A stretch of DNA of 64,000 nucleotides from a virus (lineage: Duplodnaviria > Heunggongvirae > Uroviricota > Caudoviricetes): IMG/VR virus record IMGVR_UViG_3300014208_000001, positions 101,318 through 165,317 of that record; one strand, written 5' to 3'. The position numbers and the translations under genes were made by a program. Positions within the stretch are counted from its first letter, which is position 1, and each line of letters starts with the position of its first letter. The notes below the pieces were generated by a model. The model was not told where the DNA came from and made no database searches. It was given only the letters and a program-made list of their open reading frames with translations. Shown here piece after piece: positions 1-64,000 of this stretch.

Positions 1-1
1 T

Positions 2-628
2 GGTATAGGATTAGCGTCAAGTATTAGAGCATATATGGTACTAACAGTGCCAGAATTTGATATGCAACCAGACCAATCGCCTGGCGACACTGGTGCATCT
101 CAAACAGCAAAAGATTTAACCATTGCTGAAACACCACCAGCACCAGCCTTACCAGAAGCAGCACCACAAAAACCAGTAACTCCACCAGCACCAGCCTTAC
201 CAGAAGCAGCACCACAAAAACCAGTAACTCCACCAGCACCAGCTCTACCAGAAGCGGTAGAAACACACACATACGCTAATAAGATACCAGAAGAGGGGAA
301 AGGTGAGCGAGCATACAGATTCTTATATTTCAAAACACGAACATGTGGATATTGTGTATTATTTGAAAAAGGTAGCAAAGATTCAAATGGCACAGTAATT
401 GCTAAAGCATATTATGATTGGTTTAAATTAGGTAAATGGTCCATAGGACCTGATGAGTCAAATCACATACAAGAAATTTACGCTGACGAAAATCCATCAT
501 TAGCTATTAAATATGGCGTTGATAGTTACCCAACATTTATTCTTATTAAGAATAATGTAATAATTAAAAAATTCGTCGGGTATACAAAAGGTGAAACACT
601 AGTTAAAGCTTATAATGGAGAAAAATAA
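2..628 (+). CDS. Thioredoxin-like protein with Pro/Ala-rich linker, probably truncated by the window edge and possibly exported
   Basis: CxxC (TCGYC) and cis-Pro loop (DSYPTFILIKNNVIIKKFVG). The frame is open from base 2 (GIGLASSIRAY before the ATG at 35), so the true start lies outside the window. Confidence 0.85.
   Translation, partial: GIGLASSIRAYMVLTVPEFDMQPDQSPGDTGASQTAKDLTIAETPPAPALPEAAPQKPVTPPAPALPEAAPQKPVTPPAPALPEAVETHTYANKIPEEGKGERAYRFLYFKTRTCGYCVLFEKGSKDSNGTVIAKAYYDWFKLGKWSIGPDESNHIQEIYADENPSLAIKYGVDSYPTFILIKNNVIIKKFVGYTKGETLVKAYNGEK
134..256 (+). repeat. 48-bp tandem repeat, about 2.6 copies, encoding PPAPALPEAAPQKPVT
   Basis: Copies begin at 134, 182 and 230. Confidence 0.95.
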
Positions 629-993
629 TGGCTATAGAATTGCCAGCACTCGTTGGTTACAAAGATAAAGTCCAAAAATTATTGGATGTTTTAAAAGAAG
701 CATTCGATATTAATGGTAAAGTTACAATTACTGTTGATAAACCTTCGAATGCGATTTCGACGTTCCCATTATCTAAAATAATGGGAATGGATATTAAGTT
801 AGAATTAGCCGACCCAACAATTATATCATATGAATTTGTTGGTGACGTTTGTGATATTTCACTTAATAAATCAGCTACAGTCACGATTGGTAGAAAAATA
901 ATCGAACAACCTATTGATGCGGTTAAAATTAGTATTGATAGAATTTATTTTGATATTCCACGATTCTTTGACGTGTACGCTGACGTGAGATAA
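628..993 (+). CDS. Hypothetical protein (121 aa)
   Basis: Start overlaps the upstream stop (TAATG); operon-like spacing. Confidence 0.75.
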   Translation: MAIELPALVGYKDKVQKLLDVLKEAFDINGKVTITVDKPSNAISTFPLSKIMGMDIKLELADPTIISYEFVGDVCDISLNKSATVTIGRKIIEQPIDAVKISIDRIYFDIPRFFDVYADVR

Positions 994-995
994 AA

Positions 996-1355
996 ATGTC
1001 CACCACTTACGCATTAGATGAAATCAAGTCTGAAATATTTGCTGAAAAAAAGTATAAAGGCCGTCATAAGACTGTTGCCAATAAAGCTGCCGATGTGGCT
1101 GCCGAATGGTGGTCATCGTATGGCACAAAAATGTATAAAACTAACGTTAGAATGGGCATAAATGCTGAAGATGTCAAAAACGAACTATACGATGCGTGTT
1201 ATGAACATACAATAGCTACATTTGGCGGTGGTTTCATCGCTATGTTTATAATACAAATGATAGTGTCATACGTAGTCAGAAAAATAATTGAACGATTATT
1301 ACGTCAATATTTGGTGTCTGAAAAACACACTATAATTGGTCAATCAACACCTTAA
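996..1355 (+). CDS. Hypothetical protein with a C-terminal hydrophobic helix
   Basis: Tight operon spacing; FGGGFIAMFIIQMIVSYVV segment. Confidence 0.7.
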   Translation: MSTTYALDEIKSEIFAEKKYKGRHKTVANKAADVAAEWWSSYGTKMYKTNVRMGINAEDVKNELYDACYEHTIATFGGGFIAMFIIQMIVSYVVRKIIERLLRQYLVSEKHTIIGQSTP

Positions 1356-1383
1356 GCTGGTACAATAGCTTAAGGAGATTCGC

Positions 1384-2034
1384 ATGATCAATCCGTTGAT
1401 AACATGTATAATGCTAGCTGGTAAAACTAACATCGATATTGTTAATAGATGTATAAATTCATTTAATAAACAAACATATCAAAACAAAGAATTAATAATT
1501 ATAAATAATTCATCATCGCAATTGTCTAATTCTAATTTAATAATTAATGATTTAGACACAATAGTTATTGATACCCCAGTTCAACTATCAGCCGGCATGG
1601 CTAGAAACTATGGTATACAAGCTGCAAATGGAAATTTAATAGCCCAATTCGATCCAGAATTTATATGGCACAAGAATAGACTATCAAAACAATTATCAGC
1701 TATATTAAAAACAGAATCGCACATATCTGTATTATCAAAAGTTTCATCTTATAGTTTTGCTAATAGCCAAATTTCAACATACACTAATAGTAAAAAAGCG
1801 ATATTAAATACTATGATGTTTATACGACCAGCAGTTGATTACCCTGATATTAATAAAAGTGAAGAATTAGGTATTTTAGAAAGGATGACTAACGCTGGAA
1901 TGAAAATTGTATCTATCGATGATGAATCGCTTGCGTGTAAATTATATGCACATGATTATCCTAGAAGTAAAGTAGCCTTCTCAAATCCACGATGTAAATG
2001 CGCTAATCTAATCAGAGATTGGCTAAAAACTTAG
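1384..2034 (+). CDS. Glycosyltransferase family 2
   Basis: GT-A N-terminus (ITCIM...CINSFNKQTYQNKELIIINNSS, GMARNYGIQAANGNLIAQFD); SD AAGGAG upstream. Confidence 0.85.
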   Translation: MINPLITCIMLAGKTNIDIVNRCINSFNKQTYQNKELIIINNSSSQLSNSNLIINDLDTIVIDTPVQLSAGMARNYGIQAANGNLIAQFDPEFIWHKNRLSKQLSAILKTESHISVLSKVSSYSFANSQISTYTNSKKAILNTMMFIRPAVDYPDINKSEELGILERMTNAGMKIVSIDDESLACKLYAHDYPRSKVAFSNPRCKCANLIRDWLKT

Positions 2035-2058
2035 CAAATATAATTATAAGGTACTAAA

Positions 2059-3069
2059 ATGAAATTAGACATAGTCTGTGAAAGTTTTGATATAATAGAA
2101 GCTAGATTACGAATATATGGTTGCATAGAAGAAGCTGATGAGGCACCACGATGGGGATTTGATTATAGTAATTTCAGAACAGACCCATCACCTGATATAT
2201 TGGTTTTAGGCGATTGGATTCATCCAAATACAGGAAACCATCTAATAGGTGGTATCAATTTACACTATTTAGACACACGACAAAGAGATGAATTATCAAA
2301 GATACTACCTGCATTAATGAAGCAGAATGACCTATACGAACGATATTGGACTGGCAGAAAATTATTACCATATGTGTTTCATAATTTTTATAGAACGTAT
2401 AATGCTGCTCATATTCATGGCTTAGAACGTAGTACATTATATCCTAAGTACGGTTATACTAAAGCAGCATTTAATTGGGTTAAAGACAAATTATCATCAT
2501 TATTTAAATCGAAAGAACAAAGAGAAACTGATAAATTACCAAAATATCCATCTGATTTGACTGGCGTCGAAGACAATTTAGAAGTAGCCGTCAAGCAAGC
2601 CCAAAGAAGCGTGTCTGGAGATATATCACAACCAGAAAAACCCAAAGATCAAACTCCACAACAAAAACTCGGGAAACGCGAATTAGACCGCAAAAAAGCT
2701 ATATCTAAGCAACAACATGTAACACATAAAGCAGAGCCGACTCCAAATATAAATGATATAAAACCAAAGTATTCTGACGATATACCTGATTTACAGTTAA
2801 AGCAAGCAGAATATGAAGAAAATAACCCATCAGAATTCTCAGATGAAAACATAGAAGTTAATGATGAACAGATACAACGTGCGATGGCTGCAAAAGCACA
2901 ACAAGCAGAATTAACAAAACAAAAAGCAGAACAAACGGCAAAACAAAAAATACATGATGATTTTATGACTGATGTTGAAAATAACCGTAAAGAAAATATG
3001 GGAGAATCAATAAAATACTATTCGCCAAAGCATAAAAAATACATTATAGAATATATTAATTTGGCATAA
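2059..3069 (+). CDS. Probable virion protein; N-terminal domain resembles T4 gp2-like DNA end protector
   Basis: IGGINLHYL motif as in gp2-like proteins; MKLDIVCES N-terminus; low-complexity Q/K/E tail. Confidence 0.45.
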   Translation: MKLDIVCESFDIIEARLRIYGCIEEADEAPRWGFDYSNFRTDPSPDILVLGDWIHPNTGNHLIGGINLHYLDTRQRDELSKILPALMKQNDLYERYWTGRKLLPYVFHNFYRTYNAAHIHGLERSTLYPKYGYTKAAFNWVKDKLSSLFKSKEQRETDKLPKYPSDLTGVEDNLEVAVKQAQRSVSGDISQPEKPKDQTPQQKLGKRELDRKKAISKQQHVTHKAEPTPNINDIKPKYSDDIPDLQLKQAEYEENNPSEFSDENIEVNDEQIQRAMAAKAQQAELTKQKAEQTAKQKIHDDFMTDVENNRKENMGESIKYYSPKHKKYIIEYINLA

Positions 3070-3098
3070 ATATATTATAAACTTCACTTGGGTGATTT

Positions 3099-3737
3099 AT
3101 GATATACTTAGCATTACTATTAAGCATTGCTCAAATCGAATACACAGATACAAATAGAAAAGTATATATTATATATGATAACTCCAATAATTCACAATTT
3201 TTAAAATCAGAATTAACACGAAATTGGTTATCAAAAGGCGAATCACCTATAACCAAAAATTTAGACAATATACAAAAATATTTAGAAACTAAAACAGTAC
3301 TAATTAATAGGTATGATACCACAAAATATAAATATTTAAAATGCGGATATCCATGTTATATGTTCGGTGAATACGGTACACCTGAGAAATTCCCTGATAT
3401 GACATTTAATGAAGTATCATACCCATTACGAACAACTAATAGTATAGTAAGCGAATTAATAACTGATATAAATTCATGGAAAGCAAAATGTAAGAGATTA
3501 AAAAGTGAACATGATTCAGCGTATTCCTTAAAATGTTACAAATGGATAGTATCACATTTTAAGGACGAATACGATATTGAAATGTTCACCCTGTTAAGAG
3601 AGGGATATTGTGAAAATCCAAATGATGTAATGAATCCATATATAGTTGAAAGATTTACATATTATGATGGATACCCAATATACCGAGAATTCATTAATCC
3701 ACCGTACCCAATAATCAAAAAACCATGGGATGAATGA
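3099..3737 (+). CDS. Hypothetical protein with a signal-peptide-like N-terminus
   Basis: 212-aa ORF beginning MIYLALLLSIAQ. Confidence 0.7.
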   Translation: MIYLALLLSIAQIEYTDTNRKVYIIYDNSNNSQFLKSELTRNWLSKGESPITKNLDNIQKYLETKTVLINRYDTTKYKYLKCGYPCYMFGEYGTPEKFPDMTFNEVSYPLRTTNSIVSELITDINSWKAKCKRLKSEHDSAYSLKCYKWIVSHFKDEYDIEMFTLLREGYCENPNDVMNPYIVERFTYYDGYPIYREFINPPYPIIKKPWDE

Positions 3738-3739
3738 TA

Positions 3740-6190
3740 CTACACCAATTGGATTTGGCCATAAGCATATTCGTTGTAAGTGGTATTTTGCGAATAAATT
3801 TCAACACGTCTTACAATTGATCCAGGCCATAATCTCATACCAATTTTACCAAACGGTTTATCAACATCATTCGTGATCGGAAAATATGGTGTGCTAACAC
3901 TAATTGGTGTTGATAAAGCAGCACTCAAACTGGAACTTGGCGGTATCAATAATCCATTCCACCAAACCCATAATTGATCATCTCTTACCATTAATATTAA
4001 ACGATTCCAATATTCATTTAATGTGCCGCCGGTTTGGATACCACCATCATACACAGTAAAATTGTCTGGAGATGCTACAGGTTTAGTACCAACACCAGTG
4101 AATGATCCTGATTGGCTATACACAGCACTAACAGTATAATCAGATAATCCTCTGACATAATCATCAACATCATCGGCTATATCTTCTTCATATTTGACAC
4201 TCATATCTAATGTGCCAACTTTAAATTGCAAACTGATTAAACCAGTGACATCATCAACTGTAAACTCCAATCGTAAGCATGGGTTATTATATTCAGTGTG
4301 TAATAGCTCGAGAACATCGCCAACTTCACCAGCATATGGTGTAGTATCATTGGCTAATGCTATTGAATCCAAATAATCTTTAGAATCATCAGTTACACCA
4401 GTTGGTGCTGTTGGGAACATAAACTTTCTTGTATACTTGAATATGATGTTTTCTTCACTAGCTGGATATATAGTTCTCAAATCGCCGAATTTTGGTAAAT
4501 CAGTAAAATTTAATCCTTTAACTCTAATGAAATACATTCCATTAACATATCCTTTCTCTACTACTCTCACATATTTTGATTCATTTGCGTCGATAACACT
4601 TCTAAATAATATATCAATCGGACTGAAATTAGATGAATCTGGTTTTCCTATATCAAATATTGTATAATTATTAATGAATTCATTTCTATTCCATAGATAT
4701 ACTGGGCGATCACTAAAATATTGGCTATCAGTAACACCACCAATAACTTTTAATGCTGGTATTGAACTATCAATAATAGCTCTGTGTTGTGTATTGACAT
4801 CAGCGGCTGCTGTACCACCTGTCGAAAATACATCATACATCAGCAATGGGTCGTCAGACCCTGTGATGCCCCAAATTGTGTGTTCAAAGCCTTTATATGT
4901 GCTTATTAGAGAGTATGCTGTGGCGTCTTCGCTTCCTGCGCCAGCGGCGACTTCTTCGCGGCTTAGCATCATATCACCGAATTGAACAGCGCCATTCCAT
5001 CCCCATATATGTTGTGGGTTTAGTGTTGGTTTTTTGTTAAAATAATATCTTCTAATTGGCTCACCTGATACGTCACCAACTTTGAAGAATAGTATTTGGA
5101 CCATTGTGCCTATTGGCAAAACGTCAACTGTCGAATCTAATACTAATGCTTTTGGGTTGGTTCCAGAAAAACCACCTTCTGGATTATTATATTCCCACAC
5201 ATTTTTAGCTGTAAATGAATCTCCTATAACTTTAGAACCATCAACATCCCACCATTTGCATGTATATTGATTAGTACTTAGAATTGCTGATGTGTAATCC
5301 GTTATGACTGCTGTTTTTGATGTTAATAAGTGACCTTTATATAAAATATGACCAACTAATTCTGGCTCTGCGACTGGATCTAGATCATATCGTATTTGGT
5401 TACCATCTGTGTCTTTGCCAGTGAACCAGACACATTGTGTTGTACCACCAGCTCCTGGTGTGAATGCCCATCCTATTTCTGTTTGTGTATTATTTAATGA
5501 ATCTCTTTTTAAAACTAAATCAAATTCTGCTGTGCCTGGTGCTATAGCATCATCGTATCTTTTGAATATTAAACTTGGATAATCACCTTTATTTGCTAAT
5601 GTGCTAGCTGTGTCATTTGGGTCAACTAATGATGTATCTGGGAATGCGTATATCTTTAATTCACCATATCCATTGATACCAGGCAGTTTTCCACTGCATG
5701 TTGGTGGTCGTATTGATGATATGTCTGTTTCGTCTTGTACCCAGAATATTTGTTGACAGCTTTCGCATGCGCATGTTAATGGTATTGGGCTATCTACTGT
5801 GAATCTGACTACGTTTCCGACACGTTCTAAGCTTATGAATTCTGTTCCGGCTGCTAGTATGATGTCTCCTGACATCCATCCGCCGTCATCTGGAAATCCA
5901 GCACCTAAGAATCCAAGAACACCAACTCTTGTTTGTGTTAATGAATCTAATTTGCATTTATCATCTGCTGCCATTAATCCATTAGTATCACATGTTGCTG
6001 CTGGAATTGGATCTTCAGCAATATGTGTTGACCCGTGAAATGATGGGTATATTACTTGAGATTCTTTAGCAAATAATGTTTTTTGCTGTAGATCATATTG
6101 ATACCCAAATAATAACCCATCTGGGCCTGATACTTGAATAAATTGTTGATCTACTAATGAACTAGAAGATGGTATCTTCGTCAATGCCAT
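3740..6190 (-). CDS. Large virion structural protein (fibre/baseplate-like)
   Basis: 816 aa, beta-rich; HGSTH..DPIPAAT...GLMAADDKCKLD motif typical of tail-fibre proteins; N-terminus shared with the ORFs at 19943 and 24307. Confidence 0.6.
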   Translation of the reverse strand: MALTKIPSSSSLVDQQFIQVSGPDGLLFGYQYDLQQKTLFAKESQVIYPSFHGSTHIAEDPIPAATCDTNGLMAADDKCKLDSLTQTRVGVLGFLGAGFPDDGGWMSGDIILAAGTEFISLERVGNVVRFTVDSPIPLTCACESCQQIFWVQDETDISSIRPPTCSGKLPGINGYGELKIYAFPDTSLVDPNDTASTLANKGDYPSLIFKRYDDAIAPGTAEFDLVLKRDSLNNTQTEIGWAFTPGAGGTTQCVWFTGKDTDGNQIRYDLDPVAEPELVGHILYKGHLLTSKTAVITDYTSAILSTNQYTCKWWDVDGSKVIGDSFTAKNVWEYNNPEGGFSGTNPKALVLDSTVDVLPIGTMVQILFFKVGDVSGEPIRRYYFNKKPTLNPQHIWGWNGAVQFGDMMLSREEVAAGAGSEDATAYSLISTYKGFEHTIWGITGSDDPLLMYDVFSTGGTAAADVNTQHRAIIDSSIPALKVIGGVTDSQYFSDRPVYLWNRNEFINNYTIFDIGKPDSSNFSPIDILFRSVIDANESKYVRVVEKGYVNGMYFIRVKGLNFTDLPKFGDLRTIYPASEENIIFKYTRKFMFPTAPTGVTDDSKDYLDSIALANDTTPYAGEVGDVLELLHTEYNNPCLRLEFTVDDVTGLISLQFKVGTLDMSVKYEEDIADDVDDYVRGLSDYTVSAVYSQSGSFTGVGTKPVASPDNFTVYDGGIQTGGTLNEYWNRLILMVRDDQLWVWWNGLLIPPSSSLSAALSTPISVSTPYFPITNDVDKPFGKIGMRLWPGSIVRRVEIYSQNTTYNEYAYGQIQLV

Positions 6191-6276
6191 GACGTATGAC
6201 CTCTTTCAAAATGTGGATAGCTATTATATCTTTGAATTTGATCATATCTTGTACTGGCGTTATATATTATCTACAA

Positions 6277-7968
6277 TCACCATACAAATACATAATCTAT
6301 CTCGCCATTTATTTGAATAACAATTGGGATAATAGAATTCGGTTTATATTTGGCTTCTAAATATTCTCTATTATGCTTACGAACAAATGCGACTATATGA
6401 TTAGCATATTTTTTATACTCATTTAATATATCAATATTAGTACTAAATGCGTCCATAGCAATCATTAAATCATATTTATCAGTTGTGGTTTCATCAAACC
6501 ATTCATAATTTAATCCAATAAATTCAGCAAAACCATTATCGATCGCTTTATTTAAAGCGTGTGATTTTTTAGCAACATATTTAATATTTAATAAAGAACA
6601 TGCCAATGCTTTTGAACCATATCCAGGAGATAAATCAAGAACTGATTTTACTCTCAAATTTTTAAATAAAGCAGCATAAAACGTTGGTATTATTATTTTT
6701 GGGCCACATACAGACGTTAACTCTTTTACTATATTTGTATAAGTAATATCTTCATTGCCTTCAAACAATTTATTTAATACTTTTCTAAATCTTATAGGTC
6801 TACGAATATATCTCCATAATCTACTCATATCAAAATAGTGAAATATAATATTTTTATAGTGCTTTAAAATAGCTTGAGATGTTGGTTTAGATACAAACTT
6901 TTTATCCCTATAATGTTTAGATAAATCAAAATGTCGTAACTCTTCTAAATCTTTTAATAATATTTCTTGTGGGTATTCTGGATTCATCCAGCCACGTTGA
7001 ATTATATGATTCATTATAGAGTGTAACGCCAATCTCAATTCTATCATTGTACTATTATTAAGATCTTTACGACTTATCATAACCATTGATTTATATTGAT
7101 TATCAAAATTAATATCATATACATTACCATATTGGTATCTGACTTGTGGCACATTTGTGATTATACTATCTTCTGGTGTCATTATCCTTTTTGCTCTGGT
7201 TGATCTTCCATATTCTATTTTATCGAAGTAATAAGATTCTATAGATGGATAAAATCTATCTAATGGGCTTTTATAGCGTACTGTCACGCATCTATCAGTG
7301 ATTATTATACTTTCTATAATATTATATGATTTTAATTTGTGAGCTAATGCTATTACCCACGGTTTTGATATAATGTTGCCGCGATGGCTATCTGTGCATA
7401 ATCTAACTGGTATTTTATGTTTTAATAACCATTTATTAAATGTTGGTCTTGATATTTTGGCTAATGTTGCACATGCTCTAGTGCTTAGACGCTTTTTAAC
7501 ATAATGATAATAACACCACTTAAATGATGAACATGGATTATCATATGGTATTTTGCCTATTTTTACTTTTTTGCGGCGTAATAAGTTAACTATTGCTTGT
7601 TTTGATACTTTTGCCGCACTTGCTAAACTATACAATGACCAATATTGAAGATTTTCATCTAACCATTCTTTAGTGCGCCAATTAGATGGCAATTCTGCTA
7701 ATACTATTTTATTTGTTTTTGGTGGTGACCATTTATCTGTTTTAGGTTTTAAATATCCACTTGATATTTTTATTTCACGCAGAGCAAAATATTCAACACC
7801 AGCTAATTGTGCTTGTGTTGATGGTGACATAAATTTTGTGTTATCAAACCATTGTAATAATTTTTTTGTATCTGATATACCAGGGTATGGATATTGAGAT
7901 TTTAATATATTATGCTCTGCTAGTAATCTTAATTTTTCTCTTTCATATTCATCATCAATCTGAGTCAT
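6277..7968 (-). CDS. HTH-repeat protein with a degenerate DNA methyltransferase-like C-terminal domain
   Basis: HTH YYHYVKKRLSTRACATLAKISRPTFNKWLLKHKIPVR; SAM motif VLDLSPGYGSK; aligns by eye with 60500..62656 but has no SPPY/DPPY. Confidence 0.65.
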   Translation of the reverse strand: MTQIDDEYEREKLRLLAEHNILKSQYPYPGISDTKKLLQWFDNTKFMSPSTQAQLAGVEYFALREIKISSGYLKPKTDKWSPPKTNKIVLAELPSNWRTKEWLDENLQYWSLYSLASAAKVSKQAIVNLLRRKKVKIGKIPYDNPCSSFKWCYYHYVKKRLSTRACATLAKISRPTFNKWLLKHKIPVRLCTDSHRGNIISKPWVIALAHKLKSYNIIESIIITDRCVTVRYKSPLDRFYPSIESYYFDKIEYGRSTRAKRIMTPEDSIITNVPQVRYQYGNVYDINFDNQYKSMVMISRKDLNNSTMIELRLALHSIMNHIIQRGWMNPEYPQEILLKDLEELRHFDLSKHYRDKKFVSKPTSQAILKHYKNIIFHYFDMSRLWRYIRRPIRFRKVLNKLFEGNEDITYTNIVKELTSVCGPKIIIPTFYAALFKNLRVKSVLDLSPGYGSKALACSLLNIKYVAKKSHALNKAIDNGFAEFIGLNYEWFDETTTDKYDLMIAMDAFSTNIDILNEYKKYANHIVAFVRKHNREYLEAKYKPNSIIPIVIQINGEIDYVFVW

Positions 7969-8194
7969 TTATGCTTTCAGACGCTTTTAATAATGTTAAT
8001 CCAAAATCTCTCAAAAATTGTTTATGACACACTTTTGATAAATTCAATACTGTAGTTATATCTGGGTTGCCATGATACATTGTATTTATTGATATAAAAC
8101 ATTTATCATCATTTTTATATACTTCAATTGTAATTCCTCCATTGTCAACATGAGTGTACATTTCAGCTATTTTATAGCAATCAACCGTTTTCAA
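7955..8194 (-). CDS. Hypothetical protein (79 aa)
   Basis: Overlapping-operon spacing. Confidence 0.6.
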   Translation of the reverse strand: MKTVDCYKIAEMYTHVDNGGITIEVYKNDDKCFISINTMYHGNPDITTVLNLSKVCHKQFLRDFGLTLLKASESINDSD

Positions 8195-8541
8195 TTTTTT
8201 CTCCTTGGTTTGTTGTATACATCATTAGCAAGTATCATTTTATCACACATGTTACAATATTGATCATATAAATCATATAATGCGTCTGTGAAATTAGCCG
8301 CATCAGTTAATGGGGCTATTTTTGGTATTATCATACCATTTTTTATAGTGTGAGTACAATCTTTTGCGATTTGGGCGGCTTCATCTTCTGATTGGCACAA
8401 TCCTCCAAAATAGATCCCACCAATCGATATTCCTTTTTGTTTGTCATCCAAAATTTTGGCGTATGTTACTATCCATTGCATTTTATTATCCTTATTTGCC
8501 GCTTGACCCAAAACCGCTCTGACCTCGTATGTTGTATTCAT
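8191..8541 (-). CDS. Hypothetical protein (116 aa)
   Basis: Overlapping-operon spacing; protein-like composition. Confidence 0.7.
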   Translation of the reverse strand: MNTTYEVRAVLGQAANKDNKMQWIVTYAKILDDKQKGISIGGIYFGGLCQSEDEAAQIAKDCTHTIKNGMIIPKIAPLTDAANFTDALYDLYDQYCNMCDKMILANDVYNKPRRKN

Positions 8542-9115
8542 CTGAAAATTCTGTTACAACTTTGATATCAAATGATTCTTGCTTATGGGGTATAATTTGT
8601 GCTATCCTATCGCCAGTAGAAATCGAATACGTTTGTGATGTATGATTAAATAGTGTCACTAATAAATGTCCTGTATAGGTACTATCAATAATTCCTCTGA
8701 ATGGTTCTATTCCTTTTACTCCTAAACTAGAACGACCTTCTATAGTATAATACCAACCTATTGGCGCTGATATTGCTATGCCTGTGTCTATAGTTACCAT
8801 ACCGTGTTCTGGTACAATAGCGTCCATTATCGAAAATATATCATATCCTATGTCTTGCTTGCGTTTTTTAAATGGTAATTTCGCTAAATCATTTAATAAT
8901 TTACATTCAAATAATATATTTTTAACTGAATCGGCTTGTTCATTATCATAGCATACCATACAATTGTAGCAAATGTCTCCATTAGGATTATTAGTATCAC
9001 AATAATGCCTCATAAATTCATTTAAACAGTCATCGCATTGTACATAAACTAATGCGGCTGAATTTTTATCTGATAAATCGACTCCAAGTTTTTCATTACG
9101 TTCGGTAAGTAACAT
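8492..9115 (-). CDS. dut: Trimeric dUTPase with a Cys-rich N-terminal extension
   Basis: Motifs GYDI, GRSSLG, GIIDSTYTG, GDRIAQ and RGQSGFGSSG; start uncertain. Confidence 0.93.
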   Translation of the reverse strand: MLLTERNEKLGVDLSDKNSAALVYVQCDDCLNEFMRHYCDTNNPNGDICYNCMVCYDNEQADSVKNILFECKLLNDLAKLPFKKRKQDIGYDIFSIMDAIVPEHGMVTIDTGIAISAPIGWYYTIEGRSSLGVKGIEPFRGIIDSTYTGHLLVTLFNHTSQTYSISTGDRIAQIIPHKQESFDIKVVTEFSDEYNIRGQSGFGSSGK

Positions 9116-9419
9116 GACTATTCCTGAAAAAGTAACAAACTGGCGTTATCGATGCATGGATGCAAACATGGACATGAAGGAAGGTGTAGCATACGGCACA
9201 TTTATCGAAATCGCAATATCATTAAAAAAACGTGGCTTTGATTTGGTCGATTTGGTTGAGATCGATAAAGCCGAATACGATAAATTAAAAAACATAAGTA
9301 TCAAATTCACACAATCAATGCAATTAATGAAAAAAGCACGCCAAAGAAACAAAAGAATAATTTCAAAAGCCAAAATCGTATCAACATGGTATTCTATATT
9401 AAAAAATATTATCTTCTAA
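9114..9419 (+). CDS. Hypothetical protein (101 aa)
   Basis: Fills the gap between dut and tmk on the opposite strand; its start overlaps the dut ORF start. Confidence 0.45.
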   Translation: MTIPEKVTNWRYRCMDANMDMKEGVAYGTFIEIAISLKKRGFDLVDLVEIDKAEYDKLKNISIKFTQSMQLMKKARQRNKRIISKAKIVSTWYSILKNIIF

Positions 9420-10088
9420 ATCAGAAACCATATCACCAATTATCGAATCGATCCCATTAGAGCTATCTATATATTTAATATCAGAAAAATTAACACATTC
9501 TGAAATTAAAGAAGTAATCATATCTGGACAATCAACTTTCATATTACTAGGAGTTAATATATTAGAATAAATATTTTCAATAATTTTAAAAAACGATTCA
9601 GGTTTAGAATCAAAATGATCATCGATATTACGCTCTTTAATACGAGATTTTAATATTGCAGTATCACACGATACTATATATAACCTATCGATTTTGGGAG
9701 CCGGATATAACGCTAATAATCTATTTATATCTTGTATTTTAACTCCTGATGCTATCCCGTAAACAATTGATGATATGTATGATGATCTATCAGAAATAAC
9801 ATGTATACCATTTTCTATCGCTGGTTCTAATATTTGCTTATTAAATGATATAGTATCAACCATGTATAATATTTGCCTAGATAATTCATCTATCTCTATA
9901 TTTTGATCTATTAATTTAGGTGTTTTGACTAATTTTCGTAAGTGTTGCCCTAATGGTGTACTGCCTGGTTGTCTTGATGTTATTATTTTATAGCCATGCT
10001 TTGATAATTCATGATCTAAACATTTTGATAGTGTTGTTTTGCCTGAACCATCGATACCTTCCAACACCACATACTTACCAATGTTCAT
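9399..10088 (-). CDS. tmk: Thymidylate (dTMP) kinase
   Basis: P-loop VVLEGIDGSGKTT, RQPGSTPLG and the SDR motif. Confidence 0.92.
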   Translation of the reverse strand: MNIGKYVVLEGIDGSGKTTLSKCLDHELSKHGYKIITSRQPGSTPLGQHLRKLVKTPKLIDQNIEIDELSRQILYMVDTISFNKQILEPAIENGIHVISDRSSYISSIVYGIASGVKIQDINRLLALYPAPKIDRLYIVSCDTAILKSRIKERNIDDHFDSKPESFFKIIENIYSNILTPSNMKVDCPDMITSLISECVNFSDIKYIDSSNGIDSIIGDMVSDLEDNIF

Positions 10089-10097
10089 TGATTACCT

Positions 10098-11765
10098 TTA
10101 CCGTTTAAAAACGAATTTTAGTTTTTTACCGCCATGTACTTTACGCATCATATGCTTTTCAGCATATTCATATTCACGCATATTTAAATTTATTGCTTTA
10201 TTATACAATGTTTTCTTATGCATAACCCAACCATTTTCAGATATATACCAATATGATGGCTTAGAATACCCATCAAATACAAAATTACTAGCTTTATATA
10301 CTCCACCATTGTGATTAAATGTCTGATCAGCATATGATATTATATATTTAACATTGTTACTAAGCATTTTAATACACTTGCTTATAAATCTACTGCCAAA
10401 ATTCTTTTTTTGATATTTTGGATGAATACATAATCTCGATAAATCTACTGAGTTTGAGTATGTGAAATCATGATATGTTTTTATAGTTATATTTTGCCTC
10501 GGTAATGGTGAAAATATACATACAGCTATTAATTTATTATCTAAATATGCTCCATATGCTTGACCACCACGACCAGCATTCATTAAGTAATGATAAGCTT
10601 GTAAAAAATATTTATATTCAGACGCCGGGCACTTTTTGACAATGATATCATTAAATTCAAAATCGACTTGATCATATTTATTGCCAGTCCATAATTTTAT
10701 CAAATCACTAATACAATTATATGATGCAAATTGATGTTCCCATAAATATTTTATTTCATACGTATCTGACATATATGTATTAATATACTCAGCTTTTGCA
10801 TTATCGGCAACAATTTTGTGCGGTAAAGAATGAATCCATTCTCCCTGGCATTCTATTAGAATATTTTTGGCACCTTTTATTACGCAGTCAAATGTCCATG
10901 GGCCAACTATACATTTATCGCTATCATTTATTTCACCATAATATTCTATATTTAGATCATCTAATATTTGATATAAAATCCTCTGTAAATTAGATACTCT
11001 TGGCAATTTGCTATATGCTATTGATAGTTTTGAAATATAATCAGGTGATTTTTGTATTTTTCGCATTAATTCTTTATGTTCAGTTGTGTTTTTAGCATTC
11101 AATACTTTATTTCTATATTCTTCATTCTGCCATAATTCTTTAGATAATTTAGATATTTTATTACGGAATTCATCAGTTTTATATATTTTACGTAACTCAT
11201 CTGTCCACATATTTTTAGCATTTATAGATCTTATCCTTTTACATTCATCGCTATTTAATTTTGTTATAACTTTTTGTCTGAATTCTTCATTTAGCCATAA
11301 CTTTTTGCATTTTTCAGATCTAGATCCATTAGATAAATGTATAATATCAATCATCTTATTTCTAAATTCTGCATTTTGCCATTTATCCTTTGATAATTTA
11401 GATAATAATTTAATATTATTTGGCGAATTAAAAATATTAATCATTTTATTATAATATTCTATATCAGTCCATCTATTCTTCATTGAATTTGATATGGCAT
11501 TTTTATGATTTGTAGTTAATTTTCTACCTATCAATTTACTCGGTTTACGTTTTATTTGATTTCTATTTTTTCTATATTGCTCATCAGCCCATTTGTTTTT
11601 TATAGCACAACTAGAACATTTCCAATTTGTATAATCTCTACTCGGTATACGTTTGATAATACGTTTATTACCACAGTCACACAATACTTCAATATCTTGT
11701 AATTTACTAGCCATTATTTTGCGCGCGGATTCTTCGGAATTACATATAATACATGATCGCTCCAT
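10098..11765 (-). CDS. Fusion: Zn finger/NUMOD3-like repeats + PD-(D/E)xK nuclease + Mom-like GNAT domain
   Basis: CxxC pairs; six K..W...E(F/Y)R.K repeats; FDCVI...ILIECQGEWIH; C-terminal DLSRLCIHP...IISYADQTFNHNGGVYKASNF. Confidence 0.75.
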   Translation of the reverse strand: MERSCIICNSEESARKIMASKLQDIEVLCDCGNKRIIKRIPSRDYTNWKCSSCAIKNKWADEQYRKNRNQIKRKPSKLIGRKLTTNHKNAISNSMKNRWTDIEYYNKMINIFNSPNNIKLLSKLSKDKWQNAEFRNKMIDIIHLSNGSRSEKCKKLWLNEEFRQKVITKLNSDECKRIRSINAKNMWTDELRKIYKTDEFRNKISKLSKELWQNEEYRNKVLNAKNTTEHKELMRKIQKSPDYISKLSIAYSKLPRVSNLQRILYQILDDLNIEYYGEINDSDKCIVGPWTFDCVIKGAKNILIECQGEWIHSLPHKIVADNAKAEYINTYMSDTYEIKYLWEHQFASYNCISDLIKLWTGNKYDQVDFEFNDIIVKKCPASEYKYFLQAYHYLMNAGRGGQAYGAYLDNKLIAVCIFSPLPRQNITIKTYHDFTYSNSVDLSRLCIHPKYQKKNFGSRFISKCIKMLSNNVKYIISYADQTFNHNGGVYKASNFVFDGYSKPSYWYISENGWVMHKKTLYNKAINLNMREYEYAEKHMMRKVHGGKKLKFVFKR

Positions 11766-12109
11766 TCAGTTTCTAAAAATAGAGCATCACCTCTAGCAAA
11801 TTCTAAATCTCTTTTTAATAGTTCAACAGATTTCAAAAGCAACTCTAACGAAACCCGATATCTTATGACGTCATGGTATTGACTTTTCAATGACGAAATC
11901 AACTCTTGAATACGCGCAGAAAGAGAAATAGTTTTCTTTATAGCATCACCACTAGTAATAAAATATTCTAATGGATTTATTGATGGGATACCGCTCGGCA
12001 AGCCAAATTCATGTGGCTCTATATGTCTAACATATTTCTCCAATTTCAGAATATATATATCAGCTTGAACGCCATCACCTATAATCTGATAATCCATAAC
12101 ATTCTCCAT
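11714..12109 (-). CDS. Hypothetical protein (131 aa)
   Basis: Operon context. Confidence 0.65.
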   Translation of the reverse strand: MENVMDYQIIGDGVQADIYILKLEKYVRHIEPHEFGLPSGIPSINPLEYFITSGDAIKKTISLSARIQELISSLKSQYHDVIRYRVSLELLLKSVELLKRDLEFARGDALFLETEWSDHVLYVIPKNPRAK

Positions 12110-12118
12110 TTGTTATGA

Positions 12119-12535
12119 TTATTTACTAATTTTTGGTTCCATGTGACCAAGAATCGGCCCACATACAAAACCAAATACGAATATAATTGATGGGTAATAT
12201 GATTTATGAAATGGTAACCAATGACTAATACTAAAATATTCAATATTCCAAATAGCGATAACGTCATACAAACCAGCCGCAATTACTAATATAGTCGTGC
12301 ACAATCCAATCGTAGTCATACGATATTTTGGTGATTTTCGTGTTATTTTAGTATAATTAAAAACATGTCCAGATACAAAACCAATCATATATGTAAACAT
12401 AACCGAGTGGAACCCACTATATTGTAAGAAATCGCTTACACTTTGATCAACACCATATATTAATACTATTATCAAATCATAAATTGCCACCATTACACAT
12501 ATTGATATAATTAATATGGCAGTTATATATTTCAT
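12119..12535 (-). CDS. Small multi-pass membrane protein with an internal duplication
   Basis: Four hydrophobic segments; the halves share YD(L/V)I and GFV.G...(G)H motifs. Confidence 0.7.
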   Translation of the reverse strand: MKYITAILIISICVMVAIYDLIIVLIYGVDQSVSDFLQYSGFHSVMFTYMIGFVSGHVFNYTKITRKSPKYRMTTIGLCTTILVIAAGLYDVIAIWNIEYFSISHWLPFHKSYYPSIIFVFGFVCGPILGHMEPKISK

Positions 12536-14229
12536 CTAAATGATTCTTTAATAAGTTTAACTGCTTGTCGTCTTAATAAATTATATCCCTTATTAAAGAT
12601 CAATGCATCAACATAATTCATATCTTCAACTAGAACAATGCCCATGCCACGTAATGTGGTTTTGGTGCTTTCTTCTAATTCTTCTTCGCCCAATTCGTCT
12701 TTTACTAATGCGGCGGCTATTAATATTTTATCGGTGGCCGATTTTAATTGGGTATCAACAGCGACCTTTGATATTGCTTCAAATTTTCCATTTGGTTTTT
12801 GTTTGGCTACACGTCCAGTTTGGATGCCTAATTCGTTAAATTCTAACACTTCTTTGGTCATTTCGGCTGCGATTTCAGTTTGTCTAATTTCTCTATAACC
12901 TTCACGTGACCATATTGAATGCCATGTTCCACCATTTGGTATTGGTTCTAATTCTGGATCTTCACCTGCCATACACCATGGTTTTTTACCATCACGTGGT
13001 TGTGATGTGTCACCGCGAACTGTTCCTTTTCCAGGATAGTTAGATAAACCATGATATCTAATGTAATATCTTAATTCATTTATTGTCAGTTTGCCACCAA
13101 CTGCACGTGGGCCGTTTTCTGAAGATAAGTATTTAGATCCTTTTTGGAGAATTTCTCTAAAATCGAATTTCATCGCATAATCTAAAATCTGATAGATTAC
13201 TTCAAATGCTTCTGTTGATGCGGCCATTTCTTCGCCATGTTCTGGCGCTGCTAATGTTGCACCAATGTTTGCACCTTCTTCGCCACCCATATTGGCGTCA
13301 GCGCTTACGATATTCATTTTTGATGCGCGATCTTTATTTGTTATCGCTTGGCCGATACCAGTAGATGCGCCCGGTATCATTTCCATTTCGTCGCTTAATT
13401 TTTCTTTTAAGCTTGATAATTCTTGTTTATTTGCTTCTATTGCATCTCTGTCTTGAGATGCTAATATGTTTGCTGTTTTTGTAGCTGCTGAATAAATTTC
13501 TGGAGAAAATTGATCATATGTATTACCTTCTAATTTATCATATGATCGTTGGGTTCTATATTTTCCTGATATGCTGTTGGCTATTTCTTCTGCTTGCTTT
13601 GGTGTTTTGGCTGCCATTAAAGTATTTAATGCGCCAATTGCACCTCGTGCTCGTTTGCTTGATCCAATACCAGCTTCCATTGCGCTTTGGATAAATGGTA
13701 ATACTTTTCCACCTGATCCGTCGCCTTGGCCAAACAACCATCTAATAAATGGTGATCTTCCTTCATCGTATCCTGGCTGAACACGTCTAGCTAATTCGAC
13801 TAATCCGTTTGAGTATAAATCAACTATTAAATTATAATCGTCTCTTCCATATTTTTTGGCCATTCTTCTGGCCATTCTGAATAGTGGTGAACCTCCTCTA
13901 TCGCCATATCGTGGCGATCTTGGATTACCACTGAAGTTCATGTAATTTGGGTCACCGGCGCAAGCGACCATTACTTCTTCTGTGGTCCATTGTGGTGCTT
14001 GGCCACCTGGCACGAAACCAGGAACCGGTTCAGAATGGCCATCCCATTCTGGCATCCATCTAGGATTATTGGTTAATGGCCCAACTGTGTTATATAGAGC
14101 ATTTTCTGCTGTTTGTCTATCGTATTCTGGATTACTAGGATCTTTCCATGAGAAGTCAGACACTTCTTCGAATATAATTGATAATTTAGTATCGAGTTTT
14201 TTTAGAAATCCAGACATAATCATCTCCAT
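12532..14229 (-). CDS. Divergent sigma70-family RNA polymerase sigma factor-like protein
   Basis: Region 2-like RMARRMAKKY...DLYSNGLVELARRVQPGYDEGRSPFIRW; region 3.2-like VSADANMGGEEGANIGATL; region 4-like RQTEIAAEM...SKVAVDTQLKSATDKI. Confidence 0.6.
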   Translation of the reverse strand: MEMIMSGFLKKLDTKLSIIFEEVSDFSWKDPSNPEYDRQTAENALYNTVGPLTNNPRWMPEWDGHSEPVPGFVPGGQAPQWTTEEVMVACAGDPNYMNFSGNPRSPRYGDRGGSPLFRMARRMAKKYGRDDYNLIVDLYSNGLVELARRVQPGYDEGRSPFIRWLFGQGDGSGGKVLPFIQSAMEAGIGSSKRARGAIGALNTLMAAKTPKQAEEIANSISGKYRTQRSYDKLEGNTYDQFSPEIYSAATKTANILASQDRDAIEANKQELSSLKEKLSDEMEMIPGASTGIGQAITNKDRASKMNIVSADANMGGEEGANIGATLAAPEHGEEMAASTEAFEVIYQILDYAMKFDFREILQKGSKYLSSENGPRAVGGKLTINELRYYIRYHGLSNYPGKGTVRGDTSQPRDGKKPWCMAGEDPELEPIPNGGTWHSIWSREGYREIRQTEIAAEMTKEVLEFNELGIQTGRVAKQKPNGKFEAISKVAVDTQLKSATDKILIAAALVKDELGEEELEESTKTTLRGMGIVLVEDMNYVDALIFNKGYNLLRRQAVKLIKESFR

Positions 14230-14253
14230 TGGTATTTTATTTTTGCTGATACG

Positions 14254-14285
14254 AATTCGCCCACAGTATTACCTGTGGGCGAATT
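14254..14285. terminator. 13-bp perfect hairpin between two co-directional genes
   Basis: AATTCGCCCACAG-tattac-CTGTGGGCGAATT; no clear U-tract. Confidence 0.5.
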
Positions 14286-14291
14286 GTTCAA

Positions 14292-16451
14292 TTAGCCAAT
14301 TAATTTGACGTGTTCTTTCTTCCCATCATTGAAAACGGCTTCCAATTTGACTTTGGATTTTGGATTAGCTGTTTTCATTTCAATTATTTTGGCAGCCGCC
14401 GCTTTAATTGATGGGAATGGCTTTGATCTCTTAACTGTCGTGCCTTCTCTTAACACGGCTGAGATCGTGACATTATATTTTTTGCCGCCTAGTGTTTTAG
14501 CATTGCTCTTAATAGATTCTGATATAGCTCTAGCTGCCTTTTGGATATTTTCACTCATTGAACCTGGACCACCTTTGACTGTTGGTGTTTTGTCCACGTC
14601 GTTCTTTGGGTGTCTTTTGAGCAAACTGCCTCCTTGCAATTCGCTCATTTCTGCTTTGTTGCTACCAGCAACATTTTTAGTACTTTTAGATTGTAAGCCT
14701 GTCCCGCCAACATTATCCATCGCTTCTGATTCAGTCACTGTTGGCTGAAAATCTGGATATCGTCTAGAAATTGCAATGACTGCTTTCTTCGCGCTTTCAG
14801 TGCATTCTCTGAGATCGATAACGCCAACATATGTGTCCCAAGCATGAGTCAATGCGTCTGCGACATCTCTATTAGTATATCCAGCGCTCGACTCTAAAAT
14901 TCCTTTTGCTGATCGCAAGAATTTATTAACACTTTCGAATCTATTCATTTCTGGGCGGTTATTTGGGCGACCACGACCCATCTCTGGGCGACCACGACCC
15001 ATCTCTGGGCGACCACCCATCTCTGGTTTGGCTAGATTTGAGCCAAGTTCGCCAAAATCATTATGGACATCATTGCCCATATCGTCATCAGACATCCCAA
15101 ACTCTGGGTTGTATTCGACATCACCTTCGCCAAATTCACCCTCACCGAATTCATCGCCACCGAATTCATCGCCACCAAATTCATCGTCGCCAAATTCACC
15201 GCCGAATTCATCACCGCCTTCACCAAATTCGTCATCGTGCATACCAAGATCTAAATCATCGCCCATACCACGATCAATACCACCACCAAAATCATGGCCA
15301 CCCATACGATTATGACTCATCCCATAATCATCGTGGCCCAAATCTTCAGCTATCATATTGACAGCGCTTTTAACGCTTTCACAATGCATTCCATCATCGC
15401 AATCATCATCACTCTCTGACGTGTCGGTTTCTTCATCATCTGTAGCCTTCTCCCAAGGTTTAGATGATTCAACCAACGTCTTGACCCAATAGACACCATT
15501 GGAATCATGCATTTCATGAAAAACGAACTGTTGATTCGCATTCAACAGGTGTAGCAATTCATTATCACCAATATTAACAACATATCCATTAGCACCGCAA
15601 ATGTGCTTAAATTCTTCAGTTGTAACACAATCAGCGATTCTAGCATATGAATCGAACATAGCTTGCATGCTTGGCATGCCTTTAACACCACTAGCTATAT
15701 CCAATCGTGACCAATTTTCTTTCACATCTCCAGCGTGAACTTCAGCTCCTTGTAAGGAATTACCAAATTCCTCAAAAGTGCCACCATCATTATGAGGTTT
15801 AGATGGCCAGTCATGACCAACTTTATCTAAGTGACCATCTGCAGCTTTACTTGGTTTACTTTGGTGTACACCCTGTGGCTTATGTTCGACACCATCTTCG
15901 TCGACATCGCACATTGCTGGTGTTTCTGTATGCTTACGTGGCCATTGCTTGCCAGCTTGGCTCATAGTACTATCAGCTTTATACTTCATTTGCTTAGCTG
16001 ATTTATCAGATATTGGCGTGCCTTTTGGCTTATCAACGGCGTTATTCTCGCGGATGTTTTTCGTCATTTTTCTTTTCTTTTTAATTGGCTGAAAAACGCC
16101 AGCACCTATTGCTATGCCACCAGTACCACAGACATCTTCGTCCATATGGTCAAATTCACCGTCATTACTCAATGTATATTTGTCTTGAGTAGGAGAATTT
16201 TCCATTGCCTTGTTAGGACCATGTAATTGCTTACCCATATTATTTTCCGAGTTATCTTGTAATGGAATAGATTCCCTATTATTAATTTCAACCTTACTAT
16301 CATCTGGCTGTGGTAATTCACAACTATTATCAACTGGATTTATCTTATTAAATAACGTATCGCTATCTAATTGATTCGGAAATACACTAGGTCTAGCTGA
16401 GATCGCTATTCCACCCTCACATAAATTAATAATATACTCATCCAACGTCAT
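14292..16451 (-). CDS. Low-complexity probable prohead core/scaffold-like protein
   Basis: 719 aa with acidic Gly-rich repeats and many hydrophobic-x-E|(S/N/G/D) sites. Confidence 0.5.
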   Translation of the reverse strand: MTLDEYIINLCEGGIAISARPSVFPNQLDSDTLFNKINPVDNSCELPQPDDSKVEINNRESIPLQDNSENNMGKQLHGPNKAMENSPTQDKYTLSNDGEFDHMDEDVCGTGGIAIGAGVFQPIKKKRKMTKNIRENNAVDKPKGTPISDKSAKQMKYKADSTMSQAGKQWPRKHTETPAMCDVDEDGVEHKPQGVHQSKPSKAADGHLDKVGHDWPSKPHNDGGTFEEFGNSLQGAEVHAGDVKENWSRLDIASGVKGMPSMQAMFDSYARIADCVTTEEFKHICGANGYVVNIGDNELLHLLNANQQFVFHEMHDSNGVYWVKTLVESSKPWEKATDDEETDTSESDDDCDDGMHCESVKSAVNMIAEDLGHDDYGMSHNRMGGHDFGGGIDRGMGDDLDLGMHDDEFGEGGDEFGGEFGDDEFGGDEFGGDEFGEGEFGEGDVEYNPEFGMSDDDMGNDVHNDFGELGSNLAKPEMGGRPEMGRGRPEMGRGRPNNRPEMNRFESVNKFLRSAKGILESSAGYTNRDVADALTHAWDTYVGVIDLRECTESAKKAVIAISRRYPDFQPTVTESEAMDNVGGTGLQSKSTKNVAGSNKAEMSELQGGSLLKRHPKNDVDKTPTVKGGPGSMSENIQKAARAISESIKSNAKTLGGKKYNVTISAVLREGTTVKRSKPFPSIKAAAAKIIEMKTANPKSKVKLEAVFNDGKKEHVKLIG
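14965..15240 (-). repeat. Coding repeats: 21-bp (PEMGRGR) and about 15-bp (GGDEF) units
   Basis: GGGCGACCACGACCCATCTCT units at about 14965-15025; AATTCATCGCCACC-like units at about 15125-15240. Confidence 0.9.
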
Positions 16452-16798
16452 AATTTGTCCTTTTTACATTTACTCATTATATTTTCTACTAACGATGGAT
16501 TATTTAATGACTTCAAAAAAATAGAAATTTCATCTTTCATATTTTCAGCATCCAACGTACTAATAGAATCTAACATAGCAATTAATTTAGATGTAATATT
16601 ATCGCCTGATATATTTTTATCAGCAATAATAAACGAAATCTCATACCCATACTTCTTAGTTATATCAGAAATACGCTCACATATAGAAAAAATCAATTTA
16701 TTATATATAGTATGTTTCATAGCATCAATTTTGCTTCTAAAATCAACTTCCTGCTGCTTATCCATATTTTTAACAATCAAAAAGAATACCACGCTCAC
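16448..16798 (-). CDS. Hypothetical protein (116 aa)
   Basis: Stop overlaps the start of the next gene. Confidence 0.6.
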   Translation of the reverse strand: MSVVFFLIVKNMDKQQEVDFRSKIDAMKHTIYNKLIFSICERISDITKKYGYEISFIIADKNISGDNITSKLIAMLDSISTLDAENMKDEISIFLKSLNNPSLVENIMSKCKKDKL

Positions 16799-17309
16799 TC
16801 AATAATTTATAATCATTACGATACCACTGAAAAAATTGCACTCTAGCAGCGCATGATATATCATATAATCCCTCATTTCCACCATCAACAGTCTTATTGT
16901 ATCCAGAACTGACTCTACCACTACTCAATAAACCTAACATCTTTAGACCTTCATTAACTTTATTTAACGGTATACATACCATAGATCTCTTAATATATTC
17001 ATATTGCTCTATTAACACTAATTGTTGATCACCAGCGGCAAGATTTAATATAAAATCATTTAATGTACCATCATACTTATGCTGATGTTGAACAACATAC
17101 CTATACCAACTCACAAACCTATCCCATGGATTTCTAACAACAGTAAAAGTAAGATATATTGAATAATTATCAGCATTTTCATAATTATGTGGCCAATCCA
17201 AATCACCAACAAATCTGAAACCAATATATTCCAAATGTCTACTAATACTCATCCCAGCGCATTTAGGATTGTGCAAGTAAATCACTTTGCGCAAATCACA
17301 AATATGCAT
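16770..17309 (-). CDS. Sulfotransferase family 2 protein
   Basis: 5'-PSB YLHNPKCAGMSI and 3'-PB FTVVRNPWDRFVSWY. Confidence 0.88.
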   Translation of the reverse strand: MHICDLRKVIYLHNPKCAGMSISRHLEYIGFRFVGDLDWPHNYENADNYSIYLTFTVVRNPWDRFVSWYRYVVQHQHKYDGTLNDFILNLAAGDQQLVLIEQYEYIKRSMVCIPLNKVNEGLKMLGLLSSGRVSSGYNKTVDGGNEGLYDISCAARVQFFQWYRNDYKLLSERGILFDC

Positions 17310-17986
17310 TATGCAATCCTCTGAATAAAAAACATCGACCCATTATATGATGGTTTTGGTTTAGACACAAAATTAACATGCTCCCTAATCATAGGAAGCC
17401 ATATTAAAATTCTCCAGCAATTATTATAACTAATAAAAGATCTCAAAATAGCTTGTTCACCACCATCTTCTCTTGGAGTGCAATATTTCCAACCAAGATA
17501 AATATCATGCCACCCAACAATAACACCAACATTCAGCGTTGGCAATATTTCATTAATAGCCCACGCAGCACCACCAGACGCAGAACCATTATGATCACCA
17601 TCTATAAATAATATATCATTTTCTTGCAACTTTTCAAAAACCGACAATCGCACAGCTTGAACATCTAACGAAATTAACTCAATATCATATAATTCTTTAA
17701 ATCTATAATTGCGCGGCTCTATACAAGTTATATGGTGCGGATATGTAGAAATTGATCTAGTATCTAGTATCGCTTTAGTAGACCATCCGCATCCTATTTC
17801 AATCATATTGATTGGTTTATAATGCTGCACTATCGCTGATAATAATGACGCATCTATGTTAGCCAAAAAGTCATTATCACATTGATATAATAATGATTTA
17901 TCATCTCCCCATTCTGGCAATTTGTATTTATTTAACGCAGATGCTAATTCGATTTGATCTGGTATATTAAATAATATTGGGTCCAA
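17309..17986 (-). CDS. Class I SAM methyltransferase (Methyltransf_24-like)
   Basis: MIEIGCGWST, LFIDGDH and VGWHDI; TTG start. Confidence 0.85.
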   Translation of the reverse strand: MDPILFNIPDQIELASALNKYKLPEWGDDKSLLYQCDNDFLANIDASLLSAIVQHYKPINMIEIGCGWSTKAILDTRSISTYPHHITCIEPRNYRFKELYDIELISLDVQAVRLSVFEKLQENDILFIDGDHNGSASGGAAWAINEILPTLNVGVIVGWHDIYLGWKYCTPREDGGEQAILRSFISYNNCWRILIWLPMIREHVNFVSKPKPSYNGSMFFIQRIA

Positions 17987-17995
17987 CTTTTCTAC

Positions 17996-19939
17996 TCATT
18001 TATGAATGACACACACATCATTGCGGTGGTCTTCATATCCTTTAAATAATGAATGAAGTGGTTCACCTTTGGCCCAAAATTTATTATGATTATACTTGGT
18101 ATAACAAATCAGATTTAAAGCGCCCATATCAGAGTGTTTCTCTGTGTTATTACTTTTAGTTAATAATTCTTTCATTGATGAAGCCAATTCTCTAATTGGC
18201 TTCATCCATCCACCAACAATTCCAGCATTGAGGATTGGTTTACCAAACATCCTTTCATCAAGAGTACCAAACATAGCTATTATTCGATCACAAACCCATT
18301 GTCCAGCAATTGTATTAGTATTTATCATTTGCGCTTCTCTAGCAATCCATAAATCATGTTCATGTGTAAGCATCAAGAACGGGTTGATTTTAAATACAAT
18401 GTCGAACAAATCAGTTATAAACACAGCTTCTAGATCGTTTAATTGTGATAATACTTGATCTATCACACACCATTTCCACGTTAATAAATTGAATTCTTTA
18501 GGACACGAGTCGACTTTAATAATTTTAGTTTTCGGCCATTTTTTGCTAATTTTTGGTAATTCATGATCAGTAATAATTAATGGTTTTAATCCGACTTCAT
18601 ATGCCGAATCTAACCATGGTTTAACTAGCTCTTTATCATCATTTTTATAAAAATTATTAGTATCTAAAAATAAATGTGCCCTATCTTTTTTATCGCTAGG
18701 TGATGAACAGAAACGCTGTGGATCACTTTGACTTGTTAAATAAACAGATACCATGTACGCATTAAATGTATTAACATCTATACCATGCAACAACGATGGT
18801 TTGGTGATATCACGAATACCTGATCTACTACCACTGTGTATTCTATAATAGTATGTCGTATCAGCTTCATTAAATCTGCCATCAGCTCTATTAACACGTC
18901 TCCATATTTCCCAATCTTCGGCAGCAAATTCATTCAAAGTAACAAATGCATTAGACTGTTTTAAAATTGATCTACGTGCAACACATCCAGAATGGCAAAA
19001 ATTATGTTTATTAATATCTCCTTTAACTGGTTTCCACAAATTAGTACGATCACCAAACTCTTGTACTTTTGTGAACGCAATATCAGATTCTGGGTTCTCT
19101 AATGCTTTTAATGATTTCTCAATATAATCTGGGGCAATATGATCATCAGCATCTATAAAGCAAATAAAATCACCATTAGTAGCCCAAAATCCGACAGTTC
19201 TGGTTTGATGCGGCGATTTATGATTAACACGCAAATATCTTACACCACGATTTTCATACGATTTAACAATTTCAGGAGTATTATCAGTACTAGCATCATC
19301 GATCACAATGATTTCTAATGCTTTAACAGTTTGATTCAATATTGATTCTATACATTCTGATAACCACTTACCATAATTATGACATGGTATTACAACAGAA
19401 CATTGACTTATAACAACCGTCGAAGCATTAGCAAGTGTTTTATATTTTTTAATTTCCCAGTTACTATCTTGAATTTTTAAATTCATATCTTCATTATTTA
19501 AGTATTCAACATACCCAATATTATTAACTATAATCCAATCTTTTACTGGTTTGCTAGCTATCAATTCTTTGATCATTACTTCAACATTAGTTCCAGTAAT
19601 GATCGCTTTATGTGGATATGATATTATATCTGGGTCATACCATTCAAACACAGCATTCTCAGTTATTACATTTTGTGTTATTGGTACGGCTATCGCATCT
19701 TGTGCAATTACGTATGGAAATTCTTTAGACAAAAAAGTTATTAAATTCTGCATAGCATTTTCTATTGATTCTAATTGGCTTAATATATCAAGCATTTTAC
19801 TTGCATTAGATGCGCAACCTTTACTTAGACGCAAATGTGATATAAGATCATTAAATACAATTGGATAATTATTATATAACCATGCATGAAATGATGCTGA
19901 CGTTGACAAATTACAAAATTGAGACGTTTTTAAACGCAT
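17996..19939 (-). CDS. Multi-domain glycosyltransferase (GT2 plus a second DxD-type domain)
   Basis: SVVIPCHNYGKWLSECIESILNQT...IIVIDDASTD...FIDADD; C-terminal ITDLFDIVF...LNAGIVGG. Confidence 0.88.
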   Translation of the reverse strand: MRLKTSQFCNLSTSASFHAWLYNNYPIVFNDLISHLRLSKGCASNASKMLDILSQLESIENAMQNLITFLSKEFPYVIAQDAIAVPITQNVITENAVFEWYDPDIISYPHKAIITGTNVEVMIKELIASKPVKDWIIVNNIGYVEYLNNEDMNLKIQDSNWEIKKYKTLANASTVVISQCSVVIPCHNYGKWLSECIESILNQTVKALEIIVIDDASTDNTPEIVKSYENRGVRYLRVNHKSPHQTRTVGFWATNGDFICFIDADDHIAPDYIEKSLKALENPESDIAFTKVQEFGDRTNLWKPVKGDINKHNFCHSGCVARRSILKQSNAFVTLNEFAAEDWEIWRRVNRADGRFNEADTTYYYRIHSGSRSGIRDITKPSLLHGIDVNTFNAYMVSVYLTSQSDPQRFCSSPSDKKDRAHLFLDTNNFYKNDDKELVKPWLDSAYEVGLKPLIITDHELPKISKKWPKTKIIKVDSCPKEFNLLTWKWCVIDQVLSQLNDLEAVFITDLFDIVFKINPFLMLTHEHDLWIAREAQMINTNTIAGQWVCDRIIAMFGTLDERMFGKPILNAGIVGGWMKPIRELASSMKELLTKSNNTEKHSDMGALNLICYTKYNHNKFWAKGEPLHSLFKGYEDHRNDVCVIHK

Positions 19940-19942
19940 AGC

Positions 19943-22900
19943 TCACGTCGTTGGAAATAACACCAAAGACATTTGGTAAACCAAATGTCTGCTTCCAGAA
20001 TTGCCTCTGATAATTGAATATTCGTTCTTTTCAATTTTAGAAAGCACTAAATTATTTAACTTATCTGAATATTTGAATTTTATAGTGCCTTCATTTGGTA
20101 TATTAGCAAAATCATTGCTATTAACTGTTGGCCACGCAAATGCTGGGTGCCCAAAGTCACTATATTCATCAATACATGGTGTTGATTTTATTTCACCACC
20201 GCCACAAGCCTGATCGTCTCCAATCGATCTTTTAATTATTATGTATTCTTGACCACCGATCTTTAAAACAACACCACAGCATTTATCATTCTGCCAACCC
20301 CTCTCATACCAACGTATATGATTTACATCCATATAACAATATTCAGGTATCTTAGCATTTTCACTTATTATTTCTTTTTGTACTTTAGGCTGTGATTGCA
20401 CAATTGTTTCATTCTTATATAATGAAACAGTCGCACCACCAGATGATTCTTCAGGAAATCCATAATAGTATAATTTACATTGTCCACCATCATGATGAAA
20501 TGGTGCGGTCAAATTAGTATACGCACTTGACGCATCACTTGCATTAGTAAAAGCACCCTTATTAAGAAATCTAACATTAGCTTTTTTATTACCAGAAATA
20601 TATTGAATAGCAATAGGAGCTTTATAAGTTTTACCAATCATTGGACAACATTCAGTCAACACAGCAGTATAATCACCAACCGGCAATGCAATTTCAACAG
20701 CATTATTATTGCCGTGATTTTTGAGCGGATCTAATGCGACAACATTATCATATTTAACTGACTGTATCGATAATGATTGTGATGCTGCTTGAGACGATGA
20801 AGAATCACTAACTAATGCATTACATCCATCGACTGAGAATGTCAATGATTTTATTAAAAATTGAGTTCCGCCAACTATTTGAAATCCAGAGATATCAATA
20901 GTACCATTATTAACCGATGAAACATCATACGCTTTATTAATATAACCAGAGAATATATAATTTCGATCATTTTTATAATCAAATATGCCACTACCAGCTG
21001 GGTTATATAATAATGATGTTATTAAAGTCCCTGATGCGTCTTTAACATTAACAGTTAATAATGACTGTTTCCATGTTTTATTATCACCATATATTGGATC
21101 AATAGACGTCAACATCTTTAATGTCATTTGACCATTACCAATATATGCTGGAGATGAAACAGAAATACCAAATTTTAATGAATTAACTGGCTTAGGCACT
21201 GCGTTTGCTGGGTTCAAAGCTGTTATTAATGTAGTGCCATTATATGTCCATGCTATAACACCATCGCTACCTTGCGATTTAAATGGTGTAGCTACGGTCT
21301 GATTAACAACTTTAGTAGTTGTATCGCATATACCAGATGGTCCAGGAGGACTCGGCGGACTTGGCGGACTTGGTGGGCCTGGGGGACTTGGTGGACCTGG
21401 GGGACTTGGTGGACCTGGGGGACTTGGCGGGCTTGGCGCGGTAGTTTGTTCGTATGCGATACCGGTTAGCTTCAATCCAGTTGATACAGTAATTGATATT
21501 TCTTTAATGTATGTGGCTTTAGCAGGATTGCCACTAGAATCTATTTCGAAATCAAATGCAACGATAGTATTTGACCCATCATTGCTAATATAAAATCTAT
21601 CTTTATTAGTTGGTACTGTGCTACTAGGTTGCATAGTTATATCTTGTGGCCTATTTATACCCTGTGTAAAAATTGACACAGGTGTTCCACCAGATGATTT
21701 GATCGCATACACAACATTATCAATAAAGTCAGCGTAAATTATAAAACCAGCAGAATTACCGCCAGAATTGCCCAAAATCACCGGACCTAATTGCTTTTGA
21801 TTAACAAGCAATTGGGTCAATTTGGTACCATTTAATCTTGCTAAAAATGATGATCCTTGAGTGAATTTGTCATCGATACTATTAATAATTGTATTACCGC
21901 TCTTTTTGTTAGCTGTTATGATAAATGATGTTGATGTAGAATCATATGATACACCAACAATACCGTATCCAGCGGCTGTGTATATTGGCTGCCCATTAAC
22001 ATAAAAATATCCTGGGTCAGATCCTGGTGTGCCATATGACCCAGCTATCCAACCTGCTCCGTTTGTTCTGATAACTTCAAAACCATAATAGGTACCTAAT
22101 GTTGGATTAAAAGCTTTGGTAAATGATGATCTAGACGCTGGCCTATCAGTGGTTCCTTTATAAATAGTATTAAAGTTCACTGGATTACCAGCAGTATCAA
22201 CTTCACCCCAATAAATACTTCCACCGGCGACACCTATACCACCAACAGAATACCCAACATATTGTGCATCAGTTGACCCACCAATCCATTTAGTAGGCGT
22301 ATCAGAAGATAAATCAACAGAATAAATCTCACCATTATAAGAAGAAACACCAGTACCAGCATGTTGAGCACCAACCCATAACGTACCAACAACTGATGTC
22401 GGTGGAGGTGGTGGCCCTGGCGGGCCTGGTGGAGGAGGCACAATATTATCTGAACAAACTTCAACAGTTATTGACCCGACGTCAAGTTCTAATTTTTTGG
22501 TAGCGTCAGTAACAACACCATCCAATTGCATAACTAAATAGAATTTAAAATTTTTATAATAATTCTTAACTTGCGCTGACGTTAAAGCTGATATATCTAA
22601 GATATCTAATGATATAACATGAGTTCCCCATGTTGTTTGATCAGTAGATGATGTGATAAAATCATTGGACCATTGAATTTGCCCATTAGCAAAAGTCGTT
22701 AATGATGTGCTAGGAGTAACTCCACCACTAATTGCTTCATAAACTTTTAAATTATTTGTACTTGTTACATCGCCACCAATAAGAGCATAAGTATATGCTG
22801 TGACTCCATCCGGCATAGTGGCTGGAGACCCATTAGTGACAAAATATGGATTCAAACGATATTTATATACTATTTGTATTGAATAAACTTTAGATGCTAA

Positions 22901-24310
22901 CAATATATCAGCGATAGAGTCAAACCCAGATAATTCAAGGAATGTGGTTTTAGTGTTAGTAGAAGTTTTGTTAAATGATAATATTGCTTTTTGATATGTT
23001 GTTGCATTAACCCAATTTTGATTTCCTAATAAACTGCCGATACCAGGATCATTTGGTACAGAATCTTTGGCAGCTAACGTTGAATTTATAGTTGTTTTCT
23101 TTGGACATTGGGCTGGCGGTGGAGGCGCTGGAGGACTAGGGGGTGGTGCTGGTGGAGGATTTGGAATTGGACTAGGAACTGGTGGTAATACACCAGTTCC
23201 GCATGGGCTATCGGTTACTAGTGATGTTCCTGGTATTTCTACTGTGTCTGGTAAACTACCTCTCTGATTAACATTTATTTTAGCTCGACCAGCAGCCGAT
23301 GCTGCTGTTGATTCTATATGTTGTCTTAATTGTGTATTTTTAGATTTAGATATACAATATTCTAATGCACAACATAATGCTGCTTTTTGTTCATCGAATA
23401 AATCAGACATATTTTGAATCCAATATTTTACTACATCTTCATATCCTTTCTTTAATCTTAAAACTTCTGACGAGAATTTAGCATTTAATGTATCTAGTAT
23501 TGGATCTATATCAAGAAAATATACATCTTGAGGTGTACCGGTGAAATTATCAATGGCCAATAACCATGGGCTATTGATATTTTGAATTATAAATGATGAA
23601 CTACCATCGGTAACAATACCTAATGGCTGTCTTGTGATATCAAGCGAATAGTTTGTTGTTACCACCGGATCAATATTGACTGAAATATCAGTTACAACTA
23701 AATTGCTATTGGTTGGTATTGTGGATGAGATTACTTCTTGGTCTATTCTGATAGTGCAAGGTGGTGCGTCACCTAACGGTCCTTGTGGCCCTTTTGGTCC
23801 TGTTAATTGCTGTTCATCCCCAACTTCTCCGGTGTCTCCTTGATCTCCTCTGTCACCTCTTGTGCCTTTTAAAGATAATTGACCTCTTGCTTGTAATTCT
23901 GTGAATAAAGCTTCTAAATCTAAATTAAAATCAAAACCAAACGTATGCTGATGAATATGGAATGGAATATTTTGGCTTAATTGTACTCCGGTACTTGATT
24001 TATTACCAACTGATATATTACCATATAATTTAATATAATTATCACCATATAAGTCTATTGAACCAGTAGTAAATGGCGCATTGCACTGTGTCCCAACAAT
24101 TGTTGATTGTGGTGGCGGTATTAATAGTCTATTTAATTTTTTAAAATCAAGTGCGGTCATTGCCCCAGATTTTATAGTCGTCGCTATAGGTATTGGTATA
24201 TTTCTAGTAACAACTTTATTCCAAGTTTTTGTACCAGAATCATATTGATATAACTTTCCAGGTGATACTTCATATAGTGTTTTATCATCTGGATTAGAAG
24301 GGAATGTCAT
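19943..24310 (-). CDS. Large fibre-like virion protein with collagen and proline-rich linkers
   Basis: 1455 aa; Gly-X-Y run (GTRGDRGDQGDTG...GPKGPQGP); three poly-Pro linkers separating beta-rich domains, one propeller-like. Confidence 0.7.
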   Translation of the reverse strand: MTFPSNPDDKTLYEVSPGKLYQYDSGTKTWNKVVTRNIPIPIATTIKSGAMTALDFKKLNRLLIPPPQSTIVGTQCNAPFTTGSIDLYGDNYIKLYGNISVGNKSSTGVQLSQNIPFHIHQHTFGFDFNLDLEALFTELQARGQLSLKGTRGDRGDQGDTGEVGDEQQLTGPKGPQGPLGDAPPCTIRIDQEVISSTIPTNSNLVVTDISVNIDPVVTTNYSLDITRQPLGIVTDGSSSFIIQNINSPWLLAIDNFTGTPQDVYFLDIDPILDTLNAKFSSEVLRLKKGYEDVVKYWIQNMSDLFDEQKAALCCALEYCISKSKNTQLRQHIESTAASAAGRAKINVNQRGSLPDTVEIPGTSLVTDSPCGTGVLPPVPSPIPNPPPAPPPSPPAPPPPAQCPKKTTINSTLAAKDSVPNDPGIGSLLGNQNWVNATTYQKAILSFNKTSTNTKTTFLELSGFDSIADILLASKVYSIQIVYKYRLNPYFVTNGSPATMPDGVTAYTYALIGGDVTSTNNLKVYEAISGGVTPSTSLTTFANGQIQWSNDFITSSTDQTTWGTHVISLDILDISALTSAQVKNYYKNFKFYLVMQLDGVVTDATKKLELDVGSITVEVCSDNIVPPPPGPPGPPPPPTSVVGTLWVGAQHAGTGVSSYNGEIYSVDLSSDTPTKWIGGSTDAQYVGYSVGGIGVAGGSIYWGEVDTAGNPVNFNTIYKGTTDRPASRSSFTKAFNPTLGTYYGFEVIRTNGAGWIAGSYGTPGSDPGYFYVNGQPIYTAAGYGIVGVSYDSTSTSFIITANKKSGNTIINSIDDKFTQGSSFLARLNGTKLTQLLVNQKQLGPVILGNSGGNSAGFIIYADFIDNVVYAIKSSGGTPVSIFTQGINRPQDITMQPSSTVPTNKDRFYISNDGSNTIVAFDFEIDSSGNPAKATYIKEISITVSTGLKLTGIAYEQTTAPSPPSPPGPPSPPGPPSPPGPPSPPSPPSPPGPSGICDTTTKVVNQTVATPFKSQGSDGVIAWTYNGTTLITALNPANAVPKPVNSLKFGISVSSPAYIGNGQMTLKMLTSIDPIYGDNKTWKQSLLTVNVKDASGTLITSLLYNPAGSGIFDYKNDRNYIFSGYINKAYDVSSVNNGTIDISGFQIVGGTQFLIKSLTFSVDGCNALVSDSSSSQAASQSLSIQSVKYDNVVALDPLKNHGNNNAVEIALPVGDYTAVLTECCPMIGKTYKAPIAIQYISGNKKANVRFLNKGAFTNASDASSAYTNLTAPFHHDGGQCKLYYYGFPEESSGGATVSLYKNETIVQSQPKVQKEIISENAKIPEYCYMDVNHIRWYERGWQNDKCCGVVLKIGGQEYIIIKRSIGDDQACGGGEIKSTPCIDEYSDFGHPAFAWPTVNSNDFANIPNEGTIKFKYSDKLNNLVLSKIEKNEYSIIRGNSGSRHLVYQMSLVLFPTT
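21340..21440 (-). repeat. 9/18-bp coding repeat (PSPPGP)n
   Basis: Repeated GGGGGACTTGGTGGACCT units on the + strand. Confidence 0.9.
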
Positions 24311-25752
24311 TGGCTATTAATCTCCCATGTTTTACCATTCATATTAATCTCCAAATACTGTTTAGATGGATCTATATTTAATTTACTACCAGCCTTCTGC
24401 GATGCTGCAAAATTACTAATCGGCGGGCCTGGTGGCGTTGGCGGACCTGGTGGTGGTGTCGGAGGAATTGGAGGTATAGGTGGTGTTGGAGGTGGGGGAA
24501 CAGGCGGCGTTGATGAGTCACCTACTATCGGGCAGTTATTAAAAGTAATGCAATATTCAACAGATGGCATATTGAATTCGCATTCAGCCAACTGTTGCGC
24601 TAACCCTCCTAGAATCGATCTTGCTTTTGCATCAATTGAATCGATATACTTTTTGACATCGCTTAAATATTTCGTATCTAAATCTATTAATCTATTCTTA
24701 TATGTATCAACCATTCCGGTTACAAAATCAGATAGCGTAATACCAGCATTAAAATTGATCGCATTTGATGAATCGATATCGCTTTTGGGCAACCGTAATA
24801 ATGTCGGATTTAGTGGTAATGGATCAGTACCTATTTTATTGAGTGTCCAATCAGATAATGATGTAACAGTACATGCTGTGTCACTAGTTGTATCAGTCGT
24901 TTCTGGTTTTCTTGTTAAAAAAGTATTACCAGATTGCTTATCAGTATTGGTTTTTGATATTTCTGACTCTGTTTTATATGTTATTGTTCTTAATATCGGT
25001 GATGCACTTACTTTGGTCGCTGGTAATGTTGGATCTAAATTGATTTTAGATTTTGTTAATGATAATGTACAATCTTGTGTTATATCTAATTTAACTACTG
25101 CTGTATCTGTAATATCTGTTAAATCAGTGTAATTTACATTCGTTAATGAACATTGTGTGGTTGTTGAATCGCCTTTATCGCCTTGCTCTCCGGCTGGTCC
25201 AATACTGTATCCAGTATCTCCTTTTGGTCCTTTAGGGCCTTTGACACCTTTTTGGCCTTTCTGCCCGCGCAAGTTAATAACTAATGTTTTTAAAAATTTT
25301 TCTGTTAGTTCAAATTTGAGACCTGGTGATGTTCCTGTTGTTGTTAGATCTGTACCTTCACAATTAAATGTTGATGGTGATTTGCAATTGTCTAATGGTT
25401 GTAAATCTTTAGACACACATATAATGTTTATACTGTCGCTTTTTAATTTGATATCTCCTTGTATAACGCCTTCTGGATTTGATCCGCTTTGCAATAATAA
25501 TTTAGTATCTACTATAATTCCAAATGCGCCACCAACTGATGGTACTTTGTCTAATAATAATTTATCTCTTTGTGATAGATATCCTGGAGATGATGCGGTT
25601 GCTAGTTGTAATTCATCTGATGCACCACTTCGTACCCATAAATCATATTTAATATCATATATCCATCTATTATTATATGCATCTATGTATATCTGCTTAT
25701 CCGTTGGATTATTTGGTAGGAATGAGTCTCTATTTATTAGCTCGCCTGCCAT
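24307..25752 (-). CDS. Collagen-containing fibre-like virion protein, paralogue of 19943..24310
   Basis: GQKGQKGVKGPKGPKGDTG; shared N-terminal module and shared helix ending in EYC; poly-Pro C-terminus. Confidence 0.7.
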   Translation of the reverse strand: MAGELINRDSFLPNNPTDKQIYIDAYNNRWIYDIKYDLWVRSGASDELQLATASSPGYLSQRDKLLLDKVPSVGGAFGIIVDTKLLLQSGSNPEGVIQGDIKLKSDSINIICVSKDLQPLDNCKSPSTFNCEGTDLTTTGTSPGLKFELTEKFLKTLVINLRGQKGQKGVKGPKGPKGDTGYSIGPAGEQGDKGDSTTTQCSLTNVNYTDLTDITDTAVVKLDITQDCTLSLTKSKINLDPTLPATKVSASPILRTITYKTESEISKTNTDKQSGNTFLTRKPETTDTTSDTACTVTSLSDWTLNKIGTDPLPLNPTLLRLPKSDIDSSNAINFNAGITLSDFVTGMVDTYKNRLIDLDTKYLSDVKKYIDSIDAKARSILGGLAQQLAECEFNMPSVEYCITFNNCPIVGDSSTPPVPPPPTPPIPPIPPTPPPGPPTPPGPPISNFAASQKAGSKLNIDPSKQYLEINMNGKTWEINSQ

Positions 25753-25807
25753 CCTAACCTCTTTTAGATATATACCATAATTTAATTTTGATTATGCAAA
25801 TTTAAAT

Positions 25808-27322
25808 GTGGAGGACACTATGGATTTAAAAGAAGTAATTGACGCACAAGAGTCTACAGCGAACATTTTACATAAATGTTCTGATATCTTGGGTACTGGT
25901 GCTGGTTTTAAAATATCAGATGGTAAACCAACCACTGATAAAGCTATAATAGTATTCGTTGAAAAGAAATTAAGCAAAAGATCATTATCAAAATTTTCAG
26001 CGCCATTACCATCTGATATAGATGGTATACCAATAGATGTTATAGAAGTCGGGAAATTAAAAAAGCATGCATTAAATACTAAAGTTAGACCATTAAAACC
26101 TGGTTATAGTTGTGGTCATATCAATGTTACATGTGGTACTATTGGAGGATTTTTTATCGATAAAGATGGTGATAAGGTAGTTTTAAGCAATTGCCATGTT
26201 TTGGCTAATGAAGGTAATGCTAATGTTGGTGATTTAATTTATCAACCTGGTCCTCTTGATTCAAGAGCTGATAAATCATGGAAAGGGTGGGCCAATCCTG
26301 AATCATTATCTTATTTTGCGACGTTAAAAGCATTTTCTAATTTGAATCCTTCTGGGGTCAATGTTCAAGATTCTGCTATTGCTAAAATACCAGATGAAAT
26401 AGTTAATGCTAATTTGATTGATTTCTTATACCCATCTATTAATAAAGCTTTAAATGGGTTTGGCGATGCTGCGATTAATATGTCAGTTCAGAAATGCGGC
26501 AGAACGACCGGTTATACAACTGGTCGTGTTATAGCATTAAATTCTGAATTTGGTATTCAATATGATAAAGGCAATATCAGATTCAGTAAGTGTATTGTTA
26601 CTACCCCATTAAGTCAAGGTGGTGATAGTGGTAGTTTGATACTTAATCATGATATGAATGTTGTTGGTTTATTGTTTGGTGGATCTCCTAAAGTTACAGT
26701 CGCTAATCCTTTTAATATTATTAAGGATCAATATGGGTTATCATTATTTAATGATACGCCAGATGAAATTATAACATTGAATAATGGTAAGTGGAGTATG
26801 TTCACTTCTCAAACTGCTTCTTATGCCATTGGTGGTGAAGAAGTGAAATTTAAAGCTCGTAGTAATGAATTTGCTTGTATGGAATTAGTTTTTACACAAC
26901 CAGATACTAAATTGGTTGAGTGTAATATTTTTACTGGCACTGATGGTGGTGCTTCTTGGGGTCCTGGTATTACAATTTGTTGGCCTGATAAATCTATTAA
27001 AGTTAATTTACGTAGTGGTGGCACTTTTGGCGCATGGGTGGATGGTACTGAATATACTGGTGTTGGATCTGTTAAGCCAAATACATGGTATAATTTAAGA
27101 GTTGTGATTGATAATAAAATGATTTCGCTTGAAGCTGATGAAGCTGATGGTAATGACTCTACGTGGTCTAAAGTTATCGATCTTCCTAGAATGCTATTAC
27201 CGCATCCCCCAATTATGGTTAGGATTGGCAAAACTGATATGAGTGGTGGTAAGTCTGACCATGGTGATCATGGTATTGATGGTGAGTTTATTGTTAAAAA
27301 TGTTAAGGTTGTATACGATTAG
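25808..27322 (+). CDS. Trypsin-like (S1, Nal1-like) serine protease with prodomain and C-terminal lectin-like domain
   Basis: Catalytic triad LSNCHVL, DSAIA, GGDSGS; KCGRTTGYTTG; propeptide AIIVFVEKK...DGIPIDVIEVG. Confidence 0.9.
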   Translation: MEDTMDLKEVIDAQESTANILHKCSDILGTGAGFKISDGKPTTDKAIIVFVEKKLSKRSLSKFSAPLPSDIDGIPIDVIEVGKLKKHALNTKVRPLKPGYSCGHINVTCGTIGGFFIDKDGDKVVLSNCHVLANEGNANVGDLIYQPGPLDSRADKSWKGWANPESLSYFATLKAFSNLNPSGVNVQDSAIAKIPDEIVNANLIDFLYPSINKALNGFGDAAINMSVQKCGRTTGYTTGRVIALNSEFGIQYDKGNIRFSKCIVTTPLSQGGDSGSLILNHDMNVVGLLFGGSPKVTVANPFNIIKDQYGLSLFNDTPDEIITLNNGKWSMFTSQTASYAIGGEEVKFKARSNEFACMELVFTQPDTKLVECNIFTGTDGGASWGPGITICWPDKSIKVNLRSGGTFGAWVDGTEYTGVGSVKPNTWYNLRVVIDNKMISLEADEADGNDSTWSKVIDLPRMLLPHPPIMVRIGKTDMSGGKSDHGDHGIDGEFIVKNVKVVYD

Positions 27323-27347
27323 ACCGGCGGGATACGCCGGTCTAATC
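27317..27347. terminator. Hairpin between convergent genes, probable bidirectional terminator
   Basis: GATTAGACCGGCG-ggata-CGCCGGTCTAATC, 13-bp perfect stem. Confidence 0.75.
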
Positions 27348-27373
27348 TGACTTGATATGATGCTGACGATTAA

Positions 27374-27511
27374 TTAATCGTCGTCTTCGTCGTCTTCCCA
27401 GTCATCGTCGTCATCTTCCCAATCATCATCATAGTCGTCGAAGTCGTCGTCATCGTCGAAGTCGTCGTCATCATCGATATCGTCATCGACATCGATGTCA
27501 TCATCTACCAT
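27374..27511 (-). CDS. 45-aa extremely acidic peptide, or frameshifted tail of the upstream gene
   Basis: MVDDDIDVDDD...WEDDEDDD; ATG lies one base after the upstream TGA. Confidence 0.6.
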   Translation of the reverse strand: MVDDDIDVDDDIDDDDDFDDDDDFDDYDDDWEDDDDDWEDDEDDD

Positions 27512-27512
27512 T

Positions 27513-27773
27513 TCAGTCTTCATCAACATATTCCTCTCCTTCGTCATCGACTTCATGCTCACCATCCAACTGGTCATTCAAAGCAAGAAGTTTGTGTGCT
27601 AAAGCGATTAATCGCCCATCAGATGTAGATTTTGTTGTATCGAGCAAATGCCTACCTAATGATACGGCAAGGTCGATATCAAGCATCACTGGAACATTAT
27701 TGGGGTCACTATAGACCGTGAATGAAGGTTTTGAGAATTTCTTCAACACGTCTGATTTCGGTCTCGGGGGCAT
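27513..27773 (-). CDS. Hypothetical protein with an acidic C-terminus (86 aa)
   Basis: ORF ends EHEVDDEGEEYVDED. Confidence 0.75.
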   Translation of the reverse strand: MPPRPKSDVLKKFSKPSFTVYSDPNNVPVMLDIDLAVSLGRHLLDTTKSTSDGRLIALAHKLLALNDQLDGEHEVDDEGEEYVDED

Positions 27774-27811
27774 TTACACTTCCGGAAACAATAGAAATAG
27801 AGATCTGTGAG

Positions 27812-27852
27812 AAAAATTGGAGATCAAGGCCATGGTGGCGACCTTGATCTCC
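27812..27852 (-). terminator. Rho-independent terminator
   Basis: GGAGATCAAGG/CCTTGATCTCC 11-bp stem followed by AATTTTT on the minus strand. Confidence 0.7.
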
Positions 27853-27916
27853 TGAGCGAACGGGTGACATAGTTATTTTGCATTCTTCTTTTCCATGTAA
27901 AATGAACTTTTGTTCA

Positions 27917-28360
27917 TTAAATATTAAATTCGGCTATTTCACTAACATTATATGATGATTCGACAACAGCCACAGCACACAACTCATCATTAAACACTTC
28001 CCCACTAATATAACCGATAAATCCAGTGGTTTTGGCACACGATGTCATAATTTTGCATACTTTAGACTCTAAAAATTTATTAGCCGGTGGCTTTTTACCA
28101 GCCCCAACAATCCTATTAATTTCTCGCTCAACAAATTTGAACAAATCGGACGAAATAATATACACTTTATCATTAACAACTAATGATTTATTACCATATG
28201 TATTACCATAAAACACAAAATCACTTGATTCAATCAACGCCCTATTAGACCTATCAAGACACAACAAAAACGCTGATGGTTTACTAATATTCCCAATTTT
28301 GCCAGTAAAATAATTAACATCAAATTTCTCAACAATAGCAATAGGATGGTATAGTGTCAT
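27917..28360 (-). CDS. Hypothetical protein (147 aa)
   Basis: Overlaps the rarA stop. Confidence 0.7.
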   Translation of the reverse strand: MTLYHPIAIVEKFDVNYFTGKIGNISKPSAFLLCLDRSNRALIESSDFVFYGNTYGNKSLVVNDKVYIISSDLFKFVEREINRIVGAGKKPPANKFLESKVCKIMTSCAKTTGFIGYISGEVFNDELCAVAVVESSYNVSEIAEFNI

Positions 28361-29520
28361 TTACTTAACGGTATTTCCCTTATCATAGCAACAAACTTCT
28401 CAATTAAATCGTTACGAATATATATTTTATCAACACTATTTACGTACTTGCCAGATCCAGCACGTAATCGATCTGGAACAAACTTAGTTTCATTATTTTC
28501 AATATCTTTAATAGCTTTCTTTATAGCTAAATAACCAGTTTTATCTCGACGACTCTGAGCGATAGCTATGGTTGCCGTAGCCATAGCAATATAGCACTCA
28601 GGAGGACCAACTCTTTCAGTCATATAATGAGCAGACATTACAACAGACGGAAGTAATAAATTATGTGCAGCATCTTCAAAAGCAGACACCATCATACGCC
28701 TACAAATGTAAGCAGGATCTTCACCAGAAACCAACCATTGAGCTAACCAATAAATAGCGCCATCATCATCAGAATTTTGAATACATGTTTGATAAGCAGA
28801 CGCATAATCATAATGCTCATTACCTGACTTATCAAACACAATATGCTTATCTGGAATTACACTATCGATATGATACTCAGTGATATCACCATTAATCGCA
28901 AACAATTCAACAGCCGCTTCAATAGATAATAACAATTTCCTAGCATCACCGCTGCATCTATTAATAAGCCTCTTAGCCGCTTCACCGGTAATATTTGTAT
29001 CTTTACCAATCGATTTATAGTATTTGATAGCTCTGATAATCAATTTTGCAAGATCATCTTTACTAAATGGTTTAACTTCAACAACTAAACATCTAGATAT
29101 CACAGCACTATTAACAACAAATTTTGGTTTCTCAACCATAGCACCGAATAAAACAATCGTACCGTCTTCGATCACCGGTAACAATACGTTTTGTTGATTT
29201 TTGGCCCAATGGTTTATTTCGTCAACAAAAACAAATGTTTTGATACCATTCTGTCCGTTTTTCTTTGCCCTTTCGACGGCTTTTCTCAAATCGGCAATAG
29301 ACGAATCCGTGGCGTTAAGTTCGATCAAATCGGAATTGGTTTCTTTGGCCAAAGCGATAGCTAAAGAAGTTTTGCCAACACCTGGAGGACCCCAAAACAA
29401 TATATTAGTAAAATATTTAGTATCAATCATCCGCCTCAAAATTCCATCTTTACCAACTATATGGTCTTGACCTATAATATCATTTAATGTAGATGGTCTT
29501 AATAATGTTGTCAAACTCAT
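28357..29520 (-). CDS. rarA: Replication-associated recombination protein A (RarA/MgsA AAA+ ATPase)
   Basis: LRPSTLNDIIGQDH, WGPPGVGKT, FVDEINH...QQNVLLP, GDARKLL, GEDPAYICRR. Confidence 0.93.
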   Translation of the reverse strand: MSLTTLLRPSTLNDIIGQDHIVGKDGILRRMIDTKYFTNILFWGPPGVGKTSLAIALAKETNSDLIELNATDSSIADLRKAVERAKKNGQNGIKTFVFVDEINHWAKNQQNVLLPVIEDGTIVLFGAMVEKPKFVVNSAVISRCLVVEVKPFSKDDLAKLIIRAIKYYKSIGKDTNITGEAAKRLINRCSGDARKLLLSIEAAVELFAINGDITEYHIDSVIPDKHIVFDKSGNEHYDYASAYQTCIQNSDDDGAIYWLAQWLVSGEDPAYICRRMMVSAFEDAAHNLLLPSVVMSAHYMTERVGPPECYIAMATATIAIAQSRRDKTGYLAIKKAIKDIENNETKFVPDRLRAGSGKYVNSVDKIYIRNDLIEKFVAMIREIPLSK

Positions 29521-30116
29521 TTATATTCCTGTTCAATGATCTCATCGACTGTTTTATTAGAAATACCACTTTTCAAACATATATGATATAATGAATCTGG
29601 GGTTAATTCATATGATTTATCAATCGATAACATCACATGTTTCTCTACTTTATCAAAATTCTCTCCGTCAACAGAAACAGTCAAGTCAATCCATTCAGAA
29701 TCTGTAAAATTACGACCACCAATAATACCATATTTATTATTGCCATGATAAAACAAATATGCCTTTAAATGCATATCAAGTGAATATCTCCATTTAATAC
29801 TTTTAAAAGTATCAACATGATTTAAATATCGTATAGTTTGCATAATATACTTATTTTCACAATACCGGCATCTTTCAGTTCTACAACTTTGATAGCATGA
29901 TATACCTATTAATATAGTAATATCATTACATTTATCGATCATTTCGTCTAATATATTTCTAGTATTGGACGTATAACCCCATGATCTAACATCATCATTA
30001 GTTTTTGTAATACCACAATATATACCGAACGTTGACATAACTATTTTATCTGGCTTCGACTTAGCTAATTCTAATAACTTTTTATTGTGTTCGTCAGCTT
30101 CAATAAAGAAATTCAT
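29517..30116 (-). CDS. Phospholipase D-family (HKD) nuclease-like protein
   Basis: Single HxK...G.RN motif: MHLKAYLF...IIGGRNFT. Confidence 0.65.
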   Translation of the reverse strand: MNFFIEADEHNKKLLELAKSKPDKIVMSTFGIYCGITKTNDDVRSWGYTSNTRNILDEMIDKCNDITILIGISCYQSCRTERCRYCENKYIMQTIRYLNHVDTFKSIKWRYSLDMHLKAYLFYHGNNKYGIIGGRNFTDSEWIDLTVSVDGENFDKVEKHVMLSIDKSYELTPDSLYHICLKSGISNKTVDEIIEQEYK

Positions 30117-30179
30117 AATGTCTCCTTAACAGAAAATACAAATTCAACGGAAAGTAAATATATAATAAGGAGATATAAA

Positions 30180-30455
30180 ATGGCCGTCAGATCACATGTC
30201 GCAACAATAATGATTCAAAATGTGGATGCCGCAGGTGTCCGTATCGATAAAAATAATTCATCATTCAATGATATACGTGCTACATCAGAAATGAAGCACT
30301 TAATCAAACCAGATGCGACCATAGCAAATTCAGCAAATTGGCCAACACTAGAATCATATATTGCGGCAGAAGCCACCGATAATTATATTTTAGGACATTT
30401 AAGCCAATACATAATAGTAACATATCATGCCGGCGATATAAACTCAGCCACTTAA
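30180..30455 (+). CDS. Hypothetical protein (91 aa)
   Basis: AGGAG SD before the ATG at 30180, so the start is shorter than the ORF track call. Confidence 0.75.
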   Translation: MAVRSHVATIMIQNVDAAGVRIDKNNSSFNDIRATSEMKHLIKPDATIANSANWPTLESYIAAEATDNYILGHLSQYIIVTYHAGDINSAT

Positions 30456-30931
30456 TCTAAATATTTAGCTATAATATTTTGATGCGTAACTTTAATCATT
30501 TTAATCGGTAAACAATATAATGCTTCTATATCGTATACATATTGAACGTGAATATCTACTGGTTTAATACAACCAACTGTACGTCCTATTGATAGCATTA
30601 ATTCTATATCTTTTTCGCCTTCGGTAAACGTAAACCAATCACTTGGTTTAGTACTAAAATAATATAATGCATTGCTTAATTCAAGATTGTTTAAACTAGT
30701 AACATTATATGATGGCGTACGATGTCCAAATTTTGATACTAGCATTTGCTTAATTGGTATTGGATTCACACCAACAAAAGTGTATAAATTTTTAATATTT
30801 GAATTATAAATCCAATCATCATATTCATATTGATATTTTATCGCATCTTTCAAAGATAAAAACACAAATCCAGGAATCCTGTTCATCACAGGATCGTCAG
30901 ACATCATCCATTTATAATAACGTCTGCCCAT
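30452..30931 (-). CDS. Hypothetical protein (159 aa)
   Basis: Uninterrupted ORF with protein-like composition. Confidence 0.65.
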   Translation of the reverse strand: MGRRYYKWMMSDDPVMNRIPGFVFLSLKDAIKYQYEYDDWIYNSNIKNLYTFVGVNPIPIKQMLVSKFGHRTPSYNVTSLNNLELSNALYYFSTKPSDWFTFTEGEKDIELMLSIGRTVGCIKPVDIHVQYVYDIEALYCLPIKMIKVTHQNIIAKYLD

Positions 30932-31061
30932 ACCATATATTTATCGCAAACATATTAGCCACGTTTATGGAATATATATAATACCGCCGCCGCTGGTATA
31001 ATTACCATACTCATTTTAAACGCTATATGCATAAATAACGTCATGAAACCTCTAATGTTAC

Positions 31062-31736
31062 TTATTCGTAACCTAATCGTTCAATCATACGTTGAACAAT
31101 GCCACTTCTAACAACATCTTTTTGTGTAAGCATAGCGATACCGACACCATCAAGACCAGCTAATTTTTCAATACAATATGTTAAACCACATTTTTCTCTA
31201 ATATCGCTTTGTTTAGTGTCACCACACATCACTAATTTACTATTATCACCCATTCTTGAAACAAACATTTTACATTGCATAATAGATGCATTCTGGAATT
31301 CATCTCCAATTATGAATGCATTTTTAAATGTTCTACCTCTCATATATGCTAACGGCACCATTTCTATCATTCCTTTATATCTGGTATATTCATCTTTCGT
31401 TAAGAATGATGAAAATGCATCATATAATGGTTGCATATATGGTGATGCTTTATCTTCTGCGGTGCCCGGCAAATATCCCAAATGTTCGCCGGTACTGACA
31501 ATTGGTCTAGATATTACTATTTTTTGAATTTTATTTTGAAGTAATAATTCGACGGCATATCCTACTGCCATCCATGTTTTACCAGTCCCAGGTGCTCCAG
31601 CGCATAACGTTACAATATTATTTTGTAGATTTTCTAGATAATTTCGCTGTCCGGGAGTCAAACATTTAAGTTTTCTGTCGTTCTGTGTTAGAGTAGGTGA
31701 TTGGTCAGAATGAGTCTCTCTTTTCCGTCGTGCCAC
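31062..31736 (-). CDS. phoH: PhoH family ATPase
   Basis: GAPGTGKT, LGYLPG, LAYMRGRTF, DEFQNA, GDTKQSD, DVVRSGIV. Confidence 0.95.
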   Translation of the reverse strand: MARRKRETHSDQSPTLTQNDRKLKCLTPGQRNYLENLQNNIVTLCAGAPGTGKTWMAVGYAVELLLQNKIQKIVISRPIVSTGEHLGYLPGTAEDKASPYMQPLYDAFSSFLTKDEYTRYKGMIEMVPLAYMRGRTFKNAFIIGDEFQNASIMQCKMFVSRMGDNSKLVMCGDTKQSDIREKCGLTYCIEKLAGLDGVGIAMLTQKDVVRSGIVQRMIERLGYE

Positions 31737-31820
31737 TTTATATCCTTTTAAATGACTTAAAGGACTCTAAAATATTTTACGGCGGAAAACCGAAATCATA
31801 AATTCTGTATTATACCTCTA

Positions 31821-32954
31821 TTATCGATTTGTTAAAGCAAAATTCTCAATCGCATCGGCTAAACTAACTGTACTACCAGTAACCGCAATAACTGGCTTAG
31901 ACCCCATAGCATTTTTAGCAGCATTTTGAATACTGACTGGCGTGAATGACGATGCTATGAACAATACATCATTCGATGACATACCACTTAAATTATTCTT
32001 CTCAAATCCCTGAATAACCAAATCAGAAAATTTACCTTTTAATTTTTCTATTTGACTATTAATAAGCCCAACGATAGCAATCCGTAATTTTCTACTTTCA
32101 TGCTTTACAACAGGCTTAACAATATTTGAATTATTAGTGGCCGTATTTGGATTAGCATTAGCATTGGCTGCGCGTTGAACAGCAGTCAAATATGCTGTGC
32201 TCAAAACACTAACAGGAAACACTTCAGCCAACATATCAACTGGCATAGCACTGGTAAGGATTTTCAAAAAAGCAACATCTGAAAATCTATCTGCGATAGC
32301 CGCGACAACTTCATTGTTTGGTAAAGTGGCTACCATTGCTTGTGGTTTACATTGATCAAGCAATTCTTCCATTGCTTCGACATTTTGCTCTAATTCTTTT
32401 ATTTTGACGATTTTATCTTGTAACGAAGAGATACTCGTTAACATTTTATTATCGATTTTTGAAATCAATTTACATAATTCACGCACTTGTGCAGTGCCAC
32501 ATAATTTTCGTTGCCTATTAGGTGGCAACACTTGCATAGACATATTAGCCAATTCTGCGATTGACGCATCAGGATTATTAACACGTTCGCGCCATATACG
32601 TTCAGCCAAAATATTTTTTTCTTGATCAGTCCACACAACTCTAGTTAATTTTCGCTTCTTTATTTGCGTTTGCGTTTGCGTATGCGTATGCGTATGCGTA
32701 TGAGTATCATCTTTTTTAAATGGAATATTCAAAGTGACCAATGCCACAGCAAGATCACCAGTTACTCCCATTCGCTTCACAGCAGCATCATAAAACCATG
32801 TTTTATTAATATCTATTCCACGTAATTTCAATTCCTTAACTAATTGGATGCGGGTATCTCTGTCGGCTTCTCGTAATTCTCGAGTGAAGAATCGACGCTC
32901 CCCAGATCTTGGAGACGTCAACATTCTAATCATCTTCTCGATACTACTAATCAT
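31821..32954 (-). CDS. Hypothetical protein (377 aa), possible DNA-binding helical domain and coiled coil
   Basis: WTDQEKNILA helix, coiled coil, (TH)n(TQ)n tract. Confidence 0.7.
   Translation of the reverse strand: MISSIEKMIRMLTSPRSGERRFFTRELREADRDTRIQLVKELKLRGIDINKTWFYDAAVKRMGVTGDLAVALVTLNIPFKKDDTHTHTHTHTQTQTQIKKRKLTRVVWTDQEKNILAERIWRERVNNPDASIAELANMSMQVLPPNRQRKLCGTAQVRELCKLISKIDNKMLTSISSLQDKIVKIKELEQNVEAMEELLDQCKPQAMVATLPNNEVVAAIADRFSDVAFLKILTSAMPVDMLAEVFPVSVLSTAYLTAVQRAANANANPNTATNNSNIVKPVVKHESRKLRIAIVGLINSQIEKLKGKFSDLVIQGFEKNNLSGMSSNDVLFIASSFTPVSIQNAAKNAMGSKPVIAVTGSTVSLADAIENFALTNR
32663..32706. repeat. In-frame hexanucleotide microsatellite (TGCGT[T/A])n, about 7 copies
   Basis: Encodes THTHTHTHTQTQTQ. 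Confidence 0.9.
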
Positions 32955-32976
32955 AACATCCCAATACTTGAAGTAC

Positions 32977-33486
32977 TTATTTCCTGATGATGGTTAGGTA
33001 GACCGCAACAGCTTCATTGACTAAACTCTGCGGGTCTGTCCCAATCGCATCGGCAATCTCAACCAGATTCTTGCAAATATCGTCTCTGATCGTAAATTTC
33101 GTTAGGCCGCTAGTCGTACACGATTCACTGGATATTATAGAAATTCTAGGCTTTTTCGAACGTGATCTCGTCGTATTATGGCTGCGTCTCTTAGTATTCC
33201 CGGTTAATATAGTATTCACTATCATAGCATGATGTTTAGTGATATTGAAATCACTATTAATAAATTCTTCTAATGTTTTATTAGTGCGTATAAGCGACGA
33301 TGTAAACCATGACCCATTAATATGATGACCTATTTTATCGACAATGATTCTTCTACTCGATGGCGATAAAGCTTTCATAATAGTCGTAAAAGACACCCTA
33401 TTAAATCTTGAATTACCATAAAACAATTCAACGACACGATTAATAGTATTTTCATCAGCCGCAACAGTAACATCAGCAGACATCAA
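32977..33486 (-). CDS. Hypothetical protein with a C-terminal ribbon-helix-helix-like motif
   Basis: TKFTIRDDICKNLVEIADAIGTDPQSLVNEAVAVYL. Confidence 0.55.
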   Translation of the reverse strand: MMSADVTVAADENTINRVVELFYGNSRFNRVSFTTIMKALSPSSRRIIVDKIGHHINGSWFTSSLIRTNKTLEEFINSDFNITKHHAMIVNTILTGNTKRRSHNTTRSRSKKPRISIISSESCTTSGLTKFTIRDDICKNLVEIADAIGTDPQSLVNEAVAVYLTIIRK

Positions 33487-33558
33487 ATTTTCTCCATAGC
33501 ATTCACATTGAAAAAACTACGTTGAAGCAGCAAATACACATCAGGTTGGAAAGTAATT

Positions 33559-33873
33559 ATGCAACAAACCAGAGCGACCCATACCAAAAACGTAATAATT
33601 GAATCACTAAGTCATGAAATTATAACTAACTTTGATACTTATGAATTAGAAAATATTATGGATGTTCATAATTGTGCACAATTCAAACTATTCACAAATA
33701 AAAAATCAGTACTATTCACAATTCTAACATATAAAAATACTGTATCGATACGTTGTAATGTTTGCCAAAATGATGCGCAAGCATCATATGAATACATGGA
33801 ATTTTCTATATTAGATGATTTTTCAGATCAGATCAAAAATTTAATATCTAAAATACTCACTTCCATCAATTAA
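33559..33873 (+). CDS. Hypothetical protein (104 aa)
   Basis: Uninterrupted ORF. Confidence 0.55.
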   Translation: MQQTRATHTKNVIIESLSHEIITNFDTYELENIMDVHNCAQFKLFTNKKSVLFTILTYKNTVSIRCNVCQNDAQASYEYMEFSILDDFSDQIKNLISKILTSIN

Positions 33874-34383
33874 TTTATCTGTTAAATTTCTCTTCAATTC
33901 TTCGATTTCTTTCCTATCGAAAGCACTTTTACGACCTCTAGTTCTGCCAGATATATGTAAATCAATATATCTCCTGGCACTATCGTCGTTACCATGATGA
34001 TGGTAATATTTTGCAGCAACAAATAAGCAATCATTATGAACAGATCTTGCCCAACCAATACCTTCACAACACTGATTATTCATAATAGTAATTTGATCAT
34101 TTTTAATAAACTGATTCAATAATTCAATAGAATCATGAGATTTAAATAGTATATTGCTAGCGTGTAATACACATTCTGGACAATTAGGTGCTAATTTGAT
34201 CGCTTCTAATGCTATAAGTGATGCTGTCGGATTATCAATTTTATATAATGCTCTGGCATATTGAAACATAAACCAGTGATTGGTCTTGTGTTTATCGTAA
34301 AAGAAATCGAATCGTTGTATTGATACTTTCCATGTTTTATTTTTAATATGATCAAGTATCACTGGTAATTTTTTATGAGTCAT
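33841..34383 (-). CDS. TPR-like helical protein
   Basis: FQYARALYK...ALEAIKLAPNCPE. Confidence 0.55.
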   Translation of the reverse strand: MTHKKLPVILDHIKNKTWKVSIQRFDFFYDKHKTNHWFMFQYARALYKIDNPTASLIALEAIKLAPNCPECVLHASNILFKSHDSIELLNQFIKNDQITIMNNQCCEGIGWARSVHNDCLFVAAKYYHHHGNDDSARRYIDLHISGRTRGRKSAFDRKEIEELKRNLTDKLIDGSEYFRY

Positions 34384-34910
34384 TGCTTGATTATCTTACA
34401 AATTCCTACTTCTGAATCTAATATAGTATCGATAGTCCATCCGCATTGTGTATTTAATATCTCTCTCATACACCTACATTTTTCTGATTTCCAATCATGC
34501 ATAATTATGCATGATTTTGACCGCATCATATTATTTAAGCAGTTAAAAGCGCGTAATGTATAATCTCCGTCTTCTGGCCCATCTATAAATGCAAAATCTA
34601 TAATATTAATATTTAATTTAGGAAATTCAGTTAAAAAATCACCAAGATATGATCTTACATATTCTATTACGCCAGCAGCTCGTAAATGTCCAATAGCTTC
34701 ATCTCTGAATTCTGGATTTATTTCGAATGTGTGTAATAAACCTCTATTATTTGATTTTAATGCTGAAGATGTGTAGTACGTACTACCCATTCCTTTCCAT
34801 GTGCCTATTTCGACTAGCACAGATGGTTTCATTGATATTACTGTGTCATATAATAGTTTTCTTTCTTCTGGGTGTAATTGGCCAATATCCCTATTGATAG
34901 TAAAATCCAT
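34380..34910 (-). CDS. Class I SAM methyltransferase (Methyltransf_24-like)
   Basis: [19 protein letters not shown] and IIMHDW; likely ATG at 34910. Confidence 0.85.
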
Positions 34911-34928
34911 TCGTGTGCCTTTCAAAAG

Positions 34929-35013
34929 CGGAGTCTAAGGGATTCGAACCCTTGATACCTTACGGCATGGCGGTTTTCAAGACCGCTGCATTTAACCACT
35001 CTGCCAAGACTCC
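34929..35013 (-). tRNA. tRNA-Ser(UGA)
   Basis: GGAGTCT/AGACTCC acceptor, G73, anticodon arm GCGGT-CTTGAAA-ACCGC, long variable arm, TTCGAAT T-loop; CCA not encoded. Confidence 0.95.
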
Positions 35014-35135
35014 GAATTTATTCACGCATTACCCAATATAATACTCATCATATCCTTCCATTGATACTTCACTCTTAGCATTAATTTTATCAAATGGGAT
35101 CATCCAAGCATCTTGTTTAGAGCCATAGAAAAACC

Positions 35136-35224
35136 AGTAAAAACGGCAGGATTCGAACCTGCAAGATCATCACGATCCACCGGGGTACAAAGCCGGTTCC
35201 TCATCCAACCGGATCGCTTTTACT
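35136..35224 (-). tRNA. Atypical tRNA-like element (extended acceptor stem, long variable arm, probable UGU anticodon)
   Basis: GCAGG-TTCGAAT-CCTGC T arm; AGTAAAAGCG/CGTTTTTACT stem; ACCGG-CTTTGTACC-CCGGT arm; GATC-GTGAT-GATC variable arm. Confidence 0.6.
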
Positions 35225-35226
35225 AA

Positions 35227-35649
35227 TTACTCAGAGAAACATGCATAAGACATCAACATTCCACGTAACACACCAAAAGTGTAATCAACAATGTTAATCG
35301 ATTGAAATTCGCCTTTAAGTGAATACATGTTATTCACACACAAAATTCTATTATCAACAGTAACTTTAATTTCAAACTCACTCTTTCTATAAATAATCAT
35401 CATACCATGGCCATCATATTTTGCATATACTATATATGATCTATTACTAACTGCAAAATACGTTAATAAATCATTCAATATTATAGTCTCAATATCTGGC
35501 AATATATCATACGCCGTTAGAATATCACTATGATAGTCACTCATATAATAATTACTTTTTAATAAATGGAAGCCACCGCATATACATTTAATATAAATAC
35601 TCTTATTAGATATATAAAATCGATCACTTATTCTGGCACATTGATTCAT
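35227..35649 (-). CDS. Member of the expanded ILND small-protein family
   Basis: IETIILNDLLTYF; C-terminal NIVDY. Confidence 0.65.
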   Translation of the reverse strand: MNQCARISDRFYISNKSIYIKCICGGFHLLKSNYYMSDYHSDILTAYDILPDIETIILNDLLTYFAVSNRSYIVYAKYDGHGMMIIYRKSEFEIKVTVDNRILCVNNMYSLKGEFQSINIVDYTFGVLRGMLMSYACFSE

Positions 35650-35679
35650 ATATTGTCATTGCTAACTTTTAAAAATTCG

Positions 35680-36771
35680 TTAAATCACTTTATTTTTAAC
35701 ATGTTCCCAAACCATTTCAGATATATCATCGATATCACCAGACATATCTAACTTCACGTAACCTTTTTCTTTTGGTAATAATTCACAATATTTAGCATCC
35801 AATTTATCAGTATATAACTCTAAATTTTTATTAGGACTTCTACTTAATTTTAAATCTTCCCCGTTGCCATAATAACTATGCTCTTTTCTATTAGTCACTC
35901 TTCTCATTACAGTTTTAACTGGTGCATAACAGTGAAATATTATGTTAGGTTTACGTATGCCTTTATAAATATCGCTTATTAATTTTCTACTAACACCTCT
36001 TAATTCATCTCTCGCATGACTAGTATAATAATACCTATCACACACAACCACTTTACCTTCTTGTAGAGCAGGTTCTATTTCAGTTAAATATCTATACCAT
36101 AAATCAGCAGAGTGCATTAAAGTGAATAGTATCGGATACATTTCTTTTTTATTTTTTAATTTTTTAATAGCTGGGTGTATAGGTTTTGAACTATTCCAAC
36201 ATGTGTTAATAAATGAAATAGATTCATTTTTCAATTTTTTACATAAATTACTAGTTTGTGTACTTTTACCAGCGCCATCCACACCCTCAAATACAATTAA
36301 TACACCTTTATCGGCAGATTCATTTAATATTCGTGGTCTTATAATTGATTCACCAAGAATATCTTTAGCTATTTTAGTAACTATTGAATTTTGTGAAAAT
36401 GCTATAGTTGGCATTTTAGATAAATTAAACCATCTATATTGTGAAGCATCAGATCCTATTTTAATTTTAGCATCATCTGGAACAACGCAACCATATAGAT
36501 ATTGTTTATGGCATCGACCTTCAATTGGTGATCCATTACATATAAATTCTGGATCACATTCTAATCCTGTTTCTTCATTTACTTCTCGTATAGCTGCGTG
36601 TAATTTGTCTTCGCCTTTCTTTAGATGTCCTCCAGGCACATCCCATTCACCTATCCCTGGCGCTCGCTTCCTACGAACCAATAATACTTGTGGGCCATCT
36701 TGTGTTGCTTTTAATACTATCACACTACTAACTTCTTGTATATCGCTTTCACATATCATATATAATTTCAT
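35680..36771 (-). CDS. Nudix hydrolase-thymidylate kinase-like fusion
   Basis: Nudix box GGHLKKGEDKLHAAIREVNEETG; P-loop FEGVDGAGKSTQ; VCDRYYYT; likely ATG at 36771 (MKLYMICES). Confidence 0.9.
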   Translation of the reverse strand: MKLYMICESDIQEVSSVIVLKATQDGPQVLLVRRKRAPGIGEWDVPGGHLKKGEDKLHAAIREVNEETGLECDPEFICNGSPIEGRCHKQYLYGCVVPDDAKIKIGSDASQYRWFNLSKMPTIAFSQNSIVTKIAKDILGESIIRPRILNESADKGVLIVFEGVDGAGKSTQTSNLCKKLKNESISFINTCWNSSKPIHPAIKKLKNKKEMYPILFTLMHSADLWYRYLTEIEPALQEGKVVVCDRYYYTSHARDELRGVSRKLISDIYKGIRKPNIIFHCYAPVKTVMRRVTNRKEHSYYGNGEDLKLSRSPNKNLELYTDKLDAKYCELLPKEKGYVKLDMSGDIDDISEMVWEHVKNKVI

Positions 36772-36809
36772 TGTGATTTCCAATTACCAAATACAATATA
36801 TTTGAATAG

Positions 36810-36834
36810 CTCCCACGGTAGGATTCGGACCTAC
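36810..36834 (-). pseudogene. 3' remnant of a tRNA (T arm plus acceptor 3' strand, Asn-like end)
   Basis: GTAGG-TCCGAAT-CCTAC-CGTGGGA-G; no matching 5' half seen nearby. Confidence 0.55.
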
Positions 36835-37364
36835 CTGTGATGATTTTTCATTCTTTTCCGAACAGCATTATCAGTAACGCCAAACATCCTACCAACTTCA
36901 CAATATGAATATCGCTCTAGAAGTTCTGGTAAATTATTAGGCCAATCGATTTTATTTGCTTTTTTTGCGGCGCATTTATAAGAACACGTCACATTATAAA
37001 AAGATTTAGGATCTCCGCAGATAGGACACTTATCAATTCTTTTTTCTATATAAGGCCAGTTAGCGTATTCTTCATTAAATTTATTAATATTATCTGGGAT
37101 TTTAGTGATCCCAGCATGAACTTCCCTATGGCAATTTGCGCAAAGCATAACACATTTTCTTAATTCAATCAATATCTTATCCCATGCTCTAGCATTCTTT
37201 AATAATTTCCCAAATGCAAAATCTTTATCATTTGGATCTAAATGATGCAATTCCAAAGCGCCATTACATTTATTATAACTACAAATCCCACAAAGACCAC
37301 CAAATGATTCAACAATTATCATTTTAAACTTTTTACGCCATTTTTTAATCGCTTCTGCCGACAT
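36831..37364 (-). CDS. HNH endonuclease with C-terminal HTH
   Basis: CGIC...LELHHLDP...LCANCHREVH; SYCEVGRMFGVTDNAVRKR; ATG at 37364. Confidence 0.9.
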   Translation of the reverse strand: MSAEAIKKWRKKFKMIIVESFGGLCGICSYNKCNGALELHHLDPNDKDFAFGKLLKNARAWDKILIELRKCVMLCANCHREVHAGITKIPDNINKFNEEYANWPYIEKRIDKCPICGDPKSFYNVTCSYKCAAKKANKIDWPNNLPELLERYSYCEVGRMFGVTDNAVRKRMKNHHR

Positions 37365-37425
37365 TTCGAACCCCAAAACATCACTTTACATATTTTTGCG
37401 TAAAAGTTCAAGCGTTACATTTTAC

Positions 37426-37761
37426 TTAAAACCACGTATGAATTCTATTCCACTTAAAAGCATACGTATCTTTAATAATCCTATACAGCACATTATATTG
37501 ATAATCAATATAATTGATTTTAAAATACGAATGATATGACAATGAATGTGACATTACACCAATAATATGTATAATTTCGCATGAAGGAATATATTTATGA
37601 CATTTAATTTCCAATAATGATATCTCTGAAGAGTACCATATATTTTTACCAATGTGAATTATTAGATAATTATCATAATCATGTGAAATTTTGACTGTTA
37701 ATTTAAACTGTTTAGAAATTAATATTACATCATCGATAATTATTTGTTCTATGTCATCCAT
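37426..37761 (-). CDS. ILND family member
   Basis: IEQIIIDDV; NYIDYQYNVL. Confidence 0.6.
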   Translation of the reverse strand: MDDIEQIIIDDVILISKQFKLTVKISHDYDNYLIIHIGKNIWYSSEISLLEIKCHKYIPSCEIIHIIGVMSHSLSYHSYFKINYIDYQYNVLYRIIKDTYAFKWNRIHTWF

Positions 37762-38133
37762 TCATATCCAATCTGGCCTATACACTCTACTAATTATAAT
37801 ATCATCAACATCAAAAACAACATTAGGTATCTTTGTCCAACTATATCCACCACCAATTTCATACATAGTATGATCAATATCAACAGCATACGATTCGTCG
37901 TCATCATACGCAATCATATATGAATGGTCATCACCTTCATGCCCGCCTTCAGTTGATTCTATACCATTTTGACTCATGATATCAGCAAAAGCAGACGATA
38001 TCATATCACAAATACCACCCTCTTCTTCATCCCATTCATCATATATTAATTGGGCAGCACTAACCATTGATGGTCTTAATACCACCAATCGTTTACGTAA
38101 ATCATGTGATTCATTAATTAATGATATTTTCAT
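37762..38133 (-). CDS. Probable head-packaged protein with a Cys-His-Asp motif order
   Basis: MKISLINES start at 38133; GGICD...DDHSY...AVDID. Confidence 0.55.
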   Translation of the reverse strand: MKISLINESHDLRKRLVVLRPSMVSAAQLIYDEWDEEEGGICDMISSAFADIMSQNGIESTEGGHEGDDHSYMIAYDDDESYAVDIDHTMYEIGGGYSWTKIPNVVFDVDDIIISRVYRPDWI

Positions 38134-38134
38134 A

Positions 38135-38692
38135 TTATATCTTTTCATCTTCATCATTATACCAATAATATTGTCTGACATAATTAACAACTTCATAAAT
38201 ATCAGAAGACGACATTATAGTTGATTCACGGTAGCCTCTACTAGCTATCAATTTTATAATATCATCATAAACATCAATTCTATACGATTCATACTCACTT
38301 AATGTGTGTTCAAAAAGTGGTATTGTTTTACAATCATTATATGGTTTGATGTACGGTATCCACAATTTTAACTCATCTGCTTGTGGTTGTGTCTGATGTC
38401 TTCTAAAACACATTAATTGTATAGATGATTGATTAGTCTTTGGGTTGTAACCAGATTTATAAGTATATTTAAAATACCTATGTAAACAATTCCATGATCT
38501 AAAAACATCTTTCGGTATTGACTCATTTGGAATGTACACTACCATCCACCAATGAATTAATGCTTCAACATCAAAAGCATTATTAACACGTTCGAATAGT
38601 ATATTTCTAAGCATAAGATCATAATCTTCAAACAATTGAAGCTGACCACGATATTTAGCTTTAAATGTATCAAGTATCATTTTACTATCCAT
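38135..38692 (-). CDS. Hypothetical protein (185 aa)
   Basis: Operon spacing. Confidence 0.7.
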   Translation of the reverse strand: MDSKMILDTFKAKYRGQLQLFEDYDLMLRNILFERVNNAFDVEALIHWWMVVYIPNESIPKDVFRSWNCLHRYFKYTYKSGYNPKTNQSSIQLMCFRRHQTQPQADELKLWIPYIKPYNDCKTIPLFEHTLSEYESYRIDVYDDIIKLIASRGYRESTIMSSSDIYEVVNYVRQYYWYNDEDEKI

Positions 38693-39194
38693 TAACGATA
38701 ACCCTTTTAACTAAGTCAGCGATAATTCTTGATTGGTCAAATGCTATTTCAGCATCGTCTATATCAAAGTAATCATTATCATACTTTTTATTTGTTAATC
38801 TTTCTATTTCTTTCTTATCTGATTCATCGTCATTACCAAATGCTGATTTATTTGTTTTATTCCATGGATTTCCATTGCGTGGAATATAAGCACGTAATGT
38901 TTTACCATTTTTGTCTAAATATATGAAAAAATGTACTGGATATTCCCAATCACCACCGGCCACTACACCAATAACAGATAAATTACCAAATCTTTTAGGT
39001 CCAACAATTTTACTGTGGCTAGCACTGTATGGTGCATTATATTCATAATTTTCAAAGTCGAAACTGACTTTACTTATATCATTTCCTATTTTACCTATTG
39101 AGTTAAGTGTATGTCTATCGAAAGTGTTATTGACTAATGCGTCATCTAATTTCGTTAGTAATTCAGATTCTGAAATATCAGCTGCGTATCTCAT
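38685..39194 (-). CDS. Hypothetical protein (169 aa)
   Basis: Operon spacing; AGGDWEYPVHFFIY motif. Confidence 0.7.
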   Translation of the reverse strand: MRYAADISESELLTKLDDALVNNTFDRHTLNSIGKIGNDISKVSFDFENYEYNAPYSASHSKIVGPKRFGNLSVIGVVAGGDWEYPVHFFIYLDKNGKTLRAYIPRNGNPWNKTNKSAFGNDDESDKKEIERLTNKKYDNDYFDIDDAEIAFDQSRIIADLVKRVIVNG

Positions 39195-39574
39195 GATTTA
39201 TCCAACGGGTGTTTAGGAAGCAGTTCTAGTTCAATTGGCCATTGGCCATCGGCAAGCATATTCTTTTTTACACATGGTATTGGTTGCATTTTGCGACGTT
39301 TACAACACCATATTGTTGTGCCCCATTTTGATCGTGATGCTAACCATACGTTTTTAAGTTCTACATATGGAATATATTCAGCATCGGCACATGCATATGC
39401 AAATGTGTCACTGCATAGCACATATAATGCTATACTTGATTCGTTAGTTGGTAATTCAGGATATACTTCACTAGTACCAACGAACACATGCGATTCGTTT
39501 ATTAATTCTTGAACCATATCAGTCGGTTCAAAGTCATCATCATTTAATTCATGATTTGACACAGTTCCACTCAT
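39191..39574 (-). CDS. Hypothetical phage protein (127 aa)
   Basis: Operon spacing; CSDTFAYACADAE motif. Confidence 0.7.
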   Translation of the reverse strand: MSGTVSNHELNDDDFEPTDMVQELINESHVFVGTSEVYPELPTNESSIALYVLCSDTFAYACADAEYIPYVELKNVWLASRSKWGTTIWCCKRRKMQPIPCVKKNMLADGQWPIELELLPKHPLDKS

Positions 39575-40022
39575 TCATTTTGATGCCAATATCGGCCAAT
39601 GGGGTGTACTCTTTAATACATCGTTTCATATATTTATGAAATCTTATTAACTCATTAGAATATTTTCTAATAATATCATCGTTGTATTCAGCGATTGGAA
39701 TAGTTATTTTCTTAAATCTTTGTGATATATCTGTTAAAATTATAGTTATGTTTTCAACCACAACAATAAATTCTGTACCATATTTAGTTGTGACTTCAAA
39801 CATACGACCGTTGGTTGGATTATTATACACAATATAATGTTGCACATAACGTGGTTCAATCATTATTATGTCATTAATAACAATATTTGTAAATTGACTA
39901 AATGGCTCATATTGATATGAATGGCGTTTACCACTATTAAATAATGGTTTATATTTGCCGTTTGGTTTAATAATAAATATATCATTGTCTACACCATTGG
40001 CTCGTGTGTAATATTGTATCAT
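39549..40022 (-). CDS. ILND family member
   Basis: FTNIVINDII; IPIAEY. Confidence 0.65.
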   Translation of the reverse strand: MIQYYTRANGVDNDIFIIKPNGKYKPLFNSGKRHSYQYEPFSQFTNIVINDIIMIEPRYVQHYIVYNNPTNGRMFEVTTKYGTEFIVVVENITIILTDISQRFKKITIPIAEYNDDIIRKYSNELIRFHKYMKRCIKEYTPLADIGIKMNEWNCVKS

Positions 40023-40423
40023 ATGAACTCCATTGGCATATCAGTATTCAATACTGATTTAAGCCATTCAAACGAATAGTCATTATAATAACAACGTTTA
40101 CCACATTCACTTGATTCATTTCGATTTATAAGAAGTATGATACGATCATATTCAATATGAATATTATACTTTTTAACTTTTACAAAAACATATTCATTAA
40201 AACCATTAGTTCTAAGAGTTCTCATTGGATGACCATTTTTATGATAACATTCATATACCACTCGCAAAGACAGTATATCACTTATAATTAATGAATACAT
40301 TTCCCATATCGGCGTGAATTCAATTGTATCATTACATTGCTCGTTAGTCATAATATTAATATATTTATTATCAACCAATTTATAAACATAAGATACATTA
40401 TGTGCTTTATTATAATAATACAT
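40019..40423 (-). CDS. ILND family member
   Basis: MYSLIISDIL; YYNDYSFEWL. Confidence 0.65.
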   Translation of the reverse strand: MYYYNKAHNVSYVYKLVDNKYINIMTNEQCNDTIEFTPIWEMYSLIISDILSLRVVYECYHKNGHPMRTLRTNGFNEYVFVKVKKYNIHIEYDRIILLINRNESSECGKRCYYNDYSFEWLKSVLNTDMPMEFI

Positions 40424-40432
40424 GATAATACC

Positions 40433-40470
40433 AAAAAGTCGGGCAACACATTATGTGTTGCCCGACAAAA
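40433..40470 (-). terminator. Rho-independent terminator after the NAMPT-like gene
   Basis: GTCGGGCAACACA/TGTGTTGCCCGAC 13-bp stem with a T5 tract on the minus strand. Confidence 0.85.
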
Positions 40471-40497
40471 GAATCATGTTAACTAAAACAAACAAAA

Positions 40498-41937
40498 TCA
40501 TCCATTTCTATACCTACTTAAAGTGCTTCTAATCACATCAAAATCTTGGTCGATCAGTAACTTCCCGTTTCGATAAACAGGAATTAACATACCACCAGCT
40601 TCTTGTTCTTTAGTGGCGTTTTGTATTACTGAAAAATCTTCATCGACTCTCATCAATCCCTTGTGTGACTTTTTCCAAGAACCAGTTTTGGGTGATTTAA
40701 ATATAGCTTTAGATTCACCATTGATATCTATGTTAGTCGCTTTACAAACATACCCAAACGTGTCTCTGGTGGCGAATTGATAAGTATAACTACCAATTCC
40801 AAGAACAACGTTAGATGAACAGTAATGCTGATCAACCAACCCTTGCAATATCAATTTTTGCTCTTTAAGGTCGATTGAATCACCATATATAGCACCAACA
40901 TGTCCGTCAACCTCAATATATCCGGCATCATTACGATTGCTACCGAATATTTCATCAAGGCATCGAACTAATCCCTTCCGCTCTGGCTCAGATTCAGCAT
41001 TCTTATCACCACAAATTATTTTATGTGGCGTACCGCTATCTGGCCTAATCACTAATTTACCATTTCTATTCATAATAATATCTTTAATACTTGGCAAGAA
41101 TTCAGTGACGAATCGCCAAAAATCATATGAATCAGCAACAACTGACAAAATACCAGTTGGATACGTAACAGTTAAGAGCCTCTTAACTGTTTCGAATTCA
41201 TCATCAGCGCACATTACACTATGTTCTGTCGCTGGTACAGAGCCACCAACAAATCCAGTAGCATTGTAATAATGCTTCAAAAATTTGATAGCTGGTACTG
41301 TATCTGTACCCTTGAATGACAATAAATGTGCCGCCCCTGATACACAAGCATCAGCAACACCACTCATACCACGAAATGAAAAATCATGACCTTGGAAATC
41401 AACGAAATCTGCATTTCCACCAGTTAGTTTGGCGTATGCATCAAACACTTTTCTGAATTCATGTGCCATAGTTGCTGAATTGCCGGGTTTCCATACTTCG
41501 CAACTAATTAAAGTTTCAAAGTAATTGGTAAGCCAGTAGAATTCAGGTATTGTGTTTTTGATTGTCATCAACGGCACTTGTAAAGGAACGACAGATCCTT
41601 CACTCAGCGCTTTTATTTCTAATGGAAGATATCCAAGATTATGCAAATCTCGAACATGCTGAACATCGAACACTATACCTAACGACTCTTCCATTAATTG
41701 TTTATATTCATCACAAACTTCGTCAACATCTCTGCCGAAAAAGTTGTCATTAAATTGCGATATTAAGTATTCTTTGATAACATATTGTAATCCAAAAAAT
41801 ACAACTTTATCGACGCCATCGATACGGCTTTTACGGGCAGTAAAATTTGAGTACACTTCACGCGTACCTCTTGGGTACTGCGATCTATGATCTGCCTTGT
41901 AAAAATCAATAAGAAACATAGGATTTACTGGAAACAC
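40498..41937 (-). CDS. nadV: Nicotinamide phosphoribosyltransferase-like protein (NadV; Namat in NARP1)
   Basis: IDFYKADHRSQYP, GHDFSFRG, VPATEHSVM, VADSYD, LVIRPDSG, GAIYGDSI, KATNI. Confidence 0.93.
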   Translation of the reverse strand: MFPVNPMFLIDFYKADHRSQYPRGTREVYSNFTARKSRIDGVDKVVFFGLQYVIKEYLISQFNDNFFGRDVDEVCDEYKQLMEESLGIVFDVQHVRDLHNLGYLPLEIKALSEGSVVPLQVPLMTIKNTIPEFYWLTNYFETLISCEVWKPGNSATMAHEFRKVFDAYAKLTGGNADFVDFQGHDFSFRGMSGVADACVSGAAHLLSFKGTDTVPAIKFLKHYYNATGFVGGSVPATEHSVMCADDEFETVKRLLTVTYPTGILSVVADSYDFWRFVTEFLPSIKDIIMNRNGKLVIRPDSGTPHKIICGDKNAESEPERKGLVRCLDEIFGSNRNDAGYIEVDGHVGAIYGDSIDLKEQKLILQGLVDQHYCSSNVVLGIGSYTYQFATRDTFGYVCKATNIDINGESKAIFKSPKTGSWKKSHKGLMRVDEDFSVIQNATKEQEAGGMLIPVYRNGKLLIDQDFDVIRSTLSRYRNG

Positions 41938-42734
41938 GGAATCACCTCCACCTGAGAATAGTCACTCACACCACTAACACTGTCAGTTGTTATAATGCGT
42001 TTATAATATTTCTTTAAATCTCTGATACCTTCTGATCCTCGAGAAAATACGCCATGCGATATATACAATGATGGCATAAAATTATACAATTCTAAACATT
42101 TACCCAAAATATTAAATGTCGCGCCACCATCACATATATCATCGATAACTAATATTTCAGCACCACTCTTAACATGATCATGATATTTAATTTCGTAATG
42201 AGTGATATAACCGGTCGATTGATCCCTTACTTTTTCACCAATCAAAATTGGCTTATTAGTTGTATATCTGTTTGCGGCACCAGCATCTGGGAAGCATACG
42301 CAATCAAAATCACATGCTAAATAATCAATATCAGGCATATCAATATTAATTACAGTACCAACGATAGTATTAAGTAATTCAGAGCTATGCGGATCAAAAA
42401 CTCTTATTGATTTGAAATTTAAATACGATAACCAATCTATAAATGTGTGTAATGCGAATGTGTGTTTATTATTAACATTTTTATCTTGTCGACCATACGG
42501 CAAATATGGTATTGTTAAGTTGACATTGTTACCTATCAATGTCATAAGCTGCATAATTGTGACTAATTCGATTTCTGTGTCGAATCGCCAATATATTTCA
42601 TGCGGACCACTGGCTGTGTATATTGCATCATCTGGCAATTTCCATACTTGCTGCGTACCATCAGGAAAATGTGTAGGAGTAACATCAATACCGTTTAACG
42701 TAATCATTTCGTTTGCCTTAAAAGAAAGACACAA
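41925..42734 (-). CDS. prs: Ribose-phosphate pyrophosphokinase-like protein (Prs; Adps in NARP1)
   Basis: HFPDG, PYLPYGRQDK, FPDAGA, VIDDICDGGATF, SHGVFS; probable ATG at 42707. Confidence 0.92.
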   Translation of the reverse strand: MCLSFKANEMITLNGIDVTPTHFPDGTQQVWKLPDDAIYTASGPHEIYWRFDTEIELVTIMQLMTLIGNNVNLTIPYLPYGRQDKNVNNKHTFALHTFIDWLSYLNFKSIRVFDPHSSELLNTIVGTVINIDMPDIDYLACDFDCVCFPDAGAANRYTTNKPILIGEKVRDQSTGYITHYEIKYHDHVKSGAEILVIDDICDGGATFNILGKCLELYNFMPSLYISHGVFSRGSEGIRDLKKYYKRIITTDSVSGVSDYSQVEVIPCFQ

Positions 42735-42761
42735 AATACAGCTTTGAAGTTCACAATTGAA

Positions 42762-43448
42762 TTAAGATTTGCATCCTGATTCTTCGTGTTCATCCCACGC
42801 CAAAATGATATCCTTATGATATCGCTTCAACCTATCATTAATAACTTGACTATGCGGTGTCAATTTAACCACAGTGCGTGGAAGTTTAATTTTTCTAAAT
42901 CTAGGAATGATATGATATACTTCATGCCCCAATTTATTAAGATAATCAGCTATCATTGATCTATGACATCTAGTCCAACATGCTTCACAACATATCATAG
43001 CATAATTACGGCCATCTTTTGATAAGTTAATCAAATCACTTACACTATCCATAAATTCTGGTAATTGCATATAATGCTGATAATCATGAAATCCATAATT
43101 TGTCCAACCAAATTCATCAGTCAATGGTCTCTTTTTAGCTATCCGTTGCTTTGGAAACGCATTATTTGTATAAATTTCAATATCAACATCATATCGCTCC
43201 TTAAATAACTTGATTGTGTTATCTGACAAACTAGCATGATGGTTATTCCATCCGCCAAGGTATGGCCACCATTGATATTCTATGCCAGCTTCAGTAAGCC
43301 ATGCTCTCATACACTCTTTATTAAAATGCGGGTAATTTTTAGAACCAGGATGGCTACGTGTATCAATTATAACATCGATATTTGCAGTTTTGCAAATATC
43401 GATGAAATCATCTACTGAAAACGTCGAATGCCCTAAACTGTGTAACAT
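42762..43448 (-). CDS. DUF488 family protein
   Basis: SLGHS...IDTRSHP...ICCEACWTRCHRSMIADYL. Confidence 0.85.
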   Translation of the reverse strand: MLHSLGHSTFSVDDFIDICKTANIDVIIDTRSHPGSKNYPHFNKECMRAWLTEAGIEYQWWPYLGGWNNHHASLSDNTIKLFKERYDVDIEIYTNNAFPKQRIAKKRPLTDEFGWTNYGFHDYQHYMQLPEFMDSVSDLINLSKDGRNYAMICCEACWTRCHRSMIADYLNKLGHEVYHIIPRFRKIKLPRTVVKLTPHSQVINDRLKRYHKDIILAWDEHEESGCKS

Positions 43449-43471
43449 TTGATACTTTCACAAAAAACGAG

Positions 43472-43894
43472 TTAACCGTTAACTTTCTGGTCTTTGATAA
43501 GTGAATTAATATACTCTATTGAGTAATCAAAATATGAATACTTTATACCACGAACACTAAATGACTTATTAGAAAATACTAAAAATTCATTAGATGCAAT
43601 ATTAACATGTATTTGTGAATCGTATGTATATAAAATCTTATTAATTTTATAATTTGCGATTAGATCATTTAATATAGCATTATGCAGTGGGCATATCGAC
43701 CAATGTAATACAATAGTACTGTTTATTGTTTTAGATGACGCTGTATAATGATATGACGACGTCATTGATATAAGTAAGTCACTAGACGTGGCTGAAGAAG
43801 TATGCACAGGCGAAAAGTCAAGTATACGGTTTGATAATATTTCCCTTAATTGATCATCATATATTAATCCAGAATATGTATAATACTGTTTCAC
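43472..43894 (-). CDS. ILND family member
   Basis: LHNAILNDLI; YSYFDYSIEY. Confidence 0.65.
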   Translation of the reverse strand: MKQYYTYSGLIYDDQLREILSNRILDFSPVHTSSATSSDLLISMTSSYHYTASSKTINSTIVLHWSICPLHNAILNDLIANYKINKILYTYDSQIHVNIASNEFLVFSNKSFSVRGIKYSYFDYSIEYINSLIKDQKVNG

Positions 43895-44283
43895 GATGTG
43901 TACTCCATAATCAATTTTAAAAAATACTCTGGTGAGTATTCAGTAAATGAACAACATATATCATCATTGTCATAATGATCATATCTACATCTCGATTCTC
44001 CACAATTGAATATTATACTATCGCTATCTATATCAATATATATCGCGTGATCATTATAGATCATTGTGATATATAAACCACATTTTGTACTGTCAATTGA
44101 CGTTATAGTAAACTTGTCGTAAATATCATTCAAAATAACATTATAAATATCATTTAATTTAATTATTATTTCTGATGTAATTATTTCTCCCGATACGATA
44201 TCAACACTATTAGCATCAACAACCTTACCATATGTGGCATATAAATCAGAACTATCAACAATAGTACTATAAAATTGCCTCAT
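43891..44283 (-). CDS. ILND family member
   Basis: IYNVILNDIY. Confidence 0.65.
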   Translation of the reverse strand: MRQFYSTIVDSSDLYATYGKVVDANSVDIVSGEIITSEIIIKLNDIYNVILNDIYDKFTITSIDSTKCGLYITMIYNDHAIYIDIDSDSIIFNCGESRCRYDHYDNDDICCSFTEYSPEYFLKLIMEYTS

Positions 44284-44289
44284 TACATA

Positions 44290-44601
44290 TTATTTCTTGC
44301 CTAACAAACCGAGTAAAATCAGCATAGAACCAAATATTAATAAATTTATCAATGGTGCTATAAATATTAAGCACGCTCGATATTCAAATCCAAAATTAAA
44401 TAATATCCATGATATAATAATAGATAGAAAACATGCAAATGGAAAAGTTAATATGCTGATAACTGTTGTAATCTTTATTTTATTATTTTCTGACCCCGGT
44501 GAATCAAGTATCATAGGAGACATCATAGCCAAAAACACACCGATTATACCAATCAATCCAAAAATAATAGAACATAGTACTAAAGAAATTATTACACCCA
44601 T
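44290..44601 (-). CDS. Small three-TM membrane protein, paralogue of 59400..59696
   Basis: Hydrophobic helices flanking DSPGSENN. Confidence 0.75.
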   Translation of the reverse strand: MGVIISLVLCSIIFGLIGIIGVFLAMMSPMILDSPGSENNKIKITTVISILTFPFACFLSIIISWILFNFGFEYRACLIFIAPLINLLIFGSMLILLGLLGKK

Positions 44602-44630
44602 TTTAAACTCCTATAATAAATTTAAATGGA

Positions 44631-44822
44631 TTAAACTATTTTGTTACATAAAGCGCATTTATAAACATGACCACATTCTTCAATAATCAACACATGCCTA
44701 CATTCATTATTTAAATAATAATAAAATTCTTCATCTATCTCTTCAATAATAGCTAACCGCACAATACTACTATCTGGCCACGAACGAATAATCACATAAA
44801 TTTGATTATCATTAAATTTCAT
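44631..44822 (-). CDS. Small hypothetical protein with a CxH...CxxC motif
   Basis: ECGHVYKCALC. Confidence 0.5.
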   Translation of the reverse strand: MKFNDNQIYVIIRSWPDSSIVRLAIIEEIDEEFYYYLNNECRHVLIIEECGHVYKCALCNKIV

Positions 44823-45220
44823 ATGATACTACGTATCCCGTTATAATCTTTAAGATCAATAATTTTATAGCGTACAAAATGATTACCGCGACGTGGTGTA
44901 TGATTTATTATTATATTAATTTTATCATTTATAATCAATCTGGCTTCTTTAGTTTTCTTCAACAAAATAAGTTTTAAATATGGTGCGTCATTTACTATAT
45001 ATCTCGCTAATTTTATATGCCAATTTGAGTTTTTGATATCATTTAAAATAATATGAAAAATATCGGACATATCAGATATGATCTTAGTATTAGTATAATT
45101 ATCATAAAATTCATTAGTATCAATACTATAATATCCTGCTTCCATTTTATAAAAAATAGATGATGAACTATATGATGCGACATAATCAAAATGATAAAAT
45201 AAGCCCATCATTTCACCCAA
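44819..45220 (-). CDS. ILND family member
   Basis: IFHIILNDIK; IDLKDY. Confidence 0.65.
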   Translation of the reverse strand: MGEMMGLFYHFDYVASYSSSSIFYKMEAGYYSIDTNEFYDNYTNTKIISDMSDIFHIILNDIKNSNWHIKLARYIVNDAPYLKLILLKKTKEARLIINDKINIIINHTPRRGNHFVRYKIIDLKDYNGIRSII

Positions 45221-45693
45221 TTCATGTGTTTAATACGATTTCTAAGTTTATTTTCAAAATCACAATCAAATAAGTTAATTATATCAGTATCTGTGTTTCC
45301 TGTCCACCATGGTGATATCATCATTTTTACTTTATCATATGCTATAATTATTGTTATGTTATACCCACTAGGATTTCTGTACGTAATATGAATTTCGCTA
45401 TTATAGTATAATATAGTAACTTTATCAATACCATCGGACATTTCTCGTATATATCTAGGAGAATCATATACAATTTTTAATTCATCTGCTATAATATTTA
45501 ATATAATTTGATACATATCATTGATAATACTACATGTATGTATACCATACCATTTAATTACCGATTCTGGTATTATTGGATATACGTCATGTGCTAATGT
45601 GAACGCTAAAAGATTGAATATTTCTATTTTAGAAGTATAGTACCATTTAATCGTCGTCATTGCCACCGAAATCTTTAAGGTGTAATATCTCAT
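45208..45693 (-). CDS. ILND family member (start uncertain)
   Basis: MYQIILNIIAD. Confidence 0.55.
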   Translation of the reverse strand: MRYYTLKISVAMTTIKWYYTSKIEIFNLLAFTLAHDVYPIIPESVIKWYGIHTCSIINDMYQIILNIIADELKIVYDSPRYIREMSDGIDKVTILYYNSEIHITYRNPSGYNITIIIAYDKVKMMISPWWTGNTDTDIINLFDCDFENKLRNRIKHMNWVK

Positions 45694-45859
45694 CTACTTT
45701 ATATGAAATACTAAATATTCTATTACAATTTGGGCAATCGGCAATATCGATGCTAGTCCCAGAGTAATTACGTTCCGTGATTTCTAATCGTACACCTATT
45801 ATCTGCCCGTTTTTTCTTTTGATTGGTTCGCATTTCGGGCACATAATGTCACTGAGCAT
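45647..45859 (-). CDS. Small zinc-ribbon protein
   Basis: CPKC...CPNC. Confidence 0.7.
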   Translation of the reverse strand: MLSDIMCPKCEPIKRKNGQIIGVRLEITERNYSGTSIDIADCPNCNRIFSISYKVDEILHLKDFGGNDDD

Positions 45860-45896
45860 GATATGTGTTCCGGTTTCACTTTATGTGGTAAAATAA

Positions 45897-46345
45897 CCAG
45901 GGACTCGACCTGGCTCCGCTGGTCGGCCGACAGCTTGCGGTCGTGGGCGAGCGGACATATCGCCAGGAACTGCAGGCTGACGTGATCGTCGTGCGGCAGG
46001 TGCAGATGGTGCGATTGCGGCCTATCGAAGCTCGGATTCCGGATCAAAAGTAAGCAATTTCTCGCTTACCGGCTTTTTAGCCACGCCTTTCGACTTCGCT
46101 TGTTTCCGCAGCAACTTTGCTCGTGACCTCGACGCGGACGAACCAGTCGGACTATCGACCAGTTCATTGATTACCGCGCGCGCGGAAGCAGAGACCGTTC
46201 GAGCCAAGATTGCCTGAAGATGCCGCTTCACGACCTTCTTGGGGAATCTTGCGGCAACTTGAACTGCCCAAGCGTCAAGATGTGCTGAGTAGTCCGCTGG
46301 ACCAAGCATAGCACTGCCAGATCAAGAGTGAGGACGGGAAAATTT
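45897..46345. other. GC-rich foreign DNA insert
   Basis: Hand counts: 41/60 GC at 45901-45960 and 34/60 at 46141-46200, versus 17/60 at 45361-45420. Confidence 0.85.
46022..46309 (-). CDS. Hypothetical basic protein (95 aa) inside the GC-rich insert
   Basis: Complete ORF with GC-rich codons. Confidence 0.5.
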   Translation of the reverse strand: MLGPADYSAHLDAWAVQVAARFPKKVVKRHLQAILARTVSASARAVINELVDSPTGSSASRSRAKLLRKQAKSKGVAKKPVSEKLLTFDPESELR

Positions 46346-46463
46346 GTGGAATACTGGGTCTTTTTCACAAATCATATTACCATTGCCTATATGCGAAACT
46401 TGACTTCCGCACATTGGGCAAAATTTTATTAAATTAGTTGGGTATAAATAACTCATAAATAAC

Positions 46464-47384
46464 TCATGATGCCCGTTCGACATCAAATACGATACGCTCT
46501 TTACGACTATTCCATTTAAAATTCAGCCAATATGCGCCAAGTATCTTAGGTGGTTTACCAGTCCTTGCATGCCATCCACCTTCGCCAGCACCATAGTCAT
46601 CTTTATATGTTGATGTTTTTAAATGCAATACTTCATCATGATACACTACATCTTTTGCGCTTATACGCTTACGAGCTATTATTTTAGTCCAACTATCATG
46701 AGTATGACCAGACCATATGATTTCTGCATCTGGCAAATAAACTTGCCGCCTCTGATGTTGGATAGCATCATGCGTTACTGGCCCACCACCACCATATCCA
46801 TGATCATAATGCAAAGTAACAGTTTGACCCATACCTAAATTACCAGTATTCAATGATTGTGCAAATCTAAATCTTACAAATCCACCGAAACCCCCCGATA
46901 CAACATTGGCTCCATTAGCATTTAATAATGCACAAAATCTTTGGATTAAATCAGTTTCGTGTCTATCTTTAATTGATGCTTCGTGATTTCCTTCACCACA
47001 TAATATAAATAAATCTTTCCATGGTTGCCACCAGTCAACTGCTGTTTCTACTAAACGATCTAAATAGTCACCGTATTGGTGTTCTGCTCTTACGCTTGAT
47101 TTATCAGATCTTCTGTCATATTTTCCTTGCATCGCACAAAACATATCGCCGTTTTCTATAACGCCAGCTCTTCTCATTCTAGCTTCGTCTAGATGTTCTT
47201 TTTGCATTGTCCAGTTAGAGTGCGGATTATCCCAATGTCTATCTGAACATAACAAAAATGACTGCGCCCACTCTGGCGATTTAGTGAATGGCACGTTTAT
47301 GACTGTCACACCAGGCGATATTCTACTCCACGAAAAATCAACTGATTTCGATTGTGGTTTAATCACTTTGCGTTTTGTTACCAT
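46464..47384 (-). CDS. Calcineurin-like metallophosphoesterase
   Basis: SDRH, NGD, GNHE, HYDHG and SGHTH motifs in canonical order. Confidence 0.88.
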   Translation of the reverse strand: MVTKRKVIKPQSKSVDFSWSRISPGVTVINVPFTKSPEWAQSFLLCSDRHWDNPHSNWTMQKEHLDEARMRRAGVIENGDMFCAMQGKYDRRSDKSSVRAEHQYGDYLDRLVETAVDWWQPWKDLFILCGEGNHEASIKDRHETDLIQRFCALLNANGANVVSGGFGGFVRFRFAQSLNTGNLGMGQTVTLHYDHGYGGGGPVTHDAIQHQRRQVYLPDAEIIWSGHTHDSWTKIIARKRISAKDVVYHDEVLHLKTSTYKDDYGAGEGGWHARTGKPPKILGAYWLNFKWNSRKERIVFDVERAS

Positions 47385-47394
47385 TACTTTTCCT

Positions 47395-47799
47395 TTATTC
47401 TATTAAAATAGGCCATTCTAAGTATTTTATTGGTTTGTGTGAGTTTTTAAATTCGATTATTTCGTGTTTTATACCTTTACTTTCATCCCATCCTGGCATT
47501 TTCACAACTATCATGCCGACTGATGAATACACCATAGGAGCATCTATTTTCATCCATATATCATGATCTATTGGGTTAATATCGCCATATGTTGATAATA
47601 AATGACCATGGACTATTGGGGAATAAATATTTATGCCATTTTTTAATAGTTCAGCGGCTATGTTGCATGCATGTTCAAATGCTGAATTTAAGCCGCATTC
47701 CCATTTTGTGTATGGCGTAGCAAGATACCAATATCCTTTACCTTGCAATGCGATTAATTCTTCCACAGTTATAGTCCTGAGACTATGTTCTATGTCCAC
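47395..47799 (-). CDS. DUF1937-like (nucleoside deoxyribosyltransferase fold) protein
   Basis: YLATPYT, YSPIVHGH, GWDESKGIKHEI. Confidence 0.75.
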   Translation of the reverse strand: MDIEHSLRTITVEELIALQGKGYWYLATPYTKWECGLNSAFEHACNIAAELLKNGINIYSPIVHGHLLSTYGDINPIDHDIWMKIDAPMVYSSVGMIVVKMPGWDESKGIKHEIIEFKNSHKPIKYLEWPILIE

Positions 47800-47881
47800 G
47801 TAATATTTGCTACGACAACTTATATGAAACAGAAATTAATCTATATATTAACAAAGCTTTAACATCCGGCAAGAGACGTAA

Positions 47882-48241
47882 ATGAAACAACTCACAGAAC
47901 AATGGGCTATATGCCAATTTTATGAACCATTCCGATTAGGCGGGCCTCTATGGGATTTCGTAAGATTTAAAGTTAATGGATCACCAATAATACTTGATAG
48001 AGATATAGAAGCATTCATATACACATTTCCAAAACCAAAAGAATACAGAGTACATCATACGCAAACAGGCGGTTTATTAGGTTCTGGCAAAACACAAAAA
48101 GCAGCTATAGAAATGGCTAATTACAATATATCAATGACACCCGATATATTTAATCAATTTTTAACACTTGGCCCAGTATTAAACCACAGAGAAGTACAAA
48201 CACATGAAGCTTTTAATAGACTATCTAAAAGTAAGCGGTAA
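47882..48241 (+). CDS. Hypothetical protein (119 aa)
   Basis: Uninterrupted ORF with protein-like composition. Confidence 0.7.
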   Translation: MKQLTEQWAICQFYEPFRLGGPLWDFVRFKVNGSPIILDRDIEAFIYTFPKPKEYRVHHTQTGGLLGSGKTQKAAIEMANYNISMTPDIFNQFLTLGPVLNHREVQTHEAFNRLSKSKR

Positions 48242-48653
48242 TATTTTGATAATCAGATAATTTAACTACTTTAGTATACGATGCTTTTAAACCATTAATG
48301 TAATAATACCTATAACATGTCAATTTTATAGTATCGGGTGAAAGTGAAATTTTAATATATCTTCTTCTTTTGACTATTTGAATATCTAACCAAGATTCTC
48401 CAAAAAAATGTGTATGTCTATAAGTTGCACTTCCAACATACCACCCAGAATTTATAATATCATTTAAAATGATACTATTTACATCATTAAGTTTTACTAA
48501 TTCGCGTCTATGTTTGTGACACCATCTTTGACGCAATTTGTCCCAAGTAACAAATTGTGGTACGTATTTTTTACTATATTTAATATAAATATATGATGTT
48601 AAGGCATCAGGTTGCGTATAAAAAACATAGTCAATCATATAACAATGTTGCAA
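48225..48653 (-). CDS. ILND family member
   Basis: VNSIILNDII; VKLSDY. Confidence 0.65.
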   Translation of the reverse strand: MQHCYMIDYVFYTQPDALTSYIYIKYSKKYVPQFVTWDKLRQRWCHKHRRELVKLNDVNSIILNDIINSGWYVGSATYRHTHFFGESWLDIQIVKRRRYIKISLSPDTIKLTCYRYYYINGLKASYTKVVKLSDYQNITAYF

Positions 48654-48667
48654 CGCACGTGTTTTTG

Positions 48668-49279
48668 TTAAATAACTTCATCCATAAAACCATAATATAC
48701 AGCTTCTTCTGATGTCATCCACCAATCAGTTAATTTATCGATTTTGTCTTTTATGAAAGCATTCATTTTTTTAACATTCATATTATTTTCTTTAGCAAAT
48801 TCGCCATTTACGCATCTGTTTGCATAAATATCAAGCATTATATCATTCGCTTTCTCATAAAATTTAGCACCATTAATAACTTGTCTAAAGTCACCACTAT
48901 CAGCGTACGTACCATAATGTACCATAAAATCACAATATTTAGTAATTTGCCTATATGCGGCTGCTTGTGGTATTATTGAACTCATCGATCTAGAATGAGC
49001 CGATGATATAAAATTAACATTAGATTGAGAATTCTTTATAGCATCAAATATCGCCATTCCATAATTCCAGCACCCACCAAAACTCATCATTTTAACTGTT
49101 ATATCATTATTAGATATTGAATTTAAATAATCTAAATTCTTAACAAACGTTGCAGCCATTCTAAAATCAACACCAGCTTCTTCAGAATCTAATTCTGAAT
49201 GCAAATATATTATTCTATTTTTAGGATCCATATAATAATAATGAATTTGATCTAGCAATTCACTAATAATTTTAGCCAT
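48668..49279 (-). CDS. clpP: ClpP-like protease proteolytic subunit
   Basis: RIIYL, SFGG, SRSMSSII, FMVH, WMTSEEAVYYGFMDEV. Confidence 0.85.
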   Translation of the reverse strand: MAKIISELLDQIHYYYMDPKNRIIYLHSELDSEEAGVDFRMAATFVKNLDYLNSISNNDITVKMMSFGGCWNYGMAIFDAIKNSQSNVNFISSAHSRSMSSIIPQAAAYRQITKYCDFMVHYGTYADSGDFRQVINGAKFYEKANDIMLDIYANRCVNGEFAKENNMNVKKMNAFIKDKIDKLTDWWMTSEEAVYYGFMDEVI

Positions 49280-49324
49280 TTTATTTTCCTAATTAAAGAT
49301 TTATCATAGTTTAAATTCATAAAA

Positions 49325-49768
49325 TCATTTTTCAAAAATTACATTATAATGCGCCGTAACTCTGTCGATCAATCTAGAAAATTCCATTTGTACTTTATTA
49401 TTAATATCAATATCATTTAATATTATGCGTGCATTATTATGCATAAATGCTACATATGTATCATTTATAGATATTACAAGCTGTCCATTAGGACTAGGTG
49501 GATCACTATTATACTTACGCTCTAAATTTATTGGAGATATATATAAATATGTAGCACTAATAAGTATTGAAAATTTGATATTCTTATATGTATAATATTT
49601 ACCGTCAAATGAAAAATTTAACATATCAATAATAGCACAGAATACATCACTTAATTTATTATCATTGACTATCGGTAATACTTTATCTAACGATTGACAA
49701 GTAATATTACTATGTCGATAAAACATTATCTCTTTCTCGCACCAATCGTTCTGTGCGTAATTTAGCAC
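49325..49768 (-). CDS. Hypothetical protein (147 aa), weak ILND-like
   Basis: SDVFCAIIDML. Confidence 0.6.
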   Translation of the reverse strand: MLNYAQNDWCEKEIMFYRHSNITCQSLDKVLPIVNDNKLSDVFCAIIDMLNFSFDGKYYTYKNIKFSILISATYLYISPINLERKYNSDPPSPNGQLVISINDTYVAFMHNNARIILNDIDINNKVQMEFSRLIDRVTAHYNVIFEK

Positions 49769-49994
49769 ATATTAATGTGTGTAATAGTGCACTTACTGCA
49801 CCATGTGATAATGAATAGCCATTACCATCTACAAATGCTTTAGATAATGTATTAATCCATGATATTAGACATTTTGATTCATCACCACTTCCGGCGTCGG
49901 GTTGATACTCGAGTACCGATTTTATTAATTCATCACTTGTCGCGCTTTTGCTCATGATTGATTTTTGCCCCATTATGCCTAATTTGTTCATCAC
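49710..49994 (-). CDS. Hypothetical protein (94 aa)
   Basis: Operon context. Confidence 0.6.
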   Translation of the reverse strand: MMNKLGIMGQKSIMSKSATSDELIKSVLEYQPDAGSGDESKCLISWINTLSKAFVDGNGYSLSHGAVSALLHTLICAKLRTERLVRERDNVLST

Positions 49995-50084
49995 GCCATA
50001 AATATCCTATAAATATACCAAACAATACAATTACTGTAAGAATTGAAACTGATTGAAGCCAATCAAGGAATTCAGCTATATTTA

Positions 50085-50345
50085 TCATTTATCTCTCAAT
50101 TCTTTAATTTGGTACTTTTGCCAAACAGCATGCTTATTATTTTGCAATGTAACCCATATACCATGTGACCATTCACAATCTACTATAGCTATTTCACCTA
50201 GTTTATTAACAGCGATCATTCCAGCATTTGATTTATCTGGTATTTCAATTGTTGGAGCAGTAATAGAAGCCACAATCAACATACCAACAAAAATACCCAA
50301 AACTAAAGCAAGTGCAATAACCTTATTCATAGCAAAACCCTTCAA
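50085..50345 (-). CDS. Small membrane-anchored protein
   Basis: N-terminal hydrophobic helix. Confidence 0.65.
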   Translation of the reverse strand: MKGFAMNKVIALALVLGIFVGMLIVASITAPTIEIPDKSNAGMIAVNKLGEIAIVDCEWSHGIWVTLQNNKHAVWQKYQIKELRDK

Positions 50346-50637
50346 TCATTTTGATAGCGTCTGAAATAGTTGATTCTGACCAAGACAAAATCTCTGGTAA
50401 TTTTCCATCAGAACATGTCGCTGTCAAAATCTGCCCATCATTAAAGCATTCTATATCAGCATATTTATCACCTTTTCTAATTGACATACAAATACCACTA
50501 TCTGTGCTTAAATCAACATATTTTGGTGGTGTAGTAAACATTTCATATGCAATATTAGCTAATCTTTCAGACAATTCATTAGGAAGTTCACGGTCCTCAT
50601 ATTGAAAAGATTTTAATCTTGCAATTCTACTATTCAT
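50323..50637 (-). CDS. Hypothetical protein (104 aa)
   Basis: Operon context. Confidence 0.7.
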   Translation of the reverse strand: MNSRIARLKSFQYEDRELPNELSERLANIAYEMFTTPPKYVDLSTDSGICMSIRKGDKYADIECFNDGQILTATCSDGKLPEILSWSESTISDAIKMIEGFCYE

Positions 50638-51017
50638 TATAACCCTTTAAAACACCACAAACAATCAAGTACATTATTTTTAAGCACATCAAAATTATAT
50701 TCATGATATTTTATAACATTGATTTTTTCAATGCCTCTCGGGCTAGTCATCTGTCCGGTACAAATTTCAATACCGTAACCAGTTAACATTATAAAATAAA
50801 CACATTCAGACATCACATACAATTTAATTTCTAAGGCATTACGATACGCATAATATTTTACATTAAATTCATCATCAGATGATAAAAATATATCACCATT
50901 AAATTGTTTAAGCCCTAAAATTGAACATATATCATCAAAAATTACACGATATGCATCAGGCATTGTATTTAATGGCGACGGCGACCATGGTTTTGAGTCA
51001 CTCATATATAATAACAA
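50637..51017 (-). CDS. ILND family member
   Basis: AYRVIFDDIC; KYHEYNFDVL. Confidence 0.65.
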   Translation of the reverse strand: MLLYMSDSKPWSPSPLNTMPDAYRVIFDDICSILGLKQFNGDIFLSSDDEFNVKYYAYRNALEIKLYVMSECVYFIMLTGYGIEICTGQMTSPRGIEKINVIKYHEYNFDVLKNNVLDCLWCFKGL

Positions 51018-51364
51018 ATCCTATTGTAATCTGCCCATTGGATTTCAACACTGTTAATTTCAATATGCTCATTACTCATATGAATATTAATTGATCTATC
51101 TAAATAAACAGAACATATATTACTATGTAACACTAATTGAGCTGCTTTAATTCTATATTTTTTATACATGCAAAAATCGACAATGTCACTTAACACAACA
51201 CTATACACATCACATATATTTTCCCACTTAAAATACACAACCGCACTTCTGTATATATGACGTTTTGAATAAATAGTATCAGCTAACTCACAATATTTAC
51301 CATCAATATTAATATATATTGGTGATGATGTTTGCAATACTGAATTATAGTAAAATAACATCAT
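51002..51364 (-). CDS. ILND family member, tandem paralogue of the next gene
   Basis: VYSVVLSDIVDFC; WADY. Confidence 0.7.
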   Translation of the reverse strand: MMLFYYNSVLQTSSPIYINIDGKYCELADTIYSKRHIYRSAVVYFKWENICDVYSVVLSDIVDFCMYKKYRIKAAQLVLHSNICSVYLDRSINIHMSNEHIEINSVEIQWADYNRICYYI

Positions 51365-51744
51365 CTAATCCCAAAAATAGCACTTCTATCATAATCAGCC
51401 CATGAAACTATATAATCATCTATATCAATCATAGATGGCGTCATTTTGACACCATGTGGCGGTCCTGGTGAATCTAATCTAAACGAAACCCTGCATTCAC
51501 CAGGTTTAATAATAGCAGATGTTATTTCATATTTATATAAAATACAAAATTCAACAATATCAGTCAATGCAATACTATATAATTCAGATATTTCAAAGAA
51601 TTCTTTATAGTATTCTATATCAAGCCTATATACATACTTATTTATTTTCTTACACAATGAAATATACCCACCATCGTGTTGAACATATATTAGTGATGTG
51701 TATACATCAGTCCAACTACCTACTACATAAAATTTAATATGCAT
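51361..51744 (-). CDS. ILND family member
   Basis: LYSIALTDIVEFC; WADY. Confidence 0.7.
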   Translation of the reverse strand: MHIKFYVVGSWTDVYTSLIYVQHDGGYISLCKKINKYVYRLDIEYYKEFFEISELYSIALTDIVEFCILYKYEITSAIIKPGECRVSFRLDSPGPPHGVKMTPSMIDIDDYIVSWADYDRSAIFGIR

Positions 51745-52120
51745 ACTCCTTTATAATATCGTTTAATGACACAAAATCACTATATTTAATTGTAAGATGA
51801 TTGACGTCATCTTGATATAATTGAGTTACTCTAATGTTACTATTTTCCACAAATTGTATAAAAAGTTTCATAATTTGACATCGATAAATCATTATAATCT
51901 CTGTAACCTTATCGCCTTCAAGTATAGAGTAACATTGATATAATTCTATATTATCATCATAGAATTCACATACATCATGTAAAGCAATATTAAATATTTC
52001 ATTATCGATTTTGATAAAAAACGTATGGGGTGACGTCATATTTTTGGTCATAATATTCATATAATAATCATCTTTCTTACAATATATGCCACGACAATGC
52101 GTGGTGAAAAATTCTGTCAT
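51734..52120 (-). CDS. ILND family member
   Basis: IFNIALHDVC; KYSDF. Confidence 0.65.
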   Translation of the reverse strand: MTEFFTTHCRGIYCKKDDYYMNIMTKNMTSPHTFFIKIDNEIFNIALHDVCEFYDDNIELYQCYSILEGDKVTEIIMIYRCQIMKLFIQFVENSNIRVTQLYQDDVNHLTIKYSDFVSLNDIIKEYAY

Positions 52121-52488
52121 AATAATTTTAAATGTTTTGTAATAGGATCTATGTTCTCATGATAATCTGGTCCAATAGCCAAACATGTAATGGTTGGTTC
52201 TTTGAATTCTGTCTTACCATTATCAGTAATCATATGAACTTCAAGACCAGCAATATATGCTTTATTATAAATGTCATTCAATTCTTCTAATGAATCGACA
52301 CGCACACAAATTTTGGCAAATGACCCATTCATCCATTGTGAAACAACATCACTAGCATTTTCATTATTCTTAATCAAATTAATCAAACACATATTAGATG
52401 CGTGCGCACCCTGTGCTATCATTTTGCCTTTCCGCATTGGCGGATTAGTATCTGTTCGCATCACAATAACTTGTTTTGGTATTGACAT
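52117..52488 (-). CDS. pth2: Peptidyl-tRNA hydrolase, Pth2 type
   Basis: KQVIVMRTD, GKMIAQGAHA, KICVRV, DNGKTEF, TCLAIGP. Confidence 0.93.
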   Translation of the reverse strand: MSIPKQVIVMRTDTNPPMRKGKMIAQGAHASNMCLINLIKNNENASDVVSQWMNGSFAKICVRVDSLEELNDIYNKAYIAGLEVHMITDNGKTEFKEPTITCLAIGPDYHENIDPITKHLKLL

Positions 52489-52536
52489 ACAATTCTCCTT
52501 AGAAACTCTTACAAAACCATCTTAATTTTGTAAATG

Positions 52537-53064
52537 TTACGGTTTTTTCAAAAATTCGAAATATGCAATAAATGCTTCTTTTGTATCTGGTTCATTTATC
52601 AATTCTACCGCTTTACTGTATACTTTTTTATCAACAATAATACTACTTTTAATAATATTCTTATTACTTAATCTATTAAAATGTTCATACATCACTGCTT
52701 TTCTAGTTGGTAATTCACTCAAATGATTAATCAATCCATTATATTGAATATAATTTAATGATACTGGCGTATAATCATTTGGCCATTCGGTAGGATAACT
52801 AATAGAAAAATCATTTTGATTAAGAGTTATAAGTGTATGCGCCAGCTCAATATATAATTCAGAGCCTTTATTTAAAGCGGTAGCTGTGCGTATGCCAATA
52901 TTATATTGATTTATTTCATGCAAAAACACATTATGAATCACACTCTTGATAAGTTTCAACCCACGCTTATGCGAAAATGATTTAGTTGCTATATTATAAT
53001 AATCTTTACCGTTTTTCTCATATATTGTGCCCGATGGTTTTTGAGCATAGTAATATTTAATCAT
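52537..53064 (-). CDS. ILND family member
   Basis: IHNVFLHEIN; N-terminal YYY...IY module. Confidence 0.6.
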   Translation of the reverse strand: MIKYYYAQKPSGTIYEKNGKDYYNIATKSFSHKRGLKLIKSVIHNVFLHEINQYNIGIRTATALNKGSELYIELAHTLITLNQNDFSISYPTEWPNDYTPVSLNYIQYNGLINHLSELPTRKAVMYEHFNRLSNKNIIKSSIIVDKKVYSKAVELINEPDTKEAFIAYFEFLKKP

Positions 53065-53110
53065 GTTTCATTACTTTCTTCGGAATCGGAAACAAACTCC
53101 TAGAGAACTA

Positions 53111-53317
53111 TCATGAGTACCAACAAGCCAAACCAAATAACAGCATGAGAAGAGACACGCCAATTCCGGTTCCTACTTTTTGATTTCTATCACGAGCCCC
53201 AGAAACAAACCAAGCTTGAGCAACTCCCGTAGGACAAATAACAGTAGCAGTCATCCAAACAGCCCAAGACCATCTTGAATCTGGGTCTTTAAACTCAGAG
53301 AACTCTTTCATAATCAT
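53111..53317 (-). CDS. Small two-TM membrane protein
   Basis: Two hydrophobic segments. Confidence 0.6.
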   Translation of the reverse strand: MIMKEFSEFKDPDSRWSWAVWMTATVICPTGVAQAWFVSGARDRNQKVGTGIGVSLLMLLFGLACWYS

Positions 53318-53373
53318 ACGTCCTCATCTTTAAATACGCATTAACGAAAAATTAATTTAATGTAACACATTAC

Positions 53374-53739
53374 ATGTATTATATTGGGGTATACCACTCG
53401 TCGACAATATACCAATTGCACAATGATAAATTATACGACTTTGGCAAAAATCAACAATTTAGATCTTATTATGATGATCGTTATCGCTTAATACAACCTT
53501 TATATATAATAATATTAGACGACGTAAAAAAATTATGCCGTATCATAGCAGCCAAAATCAATGATGACAACAATTTAGAAATACACGCCGTTATGTTAAA
53601 TGATCATAAAATACCAGGAGTTTTTACAAAAATAATATGCGATGAAACACATCTATTATTATATAGAAATGGTGTTTTATATCACACTACACCATTAGTT
53701 GATTATCAAAATTTTATAAATATATTGCAACAACTCTAA
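53374..53739 (+). CDS. ILND family member (inverted orientation)
   Basis: LYIIILDDVK; PLVDY. Confidence 0.65.
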   Translation: MYYIGVYHSSTIYQLHNDKLYDFGKNQQFRSYYDDRYRLIQPLYIIILDDVKKLCRIIAAKINDDNNLEIHAVMLNDHKIPGVFTKIICDETHLLLYRNGVLYHTTPLVDYQNFINILQQL

Positions 53740-54251
53740 TATCTGTCATCGAATTCTGATACATTTTCTTTATAATATGCATCATTTATGTCGTCAATAA
53801 TACTAACTAATTCATCAATTGTTTTAAACATATTATCAAGATCAGCGTCAACTATCACCATATTCCAAAACAATCTCTCACCATCAAATACTACGTATCC
53901 AGATGAATCAAATTCACCATCTAATTCGTCTGCACTAAGTCCAAAACATATATGCGTATTGCTGATATTAATATCAAAATAAAAATCTTTAATCGATATT
54001 CTAATTTGTAAGAATATAGGAGAATCAGTATATGATACAAAATATGACACAAAATCAAATTGCCTATCAATACAATATTGAAATACAGCATTTAAATATA
54101 CACAATGCAATTCATGTGTAACACTACGTACAACATCGACATTATCGGATGCATATAATTTATCGATACTTATAACTTGACGATTATTGATAAGAGGATA
54201 AATATGAAGTATGACAAGATGATCATTGCTTATGTATTTAAATATTACCAT
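53736..54251 (-). CDS. ILND family member
   Basis: LHCVYLNAVF. Confidence 0.55.
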   Translation of the reverse strand: MVIFKYISNDHLVILHIYPLINNRQVISIDKLYASDNVDVVRSVTHELHCVYLNAVFQYCIDRQFDFVSYFVSYTDSPIFLQIRISIKDFYFDINISNTHICFGLSADELDGEFDSSGYVVFDGERLFWNMVIVDADLDNMFKTIDELVSIIDDINDAYYKENVSEFDDRY

Positions 54252-54410
54252 ATTTTTTCTTAACCATTAAAATCGCATCTATAACAGTAGCCGATGGATT
54301 AATCGCTCTCAAATTAACTAACATTCGATTTAATTGAATTCTACGATATCGATGCATCAATCTAATACGTTCAGCTTTAGATGTATTTATGCCAAATTGA
54401 TTTTTCTGCA

Positions 54411-54758
54411 TTATAGTAATGCTCCTTTTATATCATCGACGAAACGATCAATATCATTACAAAATCTGATGTGTTCATTTAATATATTTAAAAATTCACT
54501 ATCATACTCACAAATATTAATACTATTGCGCAAACTGGGAAATGATGTATGAGCTTTAAATTCACCATATACCCAAATATAACATAAAGTATGAAATTCA
54601 ATCGAATTACTAATATGTATAACAATTCGTGCTTTAATTTTACTATGTATAATATAATCGATTGCAATAGTGTCATCGACGGCAGTAATTTTAGCTTTAT
54701 TAGTTGACGACAACCACTTCTTTACATCACATGTAATAATATTGATCAAATCACTCAT
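54411..54758 (-). CDS. Hypothetical protein (115 aa), weak ILND-like
   Basis: SDLINIITCDV. Confidence 0.6.
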   Translation of the reverse strand: MSDLINIITCDVKKWLSSTNKAKITAVDDTIAIDYIIHSKIKARIVIHISNSIEFHTLCYIWVYGEFKAHTSFPSLRNSINICEYDSEFLNILNEHIRFCNDIDRFVDDIKGALL

Positions 54759-55365
54759 TTATGCCCCATACATCAGGGCTTATACGGCGTGCAATACGCG
54801 CAACAACTATTTTATGAGCATCGTTAATAAGTTGATTAAATTTATCATCATCGTTTTCACATTGAGTTGGTAATTTATGATATTCATTCCATGAATCTGT
54901 TAAACAATCCATACATTTACGTTCATCTAATGTGAGAGATCCTAATGGATTATCATAACTACTGATCATTTCATTCCACCAAGTACTAAATGTATTATCT
55001 AATACAGTATAATCTGTTATGCTTGATGAATAAATAATGGTATCGTCATAACAATTAGATTCTTTAATTTTAATAGTGCTTAGTGTGGCATCGATCACAA
55101 TCACTTTACCAGTTATTGTATTAGTAACATATACAGAAATATTATCGTCTTCATCACCATCTTTATAACCACTTTTATAGCCGCTAATTGAAACGTATCT
55201 ATTTCCTTTAAAATAATTGAAAATATCATTTAATATTATGTTGAATACTTCATTTTTAATTCTGAAATATTGATCTTTTTCGAATTTATAGACAATATTG
55301 CCTTTGTCCATATACGGCACAATATTTTGATGATTATCATCACACAAAAATATACAATCACTCAT
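54751..55365 (-). CDS. ILND family member with a C-terminal extension
   Basis: VFNIILNDIF; SITDY; probable ATG at 55365 (ATGAGTGA overlap). Confidence 0.65.
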   Translation of the reverse strand: MSDCIFLCDDNHQNIVPYMDKGNIVYKFEKDQYFRIKNEVFNIILNDIFNYFKGNRYVSISGYKSGYKDGDEDDNISVYVTNTITGKVIVIDATLSTIKIKESNCYDDTIIYSSSITDYTVLDNTFSTWWNEMISSYDNPLGSLTLDERKCMDCLTDSWNEYHKLPTQCENDDDKFNQLINDAHKIVVARIARRISPDVWGINE

Positions 55366-55525
55366 CTTTAGGAAGCCTGTCATTTATATCACGCAATATC
55401 CAAACGATATCTTTCAAACAATCAGCAACACTTTGCGCAAGTTCTTGGGCTGTGCACTCTCCAGACACCATAGTAAGCTCATCAATTTGCTTACTAACAT
55501 CTTGTAAATCATTAAAAATACTCAT
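55358..55525 (-). CDS. 55-aa helical protein missing from the ORF track
   Basis: MSIFNDLQDVSKQIDELTMVSGECTAQELAQSVADCLKDIVWILRDINDRLPKDE; overlaps both neighbours. Confidence 0.7.
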   Translation of the reverse strand: MSIFNDLQDVSKQIDELTMVSGECTAQELAQSVADCLKDIVWILRDINDRLPKDE

Positions 55526-55869
55526 TTTACCCACTTATCAAGAATGTTAAAGTCAAAATCTTGAAAGTTAACTGTTTGAATTGATCGCATACCGCCGTGA
55601 TTTTTATAACATATTCTAATACGCTCATCATCATAATTATACATTGCCGATATCATTATGTAATTATAACTATTACAATAATTCATATAATGATCAATGA
55701 TTACACAATGCACTTCAGGCAATTTAATTACATCGGTACCATGATGAATATACTTTGTATTATGCAATTCTTTTGATATTAAAAAATTATTAAAATATAT
55801 CAAAGACCAAAAAGGTCCTAATCCTATTGATTCAATCGGATCTGCACCTGATTTCATATAAGTATACAT
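55522..55869 (-). CDS. ILND family member
   Basis: VHCVIIDHY; NFQDFDFNIL. Confidence 0.55.
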   Translation of the reverse strand: MYTYMKSGADPIESIGLGPFWSLIYFNNFLISKELHNTKYIHHGTDVIKLPEVHCVIIDHYMNYCNSYNYIMISAMYNYDDERIRICYKNHGGMRSIQTVNFQDFDFNILDKWVK

Positions 55870-55910
55870 ATTCTAATATTGCAAAGCAAGCAAAAATCGT
55901 AAATCAAACA

Positions 55911-56657
55911 TTACTTTTTAACACCAATAAAATAAAACGTCTGATTTAATGGATCATCAAAATTAATATCACATCTATGCATTATATCAAATAATCTACA
56001 CCATTCGTCAAAAACTTTAAACTTAACACGAATAGGATGCCCAACATCATACACAGATTCAATATCTAATCCATCATAACACCTCTCACCAAAAACAACT
56101 ATACCGCCAATTTTAAGACACTTATATAAATTATTTAGGACACTCATAGCGTCTTGAACATGCTCTAACACATTAATACAAATAGCTATATCGAATTTAT
56201 TAACAATATCTAATTCTTCAGCTTGTTTGCATAGTAATTCTGTTGGATACTCTAAAAATTTACCGCTTTTATAAAAGCATCCTTCATGGTCCATGTATTT
56301 ATCTAGTAATGGATCTAATAGTGTTACACTATTTAAGTTTCTGTTTTCACATATAGTTTGTAATTGTGTGAATGGGCCACATCCTATTTCGATAGCGTTG
56401 CCAATATTGTTTGGTATACATTTATAATCATCGAATAATATTTTATGTTCGTGATTTCGATCAGATTTGGCGGCTGTCCAATATTTTAGCCAGCCATCTG
56501 ATTCGAATTTTTGTGCTGTTTGCCATCTGTCGTTATCAACTTTAATTATGCCATTGTCATTGTGCCAATATTTGTTATCATTTATATGTTTTAGAGCTTC
56601 ATTTGCTTTATCATCATATAAAATGTCGATTGGTGAACCGATCCAAATTTTCATCAT
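55911..56657 (-). CDS. Class I SAM-dependent methyltransferase
   Basis: AIEIGCGP, CINVLEHVQD, LKIGG. Confidence 0.85.
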   Translation of the reverse strand: MMKIWIGSPIDILYDDKANEALKHINDNKYWHNDNGIIKVDNDRWQTAQKFESDGWLKYWTAAKSDRNHEHKILFDDYKCIPNNIGNAIEIGCGPFTQLQTICENRNLNSVTLLDPLLDKYMDHEGCFYKSGKFLEYPTELLCKQAEELDIVNKFDIAICINVLEHVQDAMSVLNNLYKCLKIGGIVVFGERCYDGLDIESVYDVGHPIRVKFKVFDEWCRLFDIMHRCDINFDDPLNQTFYFIGVKK

Positions 56658-57080
56658 TTATCCATAGAGTTGAAGTAATGATTCAAGACTTATGTAATCA
56701 ATATATTCTATTATTTTAATTAACTTTTGGTCTTTAAATATAGTAATATTATGATAATCATATTTTATTTTTATACTATTATATGTGACAGAAATAGCAT
56801 TGATGTCAGTATCAGTATCAGTATCAATCTCAATCTCATCATATTCAATTTCATATGAATCAATTTCTTTATTTATGGATTCAAAAATATCACTCATTTG
56901 AAAGCCTTTAAAATACGTGTACCCACACACGTTATGTGCTGGAGTATAATCGATGCTTAATGCTTTATGGAATTTTGGTGGATCATTTGGCGGATCACTA
57001 CCCCAAAATAAATCACCACGTTTAATAATTTCATCTGATTGCATCACTCGATAACCATCGGGTATGGTATAATCGGTCAT
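56658..57080 (-). CDS. Hypothetical protein (140 aa)
   Basis: Operon context. Confidence 0.65.
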   Translation of the reverse strand: MTDYTIPDGYRVMQSDEIIKRGDLFWGSDPPNDPPKFHKALSIDYTPAHNVCGYTYFKGFQMSDIFESINKEIDSYEIEYDEIEIDTDTDTDINAISVTYNSIKIKYDYHNITIFKDQKLIKIIEYIDYISLESLLQLYG

Positions 57081-57715
57081 TTTATTAATTCTCTAATAAC
57101 ATTTAAATTACATATATCAGTATACATATCATTAGCAACATACAATTCGTCGACAGCTTTAAATGTATCAAGTGATATGCTGTTATTATGTTTATCATAA
57201 TATTTAATTATATTTTTATAATGTATAAATCCATAAATTTCGTATAAATACTTCTTATATTCTCTAACAGCAATCAAAACCCCATCATTAATTTTTCTAG
57301 CGGCATTTATAAATTTATTATCAATTATAATTTTATTACCTGATGTTGTTTTAACTTCTATATTATATGGTATTTCAAGCCATTCTCTTTTTATGTCCTT
57401 AGCGGTATTATCACCATTAAAATTTTTACAAGTTGTCGGGTACCATTCTTTTAGTAAAAGATATGGTTGATCGCTAATTAATAAGCATACAGCTAATTCT
57501 CCAAATATGCCTTTTATTATATTATCAGTACCACCGCTAGCCCCAGATTTCAATTTTACTCTCTCAATAGCACACCTATTTATATAGTTATATAAATCTT
57601 TAATTTTTGAATAATTTAAAAAATTAACACGATTTCCATTAATGATTTTATTCATTTCGAATGCGATTAACGTCGGATCAAAGTCGCATTCATCAGCAAT
57701 TTGATACGCATTCAC
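57077..57715 (-). CDS. Putative PD-(D/E)xK nuclease
   Basis: GIFGELAV...KDI...IEVKTT. Confidence 0.55.
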   Translation of the reverse strand: MNAYQIADECDFDPTLIAFEMNKIINGNRVNFLNYSKIKDLYNYINRCAIERVKLKSGASGGTDNIIKGIFGELAVCLLISDQPYLLLKEWYPTTCKNFNGDNTAKDIKREWLEIPYNIEVKTTSGNKIIIDNKFINAARKINDGVLIAVREYKKYLYEIYGFIHYKNIIKYYDKHNNSISLDTFKAVDELYVANDMYTDICNLNVIRELIK

Positions 57716-57782
57716 TTTGTGTTTTTAACCTTTTCATATATCCTAATTATTAATAAATCTCGGGAGTCAGGCGGATGTTTAC

Positions 57783-58031
57783 TCACTTCTTCATGATCGT
57801 TGGCATCTTACGCAAAGCACTTCTAATCAACTTATAATTAACTTCATAATCAGGTATCTCACTCTCAGCTATTGATACAATTTTATCATCAATTATTAAA
57901 AATATTGATTTATCACCAACACTTTTAACCTTACCAGAATGATAAACATCACACCGACCCTTAACATCCTGCTCAGCAGCAGGAATACACTGAACAATCT
58001 GATATTCAACCAACTCACGTAGCCAGCCCAT
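57783..58031 (-). CDS. Hypothetical protein (82 aa)
   Basis: Operon context. Confidence 0.65.
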   Translation of the reverse strand: MGWLRELVEYQIVQCIPAAEQDVKGRCDVYHSGKVKSVGDKSIFLIIDDKIVSIAESEIPDYEVNYKLIRSALRKMPTIMKK

Positions 58032-58033
58032 GG

Positions 58034-58774
58034 TCAGATCTCCATTATACCATCTTCGTCTTGTAACCCATAGACATTGAAATCAGTCTCACCTATATTA
58101 TTATCTTTTTCATATTTATTGATACACTCGCAAATCATATTATATAAATAATCAGTTTCATAAAACAATACATTATCACATTCAGCAGTAGTCTTATGAC
58201 CAATATGTTTATTTCTATATATTTTATATCTATCAAGTTGACATTTACCAACATTGATAGATATTTTTAACTTTTTAAATGATATATCATCTTTATCATC
58301 ATCGGCTAAAATGCCAACAGCAACACACATAGCATATTTATATATAGATTGTCTCATATAATAAAACAATACATTATTATAACCACATTTGGCATCGCTT
58401 TTATGTGCGTCTATTATCTCTTTACATGCTTTAAGTGAATATACTATATTATGCACATTCCATTTAATATAAAGATATATTTTATATTCTTGGAATGACA
58501 CTTTTGTCTTTTGTGAGTATGTATAAAATTCAAACTCATCAACATAATTAACGCAAGCATTTTTGATCTTGATCATATCATCTAACACATTATTTTTATA
58601 TTTATTTATAGCATCAATTTTATTTTGCTGGTCCATAAAATCATTAGGAATTGATGATTGATTTAGAATATTTTTAACAAAATTTATAGCATAATATATA
58701 TTATCAACATCCTTATTATCAAATTCATTATGAATAACACTATCTATCAAATCGTCAATTTTGATGCGCTTCAT
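58034..58774 (-). CDS. Hypothetical helical protein (246 aa)
   Basis: Long uninterrupted ORF. Confidence 0.7.
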   Translation of the reverse strand: MKRIKIDDLIDSVIHNEFDNKDVDNIYYAINFVKNILNQSSIPNDFMDQQNKIDAINKYKNNVLDDMIKIKNACVNYVDEFEFYTYSQKTKVSFQEYKIYLYIKWNVHNIVYSLKACKEIIDAHKSDAKCGYNNVLFYYMRQSIYKYAMCVAVGILADDDKDDISFKKLKISINVGKCQLDRYKIYRNKHIGHKTTAECDNVLFYETDYLYNMICECINKYEKDNNIGETDFNVYGLQDEDGIMEI

Positions 58775-58812
58775 TCAAACAAAATACGCAAAAATCAACA
58801 CAAATTATAACA

Positions 58813-59199
58813 TCATAAACATGTTCTAGCATCATCAATAATATCACTCAAATTTTTTATAAATTCATCAGTATCATATGCTGCTATATTAGTATTATAC
58901 AATACATCCTTCTCATAATAATAATATCCTTTTGACTTATTTATTGAAACACATTCAGAAATAAAAACAACTATATTATCATTATTAAAATCTATCATAC
59001 ATACTATTATATTATCATTATTATAAGTTCTAATACAAACATCATGAACACCACTCAATAAAGAATAAATATCATGCAAAATAACACTACTAACATCGTC
59101 AGCAAATGGCATATACTTTAATTTAGATGTATCATGATTAGTAATCCTACCATATATCATATATGGCAATATATTACCATTATTAGCAATAATAAACAT
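58813..59199 (-). CDS. ILND family member
   Basis: VSSVILHDIY; NIAAY. Confidence 0.65.
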   Translation of the reverse strand: MFIIANNGNILPYMIYGRITNHDTSKLKYMPFADDVSSVILHDIYSLLSGVHDVCIRTYNNDNIIVCMIDFNNDNIVVFISECVSINKSKGYYYYEKDVLYNTNIAAYDTDEFIKNLSDIIDDARTCL

Positions 59200-59399
59200 A
59201 ATTCACACTTTCTTAATCACATCCCCAAAAACCACATACAAAACTTTACAAAACTCACCACCATAACAACACACACGACCATCACACACATTAAAGGAGA
59301 AAAACAAATTACAAACACGCACTAGAAATCAACTGGACCAAATAGCACAACATCAACCAAAAATACATTATAAAGCACACAAACACAAAAGAATATCAA

Positions 59400-59696
59400 A
59401 TGACAAAATTACTAATACTATCAATAGCCGCATTTATATGTGGAATCTGTAGTATAATTCCAGCAATGCTCACCATAATGTCATTCGACTCCCCAGGATC
59501 AGAAAACAACTACCCACTAATATCAGTAGCATATAGTTTATGTATATTACCAATCACATGCTTACTATCAATAATTATAGCATGGTCAATGCACTTCTAC
59601 AAATACTCCAAATACGCAACACAAATATTCTACGCCATATTAATCAATATAGTAATATTTCTAATATCACTCACAATTTTATTATTACATAATTAG
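59400..59696 (+). CDS. Small three-TM membrane protein, paralogue of 44290..44601
   Basis: MSFDSPGSENN followed by helices aligning with the paralogue. Confidence 0.75.
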   Translation: MTKLLILSIAAFICGICSIIPAMLTIMSFDSPGSENNYPLISVAYSLCILPITCLLSIIIAWSMHFYKYSKYATQIFYAILINIVIFLISLTILLLHN

Positions 59697-59951
59697 CACA
59701 ACAAGTATGTAATAAAACTAACTATGCCAAAAGACCTACAATACATCAATAGACATAGACACCCAAATAACCAATATCCATCATGATCACAACAATTTTA
59801 CGACGAAGAAATTATACGGATGCGATTCAATACAACAATATTGTAATTTAAAAATTGAGCATACTCCAAAATGCCCAATATGTGGAATCACACGCGGATT
59901 CGCCAGCGGAACAGGCGACTGCGAATGTGAAATAAGTTAACCAAAAATATG

Positions 59952-60503
59952 TTAATATATGATCGATGAAAATATTGAGAATATTGAGATAATGATACAT
60001 ATTATTACTATTAATATTTTATGACAATCAGATAACTTACTAAAGTAACACAACAATTTATCAAATAGTAACTTAAAAATTACATATATATCACAATAAA
60101 AGCAATAAAATGGATTAGCATATATCTCAGTCATTTTTACCGCATCATTGATATTATCCATTAATTTATTATATTCTTCTTTAGTGGTCGGTTCACTCTT
60201 AGTGTACCATTTGAGGTCATTTCTGTAATCTTCAAAGTCTTTCCTACATTTATTACTTATCATAGCGCAATTCGAAAGTATCTTATCAGATAATTCGAAT
60301 ATTTTATTTACTTTCAATTGGTCTACTGATGTTCGATCAATAGATCTATATAAATCATCGATTATTTGAATATCTCTTCTGATTTCAAGAATTATTTCAT
60401 ATTTTTTATGATAGTAATAAAGTATACCAATTATGAAAGCGCCAAATACCTCCGATGATATAATAACATCGATGATCTTCATAATAGCATCAATAATTAT
60501 CAA
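59952..60503 (-). CDS. Membrane-anchored hypothetical protein
   Basis: N- and C-terminal hydrophobic helices. Confidence 0.6.
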   Translation of the reverse strand: MIIIDAIMKIIDVIISSEVFGAFIIGILYYYHKKYEIILEIRRDIQIIDDLYRSIDRTSVDQLKVNKIFELSDKILSNCAMISNKCRKDFEDYRNDLKWYTKSEPTTKEEYNKLMDNINDAVKMTEIYANPFYCFYCDIYVIFKLLFDKLLCYFSKLSDCHKILIVIICIIISIFSIFSSIIY

Positions 60504-62656
60504 CTGTGCTTCCTGTAAACGACAATGGGTTCAAATGTTTTTTCTCTTTTACCAGCGACTGACGCTGTTTTCATCTCTAAAATTTCACCTACATAATACG
60601 AATGCCTTTCAGCTATATCATTACATTGCTTTACAAGCCGCTTAGGAATATTCAAAATTACTAATTTACAACCACTACCAAAAATATTTTCAACAATAGG
60701 AGCAGTTATTGTCTTACTAGAATCTATACCATAATATAATTCAGTGCTGTCATACGGTGGCGATGTAAAAATTAAATCACATTCAGGAAATTTAACCATA
60801 GAAGAATCATCACAATAAAATTCTGGCTCTATCGATACATTATTCTTCATAAATACACGCATATTTTTAATAGAATCAACAGATGATCGATTCAAATCAT
60901 ACCCAATATATTTAATATTAATTAAATCATTAGCACCAAGAAACCTACCACCCCACCCTGAACACGGGTCAACAACTACTCCCCCGTTAGGGAGATATTT
61001 TTGATAAACATGCCTAGCAACCCATGGTTTGAATATTGATATAAATTTAAAATCTTGAACATGTTTAGAAATATATCCAACTAATGTAAAAATATTCATA
61101 ATTTTCTTATTATTCCATAAATAATCAATAGAATCTCGCAATACAGTTTGCCTACCAATTTCCCACGCATCTGGAACAGCACAGTATCCATTATGTTTAG
61201 AATACCAAAAATGTTCAAAAAAATATTTGGTAATAATCGATGGCGCATTATTAGAAATATTAGCATTAAGCGCATCATTACCACATTTAAATAAATTTAA
61301 CATAACATTATATAATTCGATTTTAGTATGTTTAGGTGGCTTAAATCCATACTTTACAATCCATTGATAGCATTCATTAGAATCTTTAAACCACAATTTC
61401 CAATTATCCAAATAATAAATATCATTGTCATTAATATTACGATCCCATTCGCCATTCGGCGTCCACACAATAATATCAACATTATTAGCTTTAGCGACTA
61501 GAAATTGTTTAATCATTCTCCTACGCTCTTTACAATCATTATATAAAACACTTTTCGGTTTTACTTCATAATACTTATTATCTATTAGAAAATCAATGAC
61601 AGCATATGAGTAATTAGAATTCATTTTTATGTTTTTAGATATCGATTTATACTCTCCAAAATTATCAATAAAATATTGTTCTAATAAACTATCTAGTCTA
61701 ATCCCATGCTTTGTGCTCTTAATACCATGCGATCTATCAATTATTAATTGCATATATTCATCTTTAGTTCTAGCCGGAATTTTATGACGTCTAAGATGAT
61801 ATACAACAGTACCCAAAGCGGCATTGGCTAAATCAGCAATATGCCTTAAAGATGCTTTTTGAGTAATATATAAATCATATAATTCATGTTTATTATTTAA
61901 TAGTGGAGATTTAGAACCAACAACCATACCACCTGGTTTATTTATTTTAAATCCAATTCTGCGCAATTTACGCATAATAACAGAATACGGTACACCAGTA
62001 ATCATAGCGATCTTAGAAGGTCTCAACAACTGCACACATAATATATCATATTTGATATCTTTATAAACTACATAATATTTTGATGATAACCCAAATTTTC
62101 TAATGGCACTAGTTACAGTAGAACGCTTAACGCCAAGTTCTATAGCTATTTTACCAGCCGATTTAGTATCTAATTCGATTTCAAGTCTACTTTTGTCATT
62201 CAATAATGACGGCCTGACCGCCTCATCATGAGTTCTAAAAACAATATCTGGCTTGATTCTTTTTAAAAATCTCTTTACATGGGCATGATTAGTGTTATAT
62301 CTATTTGCAATAGAATGAATACCAACACCACTATCATATTCATATAAAACACTATCAGGCAAATCAATATTTGAATTATTAGTAGCAAGTGATATTATAT
62401 TATTCTTTTTAGCAACTTTTGATACAGCAGCTAACGTATGCCCATACTTTCTATGATATTCACTAAATGACATACCATTAGCGACTTCTTCAGCTAATAA
62501 TTTGACATCTATCCTATTTTTAGCTCTTGTCGATGAATACCCTAATTCTTTGGCCAACGTGCTAACTCTAGCTCTGCTTATACCAAGTATATCCTTTATT
62601 TCTTCATGCTTCATATTCTGATCTAATAATTCTTTTAATTTCGCTTTGTCAACCAC
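60500..62656 (-). CDS. Fusion: HTH repeats + PD-(D/E)xK nuclease + amino-methyltransferase
   Basis: Multiple HTHs; LEQYF...DFLIDNKYYEVKP; VVDPCSGWGGR (motif I) and IFTSPPY (motif IV). Confidence 0.8.
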   Translation of the reverse strand: MVDKAKLKELLDQNMKHEEIKDILGISRARVSTLAKELGYSSTRAKNRIDVKLLAEEVANGMSFSEYHRKYGHTLAAVSKVAKKNNIISLATNNSNIDLPDSVLYEYDSGVGIHSIANRYNTNHAHVKRFLKRIKPDIVFRTHDEAVRPSLLNDKSRLEIELDTKSAGKIAIELGVKRSTVTSAIRKFGLSSKYYVVYKDIKYDILCVQLLRPSKIAMITGVPYSVIMRKLRRIGFKINKPGGMVVGSKSPLLNNKHELYDLYITQKASLRHIADLANAALGTVVYHLRRHKIPARTKDEYMQLIIDRSHGIKSTKHGIRLDSLLEQYFIDNFGEYKSISKNIKMNSNYSYAVIDFLIDNKYYEVKPKSVLYNDCKERRRMIKQFLVAKANNVDIIVWTPNGEWDRNINDNDIYYLDNWKLWFKDSNECYQWIVKYGFKPPKHTKIELYNVMLNLFKCGNDALNANISNNAPSIITKYFFEHFWYSKHNGYCAVPDAWEIGRQTVLRDSIDYLWNNKKIMNIFTLVGYISKHVQDFKFISIFKPWVARHVYQKYLPNGGVVVDPCSGWGGRFLGANDLINIKYIGYDLNRSSVDSIKNMRVFMKNNVSIEPEFYCDDSSMVKFPECDLIFTSPPYDSTELYYGIDSSKTITAPIVENIFGSGCKLVILNIPKRLVKQCNDIAERHSYYVGEILEMKTASVAGKREKTFEPIVVYRKHS

Positions 62657-62715
62657 ATTACCTCCAATAAAAGTGTATCACCACAAATACTTTGTTGAAC
62701 GTAATACAATTATAT

Positions 62716-62746
62716 AAAAAGAGACCCCAGATTTCTCTGGGGTCTC
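62716..62746 (-). terminator. Rho-independent terminator after the major capsid gene
   Basis: GAGACCCCAGA/TCTGGGGTCTC 11-bp stem, GAAA loop and T5 tract on the minus strand. Confidence 0.9.
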
Positions 62747-62781
62747 AATTTTCAAACGTCCATCATACGTCCAATAAAATC

Positions 62782-63999
62782 CTAGAGATTGGACACATTG
62801 ATGGTTGCGTAGTACAGTCCACCATCCTCTACTAATTTCTTTCCATAGCGGCACATCACACCCTTATTTGGTGTATGGCTATTAGGATCAAGAATGGTTG
62901 GCGTGCTGAGCAGAGGAATATATGGCGCATAGAAGTAGCCGCTATCCAATGCCTTATTTCCCTTGAAGCCAAGGAGAATCTTGCAATTGGGGAAGAGGGG
63001 ATCCTTGAATATCTTCAGTTTGTTCTGGATAGAACCGACATTCATGATTCCCACATCCATGCCTTCAGTGTTCATGGCATCTGAGGCGCGGAAGTCGTTT
63101 AACTGCTCGAATTTCGAGCAGATATCGCTGGAGGTGACCATCCAGTTAGCAGGACCACGCAATGTGGTTCTGTGGATAATATTGGCGACCTCGAGCACCT
63201 TGAACATCAGTGCAATGTTTCGGTCAGTGAAGTTCACTGATGCCCCAGCGGCTGTTGCAAAGTTGTGGGTAGCACGAATAGCTGACGCGATAATTAGATC
63301 GTTGATAATTTCACGATCGATTTCAGCGACCATTTCGTCAGCTAAGAGGTCCGTGAGGGTCGACTCCACATCGATATTGTGGACGGCCTTCATATCCTGA
63401 GCTGCTTCGAGCGACCAAGCAGTCTTGAGCTTACGAGTAACAGCACCAACCGAGTCACTATCGATGCTTAGCGTGACTTCTGGCTGGAAGGGGTTGGCTT
63501 CCAGATCGTACTCGTAATTAACACGAGCAACTGCACCGGCTGGCAGTGATCCTGCGGAGAGTGTGACTTTCACAATACCGGTTGAGTGTGTGAAAGCTGT
63601 TGCGCCTGCGGTGACTGTGTCGACGTCGATTGTTGCTGTGAATTCGGTGCAGTCACCGATCACGACAACGTCTGGGTCGCCGTTGCTGTCAAAGCTGACG
63701 CGTAGGCAGGGGGTTGGGTTATCGCAATCTGGGAGAGCGTCGGCTTCACTTGGGAAGGCTTCGACGACGACGGTTCCAGCTAGGACGGGGCGGTGGGCGA
63801 GTGTGGCGGTGATTGCGGTGCTTGAACCGTTAATCGTGGCTGATTCGCCTTTGACTTCCTGGCTGGAGTAGTATGGATCGAGTGCCCAGCCGTTTTGCTT
63901 AGCAAAGTTGCGACTGGTGTTTTGGCGCATGATTTGTGTGCCGGCTGTCGTTTGACCCTTGGTCATTGCGTAACGATAGCGGATGTAGAATATCATGCT
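62782..63999 (-). CDS. T4 gp23-like major capsid protein, 5' end outside the window
   Basis: IFYIRYRY; VTRKLKTAWSLEAAQDMKAVHNIDVESTL...EIDREII; YFYAPYIPL; TPNKGVMCRYG. The frame is open to the window edge. Confidence 0.95.
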   Translation of the reverse strand, partial: SMIFYIRYRYAMTKGQTTAGTQIMRQNTSRNFAKQNGWALDPYYSSQEVKGESATINGSSTAITATLAHRPVLAGTVVVEAFPSEADALPDCDNPTPCLRVSFDSNGDPDVVVIGDCTEFTATIDVDTVTAGATAFTHSTGIVKVTLSAGSLPAGAVARVNYEYDLEANPFQPEVTLSIDSDSVGAVTRKLKTAWSLEAAQDMKAVHNIDVESTLTDLLADEMVAEIDREIINDLIIASAIRATHNFATAAGASVNFTDRNIALMFKVLEVANIIHRTTLRGPANWMVTSSDICSKFEQLNDFRASDAMNTEGMDVGIMNVGSIQNKLKIFKDPLFPNCKILLGFKGNKALDSGYFYAPYIPLLSTPTILDPNSHTPNKGVMCRYGKKLVEDGGLYYATINVSNL

Positions 64000-64000
64000 T

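What the first reader, a model, noticed from the sequence alone, without database searches (positions are those of the whole stretch)
10098..11765. Homing-endonuclease-like protein fused to a Mom-like DNA-modifying GNAT domain
One polypeptide joins Zn-finger/NUMOD3-like DNA-binding repeats (six K..W...E(F/Y)R.K units), a DUF559/Vsr-like PD-(D/E)xK core (FDC...ILIECQGEWIH) and a C-terminal domain carrying the Mom-family signature (LSRL...ISYAD...H.GGVYKASNF). Phage Mu Mom is a GNAT-fold enzyme that makes N6-acetamido-adenine. Inference: a self-contained cut-and-protect element using acyl modification instead of methylation. With the nuclease-MTase at 60500 and the paralogue at 6277, this suggests a family in which mobile-endonuclease scaffolds carry swappable DNA-modification domains. 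It sits directly beside tmk and dut.
Basis: partly seen in the sequence, partly recalled or inferred. Interest (0 to 1): 0.75.

Follow-up and report, generated by a model that had tools for sequence, protein, structure and literature searches.

The report
Mobile phage endonuclease fused to Mom
A jumbo-phage gene fuses a homing-type DNA-cutting domain to a Mom-type DNA adenine-modifying domain and behaves as a single-gene mobile insert; the fusion is real, but the architecture and its cut-and-protect reading were already published, and no member has been tested.

Summary
Window 10098-11765 (-) is one ORF, most likely 538 aa starting at the ATG at 11714. It has three parts:
- a Zn-ribbon plus six helical W-repeats;
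- a Vsr-like 'EDxHD' endonuclease domain (best structural match I-Bth0305I, Z 12.3);
- a true Mom-family GNAT domain (Pfam E 5.5e-25; best structural match Mu Mom).

Both catalytic residue sets are near-invariant in about 260 relatives.

It is one of five divergent copies in a complete 356-kb groundwater phage genome. Closely related phages carry the same site empty: 1,583 bp against 71 bp, with flanks 80-87% identical. Others hold a Dam adenine methyltransferase there. The gene therefore behaves like a free-standing homing-endonuclease gene.

- NUMOD3 homology is unsupported.
- The ORF at 6277 is not a paralogue.

The cut-and-protect idea is plausible but untested. Iyer et al. 2021 already published it for jumbo-phage REase-Mom fusions, and Taylor et al. 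2011 had placed Hef-type endonucleases in the EDxHD family.

Verdict: new member of a known kind, moderate interest. Earlier notes of this scan had flagged two sister copies in the same genome.

The parts
10098..11765 (-). Whole ORF as given (555 aa, P0001). The probable real CDS is 10098-11714 (538 aa, start at M18).
11598..11702 (-). Zn-ribbon (residues 22-56; C29, C31, C50, C53): two beta-hairpins modelled at pLDDT 92-96.
11100..11597 (-). Six helical W-x3-E-(F/Y)-R-x-K repeats (residues 57-222), the presumed DNA-binding arm. No known family; NUMOD3 homology not supported.
10680..11003 (-). Vsr-like EDxHD endonuclease domain (residues 255-362). Catalytic candidates: D293, E305, Q307, H312, D321.
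10101..10670 (-). Mom-family GNAT domain (residues 366-555). H392, Y393, R444, S458, D480, Y490 correspond to Mu H58, Y59, R111, S124, D149, Y159. H485 is also conserved. A helix-helix insertion spans residues 517-537.
11714..12109 (-). Upstream gene 'up131' (131 aa, unknown function), forming the left border of the insertion site. Its TAA stop overlaps the ATG of M18.
9399..10088 (-). Thymidylate kinase (tmk), forming the right border of the insertion site, 9 nt after the stop codon of the fusion gene.
8492..9115 (-). dUTPase (dut) with an N-terminal Cys-rich extension of about 70 aa; part of the conserved flank.

Best explanation
SHOWN. The gene encodes a three-part protein:
(i) a Zn-ribbon plus six helical W-repeats;
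(ii) a Vsr-like 'EDxHD' endonuclease domain of the kind found in the intron homing endonuclease I-Bth0305I and in phage Hef-type homing endonucleases, with the catalytic set D293/E305/Q307/H312/D321;
(iii) a bona fide Mom-family GNAT domain that keeps the equivalents of Mu Mom H58, Y59, R111, S124, D149 and Y159.

It is one of five divergent paralogues in a complete 356-kb phage genome. At the population level it is a precise single-ORF insert between an upstream gene and tmk: present in some close relatives, absent in others.

INFERRED. It is a free-standing, homing-type mobile endonuclease gene working on a cut-and-protect logic. The N-terminal arm docks the protein on a long target. The Vsr-like domain cuts DNA that lacks the mark, such as naive alleles of co-infecting relatives or other foreign DNA. 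The Mom domain flips out an adenine in or near that target on the carrier genome and acylates its N6. By analogy with Mu this would be a glycyl group from the host's Gly-tRNA(Gly), rearranged to carbamoylmethyl. The carrier would thereby be immune.
For: Domains: Mom; I-Bth0305I/Vsr fold.

Literature: Taylor 2011 (PMC3239194) places Hef-type phage endonucleases in the EDxHD family and names the catalytic residues that map onto D293/Q307/H312/D321 plus the extra acidic residue E305.

Both active sites are under selection:
- invariant in 58 close relatives;
- invariant in all five paralogues;
- strictly intact together in 169 of 199 further cluster representatives, with most exceptions conservative E-to-D or S-to-T changes.

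Mobility:
- five copies, 27-37% identical to each other, with different N-terminal modules;
- the site is empty in L013, L014, L017 and L018;
- L030 (occupied) and L018 (empty), from the same metagenome, have flanks 80-87% identical, with 1,583 bp against 71 bp;
- homology breaks exactly at the upstream stop codon and resumes at the tmk ribosome-binding site;
- L007 against L014 shows the same single-gene indel.

Module and site go together: all six homologues of at least 46% identity that share this N-terminal arm lie at this locus, while a 41% homologue lies elsewhere.

Other points:
- Copy c4 lies among Rad50-like, XPD-like and Mre11-like genes.
- Cultured-phage Hef-like proteins have the same nuclease-plus-GNAT core and are multi-copy.
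- Mu Mom modifies dsDNA using Gly-tRNA(Gly) (PMC13219725).
- Iyer et al. 2021 made the same functional prediction.
Against: - No member of this fusion family has been tested, so cleavage, modification and their coupling are all inference.
- Mu R151, essential in Mu, is Thr here; the Mu dimer residue W48 and W181 are not conserved. Stand-alone Mom-like proteins also lack R151, so the chemistry or the acyl donor may differ from Mu.
- The gene is as conserved between syntenic relatives (47-50%) as tmk (44%) and dut (50-55%). That fits long retention of a useful gene as well as it fits a selfish element.
- A Dam methyltransferase occupies the same slot in L015 and L016. The junction may therefore be a general accessory-gene hotspot rather than a homing target.
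- The indel could be a deletion rather than an insertion.
- The phage encodes no tRNA-Gly.
Confidence: 0.5

Rival explanations
1. It is a phage-beneficial single-chain 'restriction-momylation' weapon, as Iyer et al. predicted, not a selfish homing element. The nuclease would degrade host or superinfecting-phage DNA at many sites, while the Mom domain marks the phage's own genome. The five copies would give five specificities.
For: Published prediction (PMC7824862). The gene is as conserved as its housekeeping neighbours across syntenic relatives. The same slot carries a Dam adenine methyltransferase in L015 and L016, consistent with an anti-restriction or modification accessory locus. Both catalytic sets are conserved.
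Against: The clean single-ORF presence/absence between near relatives in one sample and the link between N-terminal module and genomic site are the classic pattern of free-standing homing endonuclease genes. The nuclease fold's nearest characterised relatives are homing enzymes with very long targets. The two readings are not mutually exclusive.
Confidence: 0.25
2. It is a plain Hef-type homing endonuclease in which the Mom-like domain no longer modifies DNA and serves only as a DNA-binding, base-flipping or dimerisation module.
For: Cultured-phage Hef-like proteins carry a degenerate Mom-like domain (Pfam 21.5 bits, below the cutoff; the Y59 equivalent and the conserved His are lost). Hef is named a homing endonuclease in the title of Sandegren et al. 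2005, as cited in PMC3296691. Mu R151 and W48 are not conserved here.
Against: Six Mu catalytic positions are conserved in 94-99% of about 260 diverse members (S458 counted with Thr: 98%). A purely structural role would not need this. The domain scores far above the Pfam Mom cutoff and shares the motif of stand-alone Mom-like proteins.
Confidence: 0.15
3. The GNAT domain is active on another substrate or with another group, for example a different acyl or aminoacyl donor, a different base, or a tRNA or protein target. The nuclease-modifier coupling would then not be target protection.
For: Thr replaces the essential Mu R151, and His replaces Mu R154, throughout this family and in stand-alone Mom-likes. 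The authors of PMC13219725 state that Mom's substrates could not be predicted from structure. Other GNATs acylate tRNA.
Against: The best sequence and structural match is Mu Mom itself. The helix-helix insertion that Mu Mom needs for activity, and which an AF3 model places at the DNA, is present. Fusion to a DNA nuclease and a DNA-binding arm argues for a DNA substrate.
Confidence: 0.1

Closest known systems
REase-Mom fusions of jumbo phages (Iyer, Anantharaman, Krishnan, Burroughs, Aravind 2021, Viruses 13:63, PMC7824862)
   Same: A Mom-family GNAT fused to a restriction-endonuclease-fold domain in a jumbo phage, with the same predicted logic: the nuclease restricts and momylation protects.
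   Different: That paper gives a one-paragraph prediction. It has no residue-level analysis, makes no link to the EDxHD/Hef homing family, and offers no evidence of mobility. This phage has no close cultured relative (capsid at most 36% identical).
EDxHD (Vsr-like) homing endonucleases: I-Bth0305I (PDB 3r3p; Taylor et al. 2011, PMC3239194) and phage Hef-type endonucleases
   Same: The nuclease fold (Z 12.3) and catalytic residues; a modular N-terminal DNA-binding arm; free-standing, multi-copy, sporadic distribution in large phages. Cultured-phage Hef-like proteins share the nuclease-plus-GNAT core (BLASTP E 5e-14).
   Different: I-Bth0305I is intron-encoded, has NUMOD/HTH motifs and has no GNAT domain. 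Q replaces N208 (Vsr H64). In this family the C-terminal domain is a full-scoring Mom with intact catalytic residues, whereas the cultured Hef-like example tested is degenerate.
Phage Mu Mom (PDB 8bv8; PMC13219725; PMC7261163)
   Same: GNAT fold with the helix-helix insertion. H58, Y59, R111, S124, D149 and Y159 are conserved. Best PDB match by both sequence and structure.
   Different: Mu Mom is a stand-alone 231-aa dimer with no nuclease. R151, W48 and W181 are not conserved here. Mu Mom has no appended DNA-binding arm and is expressed under Com control rather than inside an operon of nucleotide-metabolism genes.
Type IIG / IIC single-polypeptide restriction-modification enzymes such as MmeI (from my own knowledge, not tested here)
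   Same: It would work like them: one chain carries a PD-(D/E)xK-type nuclease, a modification domain and a shared specificity module.
   Different: The modifier is an acyl or aminoacyl transferase (GNAT), not a SAM-dependent methyltransferase, so this protein is not a member. The nuclease is of the Vsr subtype.

Membership tests
Mom family (Pfam PF25680; Mu Mom-type DNA adenine N6 modifier) | Scores above the curated family threshold | tested here: met
   88.6 bits against a cutoff of 27.1, E 5.5e-25; phrog_1384 E 2.5e-29
Mom family (Pfam PF25680; Mu Mom-type DNA adenine N6 modifier) | GNAT fold with a helix-helix insertion before the last strands (Mu residues 175-209, essential for activity) | tested here: met
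   8bv8 is the top Foldseek hit, E 3.5e-9, TM 0.60-0.63. The model has helices 517-526 and 531-537 between strands. The requirement comes from PMC13219725.
Mom family (Pfam PF25680; Mu Mom-type DNA adenine N6 modifier) | Residues shown to matter in Mu: R111, S124, D149 (essential) and H58, Y59, Y159 | tested here: met
   R444, S458, D480, H392, Y393 and Y490 are invariant or nearly so in 58 relatives, in all five paralogues and in 202 further members.
Mom family (Pfam PF25680; Mu Mom-type DNA adenine N6 modifier) | Mu R151 (essential), W48 (dimer) and W181 | tested here: not met
   T482, S382 and V514. Stand-alone Mom-like proteins of other phages also lack R151 and, like this protein, carry His at Mu position 154. 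This is therefore a Mu-specific feature rather than a family-defining one.
Mom family (Pfam PF25680; Mu Mom-type DNA adenine N6 modifier) | Forms N6-carbamoylmethyl-adenine in dsDNA using Gly-tRNA(Gly) | not testable with these tools
   Needs expression plus LC-MS. The phage has no tRNA-Gly of its own.
EDxHD / Vsr-like homing endonucleases (I-Bth0305I, Hef type) | Vsr-like nuclease fold | tested here: met
   3r3p Z 12.3, rmsd 2.7 A over 94 residues; 1cw0 Z 10.7; Foldseek TM 0.80; profile E 3e-4
EDxHD / Vsr-like homing endonucleases (I-Bth0305I, Hef type) | Catalytic D (Vsr D51), N/H (Vsr H64), H (Vsr H69), D (Vsr D97) and the extra conserved acidic residue | tested here: met
   D293, Q307, H312, D321 and E305, mapped with PMC3239194. 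Q307 is Q, N or H across the family.
EDxHD / Vsr-like homing endonucleases (I-Bth0305I, Hef type) | First E of the motif (I-Bth0305I E170 / Vsr E25) | tested here: inconclusive
   The structural alignment places it near the invariant S258/Q261. No conserved Glu could be assigned.
EDxHD / Vsr-like homing endonucleases (I-Bth0305I, Hef type) | Sporadic presence/absence at a fixed site between conserved genes | tested here: met
   Occupied in the window, L007-L010, L028-L030; empty in L013, L014, L017, L018; exact single-ORF indel
EDxHD / Vsr-like homing endonucleases (I-Bth0305I, Hef type) | Cleaves the empty allele and is copied into it (homing) | not testable with these tools
   Needs in vitro cleavage and mixed-infection crosses.
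NUMOD3 DNA-binding motif | Match to the Pfam PF07460 profile | tested here: not met
   E 3.3, no accepted stretch. The repeats match no named family.
Type IIG single-chain restriction-modification enzymes | SAM-dependent DNA methyltransferase domain | tested here: not met
   No methyltransferase domain; the modifier is a GNAT.

The most novel reading that the evidence does not exclude
This would be a homing endonuclease that secures immunity of its carrier genome by chemically marking the target adenine with its own fused Mom domain, rather than by disrupting or mutating its target. That would let the same scaffold be re-aimed by swapping the DNA-binding arm. It would explain five orthogonal copies in one genome and hundreds of arm variants in metagenomes. 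It would also provide naturally programmable, site-targeted DNA momylases.
Probability: 0.3. Interest if true: 0.7.

Novelty: new member of a known kind. Interest (0 to 1): 0.4.

Why it matters
No nuclease-Mom fusion has been characterised, although the family is large: 341 clusters at 50% identity score below 1e-30. Related Hef-like genes lie in 447 cultured-phage records.

Mom's chemistry, a tRNA-dependent glycyl transfer to adenine in dsDNA, was worked out only in 2023-2026. These proteins would be sequence-targeted versions of that enzyme tethered to a nuclease.

If the coupling is real, it is a restriction-modification logic built on acylation instead of methylation, carried by a selfish gene. 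It would be relevant to competition between phages and would be a possible source of site-specific DNA-acylating tools.

The new contributions here are modest:
- the residue-level case that both domains are active;
- the explicit link between Hef-type/EDxHD endonucleases and Mom;
- a clean occupied/empty allele pair that names a candidate target site.

Tried and rejected
- NUMOD3 homology of the repeats: Pfam E 3.3, rejected. The GerD and Med15 Pfam hits are repeat or compositional artefacts below their cutoffs.
- ESM Atlas search of residues 20-250: best scores 0.84, TM at most 0.31, nothing usable.
- ORF 6277-7968 as a paralogue: BLASTP E 1.9. Pfam, NCBIfam, PDB and PHROGs gave nothing for its C-terminal half.
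- The 718-aa protein at 60500: no PDB sequence hit; only weak methyltransferase hits. Its PD-(D/E)xK motif was seen by eye only.
- tmk as an anchor for related viral contigs found nothing; the 816-aa neighbour worked.
- Full-length Foldseek was swamped by GNAT hits, so the nuclease domain was modelled on its own.
- Sandegren 2005 (PMC1275590) and Iyer 2009 (PMC2995806) are not held. What is said of them rests on titles and on citations in other papers.
- No paper in the library links Hef-like with Mom-like, or a Vsr-type homing endonuclease with GNAT/Mom.
- Sequencing runs: no RNA holder listed, so expression was not assessed. No reads were laid.
- No complex prediction was run. Inter-domain geometry in the full model is unreliable (pTM 0.52).
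- One call failed on a frame slip and was re-sent.

Full report
WHAT IS THERE

The window lies in a complete virus record of 355,825 bp with direct terminal repeats. The capsid is T4-like but at most 36% identical to anything in the phage collection. The gene is found in groundwater and soil metagenomes.

At 10098-11765 on the minus strand there is a 555-aa ORF. The minus-strand sequence around 11714 reads AAATAATGGCT. The TAA stop of the upstream 131-aa gene therefore overlaps an ATG that is residue 18 of the ORF. The public gene call is 538 aa, and residues 1-19 are disordered in the model. The real protein most likely starts at 11714, translationally coupled to its upstream neighbour. Its stop codon lies 9 nt before the tmk start. 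Residue numbers below follow the 555-aa ORF.

DOMAINS

1. N-terminal arm. Residues 22-56 form a Zn-ribbon (C29, C31, C50, C53; Cys positions at least 90% conserved; two hairpins at pLDDT 92-96). Residues 57-222 carry six Trp-centred repeats (W59, W99, W129, W157, W187, W212). They are conserved in the family and modelled as helical hairpins. They match no named family. NUMOD3 scores E 3.3, and the Atlas search gave nothing reliable.

2. Nuclease domain, residues 255-362. Modelled alone (pLDDT 92), its best structural matches are:
- the I-Bth0305I homing-endonuclease catalytic domain 3r3p (Z 12.3, rmsd 2.7 A over 94 residues; Foldseek TM 0.80);
- E. coli Vsr (Z 10.7);
- a DUF559-like protein (Z 10.3).
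The family profile finds 3r3p by sequence (E 3e-4), and 44 of 58 relatives hit Pfam REase_MTES_1575. Taylor et al. 2011 defined the 'EDxHD' family on I-Bth0305I and explicitly included phage Hef-type homing endonucleases (PMC3239194). Their catalytic residues D196, N208, H213 and D222, plus an additional conserved acidic residue, correspond to D293, Q307, H312, D321 and E305 here.

3. Mom domain, residues 366-555. Pfam PF25680 scores E 5.5e-25, 88.6 bits against a cutoff of 27.1. PHROG 'Mom-like' scores E 2.5e-29. Mu Mom (8bv8) is the best PDB hit both by sequence and by structure. The model shows the helix-helix insertion that Mu Mom needs for activity.

ARE THE ACTIVE SITES INTACT?

The 2026 study of Mu Mom lists H58, Y59, R111, S124, D149, R151 and Y159 as active-site residues. 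R111, S124, D149 and R151 are essential. W48 is needed for dimerisation (PMC13219725).

In a family alignment, H392, Y393, R444, S458, D480 and Y490 occupy six of these positions in 57-58 of 58 relatives. R151 is Thr in 56 of 58, and W48 and W181 are not conserved. Three stand-alone Mom-like proteins of cultured phages also lack R151 and, like this protein, have His at Mu position 154. Mu is therefore the outlier at that point.

In 199 further, more distant members:
- 169 keep both the nuclease set and the Mom set strictly intact;
- most exceptions are E-to-D or S-to-T changes;
- individual positions are conserved at 93-99%.

All five paralogues of this genome keep all of these residues. Both domains therefore look enzymatically active and co-selected. 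This is inference from conservation, not a measurement.

HOW THE GENE BEHAVES

The genome has five copies of the nuclease-Mom core, 27-37% identical to each other. Their N-terminal modules differ: HTH-type in some, Zn-ribbon in others. One copy lies among Rad50-like, XPD-like helicase and Mre11-like genes.

The closest homologues of this copy (46-50% identical over the full length, with the same arm) lie at the same locus in six of six contigs examined: after the up131-like gene and beside tmk and dut. Two of the six differ in detail: tmk and dut are inverted in L029, and other genes stand in place of tmk in L028. A 41% homologue lies in a different context. Their divergence equals that of the neighbours (tmk 44%, dut 50-55%).

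Equally related genomes have the site empty. In L013, L014, L018 and L017 the up131-like gene and tmk are 2 to 225 nt apart.

The best pair is L030 (occupied) and L018 (empty), from the same metagenome. Their flanks are 80-87% identical, with 1,583 bp against 71 bp between them. Homology stops at the upstream stop codon and resumes at the tmk ribosome-binding site, and there are no flanking repeats. L007 against L014 shows the same pattern.

In L015 and L016 the same slot holds a Dam-class N6-adenine methyltransferase on the other strand (E 8e-34 and 1e-36). L015 has an additional 204-aa ORF of unknown function there.

INTERPRETATION

The gene has four properties typical of free-standing homing endonuclease genes of large phages: a fixed site, a single-ORF indel, many copies per genome, and an arm matched to its site. 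Its nuclease fold's nearest characterised relatives are homing enzymes.

The fused, apparently active Mom domain suggests that the carrier genome is protected by adenine acylation at or near the target. This is a cut-and-protect logic that works like a single-chain restriction-modification enzyme, but with a GNAT in place of a methyltransferase.

The main rival is a phage-beneficial restriction-momylation weapon. A non-catalytic Mom domain is unlikely given the conservation. A different substrate or donor cannot be excluded.

COMPARISON WITH WHAT IS KNOWN

Iyer et al. [quoted passage not shown] Taylor et al. 2011 placed Hef-type endonucleases in the Vsr-like EDxHD family.

The cultured-phage 'Hef-like homing endonucleases' have the same core of Zn-ribbons, a Vsr-like nuclease and a weak Mom-like domain. 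They occur in 447 phage records, often in several copies. PHROGs holds full-length families under 'homing endonuclease' labels.

I found no paper that joins the two threads, that is, Hef/EDxHD with Mom. I also found none that tests such a fusion. The finding is a new member of a known, predicted but uncharacterised kind.

- The ORF at 6277 is not a paralogue, and no catalytic domain was detected in it.
- The 718-aa protein at 60500 has HTH repeats and weak methyltransferase signals only.
- Earlier notes of this scan had flagged two of the sister copies and two inteins in this genome. That agrees with a genome rich in selfish elements.

Noticed in passing
L015:14375-15241 (+), L016:14879-15709 (+), and L015:15225-15839 (+): In two related phages the exact up131|tmk slot holds a Dam-class N6-adenine DNA methyltransferase on the opposite strand (Pfam E 8e-34 and 1e-36). 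L015 also has an adjacent 204-aa ORF with no family, a possible partner nuclease.
   Followed up: partly
window 6277-7968 (-): A 563-aa ORF of unknown function. It has full-length homologues (25-29% identity) directly upstream of the 816-aa gene in L012-L014 but is absent from L007, L010 and L015-L018. Only an HTH-like stretch (residues 95-197) matches phrog_8446, a family the 718-aa protein at 60500 also hits. It is another sporadic gene, not a paralogue of the fusion.
   Followed up: partly
window 60500-62656 (-): A 718-aa protein with several HTH repeats, phrog_12517 (unknown function, E 1.5e-12) and weak DNA-methyltransferase hits (PF01555 E 0.003; PHROGs about 0.006). DPCSGWGG and SPPY motifs and a D...EVK motif are visible by eye. 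It lies immediately downstream of the gene preceding the capsid gene.
   Followed up: partly
L010:10517-12007 (-) and L030:7325-8524 (-): A second Vsr+Mom gene lies in the variable spot between the dut cluster and the 816-aa gene. In it the Zn-ribbon-like segment maps after the Mom domain, at the C-terminal end, which suggests domain permutation within the family.
   Followed up: no
window 8492-9115 (-): The dUTPase has an N-terminal extension of about 70 aa, rich in Cys (CDDC...CYNC...C), that does not align with the 139-aa dUTPases of L007 and L009. L010 has a 276-aa form.
   Followed up: no
window 14292-16451 (-): A 719-aa protein with a long acidic low-complexity tract of D/E-F-G-G repeats and 'RPEMGRG' repeats. 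Function unknown.
   Followed up: no
G000:C1 7039-9212, 22815-22889, 44168-44249, 136245-136330: The phage encodes eight tRNAs (Gln, Thr, Leu, Lys, Arg, Met, and two Ser) but no tRNA-Gly, although it carries five Mom-domain genes.
   Followed up: yes
L028:5030-5991 (+): In one relative the position of tmk, just after the fusion gene, is taken by a 150-aa protein with a Tad5 domain (PF25190) and a 170-aa ORF.
   Followed up: no
L029:1-1004 (+): A 1,690-aa gene with intein and LAGLIDADG signatures lies near the fusion gene in a related contig. Together with the scan's notes of inteins in this genome's terminase and RNR genes, it shows that the lineage is rich in selfish elements.
   Followed up: no
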